64,000 nt of DNA. Source: Deltaproteobacteria bacterium. Lineage in GTDB: Bacteria; CALINM01. Within the stretch, counting starts at the first letter, position 1. Every line of letters begins with the position of its first letter. The translations under genes and the position numbers were made by a program. The DNA lies in assembly GCA_037442505.1 (NCBI GenBank), contig JBBIPZ010000009.1:8618-72617 (forward strand), written 5' to 3'. Shown one piece after another: positions 1 to 64,000 of the stretch. A model generated the notes under the pieces. The model was not told where the DNA came from and ran no database searches. It was given only the letters and a program-made list of their open reading frames with translations.

Positions 1-216
1 ATGGTTTCCTAAGGTTAAAACATCAATATTGTAACTTAATAGTTCATCAGCAACTTTTTTCGTAATTCCAAATCCACTTGCGGAATTCTCTGCATTTGCT
101 ACAACAAATAAAATGCCATTTTCTTTAATTAGTTCTCGTGCCAGAACCTTAACAGCGGTTCTGCCTGCACGCCCAACAATATCACCTATAAAAGCAACCT
201 TAAAGCTATTTAGCAT
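1..216 (-). CDS. ymdB: YmdB/TIGR00282-family metallophosphoesterase, N-terminal part (runs off the window)
   Basis: Manual translation [19 protein letters not shown]...[14 protein letters not shown]...LTLGNH shows the GDIVG, NxEN and GNH motifs; overlaps the rny stop, its usual neighbour. Not in the ORF track. Confidence 0.92.
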
Positions 217-1756
217 ACTCAACGGCTCTTGTCTCTCTCACAACTAAAACCTTTATTTGTCCTGGATAAGTTAGCTCACTTTCAATTCTTTTTGCGATGT
301 CGCGTGCCATAATATATGCCTGCTCATCTGTTACCTTAGAATTTTCAACAATGATACGCACTTCTCTACCTGCCTGAATCGCAAAAGACTTTTGGACACC
401 GGGAAAAGAGGAAGCAATCTTTTCCAGTTCTTGAATGCGTTTGATATAACTTTCTAATGTTTCTCTTCTTGCACCCGGTCTTGCCGCAGAAAGTGAATCG
501 GCAGCCTGAACAAGTGCAGCATAAACAGAATTAGCCTGTTCTTCTCCATGATGACTTGCAATTGCGTTAACAATCTTTGGGTTTTCATTATATTTTTTCA
601 AAATTTCAGCTCCAATGATGGCATGCGAACCTTCTATCTCGTGATCTACAGCTTTACCTATGTCGTGCAAAAGTCCTGCTCTCTTAGCCTGTTTAATAGA
701 CAGATTAAGTTCTGCAGCCATTATACCGCAGATATAAGCCACCTCTAAGGAGTGTTGCAAAACGTTCTGTCCATAGCTTGTGCGATATTTCAACGTTCCT
801 AAAAGTTTAACGATCTCAGGATGAACATTGTGTATGCCTGTATCAAAAATAGCCTTTTCTCCCGCTTCTTTTATAGAAAAATCGACATCTTGTTTACACT
901 TTTCGACTACCTCTTCAATCCTCGCCGGGTGAATTCTACCATCCTGTATTAATCTTTCTAATGCAAGCCTTGCAACTTCTCTTCTAACAGGATTGTGAGA
1001 AGATATTACTACAGCTTCAGGTGTATCGTCTATTATAACATCTACGCCTGTAGCAGCTTCAAAGGTGCGTATATTTCTACCTTCTCTACCAATGATACGT
1101 CCTTTCATTTCATCATTTGGCAACGCAACACTTGAAACAGTTTGTTCAGCCACCACTTCGCCAGATAACCTTTGAATAGCTGTTGAAATATACTCTTGAG
1201 CCTTTTTAGTAGCAGCATCTCTCAACTCTTCATCAATTTCTCTCAGGCGTTTTACACTTTCTATTTTTGCCTGTTCTTCAATCATATTAATAAGTTCTTG
1301 TTTTGCTTCTTCTGCAGTATAGTTTGAAATTTTTTCAAGCATCTTTTTCTGTTCCATCATCATATTATCAATAGCAGTCTTTTTTTCGGCAAGTTCTTTT
1401 TCGATACTCGCTATGGACTTTTCTCTTCTAAGTAGCTCAACTTCTCTTGAATCAATTAAAACACTTCTTTTTTCTAAACTCTCTTCTTTTTGTGCGAGTC
1501 TCCTCTCAATGTTTGCTAATTCTTCCTTTTTTTGTTTTAACTCTTTTTCAGCATCAATTTTCAGTTGTAACAGGTTATCTTTTACTTGTAGTTCTGCTTC
1601 TTTTTTTGCAATTTCTACCTGTTTTTTTGCCTCTTCAAGAACACGCTGACTTTCCGATTTTAGATCAAAAAGTCTTTTTTTCCAGTAAATATGATAGAAA
1701 ATAGCACCTAAAACTAATCCAAAAACCAATGATCCCAAAATTAATACAACTTCCAT
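206..1756 (-). CDS. rny: Ribonuclease Y
   Basis: N-terminal TM anchor, coiled coil, KH domain ([13 protein letters not shown]), HD domain (GLLHDIGKA), C-terminal [10 protein letters not shown]; SD AAGGAGG. Confidence 0.98.
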
Positions 1757-1812
1757 AAATAACCTCCTTTTATTTTAAACCTTCCTCTGCAGGGAAGGAG
1801 TTTGCAAAAAAA

Positions 1813-1994
1813 AAATCCCCAAAGTGCCGTGTGAGTAGTGGGCTTAGCTTGTAATGAAAAGTGGAATCCTTAAATAGTTTGCTTCAGGCTTCCTTCTCTA
1901 AGGAAGGCTTGCACACCACAAACCAGGGAAGGACTCCTTTCAACAAGGTGTTGGCTCAAGCCCTAAAACCCATCACGAACACCCCAGGGATTTT
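1813..1994 (-). ncRNA. ssrS: 6S RNA
   Basis: GC-richer, approx. 180-nt non-coding stretch with pairing ends (ATCCCTGGGGTGTTCGTG...CACGGCACTTTGGGGAT) in the canonical position downstream of zapA; ends approximate. Confidence 0.88.
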
Positions 1995-2001
1995 GTATTT
2001 A

Positions 2002-2273
2002 TTACCCTAAGACTATCGTGTTTAATTGCTCAATCTTACTTCCTAACTGCTCTCCTAATTCCTTTAATCTTTTTTCTAATCTAACATTTTCCTCAGCAAT
2101 ATTAAGTAAAGCTAAAGTCAACAATTGCAAAGGAGGAATTAAACTATACCGCTCTTGTAACTCTTGTACTTTTTTTTTACTAGTTCTTCTATCTTGCGCA
2201 CATCCTGTTCTTCAAGATCTGAAGTAACGTTAAATTTATTTCCTAATATTGTAATTTCATAAGAGCGGTTCAC
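2002..2273 (-). pseudogene. zapA: Cell division protein ZapA, frameshifted in an A9 tract (artefact, pseudogene or recoded)
   Basis: GTG start gives NRSYEITILGNKFNVTSDLEEQDVRKIEELVKK; the -1 frame continues VQELQERYSLIPPLQLLTLALLNIAEE...VLG*. Span is 272 nt, one short of 91 codons; lies between zapB and 6S RNA. Confidence 0.85.
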
Positions 2274-2514
2274 TATCTTTCCCTTCAAAAAACTTTGCTA
2301 TTTTGCCAATAACATTATCAATGTTCTTTACTGCTTCTTTTTTTTCAAGCTTGAGTCTTTCCACCTCGTCTAATAAACTTTTTATTTCTTTCTCCTTTCC
2401 TTCAATGCTCCTTTTTAAATTTAAATTTTCATTTTGCAGTGCTTGGTATTTATTAACAAGTAAATCTATTTTACTAACAAGTTCTTCTATCTTTTTTTCA
2501 AAATCCATAACCAT
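2257..2514 (-). CDS. zapB: Cell division protein ZapB-like coiled-coil protein
   Basis: 85-aa heptad-rich coiled coil immediately upstream of zapA. Confidence 0.75.
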   Translation of the reverse strand: MVMDFEKKIEELVSKIDLLVNKYQALQNENLNLKRSIEGKEKEIKSLLDEVERLKLEKKEAVKNIDNVIGKIAKFFEGKDSEPLL

Positions 2515-2667
2515 CCCTCAGCAATTTATCTTACACATTTAAGATATGTCATCTTAAGCATTAATGTCAAGAAAAAATGGAATATTAAAAAACAATTCTT
2601 AACACTTAACTTATTGTTTTTTATGAAATATTTTTAAATTAGATGCAAAGATTGGGGTGGAGTAAAA

Positions 2668-2835
2668 CTACTCATTATCTTTGTTATCAGTTTCAGATTC
2701 AACAACTGGTAATCTGTATTTTTCTTCAATCCACATACCCAGGTCTATAAGCCTGCACCTTTCTGAACAAAATGGTTTATATGGATTGTTCTCCCAAAAA
2801 GTTTCCTTTTTACACTGCGGACATTTAATAATCAT
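2668..2835 (-). CDS. yacG: DNA gyrase inhibitor YacG
   Basis: CPQCKK...PFCSERCRLIDLGMWIEEKY signature; start moved to ATG 2835. Confidence 0.93.
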   Translation of the reverse strand: MIIKCPQCKKETFWENNPYKPFCSERCRLIDLGMWIEEKYRLPVVESETDNKDNE

Positions 2836-2842
2836 AATTTCA

Positions 2843-2880
2843 TTATAATACCTTTGCAAAACCTTGCAAAGGTATTATAA
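2843..2880. repeat. Perfect 17-bp inverted repeat with 4-nt spacer over the yacG promoter
   Basis: TTATAATACCTTTGCAA-AACC-TTGCAAAGGTATTATAA, read directly. Confidence 0.95.
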
Positions 2881-2971
2881 GGGAAATGATTTATTTTTTT
2901 ACACATTAATAATTTCCACACATGGCTTTCGGATGTGTCATATAGTTAAGAGATCTTTTTCAAAGGTCTCT

Positions 2972-3412
2972 TTATATTATGCTTCCAACTGCACGACCAT
3001 AATCCTGACATGCACGATTTCCTTCGCCTGTTCCAACTTGAGCCTCTTTCAAAAGTAGATAGCCTAAATTAACCATTTTCATTCCATAAACATGTTCCAT
3101 AGTATCATATATGAGTTTGGGAGCTTCTCCACTATGTGTATGTGAGCCAAAAGCTCCAGCAACTTTGCCTGACAGATTTGCATTTTTTGCAAGAAACAGA
3201 AAAGTCTTCATATTTTCAGTCATATCTCGGTGGTAAGTTGGACAACCAAATAGATATGCATCATAACCTTCAAGTTCTTTAGGCGTTTTGATTTCGTTAA
3301 TCTTTCTAATCTCGACTTCGTTACCACTAAATCTAACTCCTTCAGCAATAAAATCTGCCATTGTTTTAGTTTTGCCAGTAACACTGAAATAAACAATAAG
3401 TACTTTACTCAT
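2972..3412 (-). CDS. Flavodoxin-domain protein
   Basis: YFSVTGKTKTMA FMN loop, FGCPTY, AGAFGS. Confidence 0.9.
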   Translation of the reverse strand: MSKVLIVYFSVTGKTKTMADFIAEGVRFSGNEVEIRKINEIKTPKELEGYDAYLFGCPTYHRDMTENMKTFLFLAKNANLSGKVAGAFGSHTHSGEAPKLIYDTMEHVYGMKMVNLGYLLLKEAQVGTGEGNRACQDYGRAVGSII

Positions 3413-3570
3413 ACATAATCTCCTTTTAGAATATTTTTAGTCTTATTTTAACATATATTTTAAAAAATGCAAATTTTATTCAGACAATCTCTTGTAAGAG
3501 AATAAGCAACAGAAAAATCATATTTCCAATTGTTTTCTTCCTTTGTAAAGGGGTAAAAGGTAGAATCTTT

Positions 3571-4026
3571 TTATAAGTTAAGGCCTTCAATGATTCTTAT
3601 GACCTTATTGGCAGTGTCTGAAACAAGGAGCTTAAGTTTTTCGGATAAAGTAAGAGAAAGATTAAAGTTATATCCTTTAGTTGCAACAACTATGCCTTTC
3701 ATTTCTTTTCCGTTAATTCTCAACAAGTCTAAAACTTGATTAATGTTTAGATCGTGTACAGTCTTAAAAGTGTTTTTCACGGAAGCCACTTCATCAAGTG
3801 AAAACTGCTCAATCTTTCCCTCAAGCCCATCTTCCATTGCATCTATGATTATAAAAAAATCCCCTTCCCTGAGGGCTTCATAAATATCCCAGGGAGAAGG
3901 GGAGGGGAGTGAAATGATTTCGGTATTTTTTAAGTTTATGTCTCTCTTTTTTATCTCTTCAACTACATGTAACCCAAAGGCATCATCTCCGAATAATGGA
4001 TTCCCTAAGCCTATAACCTTTATCAT
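3571..4026 (-). CDS. Hydrogenase maturation protease (HyaD/HybD family)
   Basis: GLGNPLFGDDAFG, IIDA and conserved His (TVHDL); last gene of the hydrogenase operon. Confidence 0.93.
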   Translation of the reverse strand: MIKVIGLGNPLFGDDAFGLHVVEEIKKRDINLKNTEIISLPSPSPWDIYEALREGDFFIIIDAMEDGLEGKIEQFSLDEVASVKNTFKTVHDLNINQVLDLLRINGKEMKGIVVATKGYNFNLSLTLSEKLKLLVSDTANKVIRIIEGLNL

Positions 4027-4029
4027 AAA

Positions 4030-4719
4030 CTACTTTTTTTTGATATATTTGTAGCCACTAAATACGATAGAAATATCACCCTCTTTCCAAAAAATCTCAC
4101 GCCATACCTCGATATAAATGTGTAAGATAACAAAGACAATCATAAACCATGCTATCAGATGATGAGCAAGTCTGATATTAGCCAAGTTTCCAAAAATGAG
4201 ATAAGCTATACTTCCCAATCCAGAAAAAAGATAATGTCCTCCGGGTATGGCAGTGTTAGATGCGTTTATCTGTGGTGATAACATTGCGAAACCAGTAATT
4301 AGCATTAGAGCTTTAAAAACGATTATGAATAAAAAAAGTCCCCAGGCATTTAAAGCATCCATTCTATCTCCTGACTCTGGTCTATCATTTGGGGCAAGAG
4401 TTATGTAATGTTTCAACATCTGGAATGCTTCTTTAAGCCTGGGCTTTAGGGGGAATATAAACTTGAAATAAGGGTTATGTCCGAAAAAGAAAAGGTATAT
4501 CCAGATCAGCAATACAATATCAAGAGTAATTGCACCAAGATAATGTATTAACCTTACATAACCCATGAAATAGCTATCCACAATCTCGCCTGTTTCAAAT
4601 ACAAAAAACGGATGAGCTATATAAAAACCTGTAATCGCACATGTAATGAATGCTAAAAACATTAACCAGTGATTTAGTCTATGTAAACCAGACATTCTAT
4701 AAACTCTGACGTGTTCCAT
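4030..4719 (-). CDS. Ni/Fe hydrogenase cytochrome b subunit
   Basis: RLNHW, RLIH, RLAHH and LHIY heme-ligand His motifs; TM helices; ATG 4719 follows AAGGAGG. Confidence 0.95.
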   Translation of the reverse strand: MEHVRVYRMSGLHRLNHWLMFLAFITCAITGFYIAHPFFVFETGEIVDSYFMGYVRLIHYLGAITLDIVLLIWIYLFFFGHNPYFKFIFPLKPRLKEAFQMLKHYITLAPNDRPESGDRMDALNAWGLFLFIIVFKALMLITGFAMLSPQINASNTAIPGGHYLFSGLGSIAYLIFGNLANIRLAHHLIAWFMIVFVILHIYIEVWREIFWKEGDISIVFSGYKYIKKK

Positions 4720-4721
4720 AT

Positions 4722-6368
4722 TTACCTCCTTACGACGTGTATTGCACATGCAAGGCAGGGATCAAATGAATGAACAGTTCTCAAAACTTCCAATGGTTTA
4801 TCCCCACTAAGACATGGGTTCCCTATCAAGCTCTGCTCGCAAGCACCTCTTTGACCTTTTGCGTCTCTTGGTGAGAAGTTCCATGTCGAAGGAACAATGC
4901 ATTGATAGTTATCAATTTTGTAGTTTTTAATACTGACCCAGTGTCCCAACGCCCCTCTTGGCGCTTCTATCAAACCGAATCCTGTAGCTTCTTTTGGCAT
5001 TTCGTACGGGGTAAAGGTCTCTTCATTAACCTTTAAATTTTCTACAAGTTCTCCAATCCACTTTTCAACATTATCAGCGATGTATTTCGTTTCGAGACAT
5101 CTTGCAGCAGTTCGTCCTAATGTGCCAAAAAGCGCTGATGCCGGTGCATTAAGCTTTTTAAGGGCAAAGTTGACTAAGCCTTGAATTTCTTTGTTTCCTG
5201 AAGCGTAAGCTACCAATACCCTTGATAACGGACCTACTTCCATTGGTTTGTCGTCATAACGAGGGGCCTTAACCCAACTGTATTTATCATTTTCTTTACA
5301 TGTGCCATCGTTGTTTAGCCCTGTGTAATTAGGTTCTGTAATACCGTTTTTGGGATGTAAACCTTTAGATTCGTCTGGATATTTATACCAGGAATGTTTT
5401 ACGTGTTCTGTAACTTTTTCTGGATCAAACGGATGGACTTTGCTTAAATCTCCATTTAAAATTACCCCAGCCGGGAAAAATAGGTTTTTTCTGTCTGCGT
5501 CATCAGACATTCTGAAATCACCGTACGATAAGTAGTTTTTATGCCCAGCTCCAACATTAGCAACTCCGTAATCTTTATAAACTTCGCCAGCCAGTAAAAG
5601 ATCTGGAACATAAGCTGTATCAACAAACTCTTTAAGTTTTTTAAAGCGAAAAATAACTTCTCCTAACCTCTTCGGGTCAAGCACATCTCTTACACAAGTA
5701 ACGCCTCCTACAACAAGTGTTTGGGTGTGAGGTTCTTTTCCACCAAGTATAGACATTATCTGTCCGCCATAACGTTGAACTTCCAAAGCATCTAAATAAT
5801 GTGAAACGATAAGCAAAACAGCTTCAGGTGGGACTTTATACGCAGGATGCCCCCAATACCCATTAGCAAATGGACCTAATTGTCCACTTTTAACCAAATT
5901 TTCTACCTTTTTCTTGACAGCTGCGAACTGTCCTCTTGATGCATTATAAGTTGACCCAACTGCATAAGCTAAGTCTTCGGCTTTTTTGGGGTCAGCTGAT
6001 AAAACTTTTGTCACATCTACCCAATCAAGACCATGTAAAATATAAAAATGAATGATGTGATCCTGAATGTACTGAGCAGCTTTAATCAAATTTCTAATAA
6101 TACGAGCATTTTTAGGGGGCAAAATTTTGATGGCGTTTTCAACGGCATGTATAGATGCATCATAATGAACGTGTGTGCAAACGCCACATATTCTTTGAGT
6201 AAATAAACCAGCATCACGCGGATCTCTATTTTTTAAAATAATTTCAAAGCCTCTAAAAAGAGTTCCTGACGAAAGTGCTTCTTTAACCTTACCACCTTCT
6301 ACTTCAACTTCAACACGCAAATGTCCTTCTATCCTTGTTATTGGGTCTATAACGGTTCTTTTAGCCAT
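4722..6368 (-). CDS. [NiFe] hydrogenase large subunit (group 1b-like)
   Basis: DPITRIEGH, L1 QRICGVCTHVH, L2 SFDPCLACAIH. Confidence 0.97.
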   Translation of the reverse strand: MAKRTVIDPITRIEGHLRVEVEVEGGKVKEALSSGTLFRGFEIILKNRDPRDAGLFTQRICGVCTHVHYDASIHAVENAIKILPPKNARIIRNLIKAAQYIQDHIIHFYILHGLDWVDVTKVLSADPKKAEDLAYAVGSTYNASRGQFAAVKKKVENLVKSGQLGPFANGYWGHPAYKVPPEAVLLIVSHYLDALEVQRYGGQIMSILGGKEPHTQTLVVGGVTCVRDVLDPKRLGEVIFRFKKLKEFVDTAYVPDLLLAGEVYKDYGVANVGAGHKNYLSYGDFRMSDDADRKNLFFPAGVILNGDLSKVHPFDPEKVTEHVKHSWYKYPDESKGLHPKNGITEPNYTGLNNDGTCKENDKYSWVKAPRYDDKPMEVGPLSRVLVAYASGNKEIQGLVNFALKKLNAPASALFGTLGRTAARCLETKYIADNVEKWIGELVENLKVNEETFTPYEMPKEATGFGLIEAPRGALGHWVSIKNYKIDNYQCIVPSTWNFSPRDAKGQRGACEQSLIGNPCLSGDKPLEVLRTVHSFDPCLACAIHVVRR

Positions 6369-6384
6369 TTATCTACCCTCCTTC

Positions 6385-7560
6385 CTATTCTTCTTTTTTA
6401 CAGCAAGTTTCATCTGTTGATGAAGTTTTGCCTTTAAAGTAACTATAAGCAGCGTGTATGCCCATTCCTGCTATTGCTAAACCAGCAAGTGTGTAACCAA
6501 CAGTATCTGCGGTCTTTTCGATACCTGGTAACATTCTTGCTTCTATTGGTTTTTCAAGTGGAGCCATTCTGTCCCAGAAAAATGGCTCGCTACAACCAAT
6601 GCAGCCATGTCCAGCACGGATTGGTGCACCTACGTCTTCATTCCAGCCAGGAACATTACAGTTGTTATAAGTTAAAGGTCCTTTGCATCCCATTTTATAG
6701 AGACAAAAGCCTTTCTTAGCAAACTCATCGCCCCAGCTCCTAACAAACTCTCCTGCGTCAAAATGAGCACGACGCGGGCATGTATCGTGAATGCGTTTAC
6801 CATAAGCAAATAATGGTCTTCCTCCCTTTGTCATTGGCACTTTTCCAAAGAGTATATAATAAAGAATCGTTCCTACAAGGCTTACTGCGTTGTAAGGACA
6901 GCCTGGGATGATAACGGAGTTAATGCCCAATGCTTCATTAATAGGCTTAGCTCCTGTTGGATTAGGATAGGAAGCCTGTGGTCCACCGTATGATGCGCAA
7001 TGTCCAACTGAAATAACCATCGCAGCGTCTTTGATAACCTCTTTTGCCCTTTCTAAACCTGTTACGGCATGTGGACCTAATCTTAAAAAGTTTCCACCCA
7101 TCGCTGTAGGTATAGAGCCTTCACAAATGCATACATATTTTCCTTTGTATTTGGTCATTGCATCTTTGAGGCTCTTTTCTGCAGCTTCTCCAGAAGGCGC
7201 CATTACTGTGTCATGATATTCAAGAGACAAATAGTCAAGAATAAGCGTAGCAATGTTTGGATTATTGGAGCGTAGCAATGATTCAGTACAACCGGTGCAT
7301 TCAGCAAAATGAAGCCATATAACAGGTATTCTTGCAGCAATTTCTGCAGCCCTCGCGACCTTTTTTTCGAATATTGGTGGCAGCATCATACTCGCACTTA
7401 AAAATGCAGACCATTTTAAAAAATCTCTTCTTTTCACCCCTTTAAACTCTAACCACTCAAAAAAACCCTTTTTTGATGTGAACTCAGAATCAAATTGTTC
7501 CAGTCTTTCATCACAACTTTTGAGTAACAAATTTAGTTCTTTTTTAATTTTTTCTTTCAT
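6385..7560 (-). CDS. [NiFe] hydrogenase small subunit, Tat-exported with C-terminal membrane anchor
   Basis: KRRDFLK Tat motif, ECTGCTES, GCP, HDTCPRR, CLYKMGCKGP, GHGCIGC, C-terminal TM with His. Confidence 0.97.
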   Translation of the reverse strand: MKEKIKKELNLLLKSCDERLEQFDSEFTSKKGFFEWLEFKGVKRRDFLKWSAFLSASMMLPPIFEKKVARAAEIAARIPVIWLHFAECTGCTESLLRSNNPNIATLILDYLSLEYHDTVMAPSGEAAEKSLKDAMTKYKGKYVCICEGSIPTAMGGNFLRLGPHAVTGLERAKEVIKDAAMVISVGHCASYGGPQASYPNPTGAKPINEALGINSVIIPGCPYNAVSLVGTILYYILFGKVPMTKGGRPLFAYGKRIHDTCPRRAHFDAGEFVRSWGDEFAKKGFCLYKMGCKGPLTYNNCNVPGWNEDVGAPIRAGHGCIGCSEPFFWDRMAPLEKPIEARMLPGIEKTADTVGYTLAGLAIAGMGIHAAYSYFKGKTSSTDETCCKKEE

Positions 7561-7769
7561 AAGATAACCTCCAAATTTAAAAGGTTAATACAATTTAAAC
7601 AACTGTTTTTTTAATTGTCAAGAAAAAAAACAAGATTTTAAAAATTTTATTTTTTTGTTATATTAAAATTATAATTTTATGAAATTACAAGACAAAACAA
7701 TGTTTGTTATCTGCTATGTATTATTTTTTCAGTTTAATTTTTTTTTAGTTTTGAATATAATTTACTTGA

Positions 7770-8603
7770 ATGTTAATTAAACTTCGTTATAAAAAATCGA
7801 TTGTTGATTTTCACACACATATTTTTCCTGAAACTTTATATGTAGCGATTAAAAACTGGTTTATAAATAATGTGAACTGGGATTTTTATTTCAAGGGGAG
7901 TTCTTTTGAAGCACTCGAATTTCTGAATAATATCCCTAATATCGAAAAGTTCGTAGTTTTTGGATATGCTCACAAGTCTGGTATATCAGCAAAATTGAAT
8001 CAATTTTATTTAAGTCTAAAAAATGTTTCAAAAAAGGTTATTCCTTTAGCAACAATACATCAGGATGATGATATTCTTAAAATTGCCAATGATGCGCTGG
8101 ACGCTGGTTTGATTGGTTTTAAGATACATTGTCAGGTGCAAAAGGTATCACCCTGTGATGAAAGGTTTGACCCACTATATAAAACTATTCAGGAAAGGGG
8201 AGGCTTTATCCTTTTTCATGCAGGAACTGCTCCATTTTCTTCTGAACATACAGGATTCAGGCATTTTATTAATTTTTTAAAAAAATATCCGAATGTCAAA
8301 GTTGTTGTAGCACATCTTGGAGCCTTTGAAACTGAGGAATTTTTTAAGGTGGCAATAGATTATGAAAATGTTTATCTCGATACATCTTATGCATTTATTG
8401 CAAATCCTACCAATAAAATAGAAGCTTCGATAGAGCTCATTGAGAAAGCAGCAAATAAAATATTTTTTGGTAGCGACTTTCCAGGTATCTGTCATTCATA
8501 CGAAGACGGAGTTAACGCGATACTTGATCTAAATCTTGATGAAAATCTTTTGGATAAAATTTTCTATCTTAACGCAAAAACATTTTTAGAAAATTATCCA
8601 TAA
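7770..8603 (+). CDS. Amidohydrolase family protein (amidohydro_2-like)
   Basis: DFHTH, GFKIH, FHAG, VAHLG, YLDTS and FGSDFP motifs. Confidence 0.88.
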   Translation: MLIKLRYKKSIVDFHTHIFPETLYVAIKNWFINNVNWDFYFKGSSFEALEFLNNIPNIEKFVVFGYAHKSGISAKLNQFYLSLKNVSKKVIPLATIHQDDDILKIANDALDAGLIGFKIHCQVQKVSPCDERFDPLYKTIQERGGFILFHAGTAPFSSEHTGFRHFINFLKKYPNVKVVVAHLGAFETEEFFKVAIDYENVYLDTSYAFIANPTNKIEASIELIEKAANKIFFGSDFPGICHSYEDGVNAILDLNLDENLLDKIFYLNAKTFLENYP

Positions 8604-8687
8604 ATTACAAACTTTAACACAGTGGCTGTATATGTGCCTCTGAGTAAGAGATTTTTTTCAAATACTCGAAATAGCAACAATCTAAAT

Positions 8688-8846
8688 TTAAAGTTTCTGA
8701 AACTCTGATTTGGAAGCGCCGCACATTGGACAAACCCAATTATCAGGTAATTCACTAAAAGGTGTTCCTGCTGGTATACCGTTTTCCGGATCGCCTTCCT
8801 TTTCGTCATAAATATAGTTACAAACTGTGCAAAGCCACTGTTCCAT
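8688..8846 (-). CDS. Rubredoxin (52 aa)
   Basis: Manual translation MEQWLCTVCNYIYDEKEGDPENGIPAGTPFSELPDNWVCPMCGASKSEFQKL; SD GGAGG; below the ORF-track cutoff. Confidence 0.97.
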   Translation of the reverse strand: MEQWLCTVCNYIYDEKEGDPENGIPAGTPFSELPDNWVCPMCGASKSEFQKL

Positions 8847-9117
8847 TTGTCACCTCCAGCAATCTTTACTAAATTATAACATAATATTTGCGTTAATCAA
8901 CATCACGCAGTTTAAAAAGTTTTTTAGTATAGACTTTTGAATAGCTTCAAAGTTCAAAAATCTTTTGTTCTTAATTAGCAATGTTTATTTTTATCTAAAA
9001 TTTATATCATTTTTTTTGCTGAATTTTCAGCTTTTGGCACGGTTGGTAGTGGTGATATTTGTCATTGCTTAAAGTTGTATCAAATGATATGCTAAAAAAA
9101 GATAATCGGAGAATTGT

Positions 9118-11343
9118 TTGAAGAATACTTCTAAGATTTTTTCTCGAAATAAAGTTAAAGTTACTTTTTTAACGACTATTTTTTTTACTGTCTTTTTCAT
9201 CTTTAATTTATCAATTACTATTAATGCTGGCTATAAATCTGGCAGACATAAATACAAAGATGGTGAATTGATAATTAAGTTTAAAAAAGGAGTCTCTGCA
9301 TCTAAAGTTGCTGATTCTCATAAAGTTATTGGGGCTAAGGGTTGGAAAAGACTGCATCTTATAAATGCTGAACATGTAATTCTTCCAGAAGGGCTCACTG
9401 TTGAAGAAGCTTTAGAAAGGTACAGGTCCGACCCCAATGTTGAATATGCTGAGCCTAATTACAGAGTTCATAAAGTCAGTTTAACGCCAGATGATTCTTA
9501 CTTTTCTTCACAATGGGGGCTAAAAAAGATCGAGGCTGAGAAGGCGTGGGACATCTCTCGGGGATCAAGTAGTGTGTTGGTTGCAGTACTTGATACAGGA
9601 ATTGATTATAATCACCCCGATCTAAAAGATAATATCTGGCTTAACCCGGATGAGAAATGTAGTGATGGTAATGATAACGATAACAATGAAAAAATAGACG
9701 ATTGTAAAGGTTGGGATTTTGTTAATGATGATAATGATCCAATGGATGATGATAGAAGTGGTAGTGGGTCTCATGGAACACACGTCGCCGGGATAATAGG
9801 TGCGATTGGAAACAATGGTTATGGTGTTGCTGGAGTAAGCTGGCAGGTAAAGTTGATGCCTTTAAAGGTGCTTGATAATAAAGGCAGTGGATATATTTCT
9901 GACATTATTGATGCGATTAATTATGCCAAAAATAAGGGAGCTAAAATTATTAATTTAAGCCTGGAGGCAGAAGAAGCGGAAAGTGGTATAAATTCACTAA
10001 AAGATGCAATGAGCAGTGCTAATGATTGTTTGTTTATTGTTGCAGCTGGAAATAAAGGCTATGATTTAGATAAGATTAATATTTACCCAGCTTCTTTTAA
10101 ATTAGAAAATTTGATATCGGTAGGCGCAACTGATAATAGTGATAGTAAAGGGTATTTCTCAAATTATGGTATTAATACAGTTCATTTAGCAGCACCGGGC
10201 TCCAAAATTTATAGCACTCAAAGTAGAATGGCGCCTGGTTTTGTTAATTACACCACAGCCTTTTTTTATGAAACTGGGACGTCTATGGCAGCACCTTTTG
10301 TTACAGGTGTTGCAGCGTTGTTAAAGGCAAACAATCAAAATCTAACAAACAAAGATATTAAAGAGATCATTCTTGCATCTGTGGATAAAATTAACAACCT
10401 GCCTTTTTTTACGGGGGGGCGTTTAAATGCTTACAAAGCACTAACAATAAATCTTGATGAATTACCGCCATTAAAACCAGAAAATTTGAGCTTTGCAGAG
10501 CAGCCTTCTGCAGGCAACCCTATTAAACTTAAATGGACGGATATCTCAAGCAAAGAAACTAATTACATTTTTGAGAGGAATCTTAGAAATAATGGTTTTA
10601 GCCTTCTTTCAATATTACCAGCAAACCAGAACACTTATACAGATAATATCTCACTTCAAGAGGGTGACATCGTATCTTATAGAGTTTATGCAGAAAACAG
10701 TAAAGGTAAATCTGATTATGTAGAGCTTAGCTTTTCTATTCCACTCTATCAACCAGAGAACCTTGTTGCTACTAAAATTGGTGGTGGAATAAAGCTTAGC
10801 TGGGATGACAAAACCGATAAAGAAGATGGTTACGAAATATGGCGACAGTCTGGGACAAATGATTACCAAATGATCGCTACTGTAGACAAAGATGTTACTG
10901 TTTACAACGATACTAACCTTAGTAGTAATGAAACCTTTTACTATTATAAGGTTCGTGCATACAACAGTCAGAAAGTTTATTCTTATTATTCCAACGAGGC
11001 ATTTGTACGATTTCAAATACAATCATCTTCTGGTAGTAAAAGCTGTTTCATCGCAACTGCTGCTTATGGCACTCCTTACCATCCAGATATAGATGTGCTA
11101 CGAAACTTTCGTGATAAATACTTATTAAACTTTGACTTGGGAAGAGCCTTTGTAAAGCTTTATTATAAATTTTCTCCACCCGTAGCTCATGTAATCAGTA
11201 AAAGCTTACTTTTAAGGGCGATTGTTTTATCATTGTTACTACCTATAGTTTATCTGATAAAGTTTCCGGTAACATATTTTCTGATTTTGTTTATGCTACT
11301 GTTTTTGCTAAAAAAAAGACGTATTATCAAGTTTTGTAAATAA
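9118..11343 (+). CDS. Secreted subtilisin-like S8 protease with FN3 domains and C-terminal CFI-box-CTERM
   Basis: Signal peptide and prodomain; triad motifs VLDTG, HGTHVAG, GTSMAAP; two FN3-like repeats; SCFIATAAYG...LRNFRD...YYKFSPP followed by TM and basic tail. Confidence 0.93.
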   Translation: MKNTSKIFSRNKVKVTFLTTIFFTVFFIFNLSITINAGYKSGRHKYKDGELIIKFKKGVSASKVADSHKVIGAKGWKRLHLINAEHVILPEGLTVEEALERYRSDPNVEYAEPNYRVHKVSLTPDDSYFSSQWGLKKIEAEKAWDISRGSSSVLVAVLDTGIDYNHPDLKDNIWLNPDEKCSDGNDNDNNEKIDDCKGWDFVNDDNDPMDDDRSGSGSHGTHVAGIIGAIGNNGYGVAGVSWQVKLMPLKVLDNKGSGYISDIIDAINYAKNKGAKIINLSLEAEEAESGINSLKDAMSSANDCLFIVAAGNKGYDLDKINIYPASFKLENLISVGATDNSDSKGYFSNYGINTVHLAAPGSKIYSTQSRMAPGFVNYTTAFFYETGTSMAAPFVTGVAALLKANNQNLTNKDIKEIILASVDKINNLPFFTGGRLNAYKALTINLDELPPLKPENLSFAEQPSAGNPIKLKWTDISSKETNYIFERNLRNNGFSLLSILPANQNTYTDNISLQEGDIVSYRVYAENSKGKSDYVELSFSIPLYQPENLVATKIGGGIKLSWDDKTDKEDGYEIWRQSGTNDYQMIATVDKDVTVYNDTNLSSNETFYYYKVRAYNSQKVYSYYSNEAFVRFQIQSSSGSKSCFIATAAYGTPYHPDIDVLRNFRDKYLLNFDLGRAFVKLYYKFSPPVAHVISKSLLLRAIVLSLLLPIVYLIKFPVTYFLILFMLLFLLKKRRIIKFCK

Positions 11344-11391
11344 AGAAGGATAGAGGTTTTTTTCGTTTGCCTTCACTTTACCAGAATGACA

Positions 11392-11491
11392 AAAATCCCC
11401 CTTCATCCCCCTTTGGTTAAAAGGGGTAACAACATGAAGTCAAATGTTTTTCGTATTCCTCTCTTTGCAAAAGAGGGGAAAGGGGAGATTT
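11392..11491. repeat. Paired REP-like palindromic elements in inverted orientation
   Basis: AAATCCCCCTTCATCCCCCTTTGGTTAAAAGGGG ... CCTCTCTTTGCAAAAGAGGGGAAAGGGGAGATTT; each unit is a hairpin and the two units are imperfectly complementary. Confidence 0.7.
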
Positions 11492-11654
11492 GATATATTC
11501 GTGTCAATCTGTGTGACAACGAAGAATCTCAACCAAAGGAAGACCTTTTTAAAGGTCACAAGCTGTACCACGCTATTTTTTAAACATACCTTTACTTTTT
11601 TTGATGTGATGATTATAATAATAAAAAAATCAGAAATATGTGAGGTGTTTTGCC

Positions 11655-11915
11655 ATGCCAACTTATGAGTATTTGTGTGAGAAATGTGGCTATGTTTTCG
11701 AAGCAAGTCAAAAGATAACCGATGAACCTTTAAAAGAATGTCCCAAATGTGAGGGGGCTGTTAAACGTTTAATCTCTTCTGGAAATTTTATCTTAAAAGG
11801 TAGCGGCTGGTATCTTACGGATTATGCTAAATCTTCTGTGCCAGCTAAACAAGAAAAAAGCAATTCTTGTGGTAGTTTGCCCGCATGCAGCAGTTGTCCT
11901 TCATCTACAAAGTAA
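11655..11915 (+). CDS. FmdB-family zinc-ribbon protein
   Basis: [12 protein letters not shown]...CPKC...LIS...[13 protein letters not shown]. Confidence 0.92.
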
Positions 11916-11918
11916 AAG

Positions 11919-12113
11919 ATGGATGGGCTAACTCTATTAATTTTAGTTTGTGTAGCCCTGTTTAGCCTGTTTATTTTTTTTAAAGTTTTGAAATTGGTGG
12001 GCAAGCTCGTTTTTCTGTTTTTACTGCTTGCAGGAGTACTATATTTTTGGGCTAAATTCCATTCACAGAGTTTCGAAATGTTTTATTTACAGATTAAGGG
12101 CTTTTTTAAGTGA
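11919..12113 (+). CDS. Small two-TM membrane protein
   Basis: Hydrophobic 64-aa ORF tightly coupled to both neighbours. Confidence 0.65.
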   Translation: MDGLTLLILVCVALFSLFIFFKVLKLVGKLVFLFLLLAGVLYFWAKFHSQSFEMFYLQIKGFFK

Positions 12114-14209
12114 AGAAGAATATTCTTGTTGCAGCATTTCTATCGATAGCGTTTTTTATAGTCTACCTTTTTCATATTCCTCCCACGTTTGTTTTTGGGG
12201 ACGCACCCGAGCTTGCTCTCGCATCTTTATCGCTTGGTATTGCGCACGCACCAGGTTATCCTCTATATTCTTTGATTACACATCTTTTTAGTTACCTTGT
12301 ACCTTTGGCAGACTATGCGTTAAGATGCAATATATTTTCTGCGTTTGTTTCTTCTGTGACGATTTTTTTATTGTATCTTTTACTGACTAATTTAAAGGTT
12401 GGAGCTATTTCTGCTTTTATATCGTTAGTTTTGTTTGGTTTGTCGGAACTTTTTTTTAAACAGGCTATAATTTCAGAAGTTTACAGTTTAAACTCTCTGT
12501 TTTTTGTGATTTTTCTTTATATCACTGTTAAATATGAGCAGTCAAAGGATGCAAGGTTTTTGTTTTTAATATTATTTTTGTCAGCTTTAGGACTTGGCAA
12601 CCATCACACAATTCTTTCTGCAATCTTTGTTATTTTGCTTTACTTTTTTGTTTTTAATCGTAACTATAGATTAATTTTGCCCATTTTTTTGTTTTTTATA
12701 TTGGGCGTTTCTGTTTATCTTTATTTGCCTGTTCGTGCAACTGCTGAACCGGGTATCAACTTTGGAGATCCCAAAACAATCGAAAACTTCTGGCAGGTTG
12801 TGACAAGGTGGCAGTTTGGTTTTGCAGGAAGAGAATATACGTTAGACTCTTTTGTTATACAAAGTATAGATTTTTTTTATTTTATTAACAGGCAGTTTTA
12901 CGCCGTTTTCTTGCTTTTGATGATTTTTGGTATATTCTTGTTTTTTAAATTTAATATCAGGTTGTTTTTTGTTTTCTTTGCTATCTTTTTGGTAAATGGC
13001 ATCATCACAATTTATGTTTTAAATCCTGATAAAGATGAGTTTTTTCTTGTGCACGAGTTTTTAACTCCGTCGTTAATCGTTTCTGTCTGTTTCTTTGCTC
13101 TGGCGTTTGATTGGTTGGGGCGGCGGAGAATTGTTAGTGTATTACTGACGTTGGTTTTACTATCATCTGCAGCATATAAATATTTTAATCAGATGCCTGC
13201 TTTGAATCAAAAAAATAATATTTTTGCTAAGAAACTTGCTAATGACTCACTTATTATATTGCCAGAAAGGGCTGTTGTTATAGGTGAATCTGATTATACT
13301 TTGTTTCCGCTTTTTTATTTGCAGGAAGTCTATAATTTAAGAAAAGATGTGACTGTTTTAGATGCTGATTTTTTTATGTTGCCATGGTATCAGCAACAAC
13401 AAATCAAAAAGCTTCCTTTTTTAAAAGACCTGATGCCTGACATAATGGAACACAGTGGTGGAAAAGGTAAGCTTAAAATAGATTTTACTGCTTTAGAGTC
13501 TTTTAAGATTAATCAGGCATTTCTTCTGGCAAAAAACGTCTCAGAAAGGTTAAAGACAGAAGTTTTTTTTACATACGATTTTGCTGAAATGGCAAAATTA
13601 TATCGCCCTGACATAGCTGCAAGACTTGCCCCTTATGGTACACTTTATAAGGTTTTTATATCTGAACAACCAAAAGAGTATTATCCACCATATGATACCT
13701 TACCATTTACCAGAACTATCTATCTACAACCTGAAGAAGCTTTGCTTTTAACTCCATATTTACCATACTTGTTTAAAGATGTTGAAATAGCATATCTACA
13801 AAAGGACTTTTCTAAGTCTGCACGTATTTTTGAAAATATTTACATGATTACCCCTACAATTTACAATGCCGCAAATCTTGTAATAATGCTTGCGGAAGAA
13901 GGTAAAAAGATCAGTAAAGCACAGAAATTAATTGATAATGTTATTTCAGGATTGAGTGTGCCAGACCCAAAGGTTTATTTAGCCAAAGGTGTTGTTGAAT
14001 TGAAAAAGGGTAATCTTAGCGATTCAATCAACATTTTAAGCGGTATCGAAGCCAGGTATCCCCAGATATGTGAGGCTTCTTTTTATCTTGTTGAGGCTTA
14101 CTTGAAGTCTGGAGAACAGGCAAAAGGAAGACTTGCATACGAAAGGGTTATGAGGGACTGTAACGATTATTATAAGCAGCGTGCTGCAGCTCTTATGAAT
14201 CAAAGGTAA
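12110..14209 (+). CDS. DUF2723/TMEM260-like GT-C glycosyltransferase with C-terminal TPRs
   Basis: GDAPEL...LGIAHAPGYPLY, SEVYSL, GNHHT, YLYLPVRA...INFGDP, DYTLFPLFYLQ; many TM helices. Confidence 0.85.
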   Translation: MKKNILVAAFLSIAFFIVYLFHIPPTFVFGDAPELALASLSLGIAHAPGYPLYSLITHLFSYLVPLADYALRCNIFSAFVSSVTIFLLYLLLTNLKVGAISAFISLVLFGLSELFFKQAIISEVYSLNSLFFVIFLYITVKYEQSKDARFLFLILFLSALGLGNHHTILSAIFVILLYFFVFNRNYRLILPIFLFFILGVSVYLYLPVRATAEPGINFGDPKTIENFWQVVTRWQFGFAGREYTLDSFVIQSIDFFYFINRQFYAVFLLLMIFGIFLFFKFNIRLFFVFFAIFLVNGIITIYVLNPDKDEFFLVHEFLTPSLIVSVCFFALAFDWLGRRRIVSVLLTLVLLSSAAYKYFNQMPALNQKNNIFAKKLANDSLIILPERAVVIGESDYTLFPLFYLQEVYNLRKDVTVLDADFFMLPWYQQQQIKKLPFLKDLMPDIMEHSGGKGKLKIDFTALESFKINQAFLLAKNVSERLKTEVFFTYDFAEMAKLYRPDIAARLAPYGTLYKVFISEQPKEYYPPYDTLPFTRTIYLQPEEALLLTPYLPYLFKDVEIAYLQKDFSKSARIFENIYMITPTIYNAANLVIMLAEEGKKISKAQKLIDNVISGLSVPDPKVYLAKGVVELKKGNLSDSINILSGIEARYPQICEASFYLVEAYLKSGEQAKGRLAYERVMRDCNDYYKQRAAALMNQR

Positions 14210-15185
14210 ACTTGTGTTGATATGATTCTGTAGCAACTTTTATAGTTTTATTGTTTTCCTTAATGTAAAAGCCTGCTTTGACAATTTTGCCGATTTTTGT
14301 AATTGGGATTTTTAACTCTCTTGAAATCTTTAATATATCGTTATGGTGCTTTTCTCTTGTAGTGAATAAAAGCTGATAGTCATCACCCCCGTTAAGAACA
14401 AAGTTTATGTATTCTTCTTTTTTAAATAGTGTCTTTAGCAGTTTAAGAGTAGGGAGACTTGTAATATCAAGTAACGCCCCTTTATTGCTTTCTTCAAGGA
14501 TATGTTTTAGGTCTCCTAAAAGCCCATCACTAATATCAATCATCGAAGTAACAATCGCTTTTTTACGCAAAAGGTTACCCAATGCAATCTGCGCTATTGG
14601 TTTTTCATAAGCATTGAGAAGTTTTTTGGGTACATCTTTTTTTGCTTTTAGCAATGCTAAACCAGCAGATGCCAGTCCTAAATCTCCAGAAACGTAAATG
14701 TTATCTGAAACTAATGCGCCAGTGCGGAATACTGGCTTTGCATCGCAAACACCTATAACTGCAACCGTAATTGCGGTTGCTTTAGATTTGGTAATATCTC
14801 CGCCGACGAGTTCAGTGTTGTAATACTTACATGCATGCTTTATACCAGAAGAGATTGCTTTAAAAGAAGTCTTGTTAAAATTTGTTGAAATTGCAAGACT
14901 TACGAGAATATATTTTGGTATTCCTCCCATAGCAGCTATATCACTAATAGCACGGGACACCGCCTTAAACCCTATGTTTTTAATATTTTTTTGTATTGTC
15001 ATGTCAAAATGAATATTTTCGACCATATTGTCAATTGTCAGCAAAGTATATTTACCTTGATTTTTAACTACTGCACAGTCATCCCCAATACCTTTTATGA
15101 CATAGGGAGAATATGATAATTTTTTTCTTATCTCTTTGATCAGTTCAAATTCAGTGTATATTGATGACATCTCAGTCATGCTCAA
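14193..15185 (-). CDS. thiL: Thiamine-phosphate kinase
   Basis: EFELI, GIGDDCAV, ISDIAAMGG, LVGGD, DISDGL, GGDDYQL. Confidence 0.95.
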   Translation of the reverse strand: MSMTEMSSIYTEFELIKEIRKKLSYSPYVIKGIGDDCAVVKNQGKYTLLTIDNMVENIHFDMTIQKNIKNIGFKAVSRAISDIAAMGGIPKYILVSLAISTNFNKTSFKAISSGIKHACKYYNTELVGGDITKSKATAITVAVIGVCDAKPVFRTGALVSDNIYVSGDLGLASAGLALLKAKKDVPKKLLNAYEKPIAQIALGNLLRKKAIVTSMIDISDGLLGDLKHILEESNKGALLDITSLPTLKLLKTLFKKEEYINFVLNGGDDYQLLFTTREKHHNDILKISRELKIPITKIGKIVKAGFYIKENNKTIKVATESYQHKFTFDS

Positions 15186-15828
15186 CTCTTACAAAAATCG
15201 CCTGAGCAATGTCTTTGTCAACAGCAAACTCGCTATTCCCAATTTGAAATAGGCAACTTGGGAATGTTTGTTTGACTGTGATTTTGACTCCTGGTAGAAT
15301 TCCCATTGATGCAAGGCTCTGTAAATTTTTTTGTGCTACGCCTTGTATATACGCTATCTTACCAGCCTGTCCAAATTTTAGCTGACTTAACGGTTGAACG
15401 TATTTGTCTCCTACCTTTAAGTTAGCCTTACAACAAGGTCCTGCAGGAATAGGATTGCCATGTGGACAGGTCTTTGGGTGTCCTAATAGTGTGCATACTT
15501 TATCTTCGATACCTTCTTTAAGGTAATGCTCAATCTTGCACGCAGTCTCATGAATACTGCTCCCGCTTAAATCAAGAACATCTACAAGTAGCTTTTCTGC
15601 AAGTCTATGTCTTCTGACAACATTTTCACCTTTTGCGTCACCATCATTTGTTAACGATATGTTGTCATCTTCCACAGTTATAAGTTTTTTGCTAAGAAGC
15701 TCCTTGATTTCTTCTGAATCTTTTTCTACGCCGAGCACATTAAAAGAGAGCTCTTTTTTATTTCTCTCTTTTTTTGAGATCCATAACATCTCTAAAATTT
15801 CTTCAATTTTTTCAAGTAATGGTGTCAT
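15172..15828 (-). CDS. DtxR/MntR-like metal-binding protein with C-terminal FeoA domain
   Basis: RRHRLAE..L, ACKIEH, LLGHPKTCPHGNPIP, then FeoA-like LSQLKFGQAGKI...LASMGILPG. Confidence 0.88.
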   Translation of the reverse strand: MTPLLEKIEEILEMLWISKKERNKKELSFNVLGVEKDSEEIKELLSKKLITVEDDNISLTNDGDAKGENVVRRHRLAEKLLVDVLDLSGSSIHETACKIEHYLKEGIEDKVCTLLGHPKTCPHGNPIPAGPCCKANLKVGDKYVQPLSQLKFGQAGKIAYIQGVAQKNLQSLASMGILPGVKITVKQTFPSCLFQIGNSEFAVDKDIAQAIFVRVEHD

Positions 15829-15839
15829 CTTTGCTCCTT

Positions 15840-15992
15840 TTATTCTTTTATTTCAACGGTTTTGTCAAGTGGAAATTCGTATCCACAATTCGGGCATTTA
15901 ATCAGCCCGCAACCTTTTTTACCACATGCTGCACATGCTTTGCCAGCTTCTTCTCTTTTAAATTTTTTACCACACAGAGGGCAGACAATCAT
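15840..15992 (-). CDS. Small Cys-rich protein (50 aa) in the feoB operon
   Basis: Manual translation MIVCPLCGKKFKREEAGKACAACGKKGCGLIKCPNCGYEFPLDKTVEIKE; SD GAGG; fills the gap between feoB and the DtxR-FeoA gene. Confidence 0.85.
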   Translation of the reverse strand: MIVCPLCGKKFKREEAGKACAACGKKGCGLIKCPNCGYEFPLDKTVEIKE

Positions 15993-16004
15993 TTATTACC
16001 TCAC

Positions 16005-17957
16005 TTATAATTTTATACCTGTCATAATTAAAATCAAATGTAGTAAATATCCAACCATCATAGAGAAGATTAAAACAAAACCAGCAATGTACAATCCAGT
16101 TTTCATGCCTCTTTCCTTAATTGTCATTATAAATTGGGCAATGCAGGGAAGAAAAAGAGTGAGCATAACAGACATTATCAAAAGTTCATTGTTATTAAAA
16201 ACTCCGTTTTTATGCATATCATAAAGTCCCGCAGCACCATAGTCTCTTCTAAAAAAGCCAAATAAAAAAACTACAGCCGCCTCTTTTGGTAAGCCAATAA
16301 ATTTTATGAAAAATGCAATAATTTTGATCAAAAAATCGAAAATACCTGTTATTCTCCCTACCCATATAAACAAACTTGCGTAAATGAAAAGTGGTATCAC
16401 CTCTTTAAAGTACCAAACAAGCCTTGTGTATGTTTTTACAAAAATATTTTGTAGCTTTGGTATTCTAACAGGTGGTATTTCAACAAAAAACAGTGTCTTT
16501 TCACCTTTTATTAGTTTGCCTGATAGATAGCCGACCAGAATAAAAACAAGAAAAAGTATAGAGACCCAGATGCCAAGAAGGGCAGGGGAATGGCTTAGAA
16601 CCGCTAACATTACCCCTAACTGTGCAGAACAAGGTACAGCAAGAGATAATAAAATCGTAGTAATTATACGTTCTTTTTTGGTACTCAGTGTCCTTGTAAC
16701 CATGGTTGCCATAGTATCGCATCCAAAACCAAGCACTAATGGTATTACAGCCCTTCCAGTAAGTCCAATTTTTTTGAAAAATCTGTCTAAAAGCATTGCT
16801 AACCGTGGGAGATATCCACTATCTTCAAGTATCGAAAAGAACAAGAAAAATGTAGTAACAATAGGAAATATGATTGCAATAGCATACTTGATACCCAGGG
16901 TGATTATACCGTAATCCCTGATTAATAGTTCTTTCAACACTTCATAAGGAATGTTTTTTTCAATAAAATTGACAAATCCCGGTAATAAAAATTTTTCAAA
17001 AATTTCGGTTTCAATAAAATCTACAAGAAATCCCGCACCAAACTCTCCAACAAACTTATATAAACCTAAATATAAAACTAAAAACAGAATCGGGTAACCC
17101 CAAATATATGACATAGTGATTTTGCTCAAAAAGTTGACAAAGTTATTTTGTTTTTTTACTGTATCGTTATTAATAACCTTTTGTGCTATGGAAGTTGCTT
17201 CTAATTGACGCTTTAGTGCCATTGCATAATCAATAGACATCCTTAGCTGTTCTATCAATTTACGCCTTAGTTCATCAACCACTTCTATAGTATTTTTACC
17301 TTCAATTTCTAACACCTTTTCAGTTGTAATTTTATCCTGTTGGATGAGCATCGAAGCAATAATCCTTTTGGAAACCGTATAGTTGCCTTTTAGTAAAGTT
17401 TCAATATTTGTAATGGTCTTTTCAATTACTTCGTCAAATTTCAAAAGATTTGGGGTTTTTACACCGTAATTAATAATATAGTTAAAAACGGTTTTTATCC
17501 CTCGCTTTTTTATTGATATGGTAGGAATAACTGGTACGCCGAGTATCTTTGAAAGAAGCTCGTGGTCAATTTTGATGCCTGATCTTTCTGCCTCATCCAT
17601 CATATTTAGAACGACTATAACCGGGATGCCTGTTTCGATGAGCTGGAATGTAAGAGGCAACATACGCTCAATGTTTTTGGCATCCAGTACATTGATTATG
17701 ATGTCTGCGTTTTGAAAGAAGATAAAGTCTCTTGCAACTCTTTCTTCCTCTGAAATTGGTAGCATTGAATACATACCCGGCGTATCTATAATCTTTATTT
17801 CGCAACCTGATTTGTAAACGACTCCTTCTGTAACCTCTACAGTTGTGCCAGGGTAGTTGGAAACGGCTACATACTTACCTGTCATGGAATTAAAAAGAGC
17901 ACTCTTCCCAACATTAGGATTGCCTACAAGTAAAACAGTAATTTTTCTATTATTCAT
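16005..17957 (-). CDS. feoB: Ferrous iron transporter FeoB
   Basis: GNPNVGKS, NYPGTTVE, DTPG, NMMD, LEDSGYLPR, GFGC, PCSAQ. Confidence 0.97.
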   Translation of the reverse strand: MNNRKITVLLVGNPNVGKSALFNSMTGKYVAVSNYPGTTVEVTEGVVYKSGCEIKIIDTPGMYSMLPISEEERVARDFIFFQNADIIINVLDAKNIERMLPLTFQLIETGIPVIVVLNMMDEAERSGIKIDHELLSKILGVPVIPTISIKKRGIKTVFNYIINYGVKTPNLLKFDEVIEKTITNIETLLKGNYTVSKRIIASMLIQQDKITTEKVLEIEGKNTIEVVDELRRKLIEQLRMSIDYAMALKRQLEATSIAQKVINNDTVKKQNNFVNFLSKITMSYIWGYPILFLVLYLGLYKFVGEFGAGFLVDFIETEIFEKFLLPGFVNFIEKNIPYEVLKELLIRDYGIITLGIKYAIAIIFPIVTTFFLFFSILEDSGYLPRLAMLLDRFFKKIGLTGRAVIPLVLGFGCDTMATMVTRTLSTKKERIITTILLSLAVPCSAQLGVMLAVLSHSPALLGIWVSILFLVFILVGYLSGKLIKGEKTLFFVEIPPVRIPKLQNIFVKTYTRLVWYFKEVIPLFIYASLFIWVGRITGIFDFLIKIIAFFIKFIGLPKEAAVVFLFGFFRRDYGAAGLYDMHKNGVFNNNELLIMSVMLTLFLPCIAQFIMTIKERGMKTGLYIAGFVLIFSMMVGYLLHLILIMTGIKL

Positions 17958-17979
17958 CTTCGCTCCCGTAACTTTTATT

Positions 17980-17998
17980 GATAATGATTTTCATTATA
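17980..17998. promoter_or_regulatory. Fur box upstream of feoB
   Basis: GATAATGATTTTCATTATA matches 16/19 positions of the classical GATAATGATAATCATTATC consensus, about 20 nt from the feoB start. Confidence 0.85.
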
Positions 17999-18069
17999 CT
18001 GTTTTAAAACTTTTTTGTAAAGAAGTTTTTTATCATATATAATTATACAAGAATGGAGGAATTTAAATT

Positions 18070-18648
18070 ATGGAAAAAGAAAATTTTTTATCGATAATAT
18101 ACAGATTAAACGAGAAAGACGAGATAATCTACGTTAACGAAGAGTGGGATAAATTTGCTAAAGAGAATGATGGCATACCAGAAAATTTGAGCAAGAATGT
18201 TTAAAACAAGAAGATATGGAGCTTTATAGATGGTTTTGAGACAAAACACCTGTATCAGGCAATATTAGAAAATGTAAGGCGTTACAAAAGAACAGCTAAT
18301 ATTAGCATAATGTGTGATGGGCCAACAATTGTTAGAGCAATAGATATTGCTATAAAACCTCTTGAAAATAATTTTATAGAGTTTGATTGTGCTATAAAAA
18401 AGCAATATGAGCGTCCGCAAGTGATGCTTCTTGATAGGAATGTTAAAAGGTCAAATGATTTTATTAAGATGTGTAGTTACTGTAAGGCAATTAATCTTGA
18501 AAATGAATGGTTAGAAACAGAAAAAGCTGTCGCAAAACTTTCTCTTTTTTATAAAAGGGAGTTGCCTCAAATTTCTCATGGTATTTGCCATGACTGTTAT
18601 AAAAACGTGATGGACGAGTTAGAAAGATTAAGACAAAAAACTGCTTAA
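18070..18648 (+). pseudogene. PAS-like protein with C-terminal CxxC...HGICxxC module, interrupted by an in-frame TAA
   Basis: SD GGAGG and ATG 18070 give MEKENFLSIIYRLNEKDEIIYVNEEWDKFAKENDG...KNV*NKKIWSFIDGFETKHLY, in frame with track ORF 18310..18648; stop at 18202-18204. Confidence 0.8.
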
Positions 18649-18851
18649 ATATATTTACAGCATGAGAAAGAAAAAAACGACTGTTCCTGAAAAGAAGGCT
18701 TGTAGCGAAACTGAGTATATGTTACAAAATATTTAAGTATTTGACGCACTATAATTTTAGCTACGTTTACCTTACCTTCTTGACAACTTACTGTAAATAA
18801 GCTATTTCTTAGTATATAAAAATTGTTATAATCACATTTTGGGGGAGGATA

Positions 18852-19343
18852 ATGAAACACAAAATTCTTATTGCTTATGACGACACTGAAAATGCTTTAA
18901 GAGCATTAGAATACACTGCAAATATTGTTAAACTAAACCCTGACTACTTCCATATTCTTTTGTTTTTTGTGTTGCCACCATTGCCAACTGATTACATTGA
19001 GTATGCAGAGTTACCAGCAGATATTTCTGAGCAGGAAGCCCTTAAACAGAGGCAGATGCTTTTGCAACAATTAAAAAAAGATATTGAAGGAAGAAGTGAA
19101 AAGATATTCGATAAGGCATTAAAATTGCTTAAAACATACAATATTACTAATGTAGAATGTAAATTCAGCCATTGTACTACAGATGTGGCAGGTGAAATTA
19201 TACAGGAAGTAATTAATAACTCTTACAAAACAGTTGTGATAGGCAGAAAAGGCAAAGCTTCTTTAAAAGAAAGGTTATTAGGTGGAACTGCAGAGAAGGT
19301 GATAAGATATTTGAAAAATTGTGCTGTATGGGTTGTTGAATAA
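18852..19343 (+). CDS. Universal stress protein (UspA family)
   Basis: KILIAYDDTENALRALEY; VVIGRKG...LLGGTAEKVI. Confidence 0.93.
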   Translation: MKHKILIAYDDTENALRALEYTANIVKLNPDYFHILLFFVLPPLPTDYIEYAELPADISEQEALKQRQMLLQQLKKDIEGRSEKIFDKALKLLKTYNITNVECKFSHCTTDVAGEIIQEVINNSYKTVVIGRKGKASLKERLLGGTAEKVIRYLKNCAVWVVE

Positions 19344-19363
19344 GTAAAATATGTTGGAGGCAA

Positions 19364-19984
19364 TTGATGAGGAAGTTTATATTATTTGCAGCATCTTTGT
19401 TGATATTGTCAAGTTGTACAACAGCGTTACATCCAGTGCAGTCAGAAGGAGTTACGCTTGATCCCAAAGAAAATACGTTAATTAGCGAAAAAAATAACTA
19501 TAGATTAGAAGTTAAAATAGCACCTCAAAGTTATGCATTTTATGGTATGGAAGATAGCTTCATAATATTTTTTGTTAAAATGGAAAATTTAAGCAATGAA
19601 GTTATAAACACGTCACTGGAAGATTTTGTTGTTTTAGATGACAAAATGAATCAAGTTAATGTTATGTCTGTTAAAGATGTTGCCAAGATAATAGAGCAAA
19701 ACCTATTTTACTTGATTCCATATCCTTATATAGGTTACTACTCAGAGGGACAAAATTACTACGAAGGCAGATATTTGTATAATCCTGGGGCACCACACAC
19801 TTATCCTGTTTCACCTAAGGATATTTATTTAGACGCGTTTCCATATGGCAAAATTCTTCCAAAGGCAAATATTGCCGGTAAGATTTATTTTAAAAAACGC
19901 ATCTCAGACACCAGGAAGATTAACTTAAAGGCAGTTAAATCCGGTAACGATTACCTGTTCAATTTTTATTTTGAAGTAAAATAG
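19364..19984 (+). CDS. Hypothetical lipoprotein
   Basis: Lipobox LSSC; beta-rich body; no recognised family. Confidence 0.75.
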   Translation: MMRKFILFAASLLILSSCTTALHPVQSEGVTLDPKENTLISEKNNYRLEVKIAPQSYAFYGMEDSFIIFFVKMENLSNEVINTSLEDFVVLDDKMNQVNVMSVKDVAKIIEQNLFYLIPYPYIGYYSEGQNYYEGRYLYNPGAPHTYPVSPKDIYLDAFPYGKILPKANIAGKIYFKKRISDTRKINLKAVKSGNDYLFNFYFEVK

Positions 19985-19987
19985 CTG

Positions 19988-20896
19988 ATGTTATTTGCTG
20001 CACTTGATTTTGGTACAAACACACTAAGACTGCTTGTGAAAGATGCAGTTAATAAACAATATAGCTTCAGGAAAAACTACTATCTTTTGCTCGGCAAAGA
20101 GTGTAAAGATGGCGAGCTAAGCAAGGCTGGAATTGCAAAGTTAAAGCATACCCTTTCTGAAATAAAGATTGTGTTACAAAATTTAGGTGTGTCTAAGGTT
20201 TTTGGTGTAGCAACAGCATTTGCAAGATCATTAACAAATCAGCAAGAGTTTATAAATACGATTGTAGAAGTGATTGACTGTGACATACGGTTAATTGATG
20301 GTAAAACAGAAGGCGCAATTGTATCTCTTGCAGTAAAAGAATATTTTAATATTACTGGTGAATTTTTAATTCTTGATATAGGCGGTGGAAGCACTGAATT
20401 TATAATTGAAAAGAAAAAGCAACTTGACGTTATAAGTATCGATATGGGTAGTCTGTATTTAACAGAAAATTTTTTTTCTAAATACCCACCTGATATATCA
20501 CAAATTCAAAATTTAGTTGATTTTGTTAAGATTAACTTGACGAATATTAGAGAATCTTTTGAAAATAAAAATGTATTTGGTGTGGGCGGCACTATTACTA
20601 CTTTAGCTTATATTTTGTCGGGAGAGAAAAGTTATCTGCCAGAAAAAATTAATGGCTTTTTAATAAAGTATGTCCATGTCAAAGATTTTTATGAAAAAAT
20701 AAAGAATATTGGCCAGAATGATTTGCTTAATAATTTCTCTGTTGAAAGTGGTAGAGAAAAGGTGCTTCTGGCAGGCACATTAGAACTACTAACCATAATG
20801 GAGACTTTTAAAATAAAAGAGATCATTGCATCCGACGTATCTTTAATTGATGGAGTAATCCCATTTTTTAAGAAAAATGCCTTTTCCAGTTTATAA
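19988..20896 (+). CDS. ppx: Ppx/GppA-family phosphatase (short form)
   Basis: ALDFGTNTLRLL, VATA, DIGGGSTE, GVGGTITT. Confidence 0.9.
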   Translation: MLFAALDFGTNTLRLLVKDAVNKQYSFRKNYYLLLGKECKDGELSKAGIAKLKHTLSEIKIVLQNLGVSKVFGVATAFARSLTNQQEFINTIVEVIDCDIRLIDGKTEGAIVSLAVKEYFNITGEFLILDIGGGSTEFIIEKKKQLDVISIDMGSLYLTENFFSKYPPDISQIQNLVDFVKINLTNIRESFENKNVFGVGGTITTLAYILSGEKSYLPEKINGFLIKYVHVKDFYEKIKNIGQNDLLNNFSVESGREKVLLAGTLELLTIMETFKIKEIIASDVSLIDGVIPFFKKNAFSSL

Positions 20897-21929
20897 ATCC
20901 TAAAACGAGTAAAGGAATTGTTAAAAAAATTAGTGGTAAAGCTGGCGAAACACCAGAAGATCTAAAAACTTTAAACACAAAAGTTTTTGCAACAGTAAAG
21001 CACAAAAGAATCAGTATTCCTACAAAGATAATTTCTGTATTTTTCTTGTTTCTGCCTAACTGGAAACCAAAAGGAAAAACTATGTAAAAAAGCATAAAGA
21101 AAGACAAAAAATTTATAATCTTGTCCAGCAATTGATAATAATAAGTTTTAACATCTATGCCTGATTTTTCTCCGGAGACAATGATTTTCAAAATATCTCT
21201 TATACCTAACCAGTCATTTTTAAATGAAGTTTTTCCAAAATTTTTAAAAAAATCGATTTCAACCAGTGCTACGTCATTCAATTTTTGTTCAGAATGATTG
21301 GTGTAGTTATAAAGTATACCTTCCCTCGTTTTCCAAAGGTCACCGCTGCGGTAAGTGATTTTAGAAAATAGGACGGTCTCTAAGCCAGTTCGATCTTTGT
21401 TCAACTTAACAATATAAGTATCGAAAAGTATGTTTTTTTCAGGAATAAATAAATTTATGAAGATAAAGCCATCTTTAGTTTTAAACATCAAGTTAGAAAC
21501 TTTTGATTCAGTGCCAATACTATCTTTTTTTAACAAACTTTCAGATTTATAGCTTGATTTTGGATATAAGAAGTTGTCATTAACAAAAGATGAAAAAGCT
21601 AAGAAAATAACAAAAACAAAAAAAACCCAGAAAATCTTTTTTACGTTCACTCCGGCACCCAGCAAAGATGCGGTCTCATTTTTTTGTGCCAAAATGTTTA
21701 ATGTGACCATTATTGATATAATTGTCACGTAAAGGTTGATTTGTAGGTGTATAAACGGTGTTCGCAAAAAGAAAAATTTTAAAATTTCGTATAGGCTAAA
21801 CTTTTGAGTTATTAAATCATCAATTTTATCGAGAAAATCAATGGATAATATGATAGTAAAGAATGCCAGATAGGTTATGACAAAATTTAAAATTAACTCT
21901 GTAAAAATAAGCTTGTATATTTTTTTCAT
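20868..21929 (-). CDS. lptG: LPS export permease, LptG-like
   Basis: YjgP/YjgQ topology, NETASLLGAGV motif, tandem with a paralog. Confidence 0.8.
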   Translation of the reverse strand: MKKIYKLIFTELILNFVITYLAFFTIILSIDFLDKIDDLITQKFSLYEILKFFFLRTPFIHLQINLYVTIISIMVTLNILAQKNETASLLGAGVNVKKIFWVFFVFVIFLAFSSFVNDNFLYPKSSYKSESLLKKDSIGTESKVSNLMFKTKDGFIFINLFIPEKNILFDTYIVKLNKDRTGLETVLFSKITYRSGDLWKTREGILYNYTNHSEQKLNDVALVEIDFFKNFGKTSFKNDWLGIRDILKIIVSGEKSGIDVKTYYYQLLDKIINFLSFFMLFYIVFPFGFQLGRNKKNTEIIFVGILILLCFTVAKTFVFKVFRSSGVSPALPLIFLTIPLLVLGFINWKRHFS

Positions 21930-22984
21930 GCCTTCTTCCAGATCTTTTTGTAGAAAATGTAAATTCCGATAGAAAGTAGAACAAAGTTGACTAAAGGCAT
22001 CGCAAACATAGGGTTAAAAAAGCCTTTTTGAGAAAAGGTATTTGCAAATGACGTAACGATAAAATAGAAAAGTCCGACAAATATACTTATTGTTATGCCA
22101 ACAGTTTTATAGTTTCTTGAGTGACTTATAGAGAAAGGGAACGCTAATAGCAAAAAAATAAATACGGAAAGTGGAGAGAAGAAGCGATTAACAAATTCCG
22201 TCATTTCCGGAGATGATGCATTTTTGTGATAAATTTTATTCCATAATGCAAGTGTCGATAAAGAACCTTTGCTTTGCTGTAGTTCAAAAGACGAGGAATC
22301 AAAGAAAGGATTGTATGATAGTTTTTCAAAATCCATAAAGGATGCATTGTCCTTTTCAATTTTAAAAAAATTGCCTTTGTAAAAATTAAAAAAAGATGTT
22401 GAATCTTTGGTAATTTCTGCAGTTTTGGAAAAGATAATACTTGCTTCATTGTTGTTGTCTTGTTGAAACAAAATTATATTTTCAAGTTGTTTATCTGCCT
22501 TATCGCAGTATATGTAAAGATTCTCGCTTATTTTTGTGAAGTTTTTTTCTTGAGGGGATATCTTAATATTTCCTGTTTCTATCTGGCTTAAAGTTTTCCG
22601 TAGTTGTAAATTGGTAAAAGGTTTTATAATTAAAGTAACAAAGAAATAGAAGGTAAAGATAAAAAAAGCAATGTATAAGTATGCTTTGAATACCTTGAAT
22701 GCAGGAATGCCTGATGTTTGAAGAGCTGTTAACTCACTTGTGCTGGATAGTTTAGTAGTTGTAATTGATACAGAGATAAGAAACGCTAATGGCATTATTA
22801 TAACAGAAATCGATGGAAGGATGAGCAAGATAGTAAAAAAAATCTTTTCGACAGGTAAATTAAAACCGCCAGTTTCGTATATCTTGCCAAATCTTATAGC
22901 AAGACTCAGAGTTAGAAAACCAAAAAACACAGGATTGAATATGTTAAAAAATTCAGCGAAAACGAAGTCAGTAAGTTTTTTCAT
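21926..22984 (-). CDS. lptF: LPS export permease, LptF-like
   Basis: MPLAFL...LSSTSELTALQTSGI motif; YjgP/YjgQ topology. Confidence 0.82.
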   Translation of the reverse strand: MKKLTDFVFAEFFNIFNPVFFGFLTLSLAIRFGKIYETGGFNLPVEKIFFTILLILPSISVIIMPLAFLISVSITTTKLSSTSELTALQTSGIPAFKVFKAYLYIAFFIFTFYFFVTLIIKPFTNLQLRKTLSQIETGNIKISPQEKNFTKISENLYIYCDKADKQLENIILFQQDNNNEASIIFSKTAEITKDSTSFFNFYKGNFFKIEKDNASFMDFEKLSYNPFFDSSSFELQQSKGSLSTLALWNKIYHKNASSPEMTEFVNRFFSPLSVFIFLLLAFPFSISHSRNYKTVGITISIFVGLFYFIVTSFANTFSQKGFFNPMFAMPLVNFVLLSIGIYIFYKKIWKKA

Positions 22985-23095
22985 AATTTTCTTTCATAAA
23001 TATGGTAATAGTTTTTAAAAAAAATGTAAAAATGAAAAACTAAAACGGCCTCAATTAATAATGATAAAGGTTAAAAGTTATGATAAAATACGACT

Positions 23096-23692
23096 ATGAT
23101 ACTGGATGTTAATGCTTACATTTTGGCTGGTGGAAAAAGTGAAAGGATGAAAACGAATAAAGCGCTTTTAGGTTGGCGTGGCAGCACTATTTTAGAGGAG
23201 CTTCACAAAAATTTGAAACATGTTTTTTTGCAGGTATATGTAGTTATTAAACATTTTTATCTATTAGATAGCAATAAGTTTGATTTAGTGTTTGATGAAC
23301 ATAGTGATTATTGTCCTCTTGTTGGTGTATTAGCTGCAATTAAACATACTGACAAATCTTATGTTTTTATAAAGGCTTGTGATAACCCACTTTTCTCAAG
23401 ACAATTGGTTGAGCAGATGTACGAGAAGTCTAAAAAATATGACATAGTTGTTCCCAGGACAGCTGATGGCTACCATCCTCTTTTTGGTTTTTATTCTAAG
23501 AAATGTTTGAGTGTTATTGACAATATGATAAACGCTGGTGATTATCGAATTATCAATCTTTACGAAAAAATGAACACTTATTTTGTTGATGATAATTTTG
23601 TCTCAAAGTTTGACAATGAGGGGGTTAGTTTGAAAAATTTAAATACCCCACAGGATTTTCATGAATTTAAAAAACGTTTTGAAGGAGTATGA
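23096..23692 (+). CDS. mobA: Molybdenum cofactor guanylyltransferase
   Basis: ILAGGKSERMKTNKA, ACDNP, HPLFGFY, NLNTPQD. Confidence 0.93.
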   Translation: MILDVNAYILAGGKSERMKTNKALLGWRGSTILEELHKNLKHVFLQVYVVIKHFYLLDSNKFDLVFDEHSDYCPLVGVLAAIKHTDKSYVFIKACDNPLFSRQLVEQMYEKSKKYDIVVPRTADGYHPLFGFYSKKCLSVIDNMINAGDYRIINLYEKMNTYFVDDNFVSKFDNEGVSLKNLNTPQDFHEFKKRFEGV

Positions 23693-23693
23693 A

Positions 23694-25406
23694 ATGCTTG
23701 GTAAAAAAACTCCAGTCATGAATACAATTTTAGTTTTGTTGTTAATTACTTTTACGGCTTGTTCTTCTGGATTAGTATCTACAAGAACTGCCAACAATCC
23801 TGAAGTAAATGTTAAAGGGTTATCCTTATCTGATGATGATATAACACTGTATATGGGATACAATGCAGCGCTTTATGGTGGAGACTTAAATAAAGCGCAA
23901 TTTTTTCTTGAACAGTTAGTTGAAGCAAAACCTGATAATCTCGAGTTTGTTTCTGACCTAATTGGGTTATACGTTTATAGAAAAAACATCGATAAGGCAT
24001 TATCTTTGATTGATAAAGCACTTGTCTTAGATCCATATAATGTTAGAATTCTGTCTTCGCTATCAGATATCTATGTAATGAAAGGAGATAAAAAATCTGC
24101 TATTGCAACATTAGAAAAGGTGCTTTCTATAGATAAAAATCGAGATAATATTCCTCTGGTACTTGCAAATCTTTATTTTCAAGAAAAGGAGTTTCAAAAG
24201 GCTGCTACACTTTTGGAGGAGTATGTTAAAGTAAAGCCAGAAAATTTTCTTGCTCACATTTATTTGGGAAGGGTTTATGAGGAACTTGGAAAAAACGCCG
24301 AAGCTGCAAGAGAGTATGAATTAGCACTTGCTGAAAGAGAAGAAGACGAAATACTTATTACTCTGGATAATATTTACGATAAGTTGGGAGAAAAGGAAAA
24401 ATCGATTGAAGTGCTTGAAAGATTCTTAAATAAAAATCCTGATTATCCAAAAGTAAGAGAAAGGGTAGCGCTGTTATATCTGGCAATAAATAATTACGAG
24501 AAGGCTTTAGACAATTATGAACAACTTTTAAAGCAGTATCCTGATAATAAGGAATTAATGTTCAAATATATTCTTATCGCAATTGATGGCGGTTTTTATG
24601 AAAAGGCTAAAGTTAGTCTGGAAGATTTACTGAATAAAGACCCCAATAATCAAAAAGGACTGTATTTTATGGGGCTTCTTTATAAAGAAACGAAAGAATG
24701 GGGTAAGGCGATAGATTTTCTCGAAAAGGTTACTGATAAAGAGTATGAAAAATCTGCAAAAATGTATTTATCAGTGTGTTACGAAAAAATAGGACAGAGT
24801 GATAAAGCATTTATCGTTTTGAAAGATTACTGGGAAAAGGAACATGATGGCGAAATAGGATATTATCTGGCGCTTTATTATAAAAACAAACGCGATTACG
24901 ATAACGCATATAAGCTACTTGAAGAATTATTAAAAGATACTGATAACAGCAATAAAATCATCTTGCTTATGGCAGAAATACAATTAAAAAGGAATGAGTT
25001 TGAAAAGGGCATATCACTTGTAAAAGGTTTGCTTGATAAATCTCCAGATAGTCCTGATGCGCTTAATTTTATAGGTTATAGTTATGTAGAAAGGGGAGTC
25101 AATTTAGAAGAGGCAGAGGTGATGATACAAAAGGCTTTAAATCTTAAACCAGATGACCCATTTATAATGGATAGTCTTGCGTGGTTGTATTATATGAAAA
25201 AAGATTACCATAAGGCATTAGAAATTCAGAAAAAAGTAATTTTAAAAATAAAAGATGATGCGACTATATTAGAGCATATGGGTGATATTTTATCGATTCT
25301 TGGAGAAAAGAAAGCAGCCAGAGAATATTACAAAAAGGCGTTGGAAAATGAGCCAGAAAATATTGAACTGCTTAAAAAAAAGATTGAGGAGTTGAAAGAT
25401 TTTTAG
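23694..25406 (+). CDS. TPR-repeat (lipo)protein
   Basis: Lipobox-like FTAC; many TPRs; C-terminal ALNFIGYSYVE...DSLAW...EHMGD; SD AAGGAG before ATG 23694. Confidence 0.88.
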   Translation: MLGKKTPVMNTILVLLLITFTACSSGLVSTRTANNPEVNVKGLSLSDDDITLYMGYNAALYGGDLNKAQFFLEQLVEAKPDNLEFVSDLIGLYVYRKNIDKALSLIDKALVLDPYNVRILSSLSDIYVMKGDKKSAIATLEKVLSIDKNRDNIPLVLANLYFQEKEFQKAATLLEEYVKVKPENFLAHIYLGRVYEELGKNAEAAREYELALAEREEDEILITLDNIYDKLGEKEKSIEVLERFLNKNPDYPKVRERVALLYLAINNYEKALDNYEQLLKQYPDNKELMFKYILIAIDGGFYEKAKVSLEDLLNKDPNNQKGLYFMGLLYKETKEWGKAIDFLEKVTDKEYEKSAKMYLSVCYEKIGQSDKAFIVLKDYWEKEHDGEIGYYLALYYKNKRDYDNAYKLLEELLKDTDNSNKIILLMAEIQLKRNEFEKGISLVKGLLDKSPDSPDALNFIGYSYVERGVNLEEAEVMIQKALNLKPDDPFIMDSLAWLYYMKKDYHKALEIQKKVILKIKDDATILEHMGDILSILGEKKAAREYYKKALENEPENIELLKKKIEELKDF

Positions 25407-25869
25407 ATATTATTTTGTTCTAACATTTTGCCTGTTGATATCAGGGTGTGCCAAAACACTACCAGTTAAATCGGATACTCCCATAACCTATAAAGGTTTT
25501 GGGAAGATAGAAATCGATACGAGTACGGAATTATTTGCTGGTGATTTTGCATTTTCTGGAAATGATAAGGAGTTTAGTATAGAAGTTTATCATCTTGGGA
25601 TTAACATTTTTAAGGCTGACGAGAAAAACGGAAAAGTTGTTTATTATTACATGGGCAATCAGTATGATGAAGAAAGCATAAATCATAATTTCATTTCAGT
25701 TAAGTTTAGTAATTTAAAAGATATGTTAATTGACTTAACGTTAGGGAAGGATATAGATATAAATGATGGTAGTCTGGTAGCAAGGTCTGAACTTTCAAAG
25801 ACTGGTAAACTTTTATATCTGTATCTACAAGGTAGCGGCAAGATAAAAATAAGTCTACAAAACGAATAA
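25399..25869 (+). CDS. Lipoprotein, possibly a distant LolB-like protein; probable ATT start
   Basis: A complete signal peptide (FRYYFVLTFCLLISGC) needs a start upstream of the track's TTG; ATT 25399 lies 7 nt after GAGGAG. LolB idea rests on its position after the TPR gene only. Confidence 0.6.
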   Translation: MFRYYFVLTFCLLISGCAKTLPVKSDTPITYKGFGKIEIDTSTELFAGDFAFSGNDKEFSIEVYHLGINIFKADEKNGKVVYYYMGNQYDEESINHNFISVKFSNLKDMLIDLTLGKDIDINDGSLVARSELSKTGKLLYLYLQGSGKIKISLQNE

Positions 25870-27479
25870 TGAGAACAACTATATTTTTTTTATGTTTTGT
25901 AATGTTTTTTGCATGTAAGGCTGACAAGCCTGTATCTGTATCTAATAAATCGGGAAATTTAAAGCCCGACTATGGTGATATGTTGATAGAAGGAAGCATT
26001 GGAGATGCCAGCAATCTAATTCCATTTCTTGCCTCTGATAGTGCCTCTCATCAGGTAGCTGACCTTGTTTATAATGGGCTTGTTAAATATGATGAAAATT
26101 TGAGAATCGTAGGAGACTTAGCAGAGTCTTTCACTGTTTCAAAAGATGGAATGAAGATAGTGTTTAAGTTAAGAAAAGGCGTAAAATGGCATGATGGGAA
26201 GGAATTAACTGCTGATGATTGTGAATTTACCTATAAATTAATAACAAACCCGGAAACGCCAACACCTTATTCAGGCGACTTTGTTATGGTAAAAAATGCT
26301 TATGCAAAAGACAAATATACATTTGTAGTGGAATATAAAGAACCCTTTGCGCCTGCTATTTCAAGTTGGGGTGTATCAATTGTTCCAAAGCATCTGCTCG
26401 AAGGTCAAGACGTTACAAAATCTCCACTACAAAGAAGTCCAATAGGAACAGGACCTTTTATTTTTAAGAGCTGGCAGCAGGGAGAAAAGATTGAGCTTAA
26501 ATACAATGATGAATATTTTGAGGGAAGACCTTATCTTAATGGTGTTGTATTTAGAGTTATACCAGATATGGCAACAATGTTTTTGGAACTAAAATCTGAA
26601 AATGTTGATTTTTCTGCATTGACACCAGTTCAATATGAAAGACAAGCAAATACAAAAAAGATAACGGAAAAGTTTAACAAATATAAGTATTTAGCCTTTG
26701 CTTACACCTATTTTGGTTTTAATCTAAAAAAGGATTTGTTCAAAGATGTTAGGGTTAGAAAGGCAATTGCTTATGCAATTGATAAAAAAGAGATTATTAA
26801 AGGTGTTTTGTTAGGATTGGGAGAGGAAGCAACAGGTCCGTATAAGCCTGATATGGAATGGTATAACGGAAATGTTGAAAGATATGAGTTTAATCCCGAA
26901 TATGCGAAAAAGTTACTTGCAGAGGCAGGTTATGAAGACAGAGATGGCGATGGAGTTTTAGAAAAAAACGGAAAACCATTAAGGTTTACTGTGTTAACAA
27001 ATCAGGGCAACGATGCAAGAATTAAAACAGCAGAAATAATTCAAAGAAGGCTTAAAAATGTCGGCATTGATATGAAAATATTGGTTCTGGAATGGGCGGC
27101 GTTTATCAAGGAATTTGTGAGCAAAAGACGTTTTGATGCCTTAATTTTAGGATGGACAATACCACAGGATCCCGATTTGTTTGACATCTGGCATTCATCT
27201 AAAATGGATGCAAGAGGCTTGAATCACTATAGCTATTCAAATCCAGAGGTGGATAGACTTTTGGAGTTAGGCAGAAAAACAGTTGATAAAGAAAAAAGAA
27301 GAAAAATTTATTTTAAAGTTCAAGAAATATTAGCTGATGATGTGCCGTGTGTGTTTTTATATGTACCTTATGCATTACCTGTTGTACATAAAAGATTTAG
27401 AGGTGTGTCGCCAATGCCAGCTGGTATAGCATATAATAAGTATAAATGGGGAGTGCCCAGGATTGAACAAAAGTATTAG
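25869..27479 (+). CDS. Peptide ABC transporter substrate-binding lipoprotein (family 5)
   Basis: Lipobox FFAC; YNGLVKYD, LRKGVKWHDG, PIGTGPF, RVRKAIAYAID. Confidence 0.93.
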   Translation: MRTTIFFLCFVMFFACKADKPVSVSNKSGNLKPDYGDMLIEGSIGDASNLIPFLASDSASHQVADLVYNGLVKYDENLRIVGDLAESFTVSKDGMKIVFKLRKGVKWHDGKELTADDCEFTYKLITNPETPTPYSGDFVMVKNAYAKDKYTFVVEYKEPFAPAISSWGVSIVPKHLLEGQDVTKSPLQRSPIGTGPFIFKSWQQGEKIELKYNDEYFEGRPYLNGVVFRVIPDMATMFLELKSENVDFSALTPVQYERQANTKKITEKFNKYKYLAFAYTYFGFNLKKDLFKDVRVRKAIAYAIDKKEIIKGVLLGLGEEATGPYKPDMEWYNGNVERYEFNPEYAKKLLAEAGYEDRDGDGVLEKNGKPLRFTVLTNQGNDARIKTAEIIQRRLKNVGIDMKILVLEWAAFIKEFVSKRRFDALILGWTIPQDPDLFDIWHSSKMDARGLNHYSYSNPEVDRLLELGRKTVDKEKRRKIYFKVQEILADDVPCVFLYVPYALPVVHKRFRGVSPMPAGIAYNKYKWGVPRIEQKY

Positions 27480-27494
27480 TGTTGAGGTAAAGTA

Positions 27495-28469
27495 ATGTTT
27501 TACTATCTTTCAAGACGTATAATAGCAATGATCCCTGTGCTTTTTGGCATCACATTAATCTCGTTTTTCATTATAAATTTAGCACCGGGCGAGCCTACAG
27601 ATATGCAGGTAGAGTTGAATCCTCGTATCACACCTGAAATAATAGAGAAGTTAAGAAAACATTACGACTTAGATAAACCTATTCACGTAAGGTATATAAA
27701 ATGGCTTAAAAATCTTGCTACTCTTGATTTTGGTAAATCTTTAACACCCGATGGCAGAAATGTGATGGATAAAATTAAAGAAAGAATACCATTAACAATA
27801 ACCATCAATCTTATTTCTATGTTCATAATAATCATCTTTTCGATACCACTTGGGGTGTTTGTTAGTACCCACAGAGGTACAATTAGAGAACGACTAACGA
27901 CAATGCTGTCGTTCTTTTTCTACTCAATCCCAAGCTTCTGGCTTGCAATAGTACTTATAATGGTTTTTGGTGTCTATTTAGGTTGGCTGCCTGTCTCTGG
28001 GCTAAAATCGTTGCATTATGGCAGTTTAAGCAGTGTGCAAAAATTTTTCGATCTGGCAAAACATCTTTTACTTCCGATATTAGTTGCCTCTGTGGGTGGG
28101 ATAGCGGCATTTTCAAGATATGTATCCTCAAATTTTGACGATGTAATTAAGCAGGAGTATATTCTTCTTGCTCGAGCAAAGGGGATTCCTGAGCGTGTTA
28201 TTTTAAAAAAACATGCCTTAAAAAATGCGCTTATTCCAGTAATAACAATTTTAGGCTTATCTGTTCCTGGTTTGATTAGCGGGAGTGTAATTTTTGAGTC
28301 TATCTTTGCGTTACCGGGTATGGGGCAGTTGTTATACCAGTCTGTTATGGCAAGGGATTATCCAACCATAATGGGCATGCTTGTTATTACATCTTTCTTG
28401 ACACTTATTGGAAATTTGCTTGCTGATATAGGTTATATGATAGCAGATCCGAGGATTAAGTATCGATGA
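27495..28469 (+). CDS. Peptide ABC transporter permease (OppB/DppB type)
   Basis: LAPGEP, EAA loop ARAKGIPE...KHALKNA, ADPRIK. Confidence 0.93.
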   Translation: MFYYLSRRIIAMIPVLFGITLISFFIINLAPGEPTDMQVELNPRITPEIIEKLRKHYDLDKPIHVRYIKWLKNLATLDFGKSLTPDGRNVMDKIKERIPLTITINLISMFIIIIFSIPLGVFVSTHRGTIRERLTTMLSFFFYSIPSFWLAIVLIMVFGVYLGWLPVSGLKSLHYGSLSSVQKFFDLAKHLLLPILVASVGGIAAFSRYVSSNFDDVIKQEYILLARAKGIPERVILKKHALKNALIPVITILGLSVPGLISGSVIFESIFALPGMGQLLYQSVMARDYPTIMGMLVITSFLTLIGNLLADIGYMIADPRIKYR

Positions 28470-29311
28470 GAGAGACTTTTTTTCAACAAGTTTTAAAGCG
28501 ATTTAATGCAAGGAAAAGCTCTGTAATTTCATTGTTTATTATAATATCTTTGATACTTTTATCTTTTGCAGGTCCTATTTTTTTACCTTACTCACCTGAT
28601 GAAATTAATGTTGATGCGATACTTTTGCCGCCTTCAACCTTACACTGGTTTGGTACTGATGCATTGGGTAGAGACGTATTCACTCGTATAGTTTATGGAG
28701 GTAGAATTTCTTTGCTGGTAGGATTTGTTGCAGAGGGCATTGCAGTAATTATAGGGCTGATCTTGGGAAGTATTAGTGGCTATTATGGTGGAAAAGTTGA
28801 TAGTGTGATTATGCGTTTTGCCGATATTATGCTATGTTTCCCTACATTTTTCTTAATTCTTTCTGTTATAACATTTCTTGAACCAAATATCTGGAACATA
28901 ATGATAGTTATAGGGTTGACTGGCTGGATGCAGATTGCAAGGCTTGTAAGAGGAGAGTTTTTAACCCTGAGGGAAAGAGAATTTGTGTTATATGAAAAGG
29001 TGCTTGGTAGTAGCAACTTTTACATTATTTTCAAGCATATACTTCCAAACGCACTCAATCCTGTAATTGTTTCAGCTGCGTTTGGCATTGCTGGTGCTAT
29101 CCTTACTGAGAGTGCTTTAAGTTTTTTAGGCTTAGGCGTGCAACCACCTATTCCAAGTTGGGGTAATATTTTGACTTCTGGTAAAGATATGATGGAAGCA
29201 GCATGGTGGCTTTCTGTTTTTCCAGGTTTATTTATTTTTGTCTCTATTTTGTGTTACAATCTAGTTGGCGAGGGATTAAAAGAAGCTCTAAATCCCAAAT
29301 ACTACAAGTAA
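28466..29311 (+). CDS. Peptide ABC transporter permease (OppC/DppC type)
   Basis: HWFGTDALGRD, KHILPN, ESALSFLGLG, PSWG. Confidence 0.93.
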   Translation: MRETFFQQVLKRFNARKSSVISLFIIISLILLSFAGPIFLPYSPDEINVDAILLPPSTLHWFGTDALGRDVFTRIVYGGRISLLVGFVAEGIAVIIGLILGSISGYYGGKVDSVIMRFADIMLCFPTFFLILSVITFLEPNIWNIMIVIGLTGWMQIARLVRGEFLTLREREFVLYEKVLGSSNFYIIFKHILPNALNPVIVSAAFGIAGAILTESALSFLGLGVQPPIPSWGNILTSGKDMMEAAWWLSVFPGLFIFVSILCYNLVGEGLKEALNPKYYK

Positions 29312-29324
29312 TCAGGAGGAAGAA

Positions 29325-30182
29325 ATGAAGTTAATGCCTCAATGTATTCCGTGTTTTTATAAACAGGCTTCCATCGTTGCTAATATGCTTAATGTTGATG
29401 ATTCCACAAAGATAAAGCTTTTTAAAGGTATCTCAAAGGTGTTATCAGATGTTATAGATGAAAACTCCTCACCTGCGAAGATTGCTACTCCAATACACAA
29501 CTTTGTAAGAGAGTTTTTAGGTGTTGCTGATCCTTTTGAAGATGTTAAAAAACTCTCTAACGATAAAATGCTCTCGATGTATGATAGTTTTAAAAAGATT
29601 ATTATCAGCTCTCCTGAGCCTTTAAAAATGGCGGCCACATTTGCGATTATCGGAAATTTGATAGATTATAGTCTTTTTGAGAATGTTAATTTAGAAACTA
29701 TACAGGAAAAGATAAAAGGATTTAAGCCGGCAATATTTGACTTTGACCAGTTTAGTGAAGCGATATCAAAGTCAGAACGGGTGTTGTATATAACTGATAA
29801 TGCTGGAGAAGTTGTTTTTGATAAGCTGCTTATTGAAGAACTTTTCAAGATGAAAAAGAAGATAATCGTTGTGGCAAAAGAAAAACCCATACTTAACGAT
29901 GCCACCGTTGCTGATGTAAATTATGTTAGTATTTCAAAGTTTGGTAAAGTTTTCGGAACTGGTAACAGTGAAGTTGGCACAATCTATCCTTCAAAAAATG
30001 AAGTTTTAAATAAGGCATTTAAAACGGCTCAGGTTATAATATCGAAAGGGCAGGCAAACTTTGAGACGTTGGTTGATACTGACGGACCAATATATTTCCT
30101 TTTTGTTGTGAAATGTAAGGCAGTAGCTGACTATTTGAATGTGTCAGAAGGTGCACCAATTTTGTTGAAAAATAAAAAATAA
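29325..30182 (+). CDS. DUF89/ARMT1-like damage-control phosphatase
   Basis: CIPC N-terminus, GNLID, DNAGEVVFD, NDAT, KGQANFETL, KC. Confidence 0.9.
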   Translation: MKLMPQCIPCFYKQASIVANMLNVDDSTKIKLFKGISKVLSDVIDENSSPAKIATPIHNFVREFLGVADPFEDVKKLSNDKMLSMYDSFKKIIISSPEPLKMAATFAIIGNLIDYSLFENVNLETIQEKIKGFKPAIFDFDQFSEAISKSERVLYITDNAGEVVFDKLLIEELFKMKKKIIVVAKEKPILNDATVADVNYVSISKFGKVFGTGNSEVGTIYPSKNEVLNKAFKTAQVIISKGQANFETLVDTDGPIYFLFVVKCKAVADYLNVSEGAPILLKNKK

Positions 30183-30217
30183 TTTTGCCGTTAAAATTAC
30201 TTTTTTAAGAGGAAAGT

Positions 30218-31420
30218 ATGAAATATGTTGTTGTGATTGCTGATGGGATGGCAGATTATCCAGTGGAAGAACTCAATGGAAAAACACCTTTGGATGTGGT
30301 ACCTAAACCTACTATTGACAATTTAGCTTCCAACGCCCTTTGTGGAATTGTAAAAACAGTGCCGCAAAATATGCCTCCTGGTAGTGATGTCGCCAATTTA
30401 AGTATTTTTGGCTATGACCCAACAAGGGTTTTTTCAGGTAGAGCTCCTCTGGAAGCTGCAAGTATGGGCGTAGAAATGGAGCTTGGTGATGTTGCATTTC
30501 GGTGCAATCTTGTCACATTAAGAAAAAATGGTGGCAAAACAGTAATGGATGATTACAGTGCGGGACACATCACTACTGCCGAGGCTGAGCCATATATAAA
30601 ACTTCTTAATGAAAAGATTGGCGAAAAGGATATTGTATTTTACAGAGGTGTTAGTTACAGGCACCTTATGTTGTGGAAAAACGGAAAATTTGATATGAAA
30701 CTGACTCCACCACACGATATTCCAGATAAAGATGTATCTCAATTCATGCCGAAAGGAGACGGTGCTGATTTCATTACTCACTTGATGTTGGAATCGCAAA
30801 AAATATTTAAAGATTGTGAAATCAATAAGGCAAGGAAATCTTCAGGTAAAAGGGAAGTAAGCTCTATATGGTTATGGGGACATGGCAAAAAGCCCAGTAT
30901 GCCAACCTTCATAGAAAAATTTAGCTTAAATGGTGCTGTTATATCCGCAGTTGATTTAATTTTTGGCATTGGTGCGCTGGCAGGTTTGAAAATGATAAAG
31001 GTACAAGGGGCTACGGGATATATCGATACGAACTTTGAAGGAAAGGCTAATGCTGCCATCGAGGCACTTAGAAGCAACGATATATGCTTTGTACATATTG
31101 AGGCTTGTGACGAGGCATCTCATGAAGGTAGTTTAGAGAAGAAGAAGGCAGGAATTCAGGCTATTGATAACAGATTTTTGAAAACTTTGCTAAAAGGGTT
31201 GGAACAGTATGACGAATATCGATTATTGTTTTGTATCGATCATCCTACTCCAGTCAAATTGAAAACTCACGTTTCTGATCCTGTGCCATTTTTTATTTAT
31301 GACAACAAGAGAAAATACAAAGGAGTGGAGAATTTTTCCGAAAAATCATGTAAAAACGCTAACTTTTTTATAGAGGAAGGTTACAAGCTTATAAATATTT
31401 TGTTCAATGGAGATATCTAA
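30218..31420 (+). CDS. apgM: Cofactor-independent phosphoglycerate mutase (ApgM type)
   Basis: ADGMADYP, PGSDVAN, GRAPLEA, DEASHEG, DHPTP, H.SDPVP. Confidence 0.92.
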   Translation: MKYVVVIADGMADYPVEELNGKTPLDVVPKPTIDNLASNALCGIVKTVPQNMPPGSDVANLSIFGYDPTRVFSGRAPLEAASMGVEMELGDVAFRCNLVTLRKNGGKTVMDDYSAGHITTAEAEPYIKLLNEKIGEKDIVFYRGVSYRHLMLWKNGKFDMKLTPPHDIPDKDVSQFMPKGDGADFITHLMLESQKIFKDCEINKARKSSGKREVSSIWLWGHGKKPSMPTFIEKFSLNGAVISAVDLIFGIGALAGLKMIKVQGATGYIDTNFEGKANAAIEALRSNDICFVHIEACDEASHEGSLEKKKAGIQAIDNRFLKTLLKGLEQYDEYRLLFCIDHPTPVKLKTHVSDPVPFFIYDNKRKYKGVENFSEKSCKNANFFIEEGYKLINILFNGDI

Positions 31421-31421
31421 A

Positions 31422-32816
31422 ATGGAAAAACTTAAAATTTTTATTCTTGCTGGTGGTAAAGGAACAAGACTCTGGCCGTTAAGTAGAGAAAACTTTCCAA
31501 AACAGTTTATAAATTTTTTCGGAGATACATCTCTTTATGAGCAGACGCTTTTTAGAGCTATGAAGTTGGCAGCACCAGAAAATATATTTGTTATTTCTTC
31601 TAAAGATTACCAGGATGTTATAAAGGGATATACTGTCTCTGTCAGTGAAAAAATAGCAAAAAATTTAATAATAGAACCTGAAGGAAAAAATACCCTTCCA
31701 GCAACGTTATTGGGTTGTTTCAAACTGAAAGCAGATGATGTTTTTCTTGTAATGCCTTCTGACCATTTTATATCAGATGATGACAAGTTTATAAATGCTG
31801 TTGAGGCTGCTGTTAAACTTGCAAAAAGGGGTGGTTTCGTAACGTTTGGTATAAAACCAACTAAACCTGAGACTGGTTTTGGCTATATTGAAGTTGCTGA
31901 AAAGTCTAAGGTTTTTTTTAAAGTAAAAAATTTTGTTGAAAAACCAGATTTAGAAAGAGCTAAACAATATGTAGAAAAAGGAAACTACTACTGGAATTCA
32001 GGCATCTTCGTCTTTAACTGCAAGGGGTTTTTAACAGCTACGAAAAAATATGAACCCACGATTTATAAGCTTTTTGGTAAAGGTGAGCAACATTATCTTT
32101 CTAATTACGCAAATATTAAATCTCAATCGCTTGATTACGGTATTATGGAGAACATTGATAAAAAATCAGTTTTTATGGTACCAGCAACATTTCAGTGGAG
32201 TGATCTGGGCAGTTTTGAAGCAATATATCAGGCTGCAAAAAAAGATGCTTTGGGAACAGCCAAAATGGGGGGTGCTGATGTTGTTGCTTTAGATAGTAAA
32301 AACAACCTTGTTTACAACGATGATAAACTTCTTGTAACAATTGGAGTTGAAGATATTGTTTATATTGATACAGAGGATGCTATCTTGATTATGAAAAAAG
32401 GCATGGGAGAAAAATTGAAAGAGGTAAACAAGTTGCTTAAGGAAAAAAACAGGGCTGAAGTTAATTATAATAAAACAGGTTATCGTCCATGGGGATCTTA
32501 CACTGTAATTTTGAAGGGAGATAGGTATAAAATTAAAAAGATAGTAGTTAATCCTTTAGCGGCACTGAGTCTTCAAATGCACCATCATAGAAGCGAACAC
32601 TGGATTGTTATTAAAGGCACTGCAAAGGTAACAGTTGGCGACAAAACAGTTTTTGTCCACGAAAATGAAAGTATTTACATACCAAAGTCCACATTACACA
32701 GACTTGAAAATCCAGGAAAACTTGACCTTGAAATCATTGAGGTTCAGAATGGGGAATATTTAGAAGAAGACGATATTGTGCGTTTTGAGGATGCTTATGG
32801 AAGAACTAAAAATTAA
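31422..32816 (+). CDS. manC: Mannose-1-phosphate guanylyltransferase/mannose-6-phosphate isomerase
   Basis: LAGGKGTRLWPLSR..PKQF, PSDH, WNSG, WSDLGS; cupin RPWG...HHHRSEHW. Confidence 0.95.
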   Translation: MEKLKIFILAGGKGTRLWPLSRENFPKQFINFFGDTSLYEQTLFRAMKLAAPENIFVISSKDYQDVIKGYTVSVSEKIAKNLIIEPEGKNTLPATLLGCFKLKADDVFLVMPSDHFISDDDKFINAVEAAVKLAKRGGFVTFGIKPTKPETGFGYIEVAEKSKVFFKVKNFVEKPDLERAKQYVEKGNYYWNSGIFVFNCKGFLTATKKYEPTIYKLFGKGEQHYLSNYANIKSQSLDYGIMENIDKKSVFMVPATFQWSDLGSFEAIYQAAKKDALGTAKMGGADVVALDSKNNLVYNDDKLLVTIGVEDIVYIDTEDAILIMKKGMGEKLKEVNKLLKEKNRAEVNYNKTGYRPWGSYTVILKGDRYKIKKIVVNPLAALSLQMHHHRSEHWIVIKGTAKVTVGDKTVFVHENESIYIPKSTLHRLENPGKLDLEIIEVQNGEYLEEDDIVRFEDAYGRTKN

Positions 32817-32909
32817 GTTTGATAATAAGCATTAGTCCGAAAAGTATTGAAAAAAAAATATTAATAAAATATCATATTTCAGCTAACCTTAAACTAAAGG
32901 AGTCGAAGA

Positions 32910-34088
32910 ATGAAAACAAAAAAAAGGTTTCTATTCACATCAGAATCCGTCACAGAGGGGCATCCAGATAAAGTTGCTGATCAGATTTCTGACGCTATAC
33001 TTGATGCGATGTTGGCTCAAGACCCATCTTCACGAGTTGCCTGTGAGACGCTTGTTACAACTGGTTTAGCTTTCGTTGCAGGAGAGATAACTACCAATGC
33101 AAATGTGGCGATACCTGATTTAGTCAGGCAAACAATACGTGAGATAGGCTATACAGAGCCTGAATTAGGCTTTGATGCGGATAACTGTGCTGTTATTACT
33201 TCTATTGATAAACAATCCCCAGATATCTCTCAGGGCGTTACAGAAGGGGAGGGTTTGTATAAAGACCAGGGTGCAGGAGATCAGGGGCTAATGTTTGGAT
33301 ATGCCACAAACGAAACGGTTGAGTTAATGCCCATGCCCATCTATCTTGCACACAAGCTGGCTTTAAGACTGGCTGAAGTTAGAAAGAAAAAGATATTAGA
33401 TTTTGTTAAGCCTGACGGTAAATCACAGGTAACTATTGAGTATGTTGATAACGTTCCAGTCAGAGTTGAGGCTGTAGTGATTTCAACCCAGCATTCCCCA
33501 AAGGTTACCTATAAGCAAATAAAAGAGGCTATTATTGAAGAGGTTATTAAAAAAGTCATACCAGAAGACATGCTTGACAAAAAAACAAAGTTCTTTGTTA
33601 ACCCAACAGGCAGGTTTGTAGTTGGTGGGCCCAAGGGTGACACGGGTCTTACCGGTAGAAAAATTATAGTTGATACATATGGTGGAGTAGGTAGCCATGG
33701 TGGTGGTGCCTTTTCTGGTAAGGACCCTTCAAAAGTGGATAGAACCGCTTCCTACATGGCTCGCCATGTAGCAAAAAATATCGTTGCATCTGGTATTGCC
33801 AAAAGGTGTGAACTACAGGTTGCATATGCCATTGGTGTGGCTGAGCCTGTTTCGATCATGGTTGATACGTTTGGAACAGGTATTATACCTGATGTTGAAA
33901 TCGAAAAGGTCATAAGAAATGTTTTTGACTTTAGACCAAAGGCGATGATTGAGTATCTTAACCTTAATAGACCTATCTTCAGGAAAACTGCCGCATACGG
34001 ACATTTTGGCAGGAACCTACCTGAATTTACATGGGAAAAGGTTAACAAGGCAAAGGAAATTAAAAAATTAGCGGAAAAGAAAGGATAA
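32910..34088 (+). CDS. metK: S-adenosylmethionine synthetase
   Basis: [34 protein letters not shown]. Confidence 0.99.
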
Positions 34089-35366
<1,278 letters not shown>

Positions 35367-35427
35367 ATTCTGTGTAGTTATTTTTGCACATACGATTTGT
35401 AAACATTTTAACTAAACACGATAGCTT

Positions 35428-35466
35428 ATCGCAACTTTCGGACAAAAAGTTGCGATTTTATTTATT
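35428..35466 (+). terminator. Intrinsic terminator after ahcY
   Basis: ATCGCAACTTT-CGGACAA-AAAGTTGCGAT, an 11-bp stem with a T-rich tail. Confidence 0.75.
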
Positions 35467-35480
35467 AATGGGAGGATTTG

Positions 35481-36881
35481 ATGGTTAGAACACGTTTCGC
35501 ACCAAGCCCAACAGGTTACTTACATATTGGTGGTGCCAGAACTGCACTTTTTAACTGGTTGTATGCTCGAAATAAAGGTGGTAAATTCATTTTGAGAATA
35601 GAAGACACGGATTTAGAACGTTCGACAGAGGCTTCTGTTAACGCCATTCTTGATGGTATGAAATGGTTAGGGCTGGATTGGGATGAGGGACCTTTCTTCC
35701 AAACACAAAGAATGCAAAGATATCAATATTTTGCTAACAAGTTGTTAGAGGAGGGAAAGGCTTACTACTGTTACTGCACACCGGAAGAACTTCATGAAAG
35801 AAGAGAAAAAGCTTTAAAGGAGGGTAAAAAACCTACTTACGATAGACGGTGTCGGAACTTAAAAGAACCAGTTGCTGGCAGAAAGCCTGTTATCAGATTT
35901 AAAGCACCGCATGATGGTGAAACTGTAGTGAAAGATATTATAAAAGGTATGGTTGTGTTTAAAAACGAAGAGTTAGATGATCTGGTTATAGTTCGTTCTG
36001 ATGGTGTTCCCACATATAACTTTGCTGTTGTGATTGACGATGTGGATATGAATATCACTCATATCATTAGGGGCGATGATCACTTAAATAACACCCCAAG
36101 ACAGATACAGATTTATAAAGCTTTAAATTTTGAGCTACCTGTTTTTGCACATGTTCCAATGATACTTGGCAGCGATAAAACAAGACTTTCTAAGCGGCAT
36201 GGTGCTACTTCTGTTATGGCTTATAAGGAAATGGGGTATTTAAACAAGGCACTTGTTAACTATCTGGTAAGGCTCGGCTGGTCTTGTGGGGATGAAGAGA
36301 TATTTAGCATAAACGAAATGATACAGAAGTTTAACATAGAGAATATCGGCAAATCAGCCGCAGTATTTAATCCAGAAAAGCTTCTCTGGTTAAATGCCCA
36401 TTATATTAAACAAACTCCAACAGAAGAACTTGCAATGCTTGCAAAAGATTTTTTTGAAAAAAAGGGTTATAGCATTACGGAAAAAAGTAAGTTTGAAAGA
36501 ATTGTTGAGTCACTAAAACCTCGTTGTAGAACTCTATTAGAATTTACTGAAATGGGCAGCGTATATTTTGAGAACGAATTTGATTATGATGTTGCAAGTG
36601 TAAATAAATTTTTTGCAGATAAAGATGATTCGATACTCAGTTTAATCAAAACTGCACTGGAGAATACAGCTTTGCTTGATGAAAAAAAATTTGAAGATAT
36701 GGTAAAAGGTATAGCTGCACAAAAAAATGTTAAAGTAGTGACGGTAGCACAGCAGCTAAGAATTGCATTGTCTGGTAAGACTGTCAGTCCCGGACTTTTT
36801 GATATCATTGACGTAATAGGTAAAGAAAAAACCTTATACAGGTTGCAAAGGGCAATAGATTTTATAACTAAAAAAGCTTGA
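35481..36881 (+). CDS. gltX: Glutamate--tRNA ligase
   Basis: RFAPSPTGYLHIGG, IRGDDHLNNT, RLSKR. Confidence 0.98.
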   Translation: MVRTRFAPSPTGYLHIGGARTALFNWLYARNKGGKFILRIEDTDLERSTEASVNAILDGMKWLGLDWDEGPFFQTQRMQRYQYFANKLLEEGKAYYCYCTPEELHERREKALKEGKKPTYDRRCRNLKEPVAGRKPVIRFKAPHDGETVVKDIIKGMVVFKNEELDDLVIVRSDGVPTYNFAVVIDDVDMNITHIIRGDDHLNNTPRQIQIYKALNFELPVFAHVPMILGSDKTRLSKRHGATSVMAYKEMGYLNKALVNYLVRLGWSCGDEEIFSINEMIQKFNIENIGKSAAVFNPEKLLWLNAHYIKQTPTEELAMLAKDFFEKKGYSITEKSKFERIVESLKPRCRTLLEFTEMGSVYFENEFDYDVASVNKFFADKDDSILSLIKTALENTALLDEKKFEDMVKGIAAQKNVKVVTVAQQLRIALSGKTVSPGLFDIIDVIGKEKTLYRLQRAIDFITKKA

Positions 36882-36934
36882 TAAAAAAAATGTTAAAAAG
36901 TAAAATATTAAACTCTAAGTTAAATGGTGTTTTT

Positions 36935-37024
36935 GGAGAGGTGTCCGAGCGGCTGAAGGAGCACGATTGGAAATCGTGTGTACCCCTTAAAAGGGTACCG
37001 AGGGTTCAAATCCCTCCCTCTCCG
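36935..37024 (+). tRNA. tRNA-Ser (GGA), CCA not encoded
   Basis: GGAGAGG/CCTCTCC acceptor stem, CACGA-TTGGAAA-TCGTG anticodon arm, long variable arm, GGTTCAAATCC. Confidence 0.96.
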
Positions 37025-37048
37025 TTAGTATTTTGGAGGCTTAAAAAA

Positions 37049-37153
37049 GCGGCAGCCGGGACCTGCGCAACAAATGGTTGCAAACCCCGCCAGGTCCGGA
37101 AGGAAGCAACGGTAGTGGCCCTCTTTGTGTGCCGCAGTTATCCTGGCTGTCGC
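37049..37153 (+). ncRNA. ffs: Signal recognition particle 4.5S RNA
   Basis: Helix 8 motif CAGGTCCGGAAGGAAGCAAC; long closing stem; typical position upstream of dnaX; ends approximate. Confidence 0.95.
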
Positions 37154-37183
37154 TTTTTTAAGCCTTTTACAGGTCAAAATTAA

Positions 37184-38827
37184 ATGAAGTATCAAGTTTT
37201 ATCAAGAAGATACAGACCCAGGACGTTTGATGAAATCATTGGCCAGCAATCAATCGTAAAGCTACTAAAAAACTCACTTTCATCAAAAAAGATTCCGCAT
37301 GCGTTTTTATTCACAGGGATAAGAGGTACAGGTAAAACTACTACTGCAAGGATACTTGCAAGGGCACTAAACTGTGAAAAAGGTATAGTAACCGATCCTT
37401 GTAACGAATGTTCCACATGTGTTCAGCTACTTGAAGGCAGAAACATGGATGTTTTTGAGATAGACGGTGCCTCTAACACTTCAGTAAATGATGTAAGAAT
37501 GTTAAAAGAGAATACACGATTTTTACCATCTCAGTCACGATACAAAATTTATATTATTGACGAAGTTCACATGCTTTCTACGGAGGCTTTTAATGCGTTG
37601 TTAAAGACGTTAGAAGAACCTCCAGATTATGTAGTTTTTGTACTGGCTACGACAGAACCGCAAAAAATACCCGAAACCGTTCTTTCTCGTTGCATAAGAC
37701 TTAATTTTAGAAGGGTGGAGCCAAACGAGATTGTTAATTATCTAAAAAAGGTGTTAAAAGATGAAGGCATAAGTTATGAAGAAAATGCCCTTTTTATTGT
37801 AGCCAGACGTTCCGAAGGAAGTGTTCGTGATGCGTTAAGTTTTTTAGAGTTAGTTTTAGCTTATGGCGATGGTGTCCTCAGGGAGGAAGATGTAAATAAT
37901 GCCTTAGGACTTCTTTCAAGGAATAAAATTTTTGAAATGCTCAGGCTTTTTAGTATTAAAGATGCTCAAAACATTTTAAAGTTTTTAAATAATTTAAGAA
38001 ACGAAGGAACAGACCTCTTTAATTTTTTGGATAATATAATTTTTTACATAAGGCATCTTGTATCGTATTCATTTGACATTCCTTTTGATGTGAGAGAGTT
38101 TTCGGTGGATGAAATTAATGAGCTTAAAGAGATTTATGAGAACCTTTCAAAAGAGGAACTTATTGTTTATTATCACGGTTTAAGGCAGATATTAGAGCAA
38201 ATGCGTTTTTCTCCTTATCCTCATTACGATCTTGAAGTGGGAATAATGAAACTTATTGTTTTAAAAGATTTTCTCGAAACTTCACCAACTTTTCCATCAA
38301 AGATAGAAGGAAAACCTGTATCTGTAAACACTTCCAATACGCCTTTAACTATTCAAAAAAAACAAGTTGAACAGGAAAACATTAAAGATACCAATCCCGA
38401 GGGACCAAAAGATCTCAAAAAATTCATCGTGCATCTTAGAGTTGTAAAGCCATTTGTGGCATCTCATTTGGAGAGTGCAACATGCGTCTTTAAAGATGAT
38501 GTTTTTGAGGTAAGTTATCGACAGTCACAGCTGGTTTTATATGAACATCTAATTAGCGAAGAAGAGTATAAGTCGTTACAAAATATTTTAAACAATTTTT
38601 TTGGAAGAGACATAAAGTTAAAAGTAAATTTGGTGTCTGATAAAGAAGATGATAGCACTAAAAAGTTATCTGGCAAAGAGACTGTGTTAAACAATCAAGC
38701 TATCAATCTTTTGCTTAGCGAGTTTGAAGGTTCTAAGATTGTAGCAATAAAAGAAAGAGAAACGGTAAATAACGATTTTAAAGTTAACGAAGAAATAGAA
38801 GACAATGGAGGAGATTTAGATGAGTAA
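37184..38827 (+). CDS. dnaX: DNA polymerase III subunit gamma/tau
   Basis: RRYRP, GIRGTGKTT, zinc Cys cluster, IIDEVHML, SRC, GSVRDALS. Confidence 0.97.
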   Translation: MKYQVLSRRYRPRTFDEIIGQQSIVKLLKNSLSSKKIPHAFLFTGIRGTGKTTTARILARALNCEKGIVTDPCNECSTCVQLLEGRNMDVFEIDGASNTSVNDVRMLKENTRFLPSQSRYKIYIIDEVHMLSTEAFNALLKTLEEPPDYVVFVLATTEPQKIPETVLSRCIRLNFRRVEPNEIVNYLKKVLKDEGISYEENALFIVARRSEGSVRDALSFLELVLAYGDGVLREEDVNNALGLLSRNKIFEMLRLFSIKDAQNILKFLNNLRNEGTDLFNFLDNIIFYIRHLVSYSFDIPFDVREFSVDEINELKEIYENLSKEELIVYYHGLRQILEQMRFSPYPHYDLEVGIMKLIVLKDFLETSPTFPSKIEGKPVSVNTSNTPLTIQKKQVEQENIKDTNPEGPKDLKKFIVHLRVVKPFVASHLESATCVFKDDVFEVSYRQSQLVLYEHLISEEEYKSLQNILNNFFGRDIKLKVNLVSDKEDDSTKKLSGKETVLNNQAINLLLSEFEGSKIVAIKERETVNNDFKVNEEIEDNGGDLDE

Positions 38828-39140
38828 AAATTTAGGCAATTTGCTAAAACAGGCACAGATGCTGCAGAACAAGATGGTTAAGTTTCAGGAAGAGCTTGAT
38901 GCCAAAGAATTTGAAGGTTTTGCTGGTGGTGGCATGGTAAAAGCAGTCGTTAACGGAAAGCTTATGTTACTGTCGCTCAAAATCGAAAAAGAGGCGGTTT
39001 CACAGGAAGACACAGAAATGTTAGAGGATATGATTTTAGCTGCAATTAAATCGGCGCAGGAAAAAGCAGCAGAGACTATCAAAACAGAGATGTCAAAATT
39101 GACAGGTGGTATGGGACTAAATATACCCGGTTTATTTTAA
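38820..39140 (+). CDS. ybaB: YbaB/EbfC nucleoid-associated protein
   Basis: LKQAQ, AGGGMV, EMLEDMILAA; between dnaX and recR. Confidence 0.95.
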   Translation: MSKNLGNLLKQAQMLQNKMVKFQEELDAKEFEGFAGGGMVKAVVNGKLMLLSLKIEKEAVSQEDTEMLEDMILAAIKSAQEKAAETIKTEMSKLTGGMGLNIPGLF

Positions 39141-39743
39141 ATGCACAACCTTCCACAATCCATCTCAAACATTGTTAAAGAGTTGATGAAATTTCCAGGT
39201 ATAGGCGAAAAGTCTGCACTGAGGATGGTGTTGTTTTTGTTACGTGGTGATAAAGAGATGTTTAAATCCTTGGGTGATGCTTTTTATATGGCTTACGAGA
39301 ATATTAAAATTTGCAAAAGATGTTTTAATATTGCGGAAGATGAACTGTGTGAGATATGCAAAGATGTTAAACGTGATGATAGTTTGCTTTGTGTTGTTGA
39401 AGATATCGGAGACCTGATAGCTATAGAAAAGAGTGGAAATTATAAAGGACGATATCATGTTTTAGGTGGGCTGGTTTCACCGATGGAAAATAGAAAATTT
39501 GAAGATTTGACAATAAACCAGTTGAAAAATACTGTTTTATCTTGTAAAATATCTGAAATAATCCTTGCGTTAAATCCCACAGTTGAAGGTGAGGCTACAG
39601 GGCTTTACATAAAAGAATTTCTCAGGGATACAGGTGTTAAAATAACAAGGATAGCTTACGGTATTCCTATGGGTAGTGACATAGAGTATTTAGATGAATT
39701 TACTATGGCAATCGCAATGAAAGGGAGGCAAGAAATTGATTAA
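39141..39743 (+). CDS. recR: Recombination mediator RecR
   Basis: PGIGEKSA, C4 zinc finger, YHVLGG, EGEAT, TRIAYGIPMG. Confidence 0.97.
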   Translation: MHNLPQSISNIVKELMKFPGIGEKSALRMVLFLLRGDKEMFKSLGDAFYMAYENIKICKRCFNIAEDELCEICKDVKRDDSLLCVVEDIGDLIAIEKSGNYKGRYHVLGGLVSPMENRKFEDLTINQLKNTVLSCKISEIILALNPTVEGEATGLYIKEFLRDTGVKITRIAYGIPMGSDIEYLDEFTMAIAMKGRQEID

Positions 39744-39764
39744 TAATAAAGTTAGGAGGAGTAG

Positions 39765-40337
39765 ATGCAAAATTTAGAAATCAGATGGCATGGTAGAGGT
39801 GGACAGGGTACTGTTACGGCTGCTAAGACCTTGGGGGAAGCTATGATTGAAACACCTTTATATTTTCAAGCCTTTCCTGAATATGGACCAGAAAGGATGG
39901 GCGCACCAATCAAGGCATATAATATTATCAGCGAGGAAAAAATTTATAAGCACTGTCCGGTAATCTATCCTAACGTAGTTGTTATTGTTGATTCAAGTTT
40001 AATTTATTCTGAAAGCTTTTTGGAAGGCACAGACGAAAACGCTAAGATAATTTTCAATACCGAAAAATCGCCATCACAGATAAGGCAAGAGCTTGGTATC
40101 GTTGGGAGAAGTTTATATAGTGTTGATGCTAATAACATTTCTTTAGAATGTTTAGGCAGAGTGATTCCTAATACCCCTATGCTTGGTGCTCTTTTAAAAG
40201 TGACTGGTGTATTAGAACTCGAAAAGTTTCTTGAGCGAGTAAAACACACTTTTCAACATAAAAAGTTTCCTGAGAAGGTTATATTAGGTAATATACAGTC
40301 AATAAAGAGAGCATACGAGGAGGTAAAAGGAGAATGA
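39765..40337 (+). CDS. porC: Pyruvate/2-oxoacid:ferredoxin oxidoreductase gamma subunit
   Basis: EIRWHGRGGQG, FPEYGPERMGAP, PNTPMLGA. Confidence 0.93.
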   Translation: MQNLEIRWHGRGGQGTVTAAKTLGEAMIETPLYFQAFPEYGPERMGAPIKAYNIISEEKIYKHCPVIYPNVVVIVDSSLIYSESFLEGTDENAKIIFNTEKSPSQIRQELGIVGRSLYSVDANNISLECLGRVIPNTPMLGALLKVTGVLELEKFLERVKHTFQHKKFPEKVILGNIQSIKRAYEEVKGE

Positions 40338-40621
40338 GTTTAAAAAGCTGGAGAGAAATAGCTCCTGGAGGCATCATTGATGCTCCTGGTAGTTCTGAAG
40401 AATATCATACAGGTACATGGAGAAGTTTTAGACCAGTCTGGAATGCTGAAAAGTGTATTCAATGTTATCGTTGTTTTAGCTTTTGCCCTGACAATTCAAT
40501 AATCATCAAGGACGGTAAAGTTGCGGGAATAAACTATGAATACTGTAAGGGATGTGGAATATGTGCGCATGAGTGTCCCAAAAAGGCGAACGCTATAACT
40601 ATGGAACCAGAGAGAAAGTAA
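40334..40621 (+). CDS. porD: Pyruvate/2-oxoacid:ferredoxin oxidoreductase delta subunit
   Basis: TGTWRSFRP; two CxxCxxCxxxCP motifs. Confidence 0.93.
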   Translation: MSLKSWREIAPGGIIDAPGSSEEYHTGTWRSFRPVWNAEKCIQCYRCFSFCPDNSIIIKDGKVAGINYEYCKGCGICAHECPKKANAITMEPERK

Positions 40622-40631
40622 GGAGGATATT

Positions 40632-41795
40632 GTGCAAAAGTTTGACGCATTTACAGGTAATTTGGCAACAGCAACAGCGTTGAAACAGATAAATCCAGAT
40701 GTGTGTGCTGCTTATCCCATAACACCTTCTACAGAGGTTGTTATGCTTTATTCTGATTTTGTTGCTAATGGTGAAGTAGATACAGAGATGGTGACTGTAG
40801 AAAGTGAGCATTCTGCTATGAGTGCGTGTATTGGTGCCTCGCTGGCAGGAGGCAGGGTAGTAACAGCAACTTCTTCTGCTGGTTTAGCATATATGTGGGA
40901 GATGCTTTCTGTTGCTTCTGGACTCAGGGCAACCATTGTTCTTTCCTGTGTTAACAGAGCTCTATCTGCGCCTTTAAACATACATTGTGATCATTCTGAT
41001 GCTATGGGGGCAAAAGATACCGGATGGGTTCAGATCTTTTCTGAAAACGCGCAGGAAGCGTATGACAACATGATTCAGGCTTTTAGGATTGCTGAACATG
41101 AAGACGTTAGATTGCCTGTCATGGTTTGTACCGATGGTTTTATCATCAGCCATTCATTTGAAAAGATGCAGTATATAGACGATGCTGAAGTAAAAGCTTT
41201 TGTTGGAGAATATAGAACAAACCGCTCACTTCTTGACTTTTCTAAGCCAGAAGCTTATGGTGCCATGGTTTTGCCAAACTACTATATGGAGTTTAAAAGA
41301 CAGCAAAGAGAAGCTATGGAAAATGCTAAAAAAGTTATACTTGAAGTAGGAAAAGAGTTTGGTGAAAAGTTTGGAAGAACTTATGGCTTCTTTGAAGAAT
41401 ACATGCTCGAAGATGCAGAAATAGTTTTTGTAGTAATGAGTTCGGCTGCTGGAACTGTAAAGCATGTAGTTAACGAATTAAGAAAAAAAGGCAATAAAGT
41501 TGGTATTTTAAAACCTCGTGTTTTTAGACCTTTCCCTGCTGATGAAATGGCTGATGCACTGAAAAATGCAAAGGTGGTTTGTGTGCTTGATAGGGCAGAG
41601 ACATTTGGTGGAGAAGGTGGACCTTTATTTATAGAAGTTAAAAGTGCATTGAAAGATATTAAAAATCAGAAGGTTGTTAACAGGATTTTTGGTTTGGGGC
41701 AGAGAGATTTTCTGCCTCAGAATGTGTTTGAGATTTATGATGAGTTAAAATCAAATGATGTTATGAGTTTTAGATATGTTAATGTTAGAGAGTAG
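40632..41795 (+). CDS. porA: Pyruvate/2-oxoacid:ferredoxin oxidoreductase alpha subunit
   Basis: AYPITPS, ESEHSAMS, NRALSAPLNIHCDHSD. Confidence 0.94.
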   Translation: MQKFDAFTGNLATATALKQINPDVCAAYPITPSTEVVMLYSDFVANGEVDTEMVTVESEHSAMSACIGASLAGGRVVTATSSAGLAYMWEMLSVASGLRATIVLSCVNRALSAPLNIHCDHSDAMGAKDTGWVQIFSENAQEAYDNMIQAFRIAEHEDVRLPVMVCTDGFIISHSFEKMQYIDDAEVKAFVGEYRTNRSLLDFSKPEAYGAMVLPNYYMEFKRQQREAMENAKKVILEVGKEFGEKFGRTYGFFEEYMLEDAEIVFVVMSSAAGTVKHVVNELRKKGNKVGILKPRVFRPFPADEMADALKNAKVVCVLDRAETFGGEGGPLFIEVKSALKDIKNQKVVNRIFGLGQRDFLPQNVFEIYDELKSNDVMSFRYVNVRE

Positions 41796-41810
41796 ACAAG
41801 GAGAGTAAAG

Positions 41811-42770
41811 ATGGCTGATACATTTACGGTAAACTTTAAAGAACTGGCAAAAAGATACGAACAAGAGCCTGAAAAGCTTGCAAGAGGACATAGATTGTGT
41901 GCGGGATGTGGAGCTCCAATAGCTATTAGACATATGTTTATGGCTGCGTATCCTTATGATGTTGTTATATCCAATGCCACAGGTTGTCTGGAGGTCTCTT
42001 CTACAATTTATCCTTTTAATGCATGGCGTGTTCCATATATTCACTCTGCCTTTGAAAATGCTGCTGCTACAATCTCAGGTGTAGAGGCGATGTATAAAGC
42101 CCTAAAGAAGAAAGGCAAAATAGATAAAAATATTAAATTTATTGCGATAGGTGGGGATGGAGGCACATACGACATCGGTTTTCAGGCACTCTCAGGGGCA
42201 ATGGAGAGACGTCACAACATACTTTACATCTGCTACAATAATGAAGCTTATATGAACACAGGTATCCAGAGAAGTTCTGCTACGCCTTTTGGTGCTTCCA
42301 CAACAACTGCACCATCAGGAAAAAAATCTTTTGGTAAGCTGCAGCCTAAGAAAGATTTGACTGCTATCATAGCTGAACATAGACCTGCTTTTGCTGCACA
42401 GGCATCGATAAGTAATCCGAGAGACTTTATGACGAAGGTAAGAACTGCACTGGAGAAAGAGGGCCCAAGTTTTATTAATGTGCTTGCACCATGTCCAAGA
42501 GGATGGCAATATCCGTCAGAGTTATGTATAGAGATTGCTCAGCTGGCTGTAGATACCTGTGTTTGGCCACTTTATGAGGTAGATGAAGATTACCGCTGGA
42601 AGATAAATTATATACCCAAAGAAAAATTAAGTGTAAGGAGCTGGTTAGAAAAACAGGGACGTTTTAAACATCTTTTCTCCCCAAAGTATGAAGGCGTTAT
42701 TGAAGAGATACAGAAATATGTTGACAGAGAATGGGATATACTGTTAAGAAAGGCAGAAGTTTTTAAATAA
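41811..42770 (+). CDS. porB: Pyruvate/2-oxoacid:ferredoxin oxidoreductase beta subunit
   Basis: GHRLCAGCG, TGCLEV, GGDGGTYDIG, NEAYMNTG, PCPRGW. Confidence 0.94.
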   Translation: MADTFTVNFKELAKRYEQEPEKLARGHRLCAGCGAPIAIRHMFMAAYPYDVVISNATGCLEVSSTIYPFNAWRVPYIHSAFENAAATISGVEAMYKALKKKGKIDKNIKFIAIGGDGGTYDIGFQALSGAMERRHNILYICYNNEAYMNTGIQRSSATPFGASTTTAPSGKKSFGKLQPKKDLTAIIAEHRPAFAAQASISNPRDFMTKVRTALEKEGPSFINVLAPCPRGWQYPSELCIEIAQLAVDTCVWPLYEVDEDYRWKINYIPKEKLSVRSWLEKQGRFKHLFSPKYEGVIEEIQKYVDREWDILLRKAEVFK

Positions 42771-42776
42771 AACGGC

Positions 42777-42805
42777 TTGCATTAAATTATTTACTTTGTT
42801 ATATT
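42777..42805 (+). promoter_or_regulatory. Putative sigma-70 promoter of mglBA
   Basis: TTGCAT-N17-TATATT with an extended -10 TG. Confidence 0.55.
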
Positions 42806-42827
42806 TGTTTTGAAATGAGGGAGTTAA

Positions 42828-43313
42828 ATGGCGTTTCCACAGCTTGTGATGTATGAAGAAGAGGCAAGATTAATAGGCAGTTTGCTTGATAAGTTAGTTA
42901 ATGAATCTAACGCAAAGGCGGTGTTTCTTGTTGATAAAGATGGACAATTAATCTCACAGGCTGGAGATACTCAAAATTTTGATAGCACTTCACTTGCTTC
43001 CCTTACTGCTGGTAATATCGCCGCTACAGGTGGACTAGCAAAGCTGATTGGAGAAAAAGAGTTTTCCATTATATTCCACGAAGGCGAAAGGGACAATATA
43101 CATATTTCTATTGTTGGGCAAAGGGTTATACTTGTAGTTATATTTGACAATAGGTCGTCCTTAGGTTTAGTAAGATTAAGAGTTAGAAAGGTTTCAGAAG
43201 AACTTGCAGCTGTCTTCGAAAAACTGAGAGAAAAGGCTGATAAGCTCGAAAGATCTGGCTCGCCTTTTGCCGAAATTACAGATGAGGATATTGATAAGCT
43301 CTTTAACATATAA
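42828..43313 (+). CDS. mglB: MglB roadblock/LC7 GTPase-activating protein
   Basis: [65 protein letters not shown]. Confidence 0.96.
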
Positions 43314-43342
43314 AACGTTCTTTCGGGAGTTGGCTAAAACAG

Positions 43343-43933
43343 ATGTCATTTATTAATTATTCTGCACGTGAGATTAACTGTAAGATAGTTTACTATGGAT
43401 GTGGGTTATGTGGTAAGACTACAAATCTACAGTTCATATATGAAAAAACAAGTACTGAGTCAAAGGGCAAGATGATATCTCTTGCTACAGAGACTGAAAG
43501 AACGTTGTTTTTTGATTTTTTGCCACTTTCGCTGGGAGAAATTAAAGGTTTTAAGACAAGATTTCATTTATACACTGTACCGGGTCAGATATTTTATGAT
43601 GCTAGCAGAAAGCTTATTTTAAAAGGTGTTGATGGTATTGTGTTTGTCGGAGATTCACAGGCTGAAAGAATGGATGCCAACATAGAAAGCTTCGAAAACA
43701 TGAAAGAAAACCTACAAGAACATGGCTATGATATAGATAACATTCCTTATGTAGTTCAGTATAACAAAAGAGATTTACCCTCTGCTGTTCCAGTAGAAGA
43801 GCTTAGAAAGGTGTTAAATCCTTCAAATGTCCCTGACTTCGAAGCAGTCGCCACTAAGGGGATAGGAGTTTTTGAGACACTTAAGGCTGTTATAAAGCTT
43901 GTTTTGATTGAGCTTAAAAAAGGTGCCCGCTAA
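43343..43933 (+). CDS. mglA: MglA small Ras-like GTPase
   Basis: [41 protein letters not shown]. Confidence 0.97.
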
Positions 43934-43989
43934 TCTCCAAAAAGTGAGTTTTTTTAAATATTCTCTTCTATAAAACATTGTTTTCATTC

Positions 43990-44018
43990 TTGACCTTGCT
44001 TTTTTCTAATGGTAATCT
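43990..44018 (+). promoter_or_regulatory. Putative sigma-70 promoter of the three-gene exported module
   Basis: TTGACC-N17-TAATCT with an upstream TG. Confidence 0.5.
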
Positions 44019-44046
44019 TAATAAAAGAAAACTTGAGGAGGTTTGT

Positions 44047-46074
44047 GTGAAAAAGGTCTATTTATCATTGCTATCATTTTTAATACTTACTATTATTTTT
44101 TCTTGTGCTCCTGATCCTTACAAGCAGAGTTTTGAGAGGGCTAAGTTGCTAATGGCTCAAAACAATGTACAGGATGCCTATAATATTTCAAAAGAGTTAT
44201 GCAATAAGATGCCAGCGGAGAAGGAGTATTGTGACCTTTATAACGATACGCGAAAAACATTATACAATATTGAAGTTAAACAAATTGGTGCCAGAATAGC
44301 GTCTCTCAAGGCAGAAAAGCCCCTTATTCCAATACAGACGATTAGCGAATTATACAAAGATTTAAAACGTATTGAAGAATACGCTCTTAAAACTCAAGAG
44401 CTTGATAATATAAATAGACAGATAGAAAATGAAAAAATACTAACTGAAACAAAAAAAAGAGAGACATTGGAGAAAGCAAAATCACTTTTCAACAATCAGG
44501 AGTATGTTGAAGCGATAGATACCCTGAATGGTATTTTGTATCTTGATGAAGCAAATATATCGGAAGTTATAAATGACTACAAAGATAAGGCATTATCAAT
44601 ACTATATCCAAAGATAAACGAAAGCATTGCTAAAGACGATTGGGCAACCGCACACAGCTTGTTAAAGGTTGCAAACGATGTAAATCCTGAGTACAAAAAT
44701 GTAAAAACTCTTTTAAAAGATGCTCAGGAGAGAGATAGCGGAGAATATAATTTGAAAAAAGGTGATGAGGCGAGAAAGACTAGAAAGTATGAGACCGCTC
44801 TCAATTTTTACAAAAAGGCAATTAACTATCCTGATACGAAGGATAGAGCAGAACAGCTTTATTACAATACCAAAATAGAACTTTGTGATTTTTACTTTTT
44901 GACAGCCATTGAGTTAATGGAGCAAGACCTTAACAAACAAGCGTTTGATAACTTTAAGAAGGCGTTTGATGTTATAGAAACGCTACCGTTAGAAAAGAAA
45001 AGAATAGTGAGAATTCCTAGAAAAGAGTTACAGAAGTTTTATGATACATTATATCTTAAGGCTAAAAAGGCAGAAGATGGTGATAATTTAGGCTTAGCTT
45101 ATCAGTTTTATAAGTTGATTTCACTTTTAGCGCCTTCTTATCCCGACATTAAAGAAAATTTAAGAAAGACTGAAGAAAAGATAGTGAACAGGGCATTAAA
45201 AAGTATGGCTGTTATTCCCTTTAAAAGTCCAAAATCAGCACCTGAGGCTGGGAATATGTTTACATCTGCAATAATGTTGACACTTTATAATGAGTTGAAA
45301 CAGGATATGAAAATAATAGAAAGAGAGTCGATGGACGTGTTGTTGAGAGAATATGAATTAACGATGGCCGGCAAGTCTGCTGATAAACCAAAAGATAGCT
45401 CTTCTTTTCAGATAAGTAGTGCAGACTATTTACTATTAGGTGATGTTCTTGACTATCGTGTTGATTCATCAGTGCAGGAAGGAAACAAAGTTGTTAGGAT
45501 AAAGACGCGAGTGGAATTTATTCCCAATCCAGATTACGAAGAATGGGTTAAAAATGCAAAAAAACTGCAGGAATCAGGACAGATTATACCACCATCACCA
45601 CCAAAACTGATTGAAAAACCTTTTTACGAAGATATCAAATACAAAGTAACGTTTTATAAAAAGGTAGGTATAATTAGTATTAGCTATAGAATAGTTGATT
45701 CTGCAAGAGGGAAGATTATACATACTGGCATTGCAGATATTAAAAAGGATGCAAATGATGAGTCCAGTGAAGGGGTAGAGATAGGCGATTTTAAGATTCC
45801 TTTCAAAATGGCTCAGTTGCCTACAGATACAGAATTACTAAAAAAGGCTCAAGAAGAGGCTGTAGCAAAGATCGCTGATGATGTAAAAAAGCTGTTCAAA
45901 GATCCGGAAGATAAGTATTTGAAGCAAGGAGAACAGTTAGAAAAAGATGGCAACATAAAGGAAGCGATCGAAAGATATACAGATGCGATGATTCTTTTGA
46001 GAAAGAAAAATAAAGATGTGTCTTCATTAGAACAGAAGATAAGTAAATATATTGACGCACTTTCAAACATTTAA
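44047..46074 (+). CDS. TPR lipoprotein with C-terminal CsgG/HfaB-like domain
   Basis: SD GAGGAGG and GTG 44047; lipobox IFSC; TPR-like helices; MAVIPF...IIERESMDVLLREYEL...ADYLLLGDV...ISYRIVDSARGKII. Confidence 0.75.
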   Translation: MKKVYLSLLSFLILTIIFSCAPDPYKQSFERAKLLMAQNNVQDAYNISKELCNKMPAEKEYCDLYNDTRKTLYNIEVKQIGARIASLKAEKPLIPIQTISELYKDLKRIEEYALKTQELDNINRQIENEKILTETKKRETLEKAKSLFNNQEYVEAIDTLNGILYLDEANISEVINDYKDKALSILYPKINESIAKDDWATAHSLLKVANDVNPEYKNVKTLLKDAQERDSGEYNLKKGDEARKTRKYETALNFYKKAINYPDTKDRAEQLYYNTKIELCDFYFLTAIELMEQDLNKQAFDNFKKAFDVIETLPLEKKRIVRIPRKELQKFYDTLYLKAKKAEDGDNLGLAYQFYKLISLLAPSYPDIKENLRKTEEKIVNRALKSMAVIPFKSPKSAPEAGNMFTSAIMLTLYNELKQDMKIIERESMDVLLREYELTMAGKSADKPKDSSSFQISSADYLLLGDVLDYRVDSSVQEGNKVVRIKTRVEFIPNPDYEEWVKNAKKLQESGQIIPPSPPKLIEKPFYEDIKYKVTFYKKVGIISISYRIVDSARGKIIHTGIADIKKDANDESSEGVEIGDFKIPFKMAQLPTDTELLKKAQEEAVAKIADDVKKLFKDPEDKYLKQGEQLEKDGNIKEAIERYTDAMILLRKKNKDVSSLEQKISKYIDALSNI

Positions 46075-46094
46075 TGTTTTTTAGGAGTTGAACT

Positions 46095-49000
46095 GTGGGT
46101 AGAAAAGCAGTATTAGTTTTATTATTGGTATTTCTTTGTTTAATGCTTTTTTTACCACCATTTGCAACTGCATTAGATCCATTAGAAACATTAAAAAACA
46201 TCAAAGATTCAGCAGTTGAGTTAGGCGAGGCTCTTCTGCTTAAGGGAAAAAAACTGCCTAAAACTATTGCTGTTTTACCTGCTACCGGAGAGGGCGAAGA
46301 GCAAGACAAAGTCGAAATCAGAACGAGTTTTTCTAATCACATTTCGTATAAAAATTACGATCAGCTAAAAATCACTGATATTGACAACAAAATACATCTT
46401 GCAAAAAAACAGTTTGGCAAAGATTGGGACAAGTTTACTCCACAGGAGTTGGGTAAGATTTTGAATGTTGACGGTCTAATTTACGTTCAAATAGTTGGTA
46501 TTGAAAAGGTATATGCTGCTTTATATGGTAGTTTAACGCTAAAATTAAAGGTAAAGCTTGTAAATACAGAAAATGGCGAAGTTATATGGGAAAAAGAGGA
46601 TTCTGTTACAGAAAGGTCTGGCGGTTTGCCAACGTCACCGTGGGGTGCTATATCCACAGCGGTATCTTCTGCACTTGTTTTGAGAGAAAGTGTTAAGGTA
46701 GCGCTGACTGATAAATTATGCAGGAGTCTGGCAAAAGAAATGCCAGAACCGAAAACAGCAAAAGCAAAAAGACCTCCAGCTATTTACTCTGTTTTAACAA
46801 ATGCCCTTGACGGTCCTTTTAAAGCCCAAGATGAAATACTCGTATCGTTGCAGGGTGAAGAAGGACAAACGGCTTATTTTGATATAGGGGATGTTAAAAA
46901 GGCGATTCCACTAAGCGAGATAAAACCGGGCGAATATATGGGGAAGTATGTCGTAAGGGATGGAGACGCTTGGGATAATCAGACAATAACTGCTTATTTG
47001 TACAATCCCAAGGACAGGTTAGAAGCTCGATATACTGTTTCAAATACTGTAACTGTTGATACTGTTCCGCCGCTTCAAGTCTTCGATGTGAAAACTTTTA
47101 TGAAGAAGGACTGTATCCATCTGACCTGGAGTACTAATCCCGATGACGATGTTAAAGATTATGTTATCGCACGTGCTACTGTTGAAAATCCGAGCTTTGT
47201 TGAAATAGGTATTGTTTCCGTGCCTGAATATATTGATAGCGACATAACCTTTGGCAAAAAATATTACTACAGGATTTTTGCACGGGATAAGGCAAAAAAT
47301 TTAAGTAAATTTGTAGAAATTTCGAGTGTAGCTGTTAAAACCGGCCCCACAATTGTAAAGGGAGATATAAAAGAAAATACTACCTTTTATGCAGCTGGTA
47401 GCCCATATATCATTGAAGGAAATGTTGAAGTATTAAAAGGTTCAACTCTTATACTGGATGAAGGTGTCGTTGTAGAATTTAAAAAAAATTCAAAATTAAT
47501 TGTTTCTGGACAGGTAATTGTAAAAGGGAAAAAGGACGCTATCGTAACCTTTAAAGGTGTTGATTATGATATTATTCTTAAAGACACTTCAAAAGATGCG
47601 TTTATAGCAAATTGCGCCTATTTTTTGGGTGGAAGAAGGTTTGTGATAACAAATGCATTTTCCAATTTTAGTAGCACTACCTTTGAAGATTTTAGCCTGG
47701 CGCTTGTTATAGAAAGAAACTCAGAAGTTAATATTACTGATTCTCATTTTAGAAAAAACAAAACGACGATCAAAATAACAGACAGCAAAATATCGCTTAA
47801 AAATGTAGAAATTACAACTTCTCAAAGTGCTCTCGAGATAGCTGGAAATGCTACATTAAATTCACAAGAATTAAAGCTAAAAAATAATGAAATACATTTG
47901 ACTTCAGAAGCTACAGCAGAAATAAACGATTTAGAAGTTTCTGAAAGTCAGGAGATTGACGTAATAAGAAAAATAAGGGGAGACGTAGAGATAAAAAAAC
48001 TAAAACCTTTTGGAAAGACGTTTAAAACGCTAAAAAAAGAGTTTATAGAAGATGTAAAAAAAGATTTATCTATTGCACTTGTTAAAGATAACCATGCAGA
48101 GGCAAGAAAAAAACTTGACCTGTTAAGAGAACTGTCGGAAAAAGATTTTTATGACTTGAGCGACATTGCAGTATATTTGTTATATAAAGATGGTGAAGAA
48201 CAGTCAGCCAGAGATATACTTGCCAGAGGTTTTGTCAAAGCTGGCAAAGAGTTAGAAAAAATATTATCAAATGGTGAGAAGTCAGATATTATAGTGAAAT
48301 TTACCGATGTAAAGGTTGCGTTAGGTTCATCCTTAGATGGTGTAGATAGGGCAGGTATAACAAAAGCTAAATGGAGGGCTGTAAAGAATTTTGCTGAGGA
48401 AAAGATTGAAAATTTAGATAGAGAAAGGCTTTCTGTGCTCAATGATAAGATTATCCCAAAATCATCGGATTATACCATTAACGTGCTTCCCATTATCACA
48501 ATGACAACAGATGTTTGTTATGATGGTTACTATATGATTTTTCTCGATGTCAGGAAGATTATGAGCGATTTAAAAGAGTTTAGATTATTAAGTGATGTGA
48601 AAATGGAAACCAGGTTTGGTATAGTTGATTGTTCAGGCATTGGGATAACGAAAGGCTTGTTACTAAGAACACTTAATAAGCTAAAATTTAGTTTTTCAGA
48701 ATATGGTACTGGTAGCTGTGAGCCTTCAAATTACTATGAAAAGGCAAAAAACAGCGATACAGATGTAATTATACTGGCGAATGAATCTGCAAAAGTTAAT
48801 CCAAGCCTTCTTGGAGGGAATTTAAAAAATATCAGTGCAACTATCGAAATTAAAGCATTTGACGCGTTTCTTTCCAAACCATTATTTAATCTTACCAAAG
48901 GTATAAACATTTATCACATGAATGAAGATTTAGGCAAAGAAGTTGCGTTAAAAAATGCTTATGAGGTATTAATAGAGCGTTTTGAACGTGAGCTCTTAAG

Positions 49001-50462
49001 TATAGAAAAGTCGTTCATTTCCGACGAAAGCAGAAAAAAGATTAAGAAGGCTTTTTATTCAGAAAAGTATCTTCCACCAATAGAAATTAAAGTAAACAAG
49101 ATTGAACCAATTTTTGCGAATAACTACAAGGTTTATTCTGAAAAACCTTTTGCAGAATTAATGATTACAAACAATACAGCGAGTAACTTGGATTCGCTTA
49201 AGATTGCGATAATGATAAAAGATTATATGGATTTTCCTACAGAACAAACAATAGATCGTCTGGAAGCACTTGGAACCAAAGGTATAAAACTTACTGGTGT
49301 TTTTAATAATAAGCTGCTCGAACTAACAGAAAACACCATGCTTCAATCTGATATTTCAGTTAAATTTATAAAAGATGGTAGAGAAAAGGTTATTAATATA
49401 ACACAGCCCGTTCAGGTTTATGAAAAACATGCACTTTTCTGGGACGATAGAAATAAGATAGCTATATATATAACTCCAAAAGACCCTGCTATAGTTGATT
49501 TTTCAAGGGAGATAACACGTTCGGTTAAAAATAAAGTTTTTTCAACAAATTTCAGTTTAGGAATGGGTGTTTTTGAGGCGATGCGTTCTATAGGCATTAT
49601 TTATCAACAAGATCCAAATAATCCTTATCAGGTGGTTTCTGAAAAGGTTGGCACTGTTGATTATGTGCAGTATCCAAGAGAAACCTTAAAAAGAAGGGCT
49701 GGTGACTGTGATGATCTTGTAAGCCTTTTTATCTCATTGATAGAGAGTCTTGGTATAGATGCTGTTGCTATAGATTATCCTGGTCATATACTTGCAATGT
49801 TCGATTCGGGTGTTGCAAGGGAAGATATAGAAAAAGCAGGACTAAGCAGAGATATGGTAGTTATATATGAAGATAAAGTTTACATACCTGTAGAACTTAC
49901 ATTATTGGGAGAAAACTTTTATAATTCGTGGAAGAAAGGAGCATCTAATTACAATGAAAATTTAGGAAAAGGACTAAAATTTGTTAATATCGAGAAGGCA
50001 TGGCAACAATATAAACCAGCAACACTCCCACCAGAAACTCATACTGTCGTGTTGCCAGCAAATTTTGGAAACTTTTATAAAACCGCATACGATAATGTGA
50101 TTAATGAAAGAAACGAAATGGTTTTTAAAAATGTCAACGGTAATAGCATAAAACCTGAGCAGAGTTTATACATTCTAAAAACGAATAATTTAGCTGAAGA
50201 TGCGATTTTGCTTGGAGAATTTCTTCTAAAAAAAGGGATTGATAATGTTGCATTTTTAAATGATCTTGGTAATATAGCATATCTGGACAAAAACTTTGAA
50301 AATGCGGCTGTATATTATAAAAAGGCTTTGGAGAAAGAACCAGAAAATCCATATATAATGAGCAACCTCTTGTACGCTTTAAAGAAAATGGGCAGAAAAA
50401 ATGAAGTAAAAATTTACAAAGAAAAGTTGAAAAAATTAGCTCATTTTTTAGTGGAGGAGTAA
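46095..50462 (+). CDS. Large exported multidomain protein: GNA1162/DUF799-like, FN3, beta-helix, transglutaminase-like core, TPR
   Basis: Signal peptide; TIAVLP...PQELGKILNVDGLIY...LVNTENGEVIW; FN3 DTVPP...YYYRIFARDKAKN; SPYIIEGNVEV...TLILDEGVVVEF; DYVQYPRETLKRRAGDCDD...PGHI...PVELT; final TPR. Confidence 0.8.
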   Translation: MGRKAVLVLLLVFLCLMLFLPPFATALDPLETLKNIKDSAVELGEALLLKGKKLPKTIAVLPATGEGEEQDKVEIRTSFSNHISYKNYDQLKITDIDNKIHLAKKQFGKDWDKFTPQELGKILNVDGLIYVQIVGIEKVYAALYGSLTLKLKVKLVNTENGEVIWEKEDSVTERSGGLPTSPWGAISTAVSSALVLRESVKVALTDKLCRSLAKEMPEPKTAKAKRPPAIYSVLTNALDGPFKAQDEILVSLQGEEGQTAYFDIGDVKKAIPLSEIKPGEYMGKYVVRDGDAWDNQTITAYLYNPKDRLEARYTVSNTVTVDTVPPLQVFDVKTFMKKDCIHLTWSTNPDDDVKDYVIARATVENPSFVEIGIVSVPEYIDSDITFGKKYYYRIFARDKAKNLSKFVEISSVAVKTGPTIVKGDIKENTTFYAAGSPYIIEGNVEVLKGSTLILDEGVVVEFKKNSKLIVSGQVIVKGKKDAIVTFKGVDYDIILKDTSKDAFIANCAYFLGGRRFVITNAFSNFSSTTFEDFSLALVIERNSEVNITDSHFRKNKTTIKITDSKISLKNVEITTSQSALEIAGNATLNSQELKLKNNEIHLTSEATAEINDLEVSESQEIDVIRKIRGDVEIKKLKPFGKTFKTLKKEFIEDVKKDLSIALVKDNHAEARKKLDLLRELSEKDFYDLSDIAVYLLYKDGEEQSARDILARGFVKAGKELEKILSNGEKSDIIVKFTDVKVALGSSLDGVDRAGITKAKWRAVKNFAEEKIENLDRERLSVLNDKIIPKSSDYTINVLPIITMTTDVCYDGYYMIFLDVRKIMSDLKEFRLLSDVKMETRFGIVDCSGIGITKGLLLRTLNKLKFSFSEYGTGSCEPSNYYEKAKNSDTDVIILANESAKVNPSLLGGNLKNISATIEIKAFDAFLSKPLFNLTKGINIYHMNEDLGKEVALKNAYEVLIERFERELLSIEKSFISDESRKKIKKAFYSEKYLPPIEIKVNKIEPIFANNYKVYSEKPFAELMITNNTASNLDSLKIAIMIKDYMDFPTEQTIDRLEALGTKGIKLTGVFNNKLLELTENTMLQSDISVKFIKDGREKVINITQPVQVYEKHALFWDDRNKIAIYITPKDPAIVDFSREITRSVKNKVFSTNFSLGMGVFEAMRSIGIIYQQDPNNPYQVVSEKVGTVDYVQYPRETLKRRAGDCDDLVSLFISLIESLGIDAVAIDYPGHILAMFDSGVAREDIEKAGLSRDMVVIYEDKVYIPVELTLLGENFYNSWKKGASNYNENLGKGLKFVNIEKAWQQYKPATLPPETHTVVLPANFGNFYKTAYDNVINERNEMVFKNVNGNSIKPEQSLYILKTNNLAEDAILLGEFLLKKGIDNVAFLNDLGNIAYLDKNFENAAVYYKKALEKEPENPYIMSNLLYALKKMGRKNEVKIYKEKLKKLAHFLVEE

Positions 50463-50463
50463 G

Positions 50464-50838
50464 ATGAAGCTAAAAAAACTTTTTATAACTGTTTTCATCT
50501 TATTGTTTACAACAACATTTGTCTTTTCCCAACAGTCAACTGTAATAGAAAAAGTTAAGAAAAAAATAAAAGGGATTAGAGTTACTAACAGTGTCAATAA
50601 AACCACAGCGATTGCCGGAGTTAGGGGAGCAGAAGAAAAGGAAGATGCGACGCTTTTCTGGTATGGAAAAGACTCAATTGCAAAAGAGGAACTTGATTTA
50701 TTTCAATCAGGGCTTGATAAATTAGAAAAAGGTGATGCTTCATCAGCACGTTCAATATTTGAAATGTTTTTGAATAAATATCCAAAATCAGTTTTGTCAC
50801 CTGATGCGTATGAAGTTATAAAAACATTAAAAAATTAG
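50464..50838 (+). CDS. Small exported protein with TTAIAGVRG motif and C-terminal TPR-like hairpin
   Basis: Signal peptide; FEMFLNKYPKS resembles CpoB/BamD-type TPR; starts 1 nt after the upstream stop. Confidence 0.75.
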   Translation: MKLKKLFITVFILLFTTTFVFSQQSTVIEKVKKKIKGIRVTNSVNKTTAIAGVRGAEEKEDATLFWYGKDSIAKEELDLFQSGLDKLEKGDASSARSIFEMFLNKYPKSVLSPDAYEVIKTLKN

Positions 50839-50848
50839 GAGGGCTTTT

Positions 50849-51868
50849 GTGCTTATTGTAATGCACCATAACGCATCTGAAAAAGATGTTAATTCAGTGA
50901 AAAAAATAATTGAGGGAATGGGATACAAGGCAGTTTCTATACCGGGTGCGGAAAGAACTGCTATAGGTGTTATTGGTAATAAAGGTTGGGTTGACGATGC
51001 GCCTTTTAGAGGTATAAAAGGCATTTTAGAGATAATACATGTTACAAAACCTTTTAAATTGGTCAGCAGGGATTTTCATCCGTCTGATACTGTAATAAAG
51101 TTAGGTGAAAATGTGAAGGTTGGTGGAAAATCTCCTTTTCTTGTAATTGCTGGTCCCTGTGCTATAGAGAGTGAAGAACAACTAATTAAAACTGCTGTTT
51201 TTCTAAAAAAGTTAGGTGTGAATGTGTTGAGAGGTGGTGCTTACAAACCAAGAACAAGCCCACATTCATTTCAGGGGTTGCGTGAAAAAGGACTTGAACT
51301 GATGTCAATGGTCAGGGCTAAAACAGGTATTTTAACAGTCACAGAAATAATGAATACAGAGCATCTGGAGATTGTATCAAAGAATGTAGATATCCTGCAG
51401 ATTGGTGCGAGAAATATGCAGAACTTTGATCTATTGAAAGGTGTTGGAAAAACAAAGAAGCCAGTTATTCTAAAGAGAGGCCTATCTGCAACTGTAGAGG
51501 AATGGCTCGCTTCTGCAGAGTATATATTACTTGAAGGTAATCCAAACGTAATTTTATGCGAAAGAGGTATTAGAACTTTTGAGACCGCAACGAGAAACAC
51601 TTCTGACCTTGCGATTATACCTTTGGTTAAGTCATTGAGCCATCTGCCAGTAATCTTTGATCCAAGTCATGCCACTGGTAAAAGGGAACTTGTTTCTCCT
51701 ATGGCTCTTGCATCAATGATTGTTGGTTCAAATGGTGTTATGGTTGAGGTTCATCCAGAACCTGAATCAGCACTTTCTGATGGGCCACAATCACTGAATT
51801 TCAGAGAGTTTGAAAAGCTTTATTATAAAATTAAGACACTCTCAGAATTCTTATCAAATTCACAATAA
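50849..51868 (+). CDS. aroF: DAHP synthase type I-beta with N-terminal regulatory domain
   Basis: IAGPCAIES, GAYKPRTSPHSFQG, QIGARNMQNF, LCERGIRTFE, DPSH, SDGPQSL. Confidence 0.96.
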   Translation: MLIVMHHNASEKDVNSVKKIIEGMGYKAVSIPGAERTAIGVIGNKGWVDDAPFRGIKGILEIIHVTKPFKLVSRDFHPSDTVIKLGENVKVGGKSPFLVIAGPCAIESEEQLIKTAVFLKKLGVNVLRGGAYKPRTSPHSFQGLREKGLELMSMVRAKTGILTVTEIMNTEHLEIVSKNVDILQIGARNMQNFDLLKGVGKTKKPVILKRGLSATVEEWLASAEYILLEGNPNVILCERGIRTFETATRNTSDLAIIPLVKSLSHLPVIFDPSHATGKRELVSPMALASMIVGSNGVMVEVHPEPESALSDGPQSLNFREFEKLYYKIKTLSEFLSNSQ

Positions 51869-51917
51869 CAGTGTATCGATGAAAATGATTTTGCAGATGT
51901 GATTTTGTAGGATTATT

Positions 51918-51994
51918 TGGTAGCGGGGAGAGGATTTGAACCTCTGGCCTTCGGGTTATGAGCCCGACGAGCTGCCAAGCTGCTCCACCCCGCG
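51918..51994 (-). tRNA. Initiator tRNA-fMet (CAT)
   Basis: CGCGGGGTGGAGCAG...TCGGGCTCATAACCCGA...CCCCGCTACCA; C1:A72 mismatch and three G-C pairs in the anticodon stem. Confidence 0.97.
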
Positions 51995-52010
51995 TCTGTT
52001 ACAGTTAATA

Positions 52011-52076
52011 ATTTTAGACAATAGTTTTGGCTTTGTCAAGATATTTCTTGACATTATTTTCACTATTTCATATTAT
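52011..52076. promoter_or_regulatory. Back-to-back sigma-70 promoters for tRNA-fMet (-) and ffh (+)
   Basis: Minus strand TTGACA-N17-TAAAAT (52039 to 52011); plus strand TTGACA-N17-TATTAT (52048-52076). Confidence 0.75.
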
Positions 52077-52087
52077 TTTATTTCTGT

Positions 52088-53425
52088 ATGTTTGAAACAC
52101 TTTCAGATAAGTTAGGAGTTGTTTTTAAAAAGCTAAGAGGGCACGGCAGGATTACCGAAAGCAATATCAATGATGCTCTGAGAGAAGTGCGTCTTGCTTT
52201 GCTTGAAGCTGACGTTCATTTTAAAGTAGTCAAAGAGTTTCTTGATAGAGTTAAAGAAAAGGCATTAGGGCAGGAAGTTCTGAACAGTGTTACCCCAGCG
52301 CAGCAGTTTATCAAGATAGTGTATGATGAGCTTGTAAAAACATTGGGGGGCGAGACTGTTGAACTTAATTTTGCCGGCAAAACGCCTATTGTTTTTATGC
52401 TTGTTGGTTTGCAGGGAACAGGTAAAACCACTCAATCAGCCAAACTTGCTTTATATCTTAGAAATAAAAAAAGAAAGCCATGTCTTGTATCGTTGGATGT
52501 TTACCGTCCTGCTGCTTATGAACAGCTAAAAAAGTTATCTTTGCAGATTGCGGTACCTTTTTACGAATATTCTCAACCTGCTAACCCTTTAGATATAGCA
52601 CGTGATGCAATAATTTTTGCTGAGAAGAGTGGTTGCGATACAGTTATATTTGACACTGCTGGAAGATTACAGATTGACGAAGCCTTAATGGAAGAGCTTA
52701 AAACATTGCGTTCGCAGATTGTTATGAATGAGGTTCTTCTTGTTGTTGATGCAATGACAGGGCAGGAGGCTTTGAACGTTGCTGATCGCTTCAACAAAGA
52801 TGTTGGTTTAACGGGACTTGTACTGACAAAACTTGATGGTGACGCACGTGGTGGTGCTGCTTTATCAGCAAAAACAGTTACTGGTGTTCCTATCAAATTT
52901 GCTGGAATGGGTGAAAAGTTAAATGCTTTTGAGGTTTTTCATCCTGATAGAGTTGCTTCAAGAATATTGGGAATGGGTGATGTAGTTTCTCTCGTTGAAA
53001 AGGCACAGGATGTTGTTGATAAAAAACAAGCTGAAGACTGGCAAAAAAAGATGATGAAGGGCCAGTTTTCCTTGGAGGACTTTAAAGAACAATTCAAATA
53101 CATGAAAAAAATGGGATCTCTTGAAAGCATAATGGGGCTATTACCAGGAATGAATAAGTTGAAAAATGAAGTTGATTGGGATAAAATGGAAAAAGAGTTT
53201 AAAAGGATGGAAGCGATTATTAACTCAATGACATTGAAAGAAAGAAGAAATCCTGATATACTAAACGGAAGTAGAAAAAGGCGTATTGCCTTGGGAAGTG
53301 GAACTAATGTCCAGGAAGTAAATGCTTTGCTAAAAAATTACTTTCAGGCAAAAAAGATGTTTAATCAGATTAAACTTAAAGGTGCTAAGAACGTTTTACG
53401 TGGTTTAGGTGGTATTTTTAAATAA
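52088..53425 (+). CDS. ffh: Signal recognition particle protein
   Basis: ALLEADV, GLQGTGKTT, DTAGR, TKLDGDARGG, M domain. Confidence 0.98.
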   Translation: MFETLSDKLGVVFKKLRGHGRITESNINDALREVRLALLEADVHFKVVKEFLDRVKEKALGQEVLNSVTPAQQFIKIVYDELVKTLGGETVELNFAGKTPIVFMLVGLQGTGKTTQSAKLALYLRNKKRKPCLVSLDVYRPAAYEQLKKLSLQIAVPFYEYSQPANPLDIARDAIIFAEKSGCDTVIFDTAGRLQIDEALMEELKTLRSQIVMNEVLLVVDAMTGQEALNVADRFNKDVGLTGLVLTKLDGDARGGAALSAKTVTGVPIKFAGMGEKLNAFEVFHPDRVASRILGMGDVVSLVEKAQDVVDKKQAEDWQKKMMKGQFSLEDFKEQFKYMKKMGSLESIMGLLPGMNKLKNEVDWDKMEKEFKRMEAIINSMTLKERRNPDILNGSRKRRIALGSGTNVQEVNALLKNYFQAKKMFNQIKLKGAKNVLRGLGGIFK

Positions 53426-53441
53426 TTAAGGAGGCGATTTA

Positions 53442-53690
53442 ATGGCAGTAAAAATCAGATTGTTCAGAGCAGGCGGGAAAAAGAGTCCTTTTTACAGGAT
53501 AGTTGTTGCGAACTCGGAAGCTCCGAGAGATGGTAAGTTTATCGAAATACTTGGTTATTATGACCCAGCGAAAGGGACAGAGGCAGCAAAGTTGAATGTT
53601 GAAAGTTACAAAGAATGGTTAAAAAAGGGTGCTCAACCCACGGAAATTGTTGAACAAATTGCCAAAAAACTTGACGCATATAGCAACTGA
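53442..53690 (+). CDS. rpsP: 30S ribosomal protein S16
   Basis: [28 protein letters not shown]. Confidence 0.98.
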
Positions 53691-53716
53691 ATAAAACACA
53701 CATGGGAGGTAATGGA

Positions 53717-53947
53717 ATGAAAGAGCTAATCGAGTACATTGCAAAAGCATTGGTTGACAACCCTGGAGCAGTTAAGGTTACTGAGATTCAGGGAGAAAGC
53801 ACTACTGTTATCGAGCTTTCTGTTGCAAATGAGGACAGAGGAAAGGTCATTGGTAAAGACGGTAGAACAGCAAGAGCTATGAGAACAATACTATCTGCTG
53901 CTTCTGCAAAAGCAAGAAAAAGAGCAGTTCTCGAGATAGTAGAGTAA
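53717..53947 (+). CDS. khpA: KH-domain RNA-binding protein KhpA
   Basis: [31 protein letters not shown]. Confidence 0.95.
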
Positions 53948-54466
53948 ATGAAGGAAGGGGATTTAATATCCCTCGGCTTTGTTGTCTCTGTTCATGGATT
54001 AAAGGGCTTTGTTAAGCTAAAGACTTACAGCGGAAGGGCGGACAACCTTTCCGCTGGCTCTTTTTTATATATCAAAAAAAAATCAGGCGAGCTGGTTGAG
54101 CTTAAGATTAGAAAGGTTCAGAAACAGAAAAATCTTTTTCTTGTTTCTTTTGACGGAATTGATACTGTTGAGCAAGCCTTAGAATTGGAAAAATCTAAAG
54201 TTTTTAAAAAGTTTGGTGAGTTACAACCGACTGAAGAAGACGAATTCTATTTTGCAGAGCTGTTAGGATTAAAGGCTTTTTCGGTTATGGGGAAGTATCT
54301 CGGAAAGATAGAAGAGATTATCGAAACTGGTGCTAATTTTGTTATATCGGTAAAAAATGATGAAAATGAGTTGTTGTTTCCTTTTATAAAAAGTGTAGTA
54401 AAAGAAGTAAATAAGTCGGCAGGAAAAATAGTCCTGGATGTAACAGGTTACATAGATGAAGATTGA
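53948..54466 (+). CDS. rimM: Ribosome maturation factor RimM
   Basis: HGLKGFVK, DEFYFAELLG, ETGAN, PFI; operon position. Confidence 0.95.
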   Translation: MKEGDLISLGFVVSVHGLKGFVKLKTYSGRADNLSAGSFLYIKKKSGELVELKIRKVQKQKNLFLVSFDGIDTVEQALELEKSKVFKKFGELQPTEEDEFYFAELLGLKAFSVMGKYLGKIEEIIETGANFVISVKNDENELLFPFIKSVVKEVNKSAGKIVLDVTGYIDED

Positions 54467-55139
54467 CGTTATTACGATTTTTCCTGACTATTTTAAAACT
54501 CCTTTCGAACAGAGTTTAATAGCAAAGGCTATAGAAAAATCTTTGCTGAAGATTGATATATGGGATATAAGAGAATTTTCGGAAGATAAACATAAAACTG
54601 TTGACGATATCCCTTATGGTGGTGGATGTGGTATGGTAATGAAGATTCAGCCTATATACGATTGTCTGAATATGGTTGAAAAAAGAAATGGACATGGATA
54701 TAAGATAGTATTAACACCAAAGGGCAGAAAATTTACACAGGAAGTTGCAAAAGAATTAAGCAAGAAAGAGCATTTGATATTTATTTGTGGTAGATACGAA
54801 GGGATAGACGAACGCATTAATAACTTTGTAGATGATGAAATTTCGATAGGAGATTATGTTTTGATGGGTGGAGAAGTAGCTGCTATCGTTATTGTCGAGG
54901 CTGTTACAAGATTGGTAGATGGTGTGGTAGGTAAAACCAGATCTGTGGAAGTTGAAACATTTTCCAATAGTTTACTTGAATATCCTCAGTATACAAGACC
55001 TTATGATTTTTTAGGTTACAAAGTGCCCGACGTGTTAATTTCTGGTGACCATAAAAAGATTGAAGAATGGAGACGTTTACAGGCAATAGAAATCACAAAA
55101 AAAAGACGTCCTGATTTATTAAAAAAAGGTGAGGCATAA
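54456..55139 (+). CDS. trmD: tRNA (guanine37-N1)-methyltransferase
   Basis: VDDIPYGGG, CGRYEGIDER, SIGDYVLMGGE, LEYPQYTRP. Confidence 0.98.
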   Translation: MKIDVITIFPDYFKTPFEQSLIAKAIEKSLLKIDIWDIREFSEDKHKTVDDIPYGGGCGMVMKIQPIYDCLNMVEKRNGHGYKIVLTPKGRKFTQEVAKELSKKEHLIFICGRYEGIDERINNFVDDEISIGDYVLMGGEVAAIVIVEAVTRLVDGVVGKTRSVEVETFSNSLLEYPQYTRPYDFLGYKVPDVLISGDHKKIEEWRRLQAIEITKKRRPDLLKKGEA

Positions 55140-55143
55140 AAGG

Positions 55144-55704
55144 ATGCCTGATAACTTATATATAGCGTTGTTACATTATCCTATTTACAACAAAAATAAA
55201 GAAGTTACTGCAACTGCCTTTTTTAATTATGATTTACACGATATTTCTCGCGCTGCAAAGACTTTCGGTGTAAAAAAGTTTTTTATTGTGCAGCCTATAG
55301 AAAAACAGCTTGAATTAGGAAAGAAAATACTGTATCATTGGATAGAAGATTGGGGAAGCTGGTATAATCCGCGCAGAAAAGAGGCTTTGGTAGATGTAGT
55401 TTTGAAGAAAAACTTTGATGATGTGCTTCTGGATATAGAATCTGATTCTGGCTTAAAATCAAAGACTGTAGTAACAGACGCAAAAAAATTCAAGAATGTC
55501 ATTACTTACAGCAAATTGAAAAAAGAAATAAAAAAAAGGGAAAACGCCTTTTTGATTATATTTGGAACGGGGTGGGGACTTACAGAAGACTTTATAAACA
55601 GTTGCGACTATATTTTAAAACCTATATATGGAGAAGGAAAATATAACCATTTATCGGTGAGGTCTGCGGCTGCAATAATATTAGATAGATTATGTGGAAA
55701 ATAA
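55144..55704 (+). CDS. SPOUT-class RNA methyltransferase (trmD-associated, DUF2168-like)
   Basis: [52 protein letters not shown]. Confidence 0.9.
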
Positions 55705-55714
55705 GGAGGATACG

Positions 55715-56068
55715 ATGAACACTTTAGAAACATTTGAAAAAAGTTTAATTGCGGGCAAACAGATGCCTGATTTAAGACCTGGATATACAGTTCGGGTTCA
55801 CACTAAGGTTAAAGAAGGTGATAAAGAACGTATTCAGGTATTTGAAGGTGTTGTTATAGCCAAGAAAGAAGGTGGAATTCGTTCAACTTTTACCGTCAGG
55901 AAAGTTTCTTATGGAGTAGGGGTTGAAAAGGTTTTCCCTCTATACTCTCCAATGATAGACAAGGTGGAGGTGGTCTCAAAAGGAAAAGTTAGAAGAGCTA
56001 AACTCTATTTCCTTAGAAACTTAAGAGGCAAGGCCGCAAGAATAAAGGAATTGAGAGACAATGACTAA
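55715..56068 (+). CDS. rplS: 50S ribosomal protein L19
   Basis: [30 protein letters not shown]; SD AAGGAGG. Confidence 0.98.
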
Positions 56069-56077
56069 CAGCTTAAA

Positions 56078-56704
56078 ATGAAAAAAGAATCTTTCTGTCT
56101 TAGCAGCATTCCAAAAACGAAAGTTTGCTGTGGGATAGATGAAGTGGGAAGAGGTCCATTGGCGGGTCCTGTTGTAGCAGCGGCGGTGATTCTGCCAGTG
56201 GATTTTTTTTGTGATGAAATAAAAGATTCAAAAAAATTAAAACGAGCTCAGATCAAAAGGCTTTCTGATATTATTAAACTCAATGCCACCGCTTATGCCA
56301 TAGGAGTTGTGGCTCCTGATATCATAGACAAAACAGATATTTTAAATGCAACATTCCTTGCAATGAAAATGGCTGTTGATGGACTAAGCCTTAAGCCGGA
56401 TGTTATACTTATAGATGGCAACCTGCGAAATCCATATTTACTGCAGTTTGAACAGCATCCCGTTGTAGATGGAGATGCCTTTGTTCCGACAATCTCTGCC
56501 GCTTCTATCATTGCAAAAGATTACCGAGATACACTTATGGAGGAGTATGCGAAGTTTTTTCCGGAATATTTTTTCGAAAAACATAAAGGTTATGGTACAA
56601 AACTTCATATAGAAATGATTAGAAAATATGGTTTATCATCTTTGCACAGGAAAAGCTTTTGCAGAAAGTTTATAGAGACAAAACAGAGAGGCTTTTTTGA
56701 ATAA
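56078..56704 (+). CDS. rnhB: Ribonuclease HII
   Basis: GIDEVGRGPLAGPV, DSKK, IDGN, SAASIIAK, HKGYGT. Confidence 0.97.
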   Translation: MKKESFCLSSIPKTKVCCGIDEVGRGPLAGPVVAAAVILPVDFFCDEIKDSKKLKRAQIKRLSDIIKLNATAYAIGVVAPDIIDKTDILNATFLAMKMAVDGLSLKPDVILIDGNLRNPYLLQFEQHPVVDGDAFVPTISAASIIAKDYRDTLMEEYAKFFPEYFFEKHKGYGTKLHIEMIRKYGLSSLHRKSFCRKFIETKQRGFFE

Positions 56705-57053
56705 TAAATTTACTGGTAAAGTTGGCGAAAATTTAGCCGTTAATTATTTAAAAAAGAACGGTTACAGAATAATAGAAACAAATTTTAGTTGCAAGTTGGG
56801 TGAGATAGACATCATAGCGAAAGATGGTAAGACTTTATGTTTTGTGGAAGTTAAATTTAGGCAAAATGATTTTTATGGTTCTCCTTTAGATGCTGTTGAT
56901 AAAAGAAAGGTATCAAAGATCATAAAAACAGCCCAGTATTACTGTATGATTAACGATATTAGAGATGTTCCATTACGAATTGATGTAGTTGGAGTCGTTT
57001 GCAATAAAGAAAAAACAGATATAGTTTTGATTAAAAATGCAATAATGATGTAA
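56697..57053 (+). CDS. yraN: YraN family protein
   Basis: GENLA..YL, GEIDIIA, FVEVK, RIDV. Confidence 0.93.
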   Translation: MNNKFTGKVGENLAVNYLKKNGYRIIETNFSCKLGEIDIIAKDGKTLCFVEVKFRQNDFYGSPLDAVDKRKVSKIIKTAQYYCMINDIRDVPLRIDVVGVVCNKEKTDIVLIKNAIMM

Positions 57054-57065
57054 AATATTACATTT

Positions 57066-57926
57066 GTGATGAAAAATAGCATCTTTATTTATAGAAAAGG
57101 AGCGCTTGGAGATACATTATCTTTTTTACCATTCTTATTTGCATTAAGGGAAAAATATTTAAACATTACGTTTGCCGGTAACTATTTGTATCGCCAAATT
57201 TTTGAAGATATAAACTTTATAAATTTTGTAGATGCTGATAGCAGAGATGTTTTGAGATTTTTTGTCGATAATGAATACGAACCGTTGAACAGTTATGACA
57301 AAATACTGTTATTTACAACAGAAAAAGGCATAAACATTAGTTCTCCGAAAATAAAGCTATTTTCGCCGTTGCCTGCTGATAAATGGTTTTACAAACATCC
57401 TTTTGACTGCTTTGATATTGAGTTTTGTTTCAAAGAAATTTACCTTCCAATACATTATGATGAACAAATACATAGATTCACAGAGAATAAGCCTTACCTA
57501 ATTTTTCATCCGGGTAGTGGTGGCAAAAAGAAGCGTTTGCCGTTAGAAGTATTTATGAAACTTGAAGAATATTTTAAAAGCAGAAACTTTGATATTTACT
57601 ACCTTGTTGGAGAGTCAGAATTAGAGCTTATTAATAGTTTAAAAGGCAAAAAAATTCTTGTAAATCAATCTTTAAAAAAGGTAATATTTTTACTGTCAAG
57701 GGCTGTTTGCTATTTTGGATGTGATAATGGGGTTTCTCATTTAGCCGGTTTGCTAAATTTAGATGGAGTTGTTGTTTTTGGTCCCTCAAATCCTGATATT
57801 TATAGCCCGTGGGGACGTTTAACAGTTTTAAAATATAGAGAAGATTTAGGCGATTTAGATTTAAATCAAATCAAAAAAACGTTAGGAGATAAAATTGAGA
57901 AAAGAAGAAATTTATCTGGTGTCTGA
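57066..57926 (+). CDS. Glycosyltransferase family 9 (heptosyltransferase-like)
   Basis: GALGD, HPGSGGKKK, GCDNGVSHLA, FGPSNP. Confidence 0.85.
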   Translation: MMKNSIFIYRKGALGDTLSFLPFLFALREKYLNITFAGNYLYRQIFEDINFINFVDADSRDVLRFFVDNEYEPLNSYDKILLFTTEKGINISSPKIKLFSPLPADKWFYKHPFDCFDIEFCFKEIYLPIHYDEQIHRFTENKPYLIFHPGSGGKKKRLPLEVFMKLEEYFKSRNFDIYYLVGESELELINSLKGKKILVNQSLKKVIFLLSRAVCYFGCDNGVSHLAGLLNLDGVVVFGPSNPDIYSPWGRLTVLKYREDLGDLDLNQIKKTLGDKIEKRRNLSGV

Positions 57927-58710
57927 TGCAACAGGTGAAACGGCAGAAAAGATTGTTTTATCAGTGCTTGCGCAATTTAAGAAAGATTCTGTGAATATCT
58001 TAAGGTTTTCCAAGGTTACAACTCCAGAACAGATAAAAGAGATAATCAAGAAGGCTTCTCATACCGGGTCTATGGTTGTCTATACCCTTGCGCAAAAATG
58101 GATGAGGGACTTAATTTATAGAGAGACTGAAGCGAACAAAGTATTTTCTGTTGACCTTTTGGGCCCTGTCATCACAAGGTTTTCGCAATATCTTTCTATT
58201 AAGCCTTATGAAAAACCAGGTGCTCAACACACCATCGACGCAGAGTATTTTAGAAAAATTGATGCAATGGAGTTTACTGTAAAGCACGATGATGCACAAA
58301 ATTTAGAAACAATATACGAGGCTGATATTGTTATTATTGGTGTTTCTCGCACGTCGAAGACCCCCCTCTCAATATATCTGTCTCACGAGGCATGGAAGGT
58401 TGCTAATGTGCCTTTTGTTCCCAGAGTTGAATATAATCTTGATTATTCTAAGCTTTCGGGTAAAATGATTGGGCTTATCATAGATCCAGTCTATCTCATT
58501 GATATCAGAAAAGAAAGGCTAAAATTTATGGGAGCAGGTCTTGAAGACACAGGTTATATTGATTTAAAGAGTGTTTACGAAGAAATCAATGCTTCGATTC
58601 ATTTCTTTAAAAAGAATAAAATACCTATGGTCGATGTGACAAAAAAATCGATAGAAGAAACCTCTTCTGAAATATTAAGAACACTTAAAAAAGATAGAAT
58701 AAAATTTTAA
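57895..58710 (+). CDS. ppsR: PEP synthase/pyruvate phosphate dikinase regulatory protein (DUF299)
   Basis: SDATGETAE, YFRKIDAMEF..KHDD, GVSRTSKTPLS, SIEETS. Confidence 0.93.
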   Translation: MRKEEIYLVSDATGETAEKIVLSVLAQFKKDSVNILRFSKVTTPEQIKEIIKKASHTGSMVVYTLAQKWMRDLIYRETEANKVFSVDLLGPVITRFSQYLSIKPYEKPGAQHTIDAEYFRKIDAMEFTVKHDDAQNLETIYEADIVIIGVSRTSKTPLSIYLSHEAWKVANVPFVPRVEYNLDYSKLSGKMIGLIIDPVYLIDIRKERLKFMGAGLEDTGYIDLKSVYEEINASIHFFKKNKIPMVDVTKKSIEETSSEILRTLKKDRIKF

Positions 58711-58724
58711 CAAGGAGGCCAATT

Positions 58725-58835
58725 ATGGGACAGGGAACAAGAAAAAAAGAGTTGAGACAACGTAGACACAGAAAAGAAAAGGCAAGAAAGCTTAGAGAAA
58801 GGCAAATGTTAGCAGAAAAGGAGATGAAAAAATAG
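58725..58835 (+). CDS. Small basic protein (36 aa, DUF6800-like)
   Basis: SD AAGGAGG; MGQGTRKKELRQRRHRKEKARKLRERQMLAEKEMKK; followed by a terminator. Confidence 0.75.
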   Translation: MGQGTRKKELRQRRHRKEKARKLRERQMLAEKEMKK

Positions 58836-58863
58836 GCATGTAAGCAAAACATGCCTATTTTTT
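58827..58863 (+). terminator. Intrinsic terminator-like hairpin
   Basis: AAAAAATAGGCATGT-AAGCAAA-ACATGCCTATTTTTT. Confidence 0.75.
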
Positions 58864-58984
58864 GGTCAAAAAAGTTTTAGATTTTTTTCTTTAAAGTCCT
58901 ATTTGTTCTCAAATAGTTCAGATTTTGCTGAACATATTCAATAGTTATAAGGCATAGCTGAAGATTTGATTTGCATCGTTCAAC

Positions 58985-59001
58985 TTGGCATTTAACTTGC
59001 T
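58985..59001 (+). promoter_or_regulatory. Sigma-54 (-24/-12) promoter of the glutamate synthase operon
   Basis: TTGGCATTTAACTTGCT with exact GG-N10-GC spacing, about 35 nt before the start codon. Confidence 0.8.
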
Positions 59002-59036
59002 TCAAAACTTTCCCATTTTATTATTGGAGGGTGAAA

Positions 59037-60560
59037 GTGCTTTTTAGACCTGTTAGTCAATCTTTTTATGAATTTGATGTGAGAAGAAATGAGGATAGAT
59101 GCATACAGTGTCGTGTGTGTGAAAGACAATGCTCTTATCTTGTACACTCTTACGATCCTAAGGAAAACAAGATGATGGCTGACAACCCAAAATGTGTTGG
59201 TTGTCGTAGATGTGAGGCGATGTGTCCTACAGATGCATTAAAGATTACTTTGAACGAATCAACATTCAGGCCTAACTATTCTTGGACCAATTTTCACCGT
59301 ATGGCTATTATCAAACAGGCGGAAACTGGTGGGATTTTACTTACCGGTATGGGGAATGATAAACCATACAAGATTTTCTGGGATCATTTGTTAATTGACG
59401 CATGCCAGGTTACCAATCCGTCTATCGACCCACTCAGAGAACCGATGGAGCTAAGGACTTATTTAGGCTCAAAGCCTGATAAGCTTGAATTTGAAAATAA
59501 AGACGGAAAGCTTTCCTTAAAAACACAGCTTACACCACAATTAAGATTAGAGTACCCTGTGATGTTTGGGGCTATGTCGTATGGTGCTATTAACCTAAAT
59601 GTACATAGGGCAATGGCGATGGCGGCTAAAGAATTAGGGATTTTATATAACACAGGTGAAGGAGGTCTTCACAAAAGCCTTTATGAATATGGACCTTGGA
59701 CAATAGTTCAGTGTGCTTCTGGAAGGTTTGGTGTTCATGCAGAATACTTAAATGCTGGTGCAGCAATAGAGATTAAGATCGGTCAAGGGGCAAAACCTGG
59801 CATTGGTGGGCATTTACCGGGAGAAAAGGTTACGCCTCCTATCTCTGAAACAAGAATGATCCCCGTTGGCAGTGATGCACTTTCTCCTGCGCCACACCAC
59901 GATATTTATTCGATTGAAGACCTGAGGCAGTTAATCTATGCATTAAAAGAGGCTTCAGATTATAAAAAGCCCGTTAGCGTCAAGATTGCAGCAGTTCATA
60001 ATTCAGCAGCGATTGCAAGTGGCATAGCGAGGGCTGGAGCTGATATAATTGTTCTTGATGGTTTTAGAGGTGGCACAGGTGCTGCACCCACGATCATCAG
60101 GGATCATGTTGGAATACCAGCCGAATTAGCGTTAGCCGCAGTTGATCAACGTTTGAGAGACGAAGGAATAAGGAATTCTGTGTCAATTGTAGTTTCAGGT
60201 GGAATCAGGGGAAGTGCTGATGTGCTAAAAGCTATTGCACTTGGGGCAGATGCGGTTTATATTGGCACAGCAACCCTGCAGGCTGTAGGTTGTACAGTTT
60301 GTCAGAGATGTTACACAGGTAAATGTCCATGGGGTATCGCTACAAATGATCCCTATCTTGCCAAACGTATAAATCCGGAGATTGCTGCTGAAAGGCTTGT
60401 AAATCTTGTTCATGGTTGGGGACACGAAATAAAGGAAATTTTAGGTGCGCTGGGAATAAACGCCATTGAATCTCTTAGAGGCAATAGGTTAAGGTTGAGA
60501 GCTGTTGGTCTCACAGAGAAGGAGATGGAAATACTTGGTGTTTTACCAGCGGGTGTATAA
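59037..60560 (+). CDS. Archaeal-type glutamate synthase FMN subunit (GltB2) with N-terminal 2x[4Fe-4S] domain
   Basis: AMSYGA, NTGEGG, EIKIGQGAKPGIGGHLPGEKV, SPAPHHDIYSIEDL, CTVCQRCYTGKCPWG; GGAGG precedes GTG 59037. Confidence 0.93.
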   Translation: MLFRPVSQSFYEFDVRRNEDRCIQCRVCERQCSYLVHSYDPKENKMMADNPKCVGCRRCEAMCPTDALKITLNESTFRPNYSWTNFHRMAIIKQAETGGILLTGMGNDKPYKIFWDHLLIDACQVTNPSIDPLREPMELRTYLGSKPDKLEFENKDGKLSLKTQLTPQLRLEYPVMFGAMSYGAINLNVHRAMAMAAKELGILYNTGEGGLHKSLYEYGPWTIVQCASGRFGVHAEYLNAGAAIEIKIGQGAKPGIGGHLPGEKVTPPISETRMIPVGSDALSPAPHHDIYSIEDLRQLIYALKEASDYKKPVSVKIAAVHNSAAIASGIARAGADIIVLDGFRGGTGAAPTIIRDHVGIPAELALAAVDQRLRDEGIRNSVSIVVSGGIRGSADVLKAIALGADAVYIGTATLQAVGCTVCQRCYTGKCPWGIATNDPYLAKRINPEIAAERLVNLVHGWGHEIKEILGALGINAIESLRGNRLRLRAVGLTEKEMEILGVLPAGV

Positions 60561-60582
60561 ATTTAAAAGGAGTTGCTAAACA

Positions 60583-61026
60583 ATGAAGAGAGTTTATCCG
60601 AGAGAAGATTTTTGTATGGGATGCAGGCTGTGTGAGGTGGCATGTGTTACCGTACATTCAGAGTCTAAGGATCCTGTAAAGGCTTATAAAAAAGAGTTCC
60701 CAAGAGAGCCTTCTCGTATCTGGCATGAAGAAGAAAAGCCCGATTGTTTTTCCTTTATGTGCAGGCATTGTGAAGAACCAGATTGTTTAGAGGCTTGCAT
60801 AAGCGGTGCAATTACTAAAGACCCTGAAACTGGCATCGTTTCTATAGATGAAAATATCTGTGTAGGGTGCTGGTCCTGTATAATGGCATGTCCATATGGT
60901 GCTTTAAAAAAGAAGGTTAGAAAGGATAACAAACTTGTTTCTTCAAAATGTGATTTATGTGTGGGCAGGGGGATTAATCCTGCTTGTGTAGAGGCTTGTC
61001 CTAATAAGGCATTAGTATTTAAATAA
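60583..61026 (+). CDS. 4Fe-4S dicluster protein (CooF/HycB-like)
   Basis: CMGCRLCEVAC, CRHCEEPDCLEAC, CVGCWSCIMACP, KCDLC...PACVEACP. Confidence 0.93.
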   Translation: MKRVYPREDFCMGCRLCEVACVTVHSESKDPVKAYKKEFPREPSRIWHEEEKPDCFSFMCRHCEEPDCLEACISGAITKDPETGIVSIDENICVGCWSCIMACPYGALKKKVRKDNKLVSSKCDLCVGRGINPACVEACPNKALVFK

Positions 61027-61042
61027 GCGAGGAGAAGAATAG

Positions 61043-62401
61043 ATGATTACAATCATTGGTAATTCTGTTGCGGCTATAGGTGCGATTGAGGCTATCCGTA
61101 AGGTAAATAGGGATGTTGATATTACGGTAATTTCAAAAGAGCCTTACGTAGCTTATGGCAGACCGGTTATATCTGACTTTTTGAAAGGAAAGGCAGGAAT
61201 AGAAAAACTAACTTCCTACAGAAGGGCAGGATTTTACGAAAAAAACAATGTCAAACTTGTATTGAATGAAGAAATTAAAAAAGTTGATACGCAGAAAAGG
61301 TTGCTCTATGGTTCATCTGGTAGCGAGTATAGTTATGATAAGCTTTTAATTGCTACAGGTGGGGTGCCTTTTGTTCCACCAATTAAAGGTGTCGATTTGA
61401 AAAATGTTTATACTTTTACCACTCTTGACGATGCGAAAAATCTACTTGAACTCAGTAAAAATATTAAGAAGGCAGTCGTTATAGGTGGAGGTTTGATTGG
61501 CTTAAAGGCAGCGGAAGGTTTACACGCACAGGGCGTTAAGGTCTCTGTTATTGAGTTAATGGACAGGATCCTAAGTTTAGCGTTTGATAAAGTCTCTGGG
61601 AATATAGTTGAAAACCGTATGCAAGATGTTGGTATAGACATCTTTACTGAATCAAACACAGAGGAGATTTTGAATGATGGCAATGGTAATGCCTGTGGTG
61701 TCAGATTAAAAGGCGGTAGAGTTATAGAATCAGATATTGTTGTAGTTGCCATCGGCGTCGTTCCAAATGTGGCTTTCCTTAAAGATTCGGGTATAGCTAT
61801 AAATAGAGGTATTCTTGTTGATGATAGAATGGAGACTAATGTCAAAGGTGTTTTTGCCGCTGGAGATGTAGCGATGGCTAAAGATTTCTTTACTGCAAAT
61901 CAGAGGCTTTTGCCAATCTGGCCAGATGCTTATAAGCAGGGTAGAGTTGCGGGATACAATATGGTTGGTGTCGAGAGAGTTTACGAAGGTGGACTTTCAA
62001 TGAACTCCATAGAACTTTTTGGTGTATCAACAATTTCTGCTGGCAATATCAATCCTACAGAAGAAGGATATGAAATACTCACCAAAGCTGATGAAAAAAG
62101 ATGGAAATACAGGAAGATAGTACTGAAAGGAAATGTAGTTGTTGGTTTTGTTTTTGTAGGTGAAATAGACAGGGCTGGCATATATACCGGACTCATTAAA
62201 GATAAAACGGATGTCTCATCTTTTAAAGACCGACTTTTAAAGTCGGACTTTGGTTTTATAGACATTCCTTATGAAATAAGGCAGAATCATTTCTGGAAGA
62301 GGTTTCTCGATACTAAAGATGCTCCCTGTATCAACGAGGTCTGTCCAGTTTATGGTAAGGAAGAAAATTTATCAGATAGTGAGGTTGTAGATGAAGATTA
62401 G
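61043..62401 (+). CDS. FAD/NAD(P)-dependent oxidoreductase (NirB N-terminal/NADH:rubredoxin reductase-like)
   Basis: YDKLLIATGG, VIGGGLIG, VFAAGDVA. Confidence 0.9.
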   Translation: MITIIGNSVAAIGAIEAIRKVNRDVDITVISKEPYVAYGRPVISDFLKGKAGIEKLTSYRRAGFYEKNNVKLVLNEEIKKVDTQKRLLYGSSGSEYSYDKLLIATGGVPFVPPIKGVDLKNVYTFTTLDDAKNLLELSKNIKKAVVIGGGLIGLKAAEGLHAQGVKVSVIELMDRILSLAFDKVSGNIVENRMQDVGIDIFTESNTEEILNDGNGNACGVRLKGGRVIESDIVVVAIGVVPNVAFLKDSGIAINRGILVDDRMETNVKGVFAAGDVAMAKDFFTANQRLLPIWPDAYKQGRVAGYNMVGVERVYEGGLSMNSIELFGVSTISAGNINPTEEGYEILTKADEKRWKYRKIVLKGNVVVGFVFVGEIDRAGIYTGLIKDKTDVSSFKDRLLKSDFGFIDIPYEIRQNHFWKRFLDTKDAPCINEVCPVYGKEENLSDSEVVDED

Positions 62402-63494
62402 TAGATACAATGATCCTAAGGATATTTCTAACTGTGGCCTTTGTGGTTTTATAAACAAAAAGAAAAAAAGGGTGAATGGCGAAACTATTATAAAAGGTAT
62501 AGCTATACAGCATGACAGAGGTAACGGCTTGGGTGGTGGTTTTGCAGCTTACGGAATCTATCCTGATTATGCCGAATTTTATGCCTTTCATATTATGTAT
62601 GATAACGCAGTTTCGATTAATGAGACTGAAAGTTTCCTTAAAGACGTTGTTACTATTGAGCATATAGAAACTATCCCTACCAGAAAAACTATAAAGATTT
62701 CTTCTTCTCCGATACTAAAAAGGTACTTTGTAAAACCACTTTCCTCTGATCAGGATTTTGAGAAGTTTGGTTTGATTGATAAAAATGAAGATGACTACAT
62801 TGTTAAAGTCGTTATGCATGTTAACGAGAAGATTAATGGCGCTTATATATTTTCTTCAGGTAAAAACATGGGCGCATTTAAAGGTGTTGGTTTTCCAGAA
62901 GATATTGCAGAATTTTTTAGGCTTGATGAATATTCTGGTTATATCTGGACAGCCCATAACAGATTTCCTACCAACACACCTGGCTGGTGGGGAGGAGCAC
63001 ATCCTTTTACCCTGTTAGATTGGTCAATTGTTCACAACGGTGAAATATCCTCTTATGGAATTAATAAAAGATACTTAGAGATGTTTGGTTACAAATGCAC
63101 TCTTTTAACAGATACAGAAGTGGTGGCTTATCTGCTCGACTTACTTATAAGAAAACACGGACTAACTGAAGAACTTGCTTGTATGGCGTTAGCTTCTCCT
63201 TTTTGGAAGCACATAGAAAGAATGGATGATACCGAAAAGGCTGCTTACACCGCTTTACGTATGGTTTACGGCAGTGCATTATTAAATGGTCCGTTTGCAA
63301 TACTTTTTGCCAACTCGAAAGGACTGGTTGGTTTGAATGATAGAGTTAAGTTGAGACCGCTTGTTGTGGGGGAATCTGGCGATTTTGTATATATGGGCTC
63401 AGAGGCATCGTCACTTAAGGAGATGGATAGTAGCATAAGCAATTTCTGGGCTCCTAAAGCTGGCGAGCCTGTTATAGCCCATTTTGAAAATTAA
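62391..63494 (+). CDS. Class II glutamine amidotransferase (GltB1-type subunit)
   Basis: Near-N-terminal CGLCG, DRGNGLGGG, AHNRFPTNT, VHNGEISSYG, TDTEV, DRVKLRP. Confidence 0.92.
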   Translation: MKISRYNDPKDISNCGLCGFINKKKKRVNGETIIKGIAIQHDRGNGLGGGFAAYGIYPDYAEFYAFHIMYDNAVSINETESFLKDVVTIEHIETIPTRKTIKISSSPILKRYFVKPLSSDQDFEKFGLIDKNEDDYIVKVVMHVNEKINGAYIFSSGKNMGAFKGVGFPEDIAEFFRLDEYSGYIWTAHNRFPTNTPGWWGGAHPFTLLDWSIVHNGEISSYGINKRYLEMFGYKCTLLTDTEVVAYLLDLLIRKHGLTEELACMALASPFWKHIERMDDTEKAAYTALRMVYGSALLNGPFAILFANSKGLVGLNDRVKLRPLVVGESGDFVYMGSEASSLKEMDSSISNFWAPKAGEPVIAHFEN

Positions 63495-63511
63495 ATAAAG
63501 GGGAGACGTGC

Positions 63512-64000
63512 ATGCTTGAGATTGATACAAAAGGTGTTTATTATAGAGACTTAAATAAAACAGTGAGAGAAGCCGTTAAGGCAGGAGAAAGAGATTTCAT
63601 CTTAAAAAATGTTAATGGGCAGAGATACATCTGTGATGGTATCTGCGAAGAGATTAAAATGGATATTCAGGGCATACCCGGGCAGGACTTAGGCGCGTTT
63701 ATGAATGGTCCAGTCATAAGGGTGTTTGGTGATGCGCAGGATGGTGTTGCTAACACGATGAGTGGTGGCAAGATTGTAGTACATGGTTCAGCTGGTGATG
63801 TTTGTGGTTATGGCATGAGAGGTGGTAAATTATTTATAAAAGAAGATGCTGGTTATAGAATCGGTATCCATATGAAAGATTACAAAGAAAAAGTGCCTTA
63901 TATAGTTGTTGGTGGCAAGGCGGGAGATTTCTTTGGAGAGTATATGGCTGGAGGAGTTTTAGTTGTACTTGGTATGTATAGCCGTAAACCCAAAAGCCCA
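63512..64000 (+). CDS. GltB3-type GXGXG beta-helix subunit (runs off the window)
   Basis: Manual translation MLEIDTKGVYYRDLN...NVNGQRYI...PGQDLGAFMNG...GDVCGYGMRGG...GYRIGIHMK...GDFFGEYMAGG. Confidence 0.92.
   Translation, partial: MLEIDTKGVYYRDLNKTVREAVKAGERDFILKNVNGQRYICDGICEEIKMDIQGIPGQDLGAFMNGPVIRVFGDAQDGVANTMSGGKIVVHGSAGDVCGYGMRGGKLFIKEDAGYRIGIHMKDYKEKVPYIVVGGKAGDFFGEYMAGGVLVVLGMYSRKPKSP

Follow-up and report, generated by a model that had tools for sequence, protein, structure and literature searches.

Three consecutive genes lying between mglA and aroF, in the 64,000-nucleotide stretch of DNA analysed here (the window), raise the question of what a lipoprotein, a giant protein with a transglutaminase-like region and a small secreted protein might do together in the bacterial envelope. 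A sequence-only reading of the locus had proposed an envelope complex in which the lipoprotein anchors or exports the enzyme. Our results leave an anchored scaffold with an enzyme plausible, whereas the export part is without support, as is the reading of the lipoprotein specifically as a CsgG pore. The literature searches yielded no described pathway or function for this gene architecture, as had been supposed, and the three-gene system is uncharacterized, its relatives being the lipoprotein clusters of the csgG/GNA1162 kind and ring proteins of the FlgT type.

Organization of the locus

The module consists of three co-directional open reading frames, here called g1, g2 and g3, separated by gaps of 20 and 1 nt exactly as first described:

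43934..44046, no strand: 113-nt gap between mglA and g1
44047..46074, + strand: g1, a 675-aa lipoprotein with lipobox Cys20 (ORF, start codon, 28 homologues, AF2 model)
46095..50462, + strand: g2, a 1455-aa exported multidomain protein (ORF, full-length relatives)
50464..50838, + strand: g3, a 124-aa secreted protein (ORF, 38 homologues)

The start codon of g1 is GTG, preceded by a GAGGAGG ribosome-binding site. MglB/MglA are encoded upstream of the module and DAHP synthase (aroF) downstream, the wider flanks in the window comprising PFOR, mglBA, aroF and ffh. This agrees with the placement of the module between mglA and aroF in the earlier reading, as does the related genome G002, which is devoid of the module and in which mglA adjoins the aroF homologue, the pair being convergent. 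The promoter of its own with which the module had been credited did not withstand scrutiny: the scan yielded 34 promoter-like sites, with 32.2 ± 5.7 expected, and none within the 113-nt gap, where no terminator-like site was detected either. Nor is the module set apart at its 3′ end, since aroF starts 10 nt past g3, with a ribosome-binding site that overlaps the g3 stop, and the terminator scan found no terminator-like site between the two genes. Judging from the translations, all three products appear to carry export signals, as had been proposed: a lipobox ending at Cys20 in g1, a hydrophobic N-terminus ending FATA/LDP in g2 and a signal-like N-terminus in g3, which contains no Cys.

The lipoprotein g1

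Two domains were delineated in g1, the AF2 model of which has a pLDDT of 87.4:

44116..45195, + strand: TPR-like helical solenoid, residues 24–383 (all-helical in the AF2 model)
45196..45906, + strand: PelC/CsgG/FlgT-fold domain, residues 384–620 (structure matches, Pfam CsgG)

The solenoid is matched in Foldseek by the TPR proteins P58IPK, SPY and OGT (E 3e-6 to 3e-5). By structure matching, residues 384–620 most resemble PelC (Z 14.9, 117 aligned residues, rmsd 1.9), followed by FlgT (Z 13.6), CsgG (Z 13.0, 164 aligned, rmsd 4.9) and GNA1162 (Z 9.2), and g1 also matches the PelBC structure 9h80 (Z 12.8). Pfam CsgG is found in residues 416–475 with 31 bits against a cut-off of 20.8, covering 60/210 profile positions. 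The description of g1 as a CsgG-like TPR lipoprotein thus stands as to lipoprotein, TPR-like arm and a CsgG match above cut-off, but not as to the CsgG pore specifically. The long strands of g1 are rich in charge (10/33, 10/31 and 7/19 residues charged), and no membrane-hairpin signature and no hydrophobic face were found in them. Because the PelC, FlgT and CsgG matches are about equal and the strands are charged, a role of g1 in export through a CsgG-type pore is without support; a role as anchor for the module is plausible.

Domain architecture of g2

Full-length relatives of g2 occur in G005 (51% identity), in G003 (49%) and in the metagenome loci L050–L053. The order of its modules is as follows, those of the N-terminal half and middle region being listed first:

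46257..46664, + strand: GNA1162-like domain (TolB-N/LpoB fold clan), residues 55–190 (Pfam PF05643, PDB 4hrv, homologues)
46785..47339, + strand: Ig-like domain plus FN3, residues 231–415 (titin FN3 matches)
47340..47954, + strand: probable right-handed beta-helix, residues 416–620 (homologues only)
47955..48281, + strand: helical linker region, residues 621–729 (AF2 model, pLDDT 92.9)
48288..49076, + strand: FlgT/HpaA/CsgG-like alpha/beta domains and long helices, residues 732–994 (Foldseek, HpaA)

and the C-terminal modules thereafter:

49080..49439, + strand: beta-sandwich ahead of the catalytic core, residues 996–1115 (AF2 model)
49440..50021, + strand: transglutaminase-fold core with Cys1205, His1231 and Glu1267, residues 1116–1309 (Foldseek, conservation)
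50064..50459, + strand: TPR, predicted docking site of g3, residues 1324–1455 (Pfam TPR_1, CTPR)

The three N-terminal assignments made from the sequence fared unequally. FN3 is strong, its profile search matching titin with E 1.8e-18. The GNA1162-like domain falls below the Pfam cut-off in g2 itself (PF05643, E 6.2e-5, 23.1 bits versus 25.9; 27.4 bits in a six-frame search), but is present in 8/12 homologues of the N-terminal half, whose family profile matches PDB 4hrv with E 6.2e-6. The beta-helix appears through homologues (NosD in 5/12, Beta_helix in 1/12 with E 2e-9), beta-helix families giving no match at E ≤ 0.01 to the window copy. For residues ~732–994, Foldseek returned FlgT as best match (3w1e, E 2.5e-8), along with the LPHT ring (8z5n, E 7.6e-8); HpaA was aligned to residues 217–375 in model numbering (Z 12.2), and stand-alone FlgT_N/CsgG-like proteins of other phyla match the same region.

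The transglutaminase-like character ascribed to g2 was borne out by the fold of the core, which matches animal transglutaminase TG3 (1l9n, E 8.5e-4) as well as TG2 and protein 4.2. Pfam Transglut_core reaches 16.3 bits in the window copy, under the cut-off of 23, which family member P0174 passes with 24.2 bits, and hhalign aligns the GDC of the family with the GNC found in a canonical Transglut_core protein. This family comprises 2312 representatives at E ≤ 1e-3, the beta-sandwich and the core being conserved together across it. The putative catalytic set is conserved, as its intact look had suggested: among 150 distant representatives, Cys1205 (GDCDD), His1231 (PGH) and Glu1267 (PVELT) are each kept in 98%, and the flanking Asp1189, Gly1203 and Thr1269 in all 150. 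The C-terminal TPR is recognized by Pfam TPR_1 (E 1.3e-5) and resembles CTPR proteins (Z 13.7).

The small protein g3 and its predicted contact with g2

For the third protein, one of a family of secreted small proteins, 38 homologues were found; three features stand out in it:

50614..50628, + strand: AGVRG motif, residues 51–55 (conserved in homologues)
50653..50673, + strand: LFWYGKD segment, residues 64–70 (conserved; middle of the modelled interface with the g2 TPR)
50689..50811, + strand: YbgF/BamD-like helical hairpin, residues 76–116 (TIGR02795, YfiO, TPR_6)

The AGVRG motif, for which g3 had been singled out, is conserved among homologues approximately as [AVG]-[GA]-[VI]-[RK]-[GA]. Within the LFWYGKD segment, Trp66 is invariant and Leu64 almost so (34 sequences). 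The hairpin was matched by TIGR02795 (E 2.2e-5), Pfam YfiO (E 0.0012) and TPR_6 (E 0.0014).

Modelling predicts that g3 binds the C-terminal TPR of g2. The complex scored ipSAE values of 0.78, 0.77 and 0.78 against 0.00 for the best control, the runs sharing at least 95% of contacts with a partner pLDDT of at least 77. The mark used for ipSAE was reached by 58/80 solved complexes and 2/110 mismatched pairs in a benchmark, counts that apply only roughly here because the model used our own alignments. Solved structures include many TPR–peptide complexes, so that the score may partly stem from such structures being known to the predictor. The predicted interface spans residues 1353–1452 of g2 and is centred on LFWYGKD of g3, and the AGVRG motif is absent from the confident contacts. 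The suggestion that the AGVRG strand docks on the catalytic or CsgG-like domain is accordingly not upheld by the model.

Distribution and modularity

The cluster is conserved. All three genes occur in 3/6 genomes of the window's GTDB phylum and also in Deferribacterales and Calditerrivibrio MAGs, which account for most of the 28 g1 homologues, and related versions were seen in several bacterial phyla. G001, a 98% complete genome from the genus of G003 and G005, has neither g1 nor g2, and the module is therefore dispensable.

The functional linkage of the three genes assumed by the sequence-only reading is supported by their neighbourhoods. Modules of the g2 type follow a g1 homologue in 10/23 genome loci; the full g2 architecture is found downstream in 6/23, the contig ends inside a g2-like gene in 2/23, and in 2/23 a protein made up solely of the middle and transglutaminase parts precedes g3. 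An FN3-repeat protein occupies the downstream position in eight of the 23 loci, three of which have a separate GNA1162–FN3–beta-helix protein two genes beyond, and none of all these parts was found in the remaining 5/23. Nitrospirae loci additionally contain separate FlgT_N/CsgG-like, CsgG+FlgT_C, SLH and Transglut_core proteins. In g2, modules found in other phyla as separate genes beside g1 homologues are fused, and the module is one member of a broader family of envelope clusters that is modular in build.

Of 46 assessable metagenome loci, 26 (16 at E<1e-10) have a g3-like ORF immediately after the transglutaminase–TPR gene, and among genome loci g3 is present in 5/8 with the transglutaminase module and in 0/13 without. 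Denitrovibrio-type loci possess g1 and full g2 and no g3. Since g1 lies upstream of the transglutaminase-module gene in only 7/29 assessable metagenome clusters, the enzyme–g3 pair often works without g1.

Discussion

We propose, at about even chances of being right, that the module forms an outer-membrane-tethered periplasmic scaffold bearing a thiol enzyme, of which g3 is the substrate or regulator. Attached to the outer membrane on its inner side, the assembly would hang in the periplasm. Lipid-anchored g1 would supply the TPR arm together with a domain whose PelC/CsgG/FlgT fold is one from which rings beneath the outer membrane are built; the GNA1162-like and FlgT-like domains of g2 may be the likeliest joins to this platform, with FN3 and the beta-helix extending into the periplasm and the C-terminal half acting as a Cys-His-Glu thiol enzyme. 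As the dedicated small partner, g3 would lodge LFWYGKD in the TPR downstream of the catalytic core; AGV[RK]G, some 10 residues ahead, would stay free and probably serve as a substrate or pseudo-substrate loop. The enzyme would likely use its thiol for cleavage or transfer reactions, acting on peptide or isopeptide bonds in proteins of the envelope or in peptides of the wall. The analysis establishes the gene structure, the conservation of the genes and of the residues, the patterns of fusion and splitting and the folds, and a model lends support to binding of g3 by the TPR. From the data at hand we infer, rather than observe, ring formation, the g1–g2 contact, catalysis and the identity of the substrate.

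A periplasmic scaffold for exopolymer export, as in Pel, alginate, curli or holdfast systems, is an unlikely alternative. Here g1 would combine a PelC-like ring with an AlgK/PelB-like TPR, the g2 beta-helix would modify or bind polysaccharide, and processing or anchoring of the product would fall to the transglutaminase domain. The PelC ring of the Pel export complex (5t11, 5t10, 9h80), formed by a lipoprotein fold beneath the outer membrane, provides the best structural match of g1; NosD-type or pectate-lyase-type matches occur among homologues of the g2 N-terminal half. However, the long charged beta-hairpins and the TPR extensions of g1 have no counterpart in PelC, and g1 shows no membrane-hairpin signature. 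No PelB-like porin or Pel synthesis gene lies near the module, and no synthase, glycosyltransferase, porin or fibre-subunit gene was found beside it in the window or in related loci scanned with Pfam. Matrix anchoring by a CsgG homologue and two lipoproteins has been proposed for a csgG cluster in a preprint (bioRxiv 10.1101/2021.05.19.444899), and would fit such a role.

It seems improbable that the transglutaminase-fold domain serves for binding without catalysis, in a purely structural cluster, e.g. an outer-membrane-to-wall tether, with g3 as a simple adaptor. Related Nitrospirae clusters do encode a wall-binding SLH protein, and protein 4.2, one of the fold matches of the core, is a non-catalytic transglutaminase relative. 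Yet such conservation of Cys, His and Glu and of their flanking residues is hard to explain otherwise than by chemistry, which we favour over pure binding. As in the transglutaminase superfamily (Transglut_core PF01841; animal TG2 and TG3), a beta-sandwich precedes a core with the order Cys-His-acidic; g2 differs in having Glu instead of Asp as the third residue, a TPR after the core and a small gene as partner.

More doubtful still is a role as accessory ring in a flagellar or pilus machine, comparable with the Vibrio H-ring (FlgT/FlgP/FlgO) and made polar via MglA/MglB. The FlgT and LPHT-ring matches of the g2 middle, the FlgT_N and FlgT_C Pfam matches in neighbouring genes of related clusters (in Nitrospirae and Geobacter-type loci, g1 homologues have separate FlgT_N/CsgG-like proteins as neighbours) and the mglB and mglA genes immediately upstream would fit this idea. 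In contrast to FlgT, the module lies outside a flagellar locus and the domain is fused into a giant protein with an enzyme domain; no flagellar or pilus genes were found in the window flanks or the related loci scanned, the mglA neighbourhood is not retained in G005, where ileS–lspA–lgt is upstream, and the module is missing from G001.

That the module serves anti-phage defence as a relative of ProA, for which a literature search found no paper, is very hard to credit: the beta-sandwich and transglutaminase part does match the first ~320 positions of NCBIfam NF058533 (E 3.4e-6 for g2, 1e-8 to 1e-13 for family members), but at 25–49 bits, far below the cut-off of 1500, over ~320 of 1903 positions, with export signals apparent on all three proteins, no PADLOC match for any of them and housekeeping genes around the module.

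The module has a close genetic parallel in the three-lipoprotein csgG/DUF4810/GNA1162 (DUF799) cluster of Acinetobacter, Neisseria and Vibrio, the function of which is not known according to the same preprint (bioRxiv 10.1101/2021.05.19.444899). In both, a CsgG-clan lipoprotein is encoded beside a GNA1162-like protein and a small helical one; every product is exported, and the clusters are widespread and uncharacterized. In our module, by contrast, g3 gave no DUF4810 match in profile searches, g1 covers less than the whole CsgG profile and bears a 360-residue TPR arm, the GNA1162-like part is confined to the first ~190 residues of the 1455-aa g2, and a transglutaminase-fold enzyme has been added.

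Organization of the module

The three genes that follow mglA have, in our estimate, about an even chance of encoding a periplasmic scaffold that is tethered to the outer membrane and carries a thiol enzyme, with the small third protein as its dedicated substrate or regulator. In such an arrangement g1 would form a ring and contact g2, which would act catalytically on a substrate. The open reading frames lie, co-directional and separated by 20 and 1 nt, where the sequence-only reading had placed them:

g1, 44047-46074, co-directional with g2 and g3: lipoprotein of 675 aa; GTG start preceded by a GAGGAGG ribosome-binding site
g2, 46095-50462, co-directional with g1 and g3: fusion protein of 1455 aa
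g3, 50464-50838, co-directional with g1 and g2: small protein of 124 aa

The same reading had given each protein an export signal, and inspection of the translations by eye, without a predictor, agrees: g1 has a hydrophobic N-terminus followed by a lipobox with Cys20, the hydrophobic N-terminus of g2 ends in FATA before LDP, and g3 starts with a signal-like segment and contains no cysteine. Housekeeping genes on the same strand flank the module, namely those for four PFOR subunits, mglB and mglA on the 5′ side and those for DAHP synthase (aroF), ffh and rpsP on the 3′ side. A candidate promoter proper to the module, as had been proposed, was not recovered: the promoter scan of the window returned 34 sites against 32.2 ± 5.7 expected, which is not above chance, and neither a promoter nor a terminator site was found within the 113-nt gap 5′ of g1. 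Since aroF starts 10 nt 3′ of g3, its ribosome-binding site overlapping the g3 stop codon, and the scan found no terminator-like site between the two, a separate transcription unit for the module is not established. Among public sequencing runs, no RNA run is listed for the stretch; the seven DNA rows, from four studies, cover it in part, each with less than half of its words. The GC content of the module (window 44000-50500) is about 0.32-0.38 and that of the flanks 0.36-0.40, with a higher AT skew in the module. The mglB (Roadblock/LC7) and mglA pair directly 5′ of the module spans 42828-43933, and two related genomes (G001 and G004) encode elsewhere an additional, longer MglA-like protein of 340-346 aa with about 60% identity.

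The lipoprotein g1

The Pfam CsgG profile (PF03783) matches g1 with 31 bits (cut-off 20.8), residues 416-475 aligning with positions 47-106; this covers 60 of the 210 profile positions, and a full-length match is absent. In the AlphaFold2 model computed from 22 homologues (pLDDT 87.4), residues 24-383 form a helical solenoid and residues 384-620 an alpha/beta domain, together with terminal helices. In structure searches the solenoid resembled TPR proteins (E 3e-6 to 3e-5), and the alpha/beta domain resembled PelC (Z 14.9, rmsd 1.9, 117 residues aligned), XCC0632 (Z 14.9), FlgT (Z 13.6) and CsgG 4q79 (Z 13.0, rmsd 4.9, 164 aligned), with which it has the core fold in common. PelC and FlgT thus equal or exceed CsgG as structural matches, and LptE, TolB-N and GNA1162 (Z 9.2) are also among the relatives. 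Judged from the model, the domain is compatible with the whole group of outer-membrane-associated lipoprotein folds. A PDB sequence search with g1 gave no match at E≤1.

A simple hydropathy count on the long strands 461-493, 521-551 and 556-574 revealed 10/33, 10/31 and 7/19 charged residues and no hydrophobic face, and hence no sign of CsgG-type membrane hairpins. We read g1 as an anchored platform and not as a pore. A scaffold for polymer export is an alternative that we regard as unlikely.

The g1 homologue of a Nitrospirae locus (L037, 7959-9965) has an N-terminus resembling the Myxococcus outer-membrane-exchange lipoprotein TraC (NCBIfam NF040658; E 1.4e-13, positions 13-121 of 602, far below cut-off). 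The g1 of the window does not match this profile.

The fusion protein g2 and its enzyme family

The sequence-only reading had described the N-terminal half of g2 as a GNA1162-like domain, an FN3 domain and a beta-helix. The first two are borne out. Residues 55-177 match the GNA1162-like family PF05643 below the Pfam cut-off (23.1 bits, E 6.2e-5) and above it in a six-frame search (27.4 bits); a profile built from 12 sequences of this half retrieves PDB 4hrv (E 6.2e-6), the domain is present in 8 of 12 homologues, and the family profile matches the FN3 domains of titin (E 1.8e-18). The beta-helix is probable from sequence matches in homologues (NosD in 5 of 12, Beta_helix in 1 of 12); no such match is seen in the window copy.

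Residues 620-1455, folded from 36 sequences (pLDDT 92.9), are predicted to start with helices and then alpha/beta domains; long helices, a beta-sandwich, a transglutaminase-like core and TPRs follow in that order. The alpha/beta domains resemble FlgT (E 2.5e-8), the LPHT ring (E 7.6e-8), HpaA (Z 12.2) and also CsgG. By Foldseek the core resembles TG3 (1l9n, E 8.5e-4 over 301 columns), TG2 and protein 4.2; these were seen by Foldseek only, a VIA search with the g2 model giving a list filled by TPR proteins and without transglutaminase rows. A single-sequence scan of the genome contigs with g2 yielded no relative; the genome search and the alignments did find relatives.

The beta-sandwich and transglutaminase-fold core, hereafter the enzyme module, belong to a large family. 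HMMER retrieved 2312 proteins at E≤1e-3 (1111 at E≤1e-30) from 1.84 billion representatives, the 2312 being clustered at 50% identity, and the part common to the family corresponds to g2 residues ~992-1320. The module occurs behind NHL propellers and FN3 domains, behind long TPR arrays or almost alone, and TPRs usually follow it. In our scans this domain received only weak or borderline Pfam matches and sub-threshold NCBIfam matches. Against Transglut_core (cut-off 23) the score is 16.3 bits for the window copy and 24.2 bits for one member (P0174); another (P0066) matches DUF553 with 21.4 bits (cut-off 20.5). hhalign paired the GDC of g2 with the GNC found in a canonical Transglut_core protein, over 31 columns only and with a probability of 17.9%. 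One lead from the ESM Atlas is a cluster in which 58% of the members carry Transglut_core.

That the core serves as a non-catalytic tether is an explanation that we consider decidedly unlikely. The Cys1205, His1231 and Glu1267 set noted earlier stands in canonical order, and each residue is retained in 98% of 150 family representatives; Trp1116, Asp1189, Gly1203 and Thr1269 are invariant across the same sample. This conservation argues for a thiol enzyme.

Pairing of the enzyme with g3

The g3 family comprises 38 matches, one of them in the named species Calditerrivibrio nitroreducens, for which a contig of 2.16 Mb is on record. Its members keep an [AV]-[AG]-G/A-[VI]-[RK]-G segment (AGVRG, residues 51-55, in g3), an LYWxGK segment and a YbgF/BamD-like hairpin. 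Across 34 sequences Trp66 of the LYWxGK segment never varies and Leu64 hardly does. In genomes, g3 is present at 5 of the 8 loci with the transglutaminase module and at none of the 13 without it. With the enzyme module as query, metagenomes yielded 79 loci; 63 of these were strong matches, which grouped into 53 clusters at 90% identity. The ORF immediately 3′ of the enzyme gene is g3-like in 26 of the 46 clusters that could be assessed (16 at E<1e-10), distant copies retaining both motifs, and g1 lies 5′ of that gene in 7 of 29. The enzyme and g3 are thus the conserved core pair, which g1 joins in a subset of loci.

A complex of g2 residues 991-1455 with mature g3 was modelled with ipSAE values of 0.78, 0.77 and 0.78 (best control 0.00). 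Of 80 solved complexes 58 attained the mark used, as against 2 of 110 mismatched pairs; these counts are only rough because our own alignments were used. At least 95% of contacts agree between runs, and the partner pLDDT is at least 77. The confident interface sets g3 residues 60-70 and 103-116 against the C-terminal TPRs of g2 (1353-1452). The model supports binding of g3 to these repeats, with the reservation that, TPR-peptide complexes being common among solved structures, the predictor may owe some of the score to having memorised them. Docking of the AGVRG strand on the catalytic or the CsgG-like domain, as previously suggested, is not what was obtained, since residues 51-55 fall outside the confident interface. 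The predicted contact lends itself to a direct and cheap experiment.

Since the basic residue of the motif may be Arg or Lys, g3 probably does not donate a lysine amine there; cleavage of g3, or its binding as a pseudo-substrate, would fit better. It is tempting to speculate, although we consider it unlikely, that pairs of a TPR-linked enzyme and a g3-type protein constitute a widespread and hitherto unrecognised two-component system of periplasmic protein modification. LYWxGK would then dock, the AGV[RK]G loop would be processed or transferred, for instance onto the wall or other envelope proteins, and some lineages would have recruited the pair to a ring scaffold of CsgG, FlgT and GNA1162 folds.

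Comparison with known systems

Lipoprotein clusters with CsgG, GNA1162 and FlgT folds are, to our knowledge, frequent among diderm bacteria and have no known function. In openly accessible literature (subscription journals lay outside the search) we found no description of the present architecture, of the pair of transglutaminase-TPR and small protein, or of the anti-phage protein ProA. The nearest described relative is the csgG/DUF4810/GNA1162 lipoprotein cluster, which has no known role (bioRxiv 10.1101/2021.05.19.444899). The pairing of a CsgG-clan with a GNA1162-like protein is common to both, whereas the module of the window lacks DUF4810 and a full-length CsgG match and adds an enzyme. 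DUF4810 (PF16068) had no match in the cysteine-free g3 at E≤1 and none in the whole genome.

The FlgT-like folds of g1 and g2 recall the flagellar H-ring of Vibrio (FlgT/FlgP/FlgO). In contrast to that system, the flanks of the module (PFOR, mglBA, aroF, ffh) are not flagellar, and no flagellar genes were found in them or in the related loci scanned; a motor-associated ring therefore seems to us very unlikely. A role in defence is hardly credible: the enzyme module resembles the first ~320 positions of the ProA profile (NF058533), far under cut-off (24.7 bits against 1500, positions 13-284 of 1903), membership was accordingly rejected, and PADLOC gave no match for g1, g2 or g3.

Occurrence, fusion and splitting

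Three of the six genomes of the GTDB phylum carry the module: that of the window (G000), G003 and G005. G001, which shares its genus with G003 and G005, lacks it at 98% completeness. G002 and G004 lack g1 and encode a 770-796-aa protein of the type of the g2 N-terminal half. This GNA1162-FN3-beta-helix-TPR protein has a CHASE2 adenylate/guanylate cyclase on one side and a Crp-type cNMP-binding regulator on the other (L016, 6171-11299; L017, 322-5464). In G002, mglA directly adjoins the aroF homologue, though in convergent orientation, which marks the module as an indel at that site.

When 185,579 species genomes were scanned with a profile, 23 loci with a g1 homologue emerged, two of them being once more the contigs of G003 and G005; g1 homologues are also on record from Calditerrivibrio MAGs.

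Genes 3′ of the g1 homologue at the 23 loci
Full g2 architecture: 6 loci, three of them split by stops
Contig end inside a g2-like gene: 2 loci
Protein of 827-846 aa with FlgT-like and transglutaminase parts only, then g3: 2 loci
FN3-repeat protein: 8 loci, 3 of which have a separate GNA1162-FN3-beta-helix-TPR protein two genes further along
None of these parts: 5 loci

The Nitrospirae locus L037 encodes, in order, a CsgG and FlgT_C protein, an SLH protein, an uncharacterised protein, a CsgG-like TPR protein, a canonical Transglut_core protein, a small protein, a FlgT_N/CsgG-like protein, the g1 homologue, an FN3 protein, a small protein and a GNA1162-beta-helix protein. Parts of g2 thus occur elsewhere as separate genes around g1, and g2 is a fusion of at least three such subunits. 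These fusions and splits serve as a map of the parts that belong together, and they connect the conserved thiol enzyme, with its small partner, to the scaffolds of CsgG, GNA1162 and FlgT folds.

The G003 homologue of g2 (L014/L027, 4181-8539) is divided by one in-frame TAG into pieces of 159 and 1243 aa. Two of the copies in Denitrovibrio MAGs are also split (L032, L033) and a third is intact (L034); the splits in both could reflect decay or assembly errors. In G005 (L028, 3795-7806), ileS and the lipoprotein-maturation genes lspA (signal peptidase II) and lgt (prolipoprotein diacylglyceryl transferase) precede the module, the latter two directly 5′ of a lipoprotein gene. The genome of the window encodes a second CsgG-family ORF of 401 aa (36.3 bits; G000:C4:86549-86968) and a second GNA1162-like ORF of 207 aa (G000:C3:20125-20361), on other contigs and not neighbours of each other.

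A further family of small exported proteins (98-115 aa), with an invariant GRYQLFQGTYT block, occurs in Nitrospirae and Geobacter-type clusters:

L037, 12243-12551
L046, 9187-9480
L044, 12464-12757
L045, 5783-6088
L048, 7661-8005

It has no Pfam match and is unrelated to g3. Its gene lies just 3′ of the FN3-repeat gene and, in L037 and L046, just 5′ of the GNA1162-beta-helix gene. At a further set of loci (L043, 707-7519 and 9660-13013; L040; L047), Syntrophus-type g1-like genes adjoin ORFs of 2100-2271 aa; the one scanned, in L043, is a PKD/SprB-repeat protein and is followed by an RHS-repeat protein, a context that differs from that of the enzyme module.
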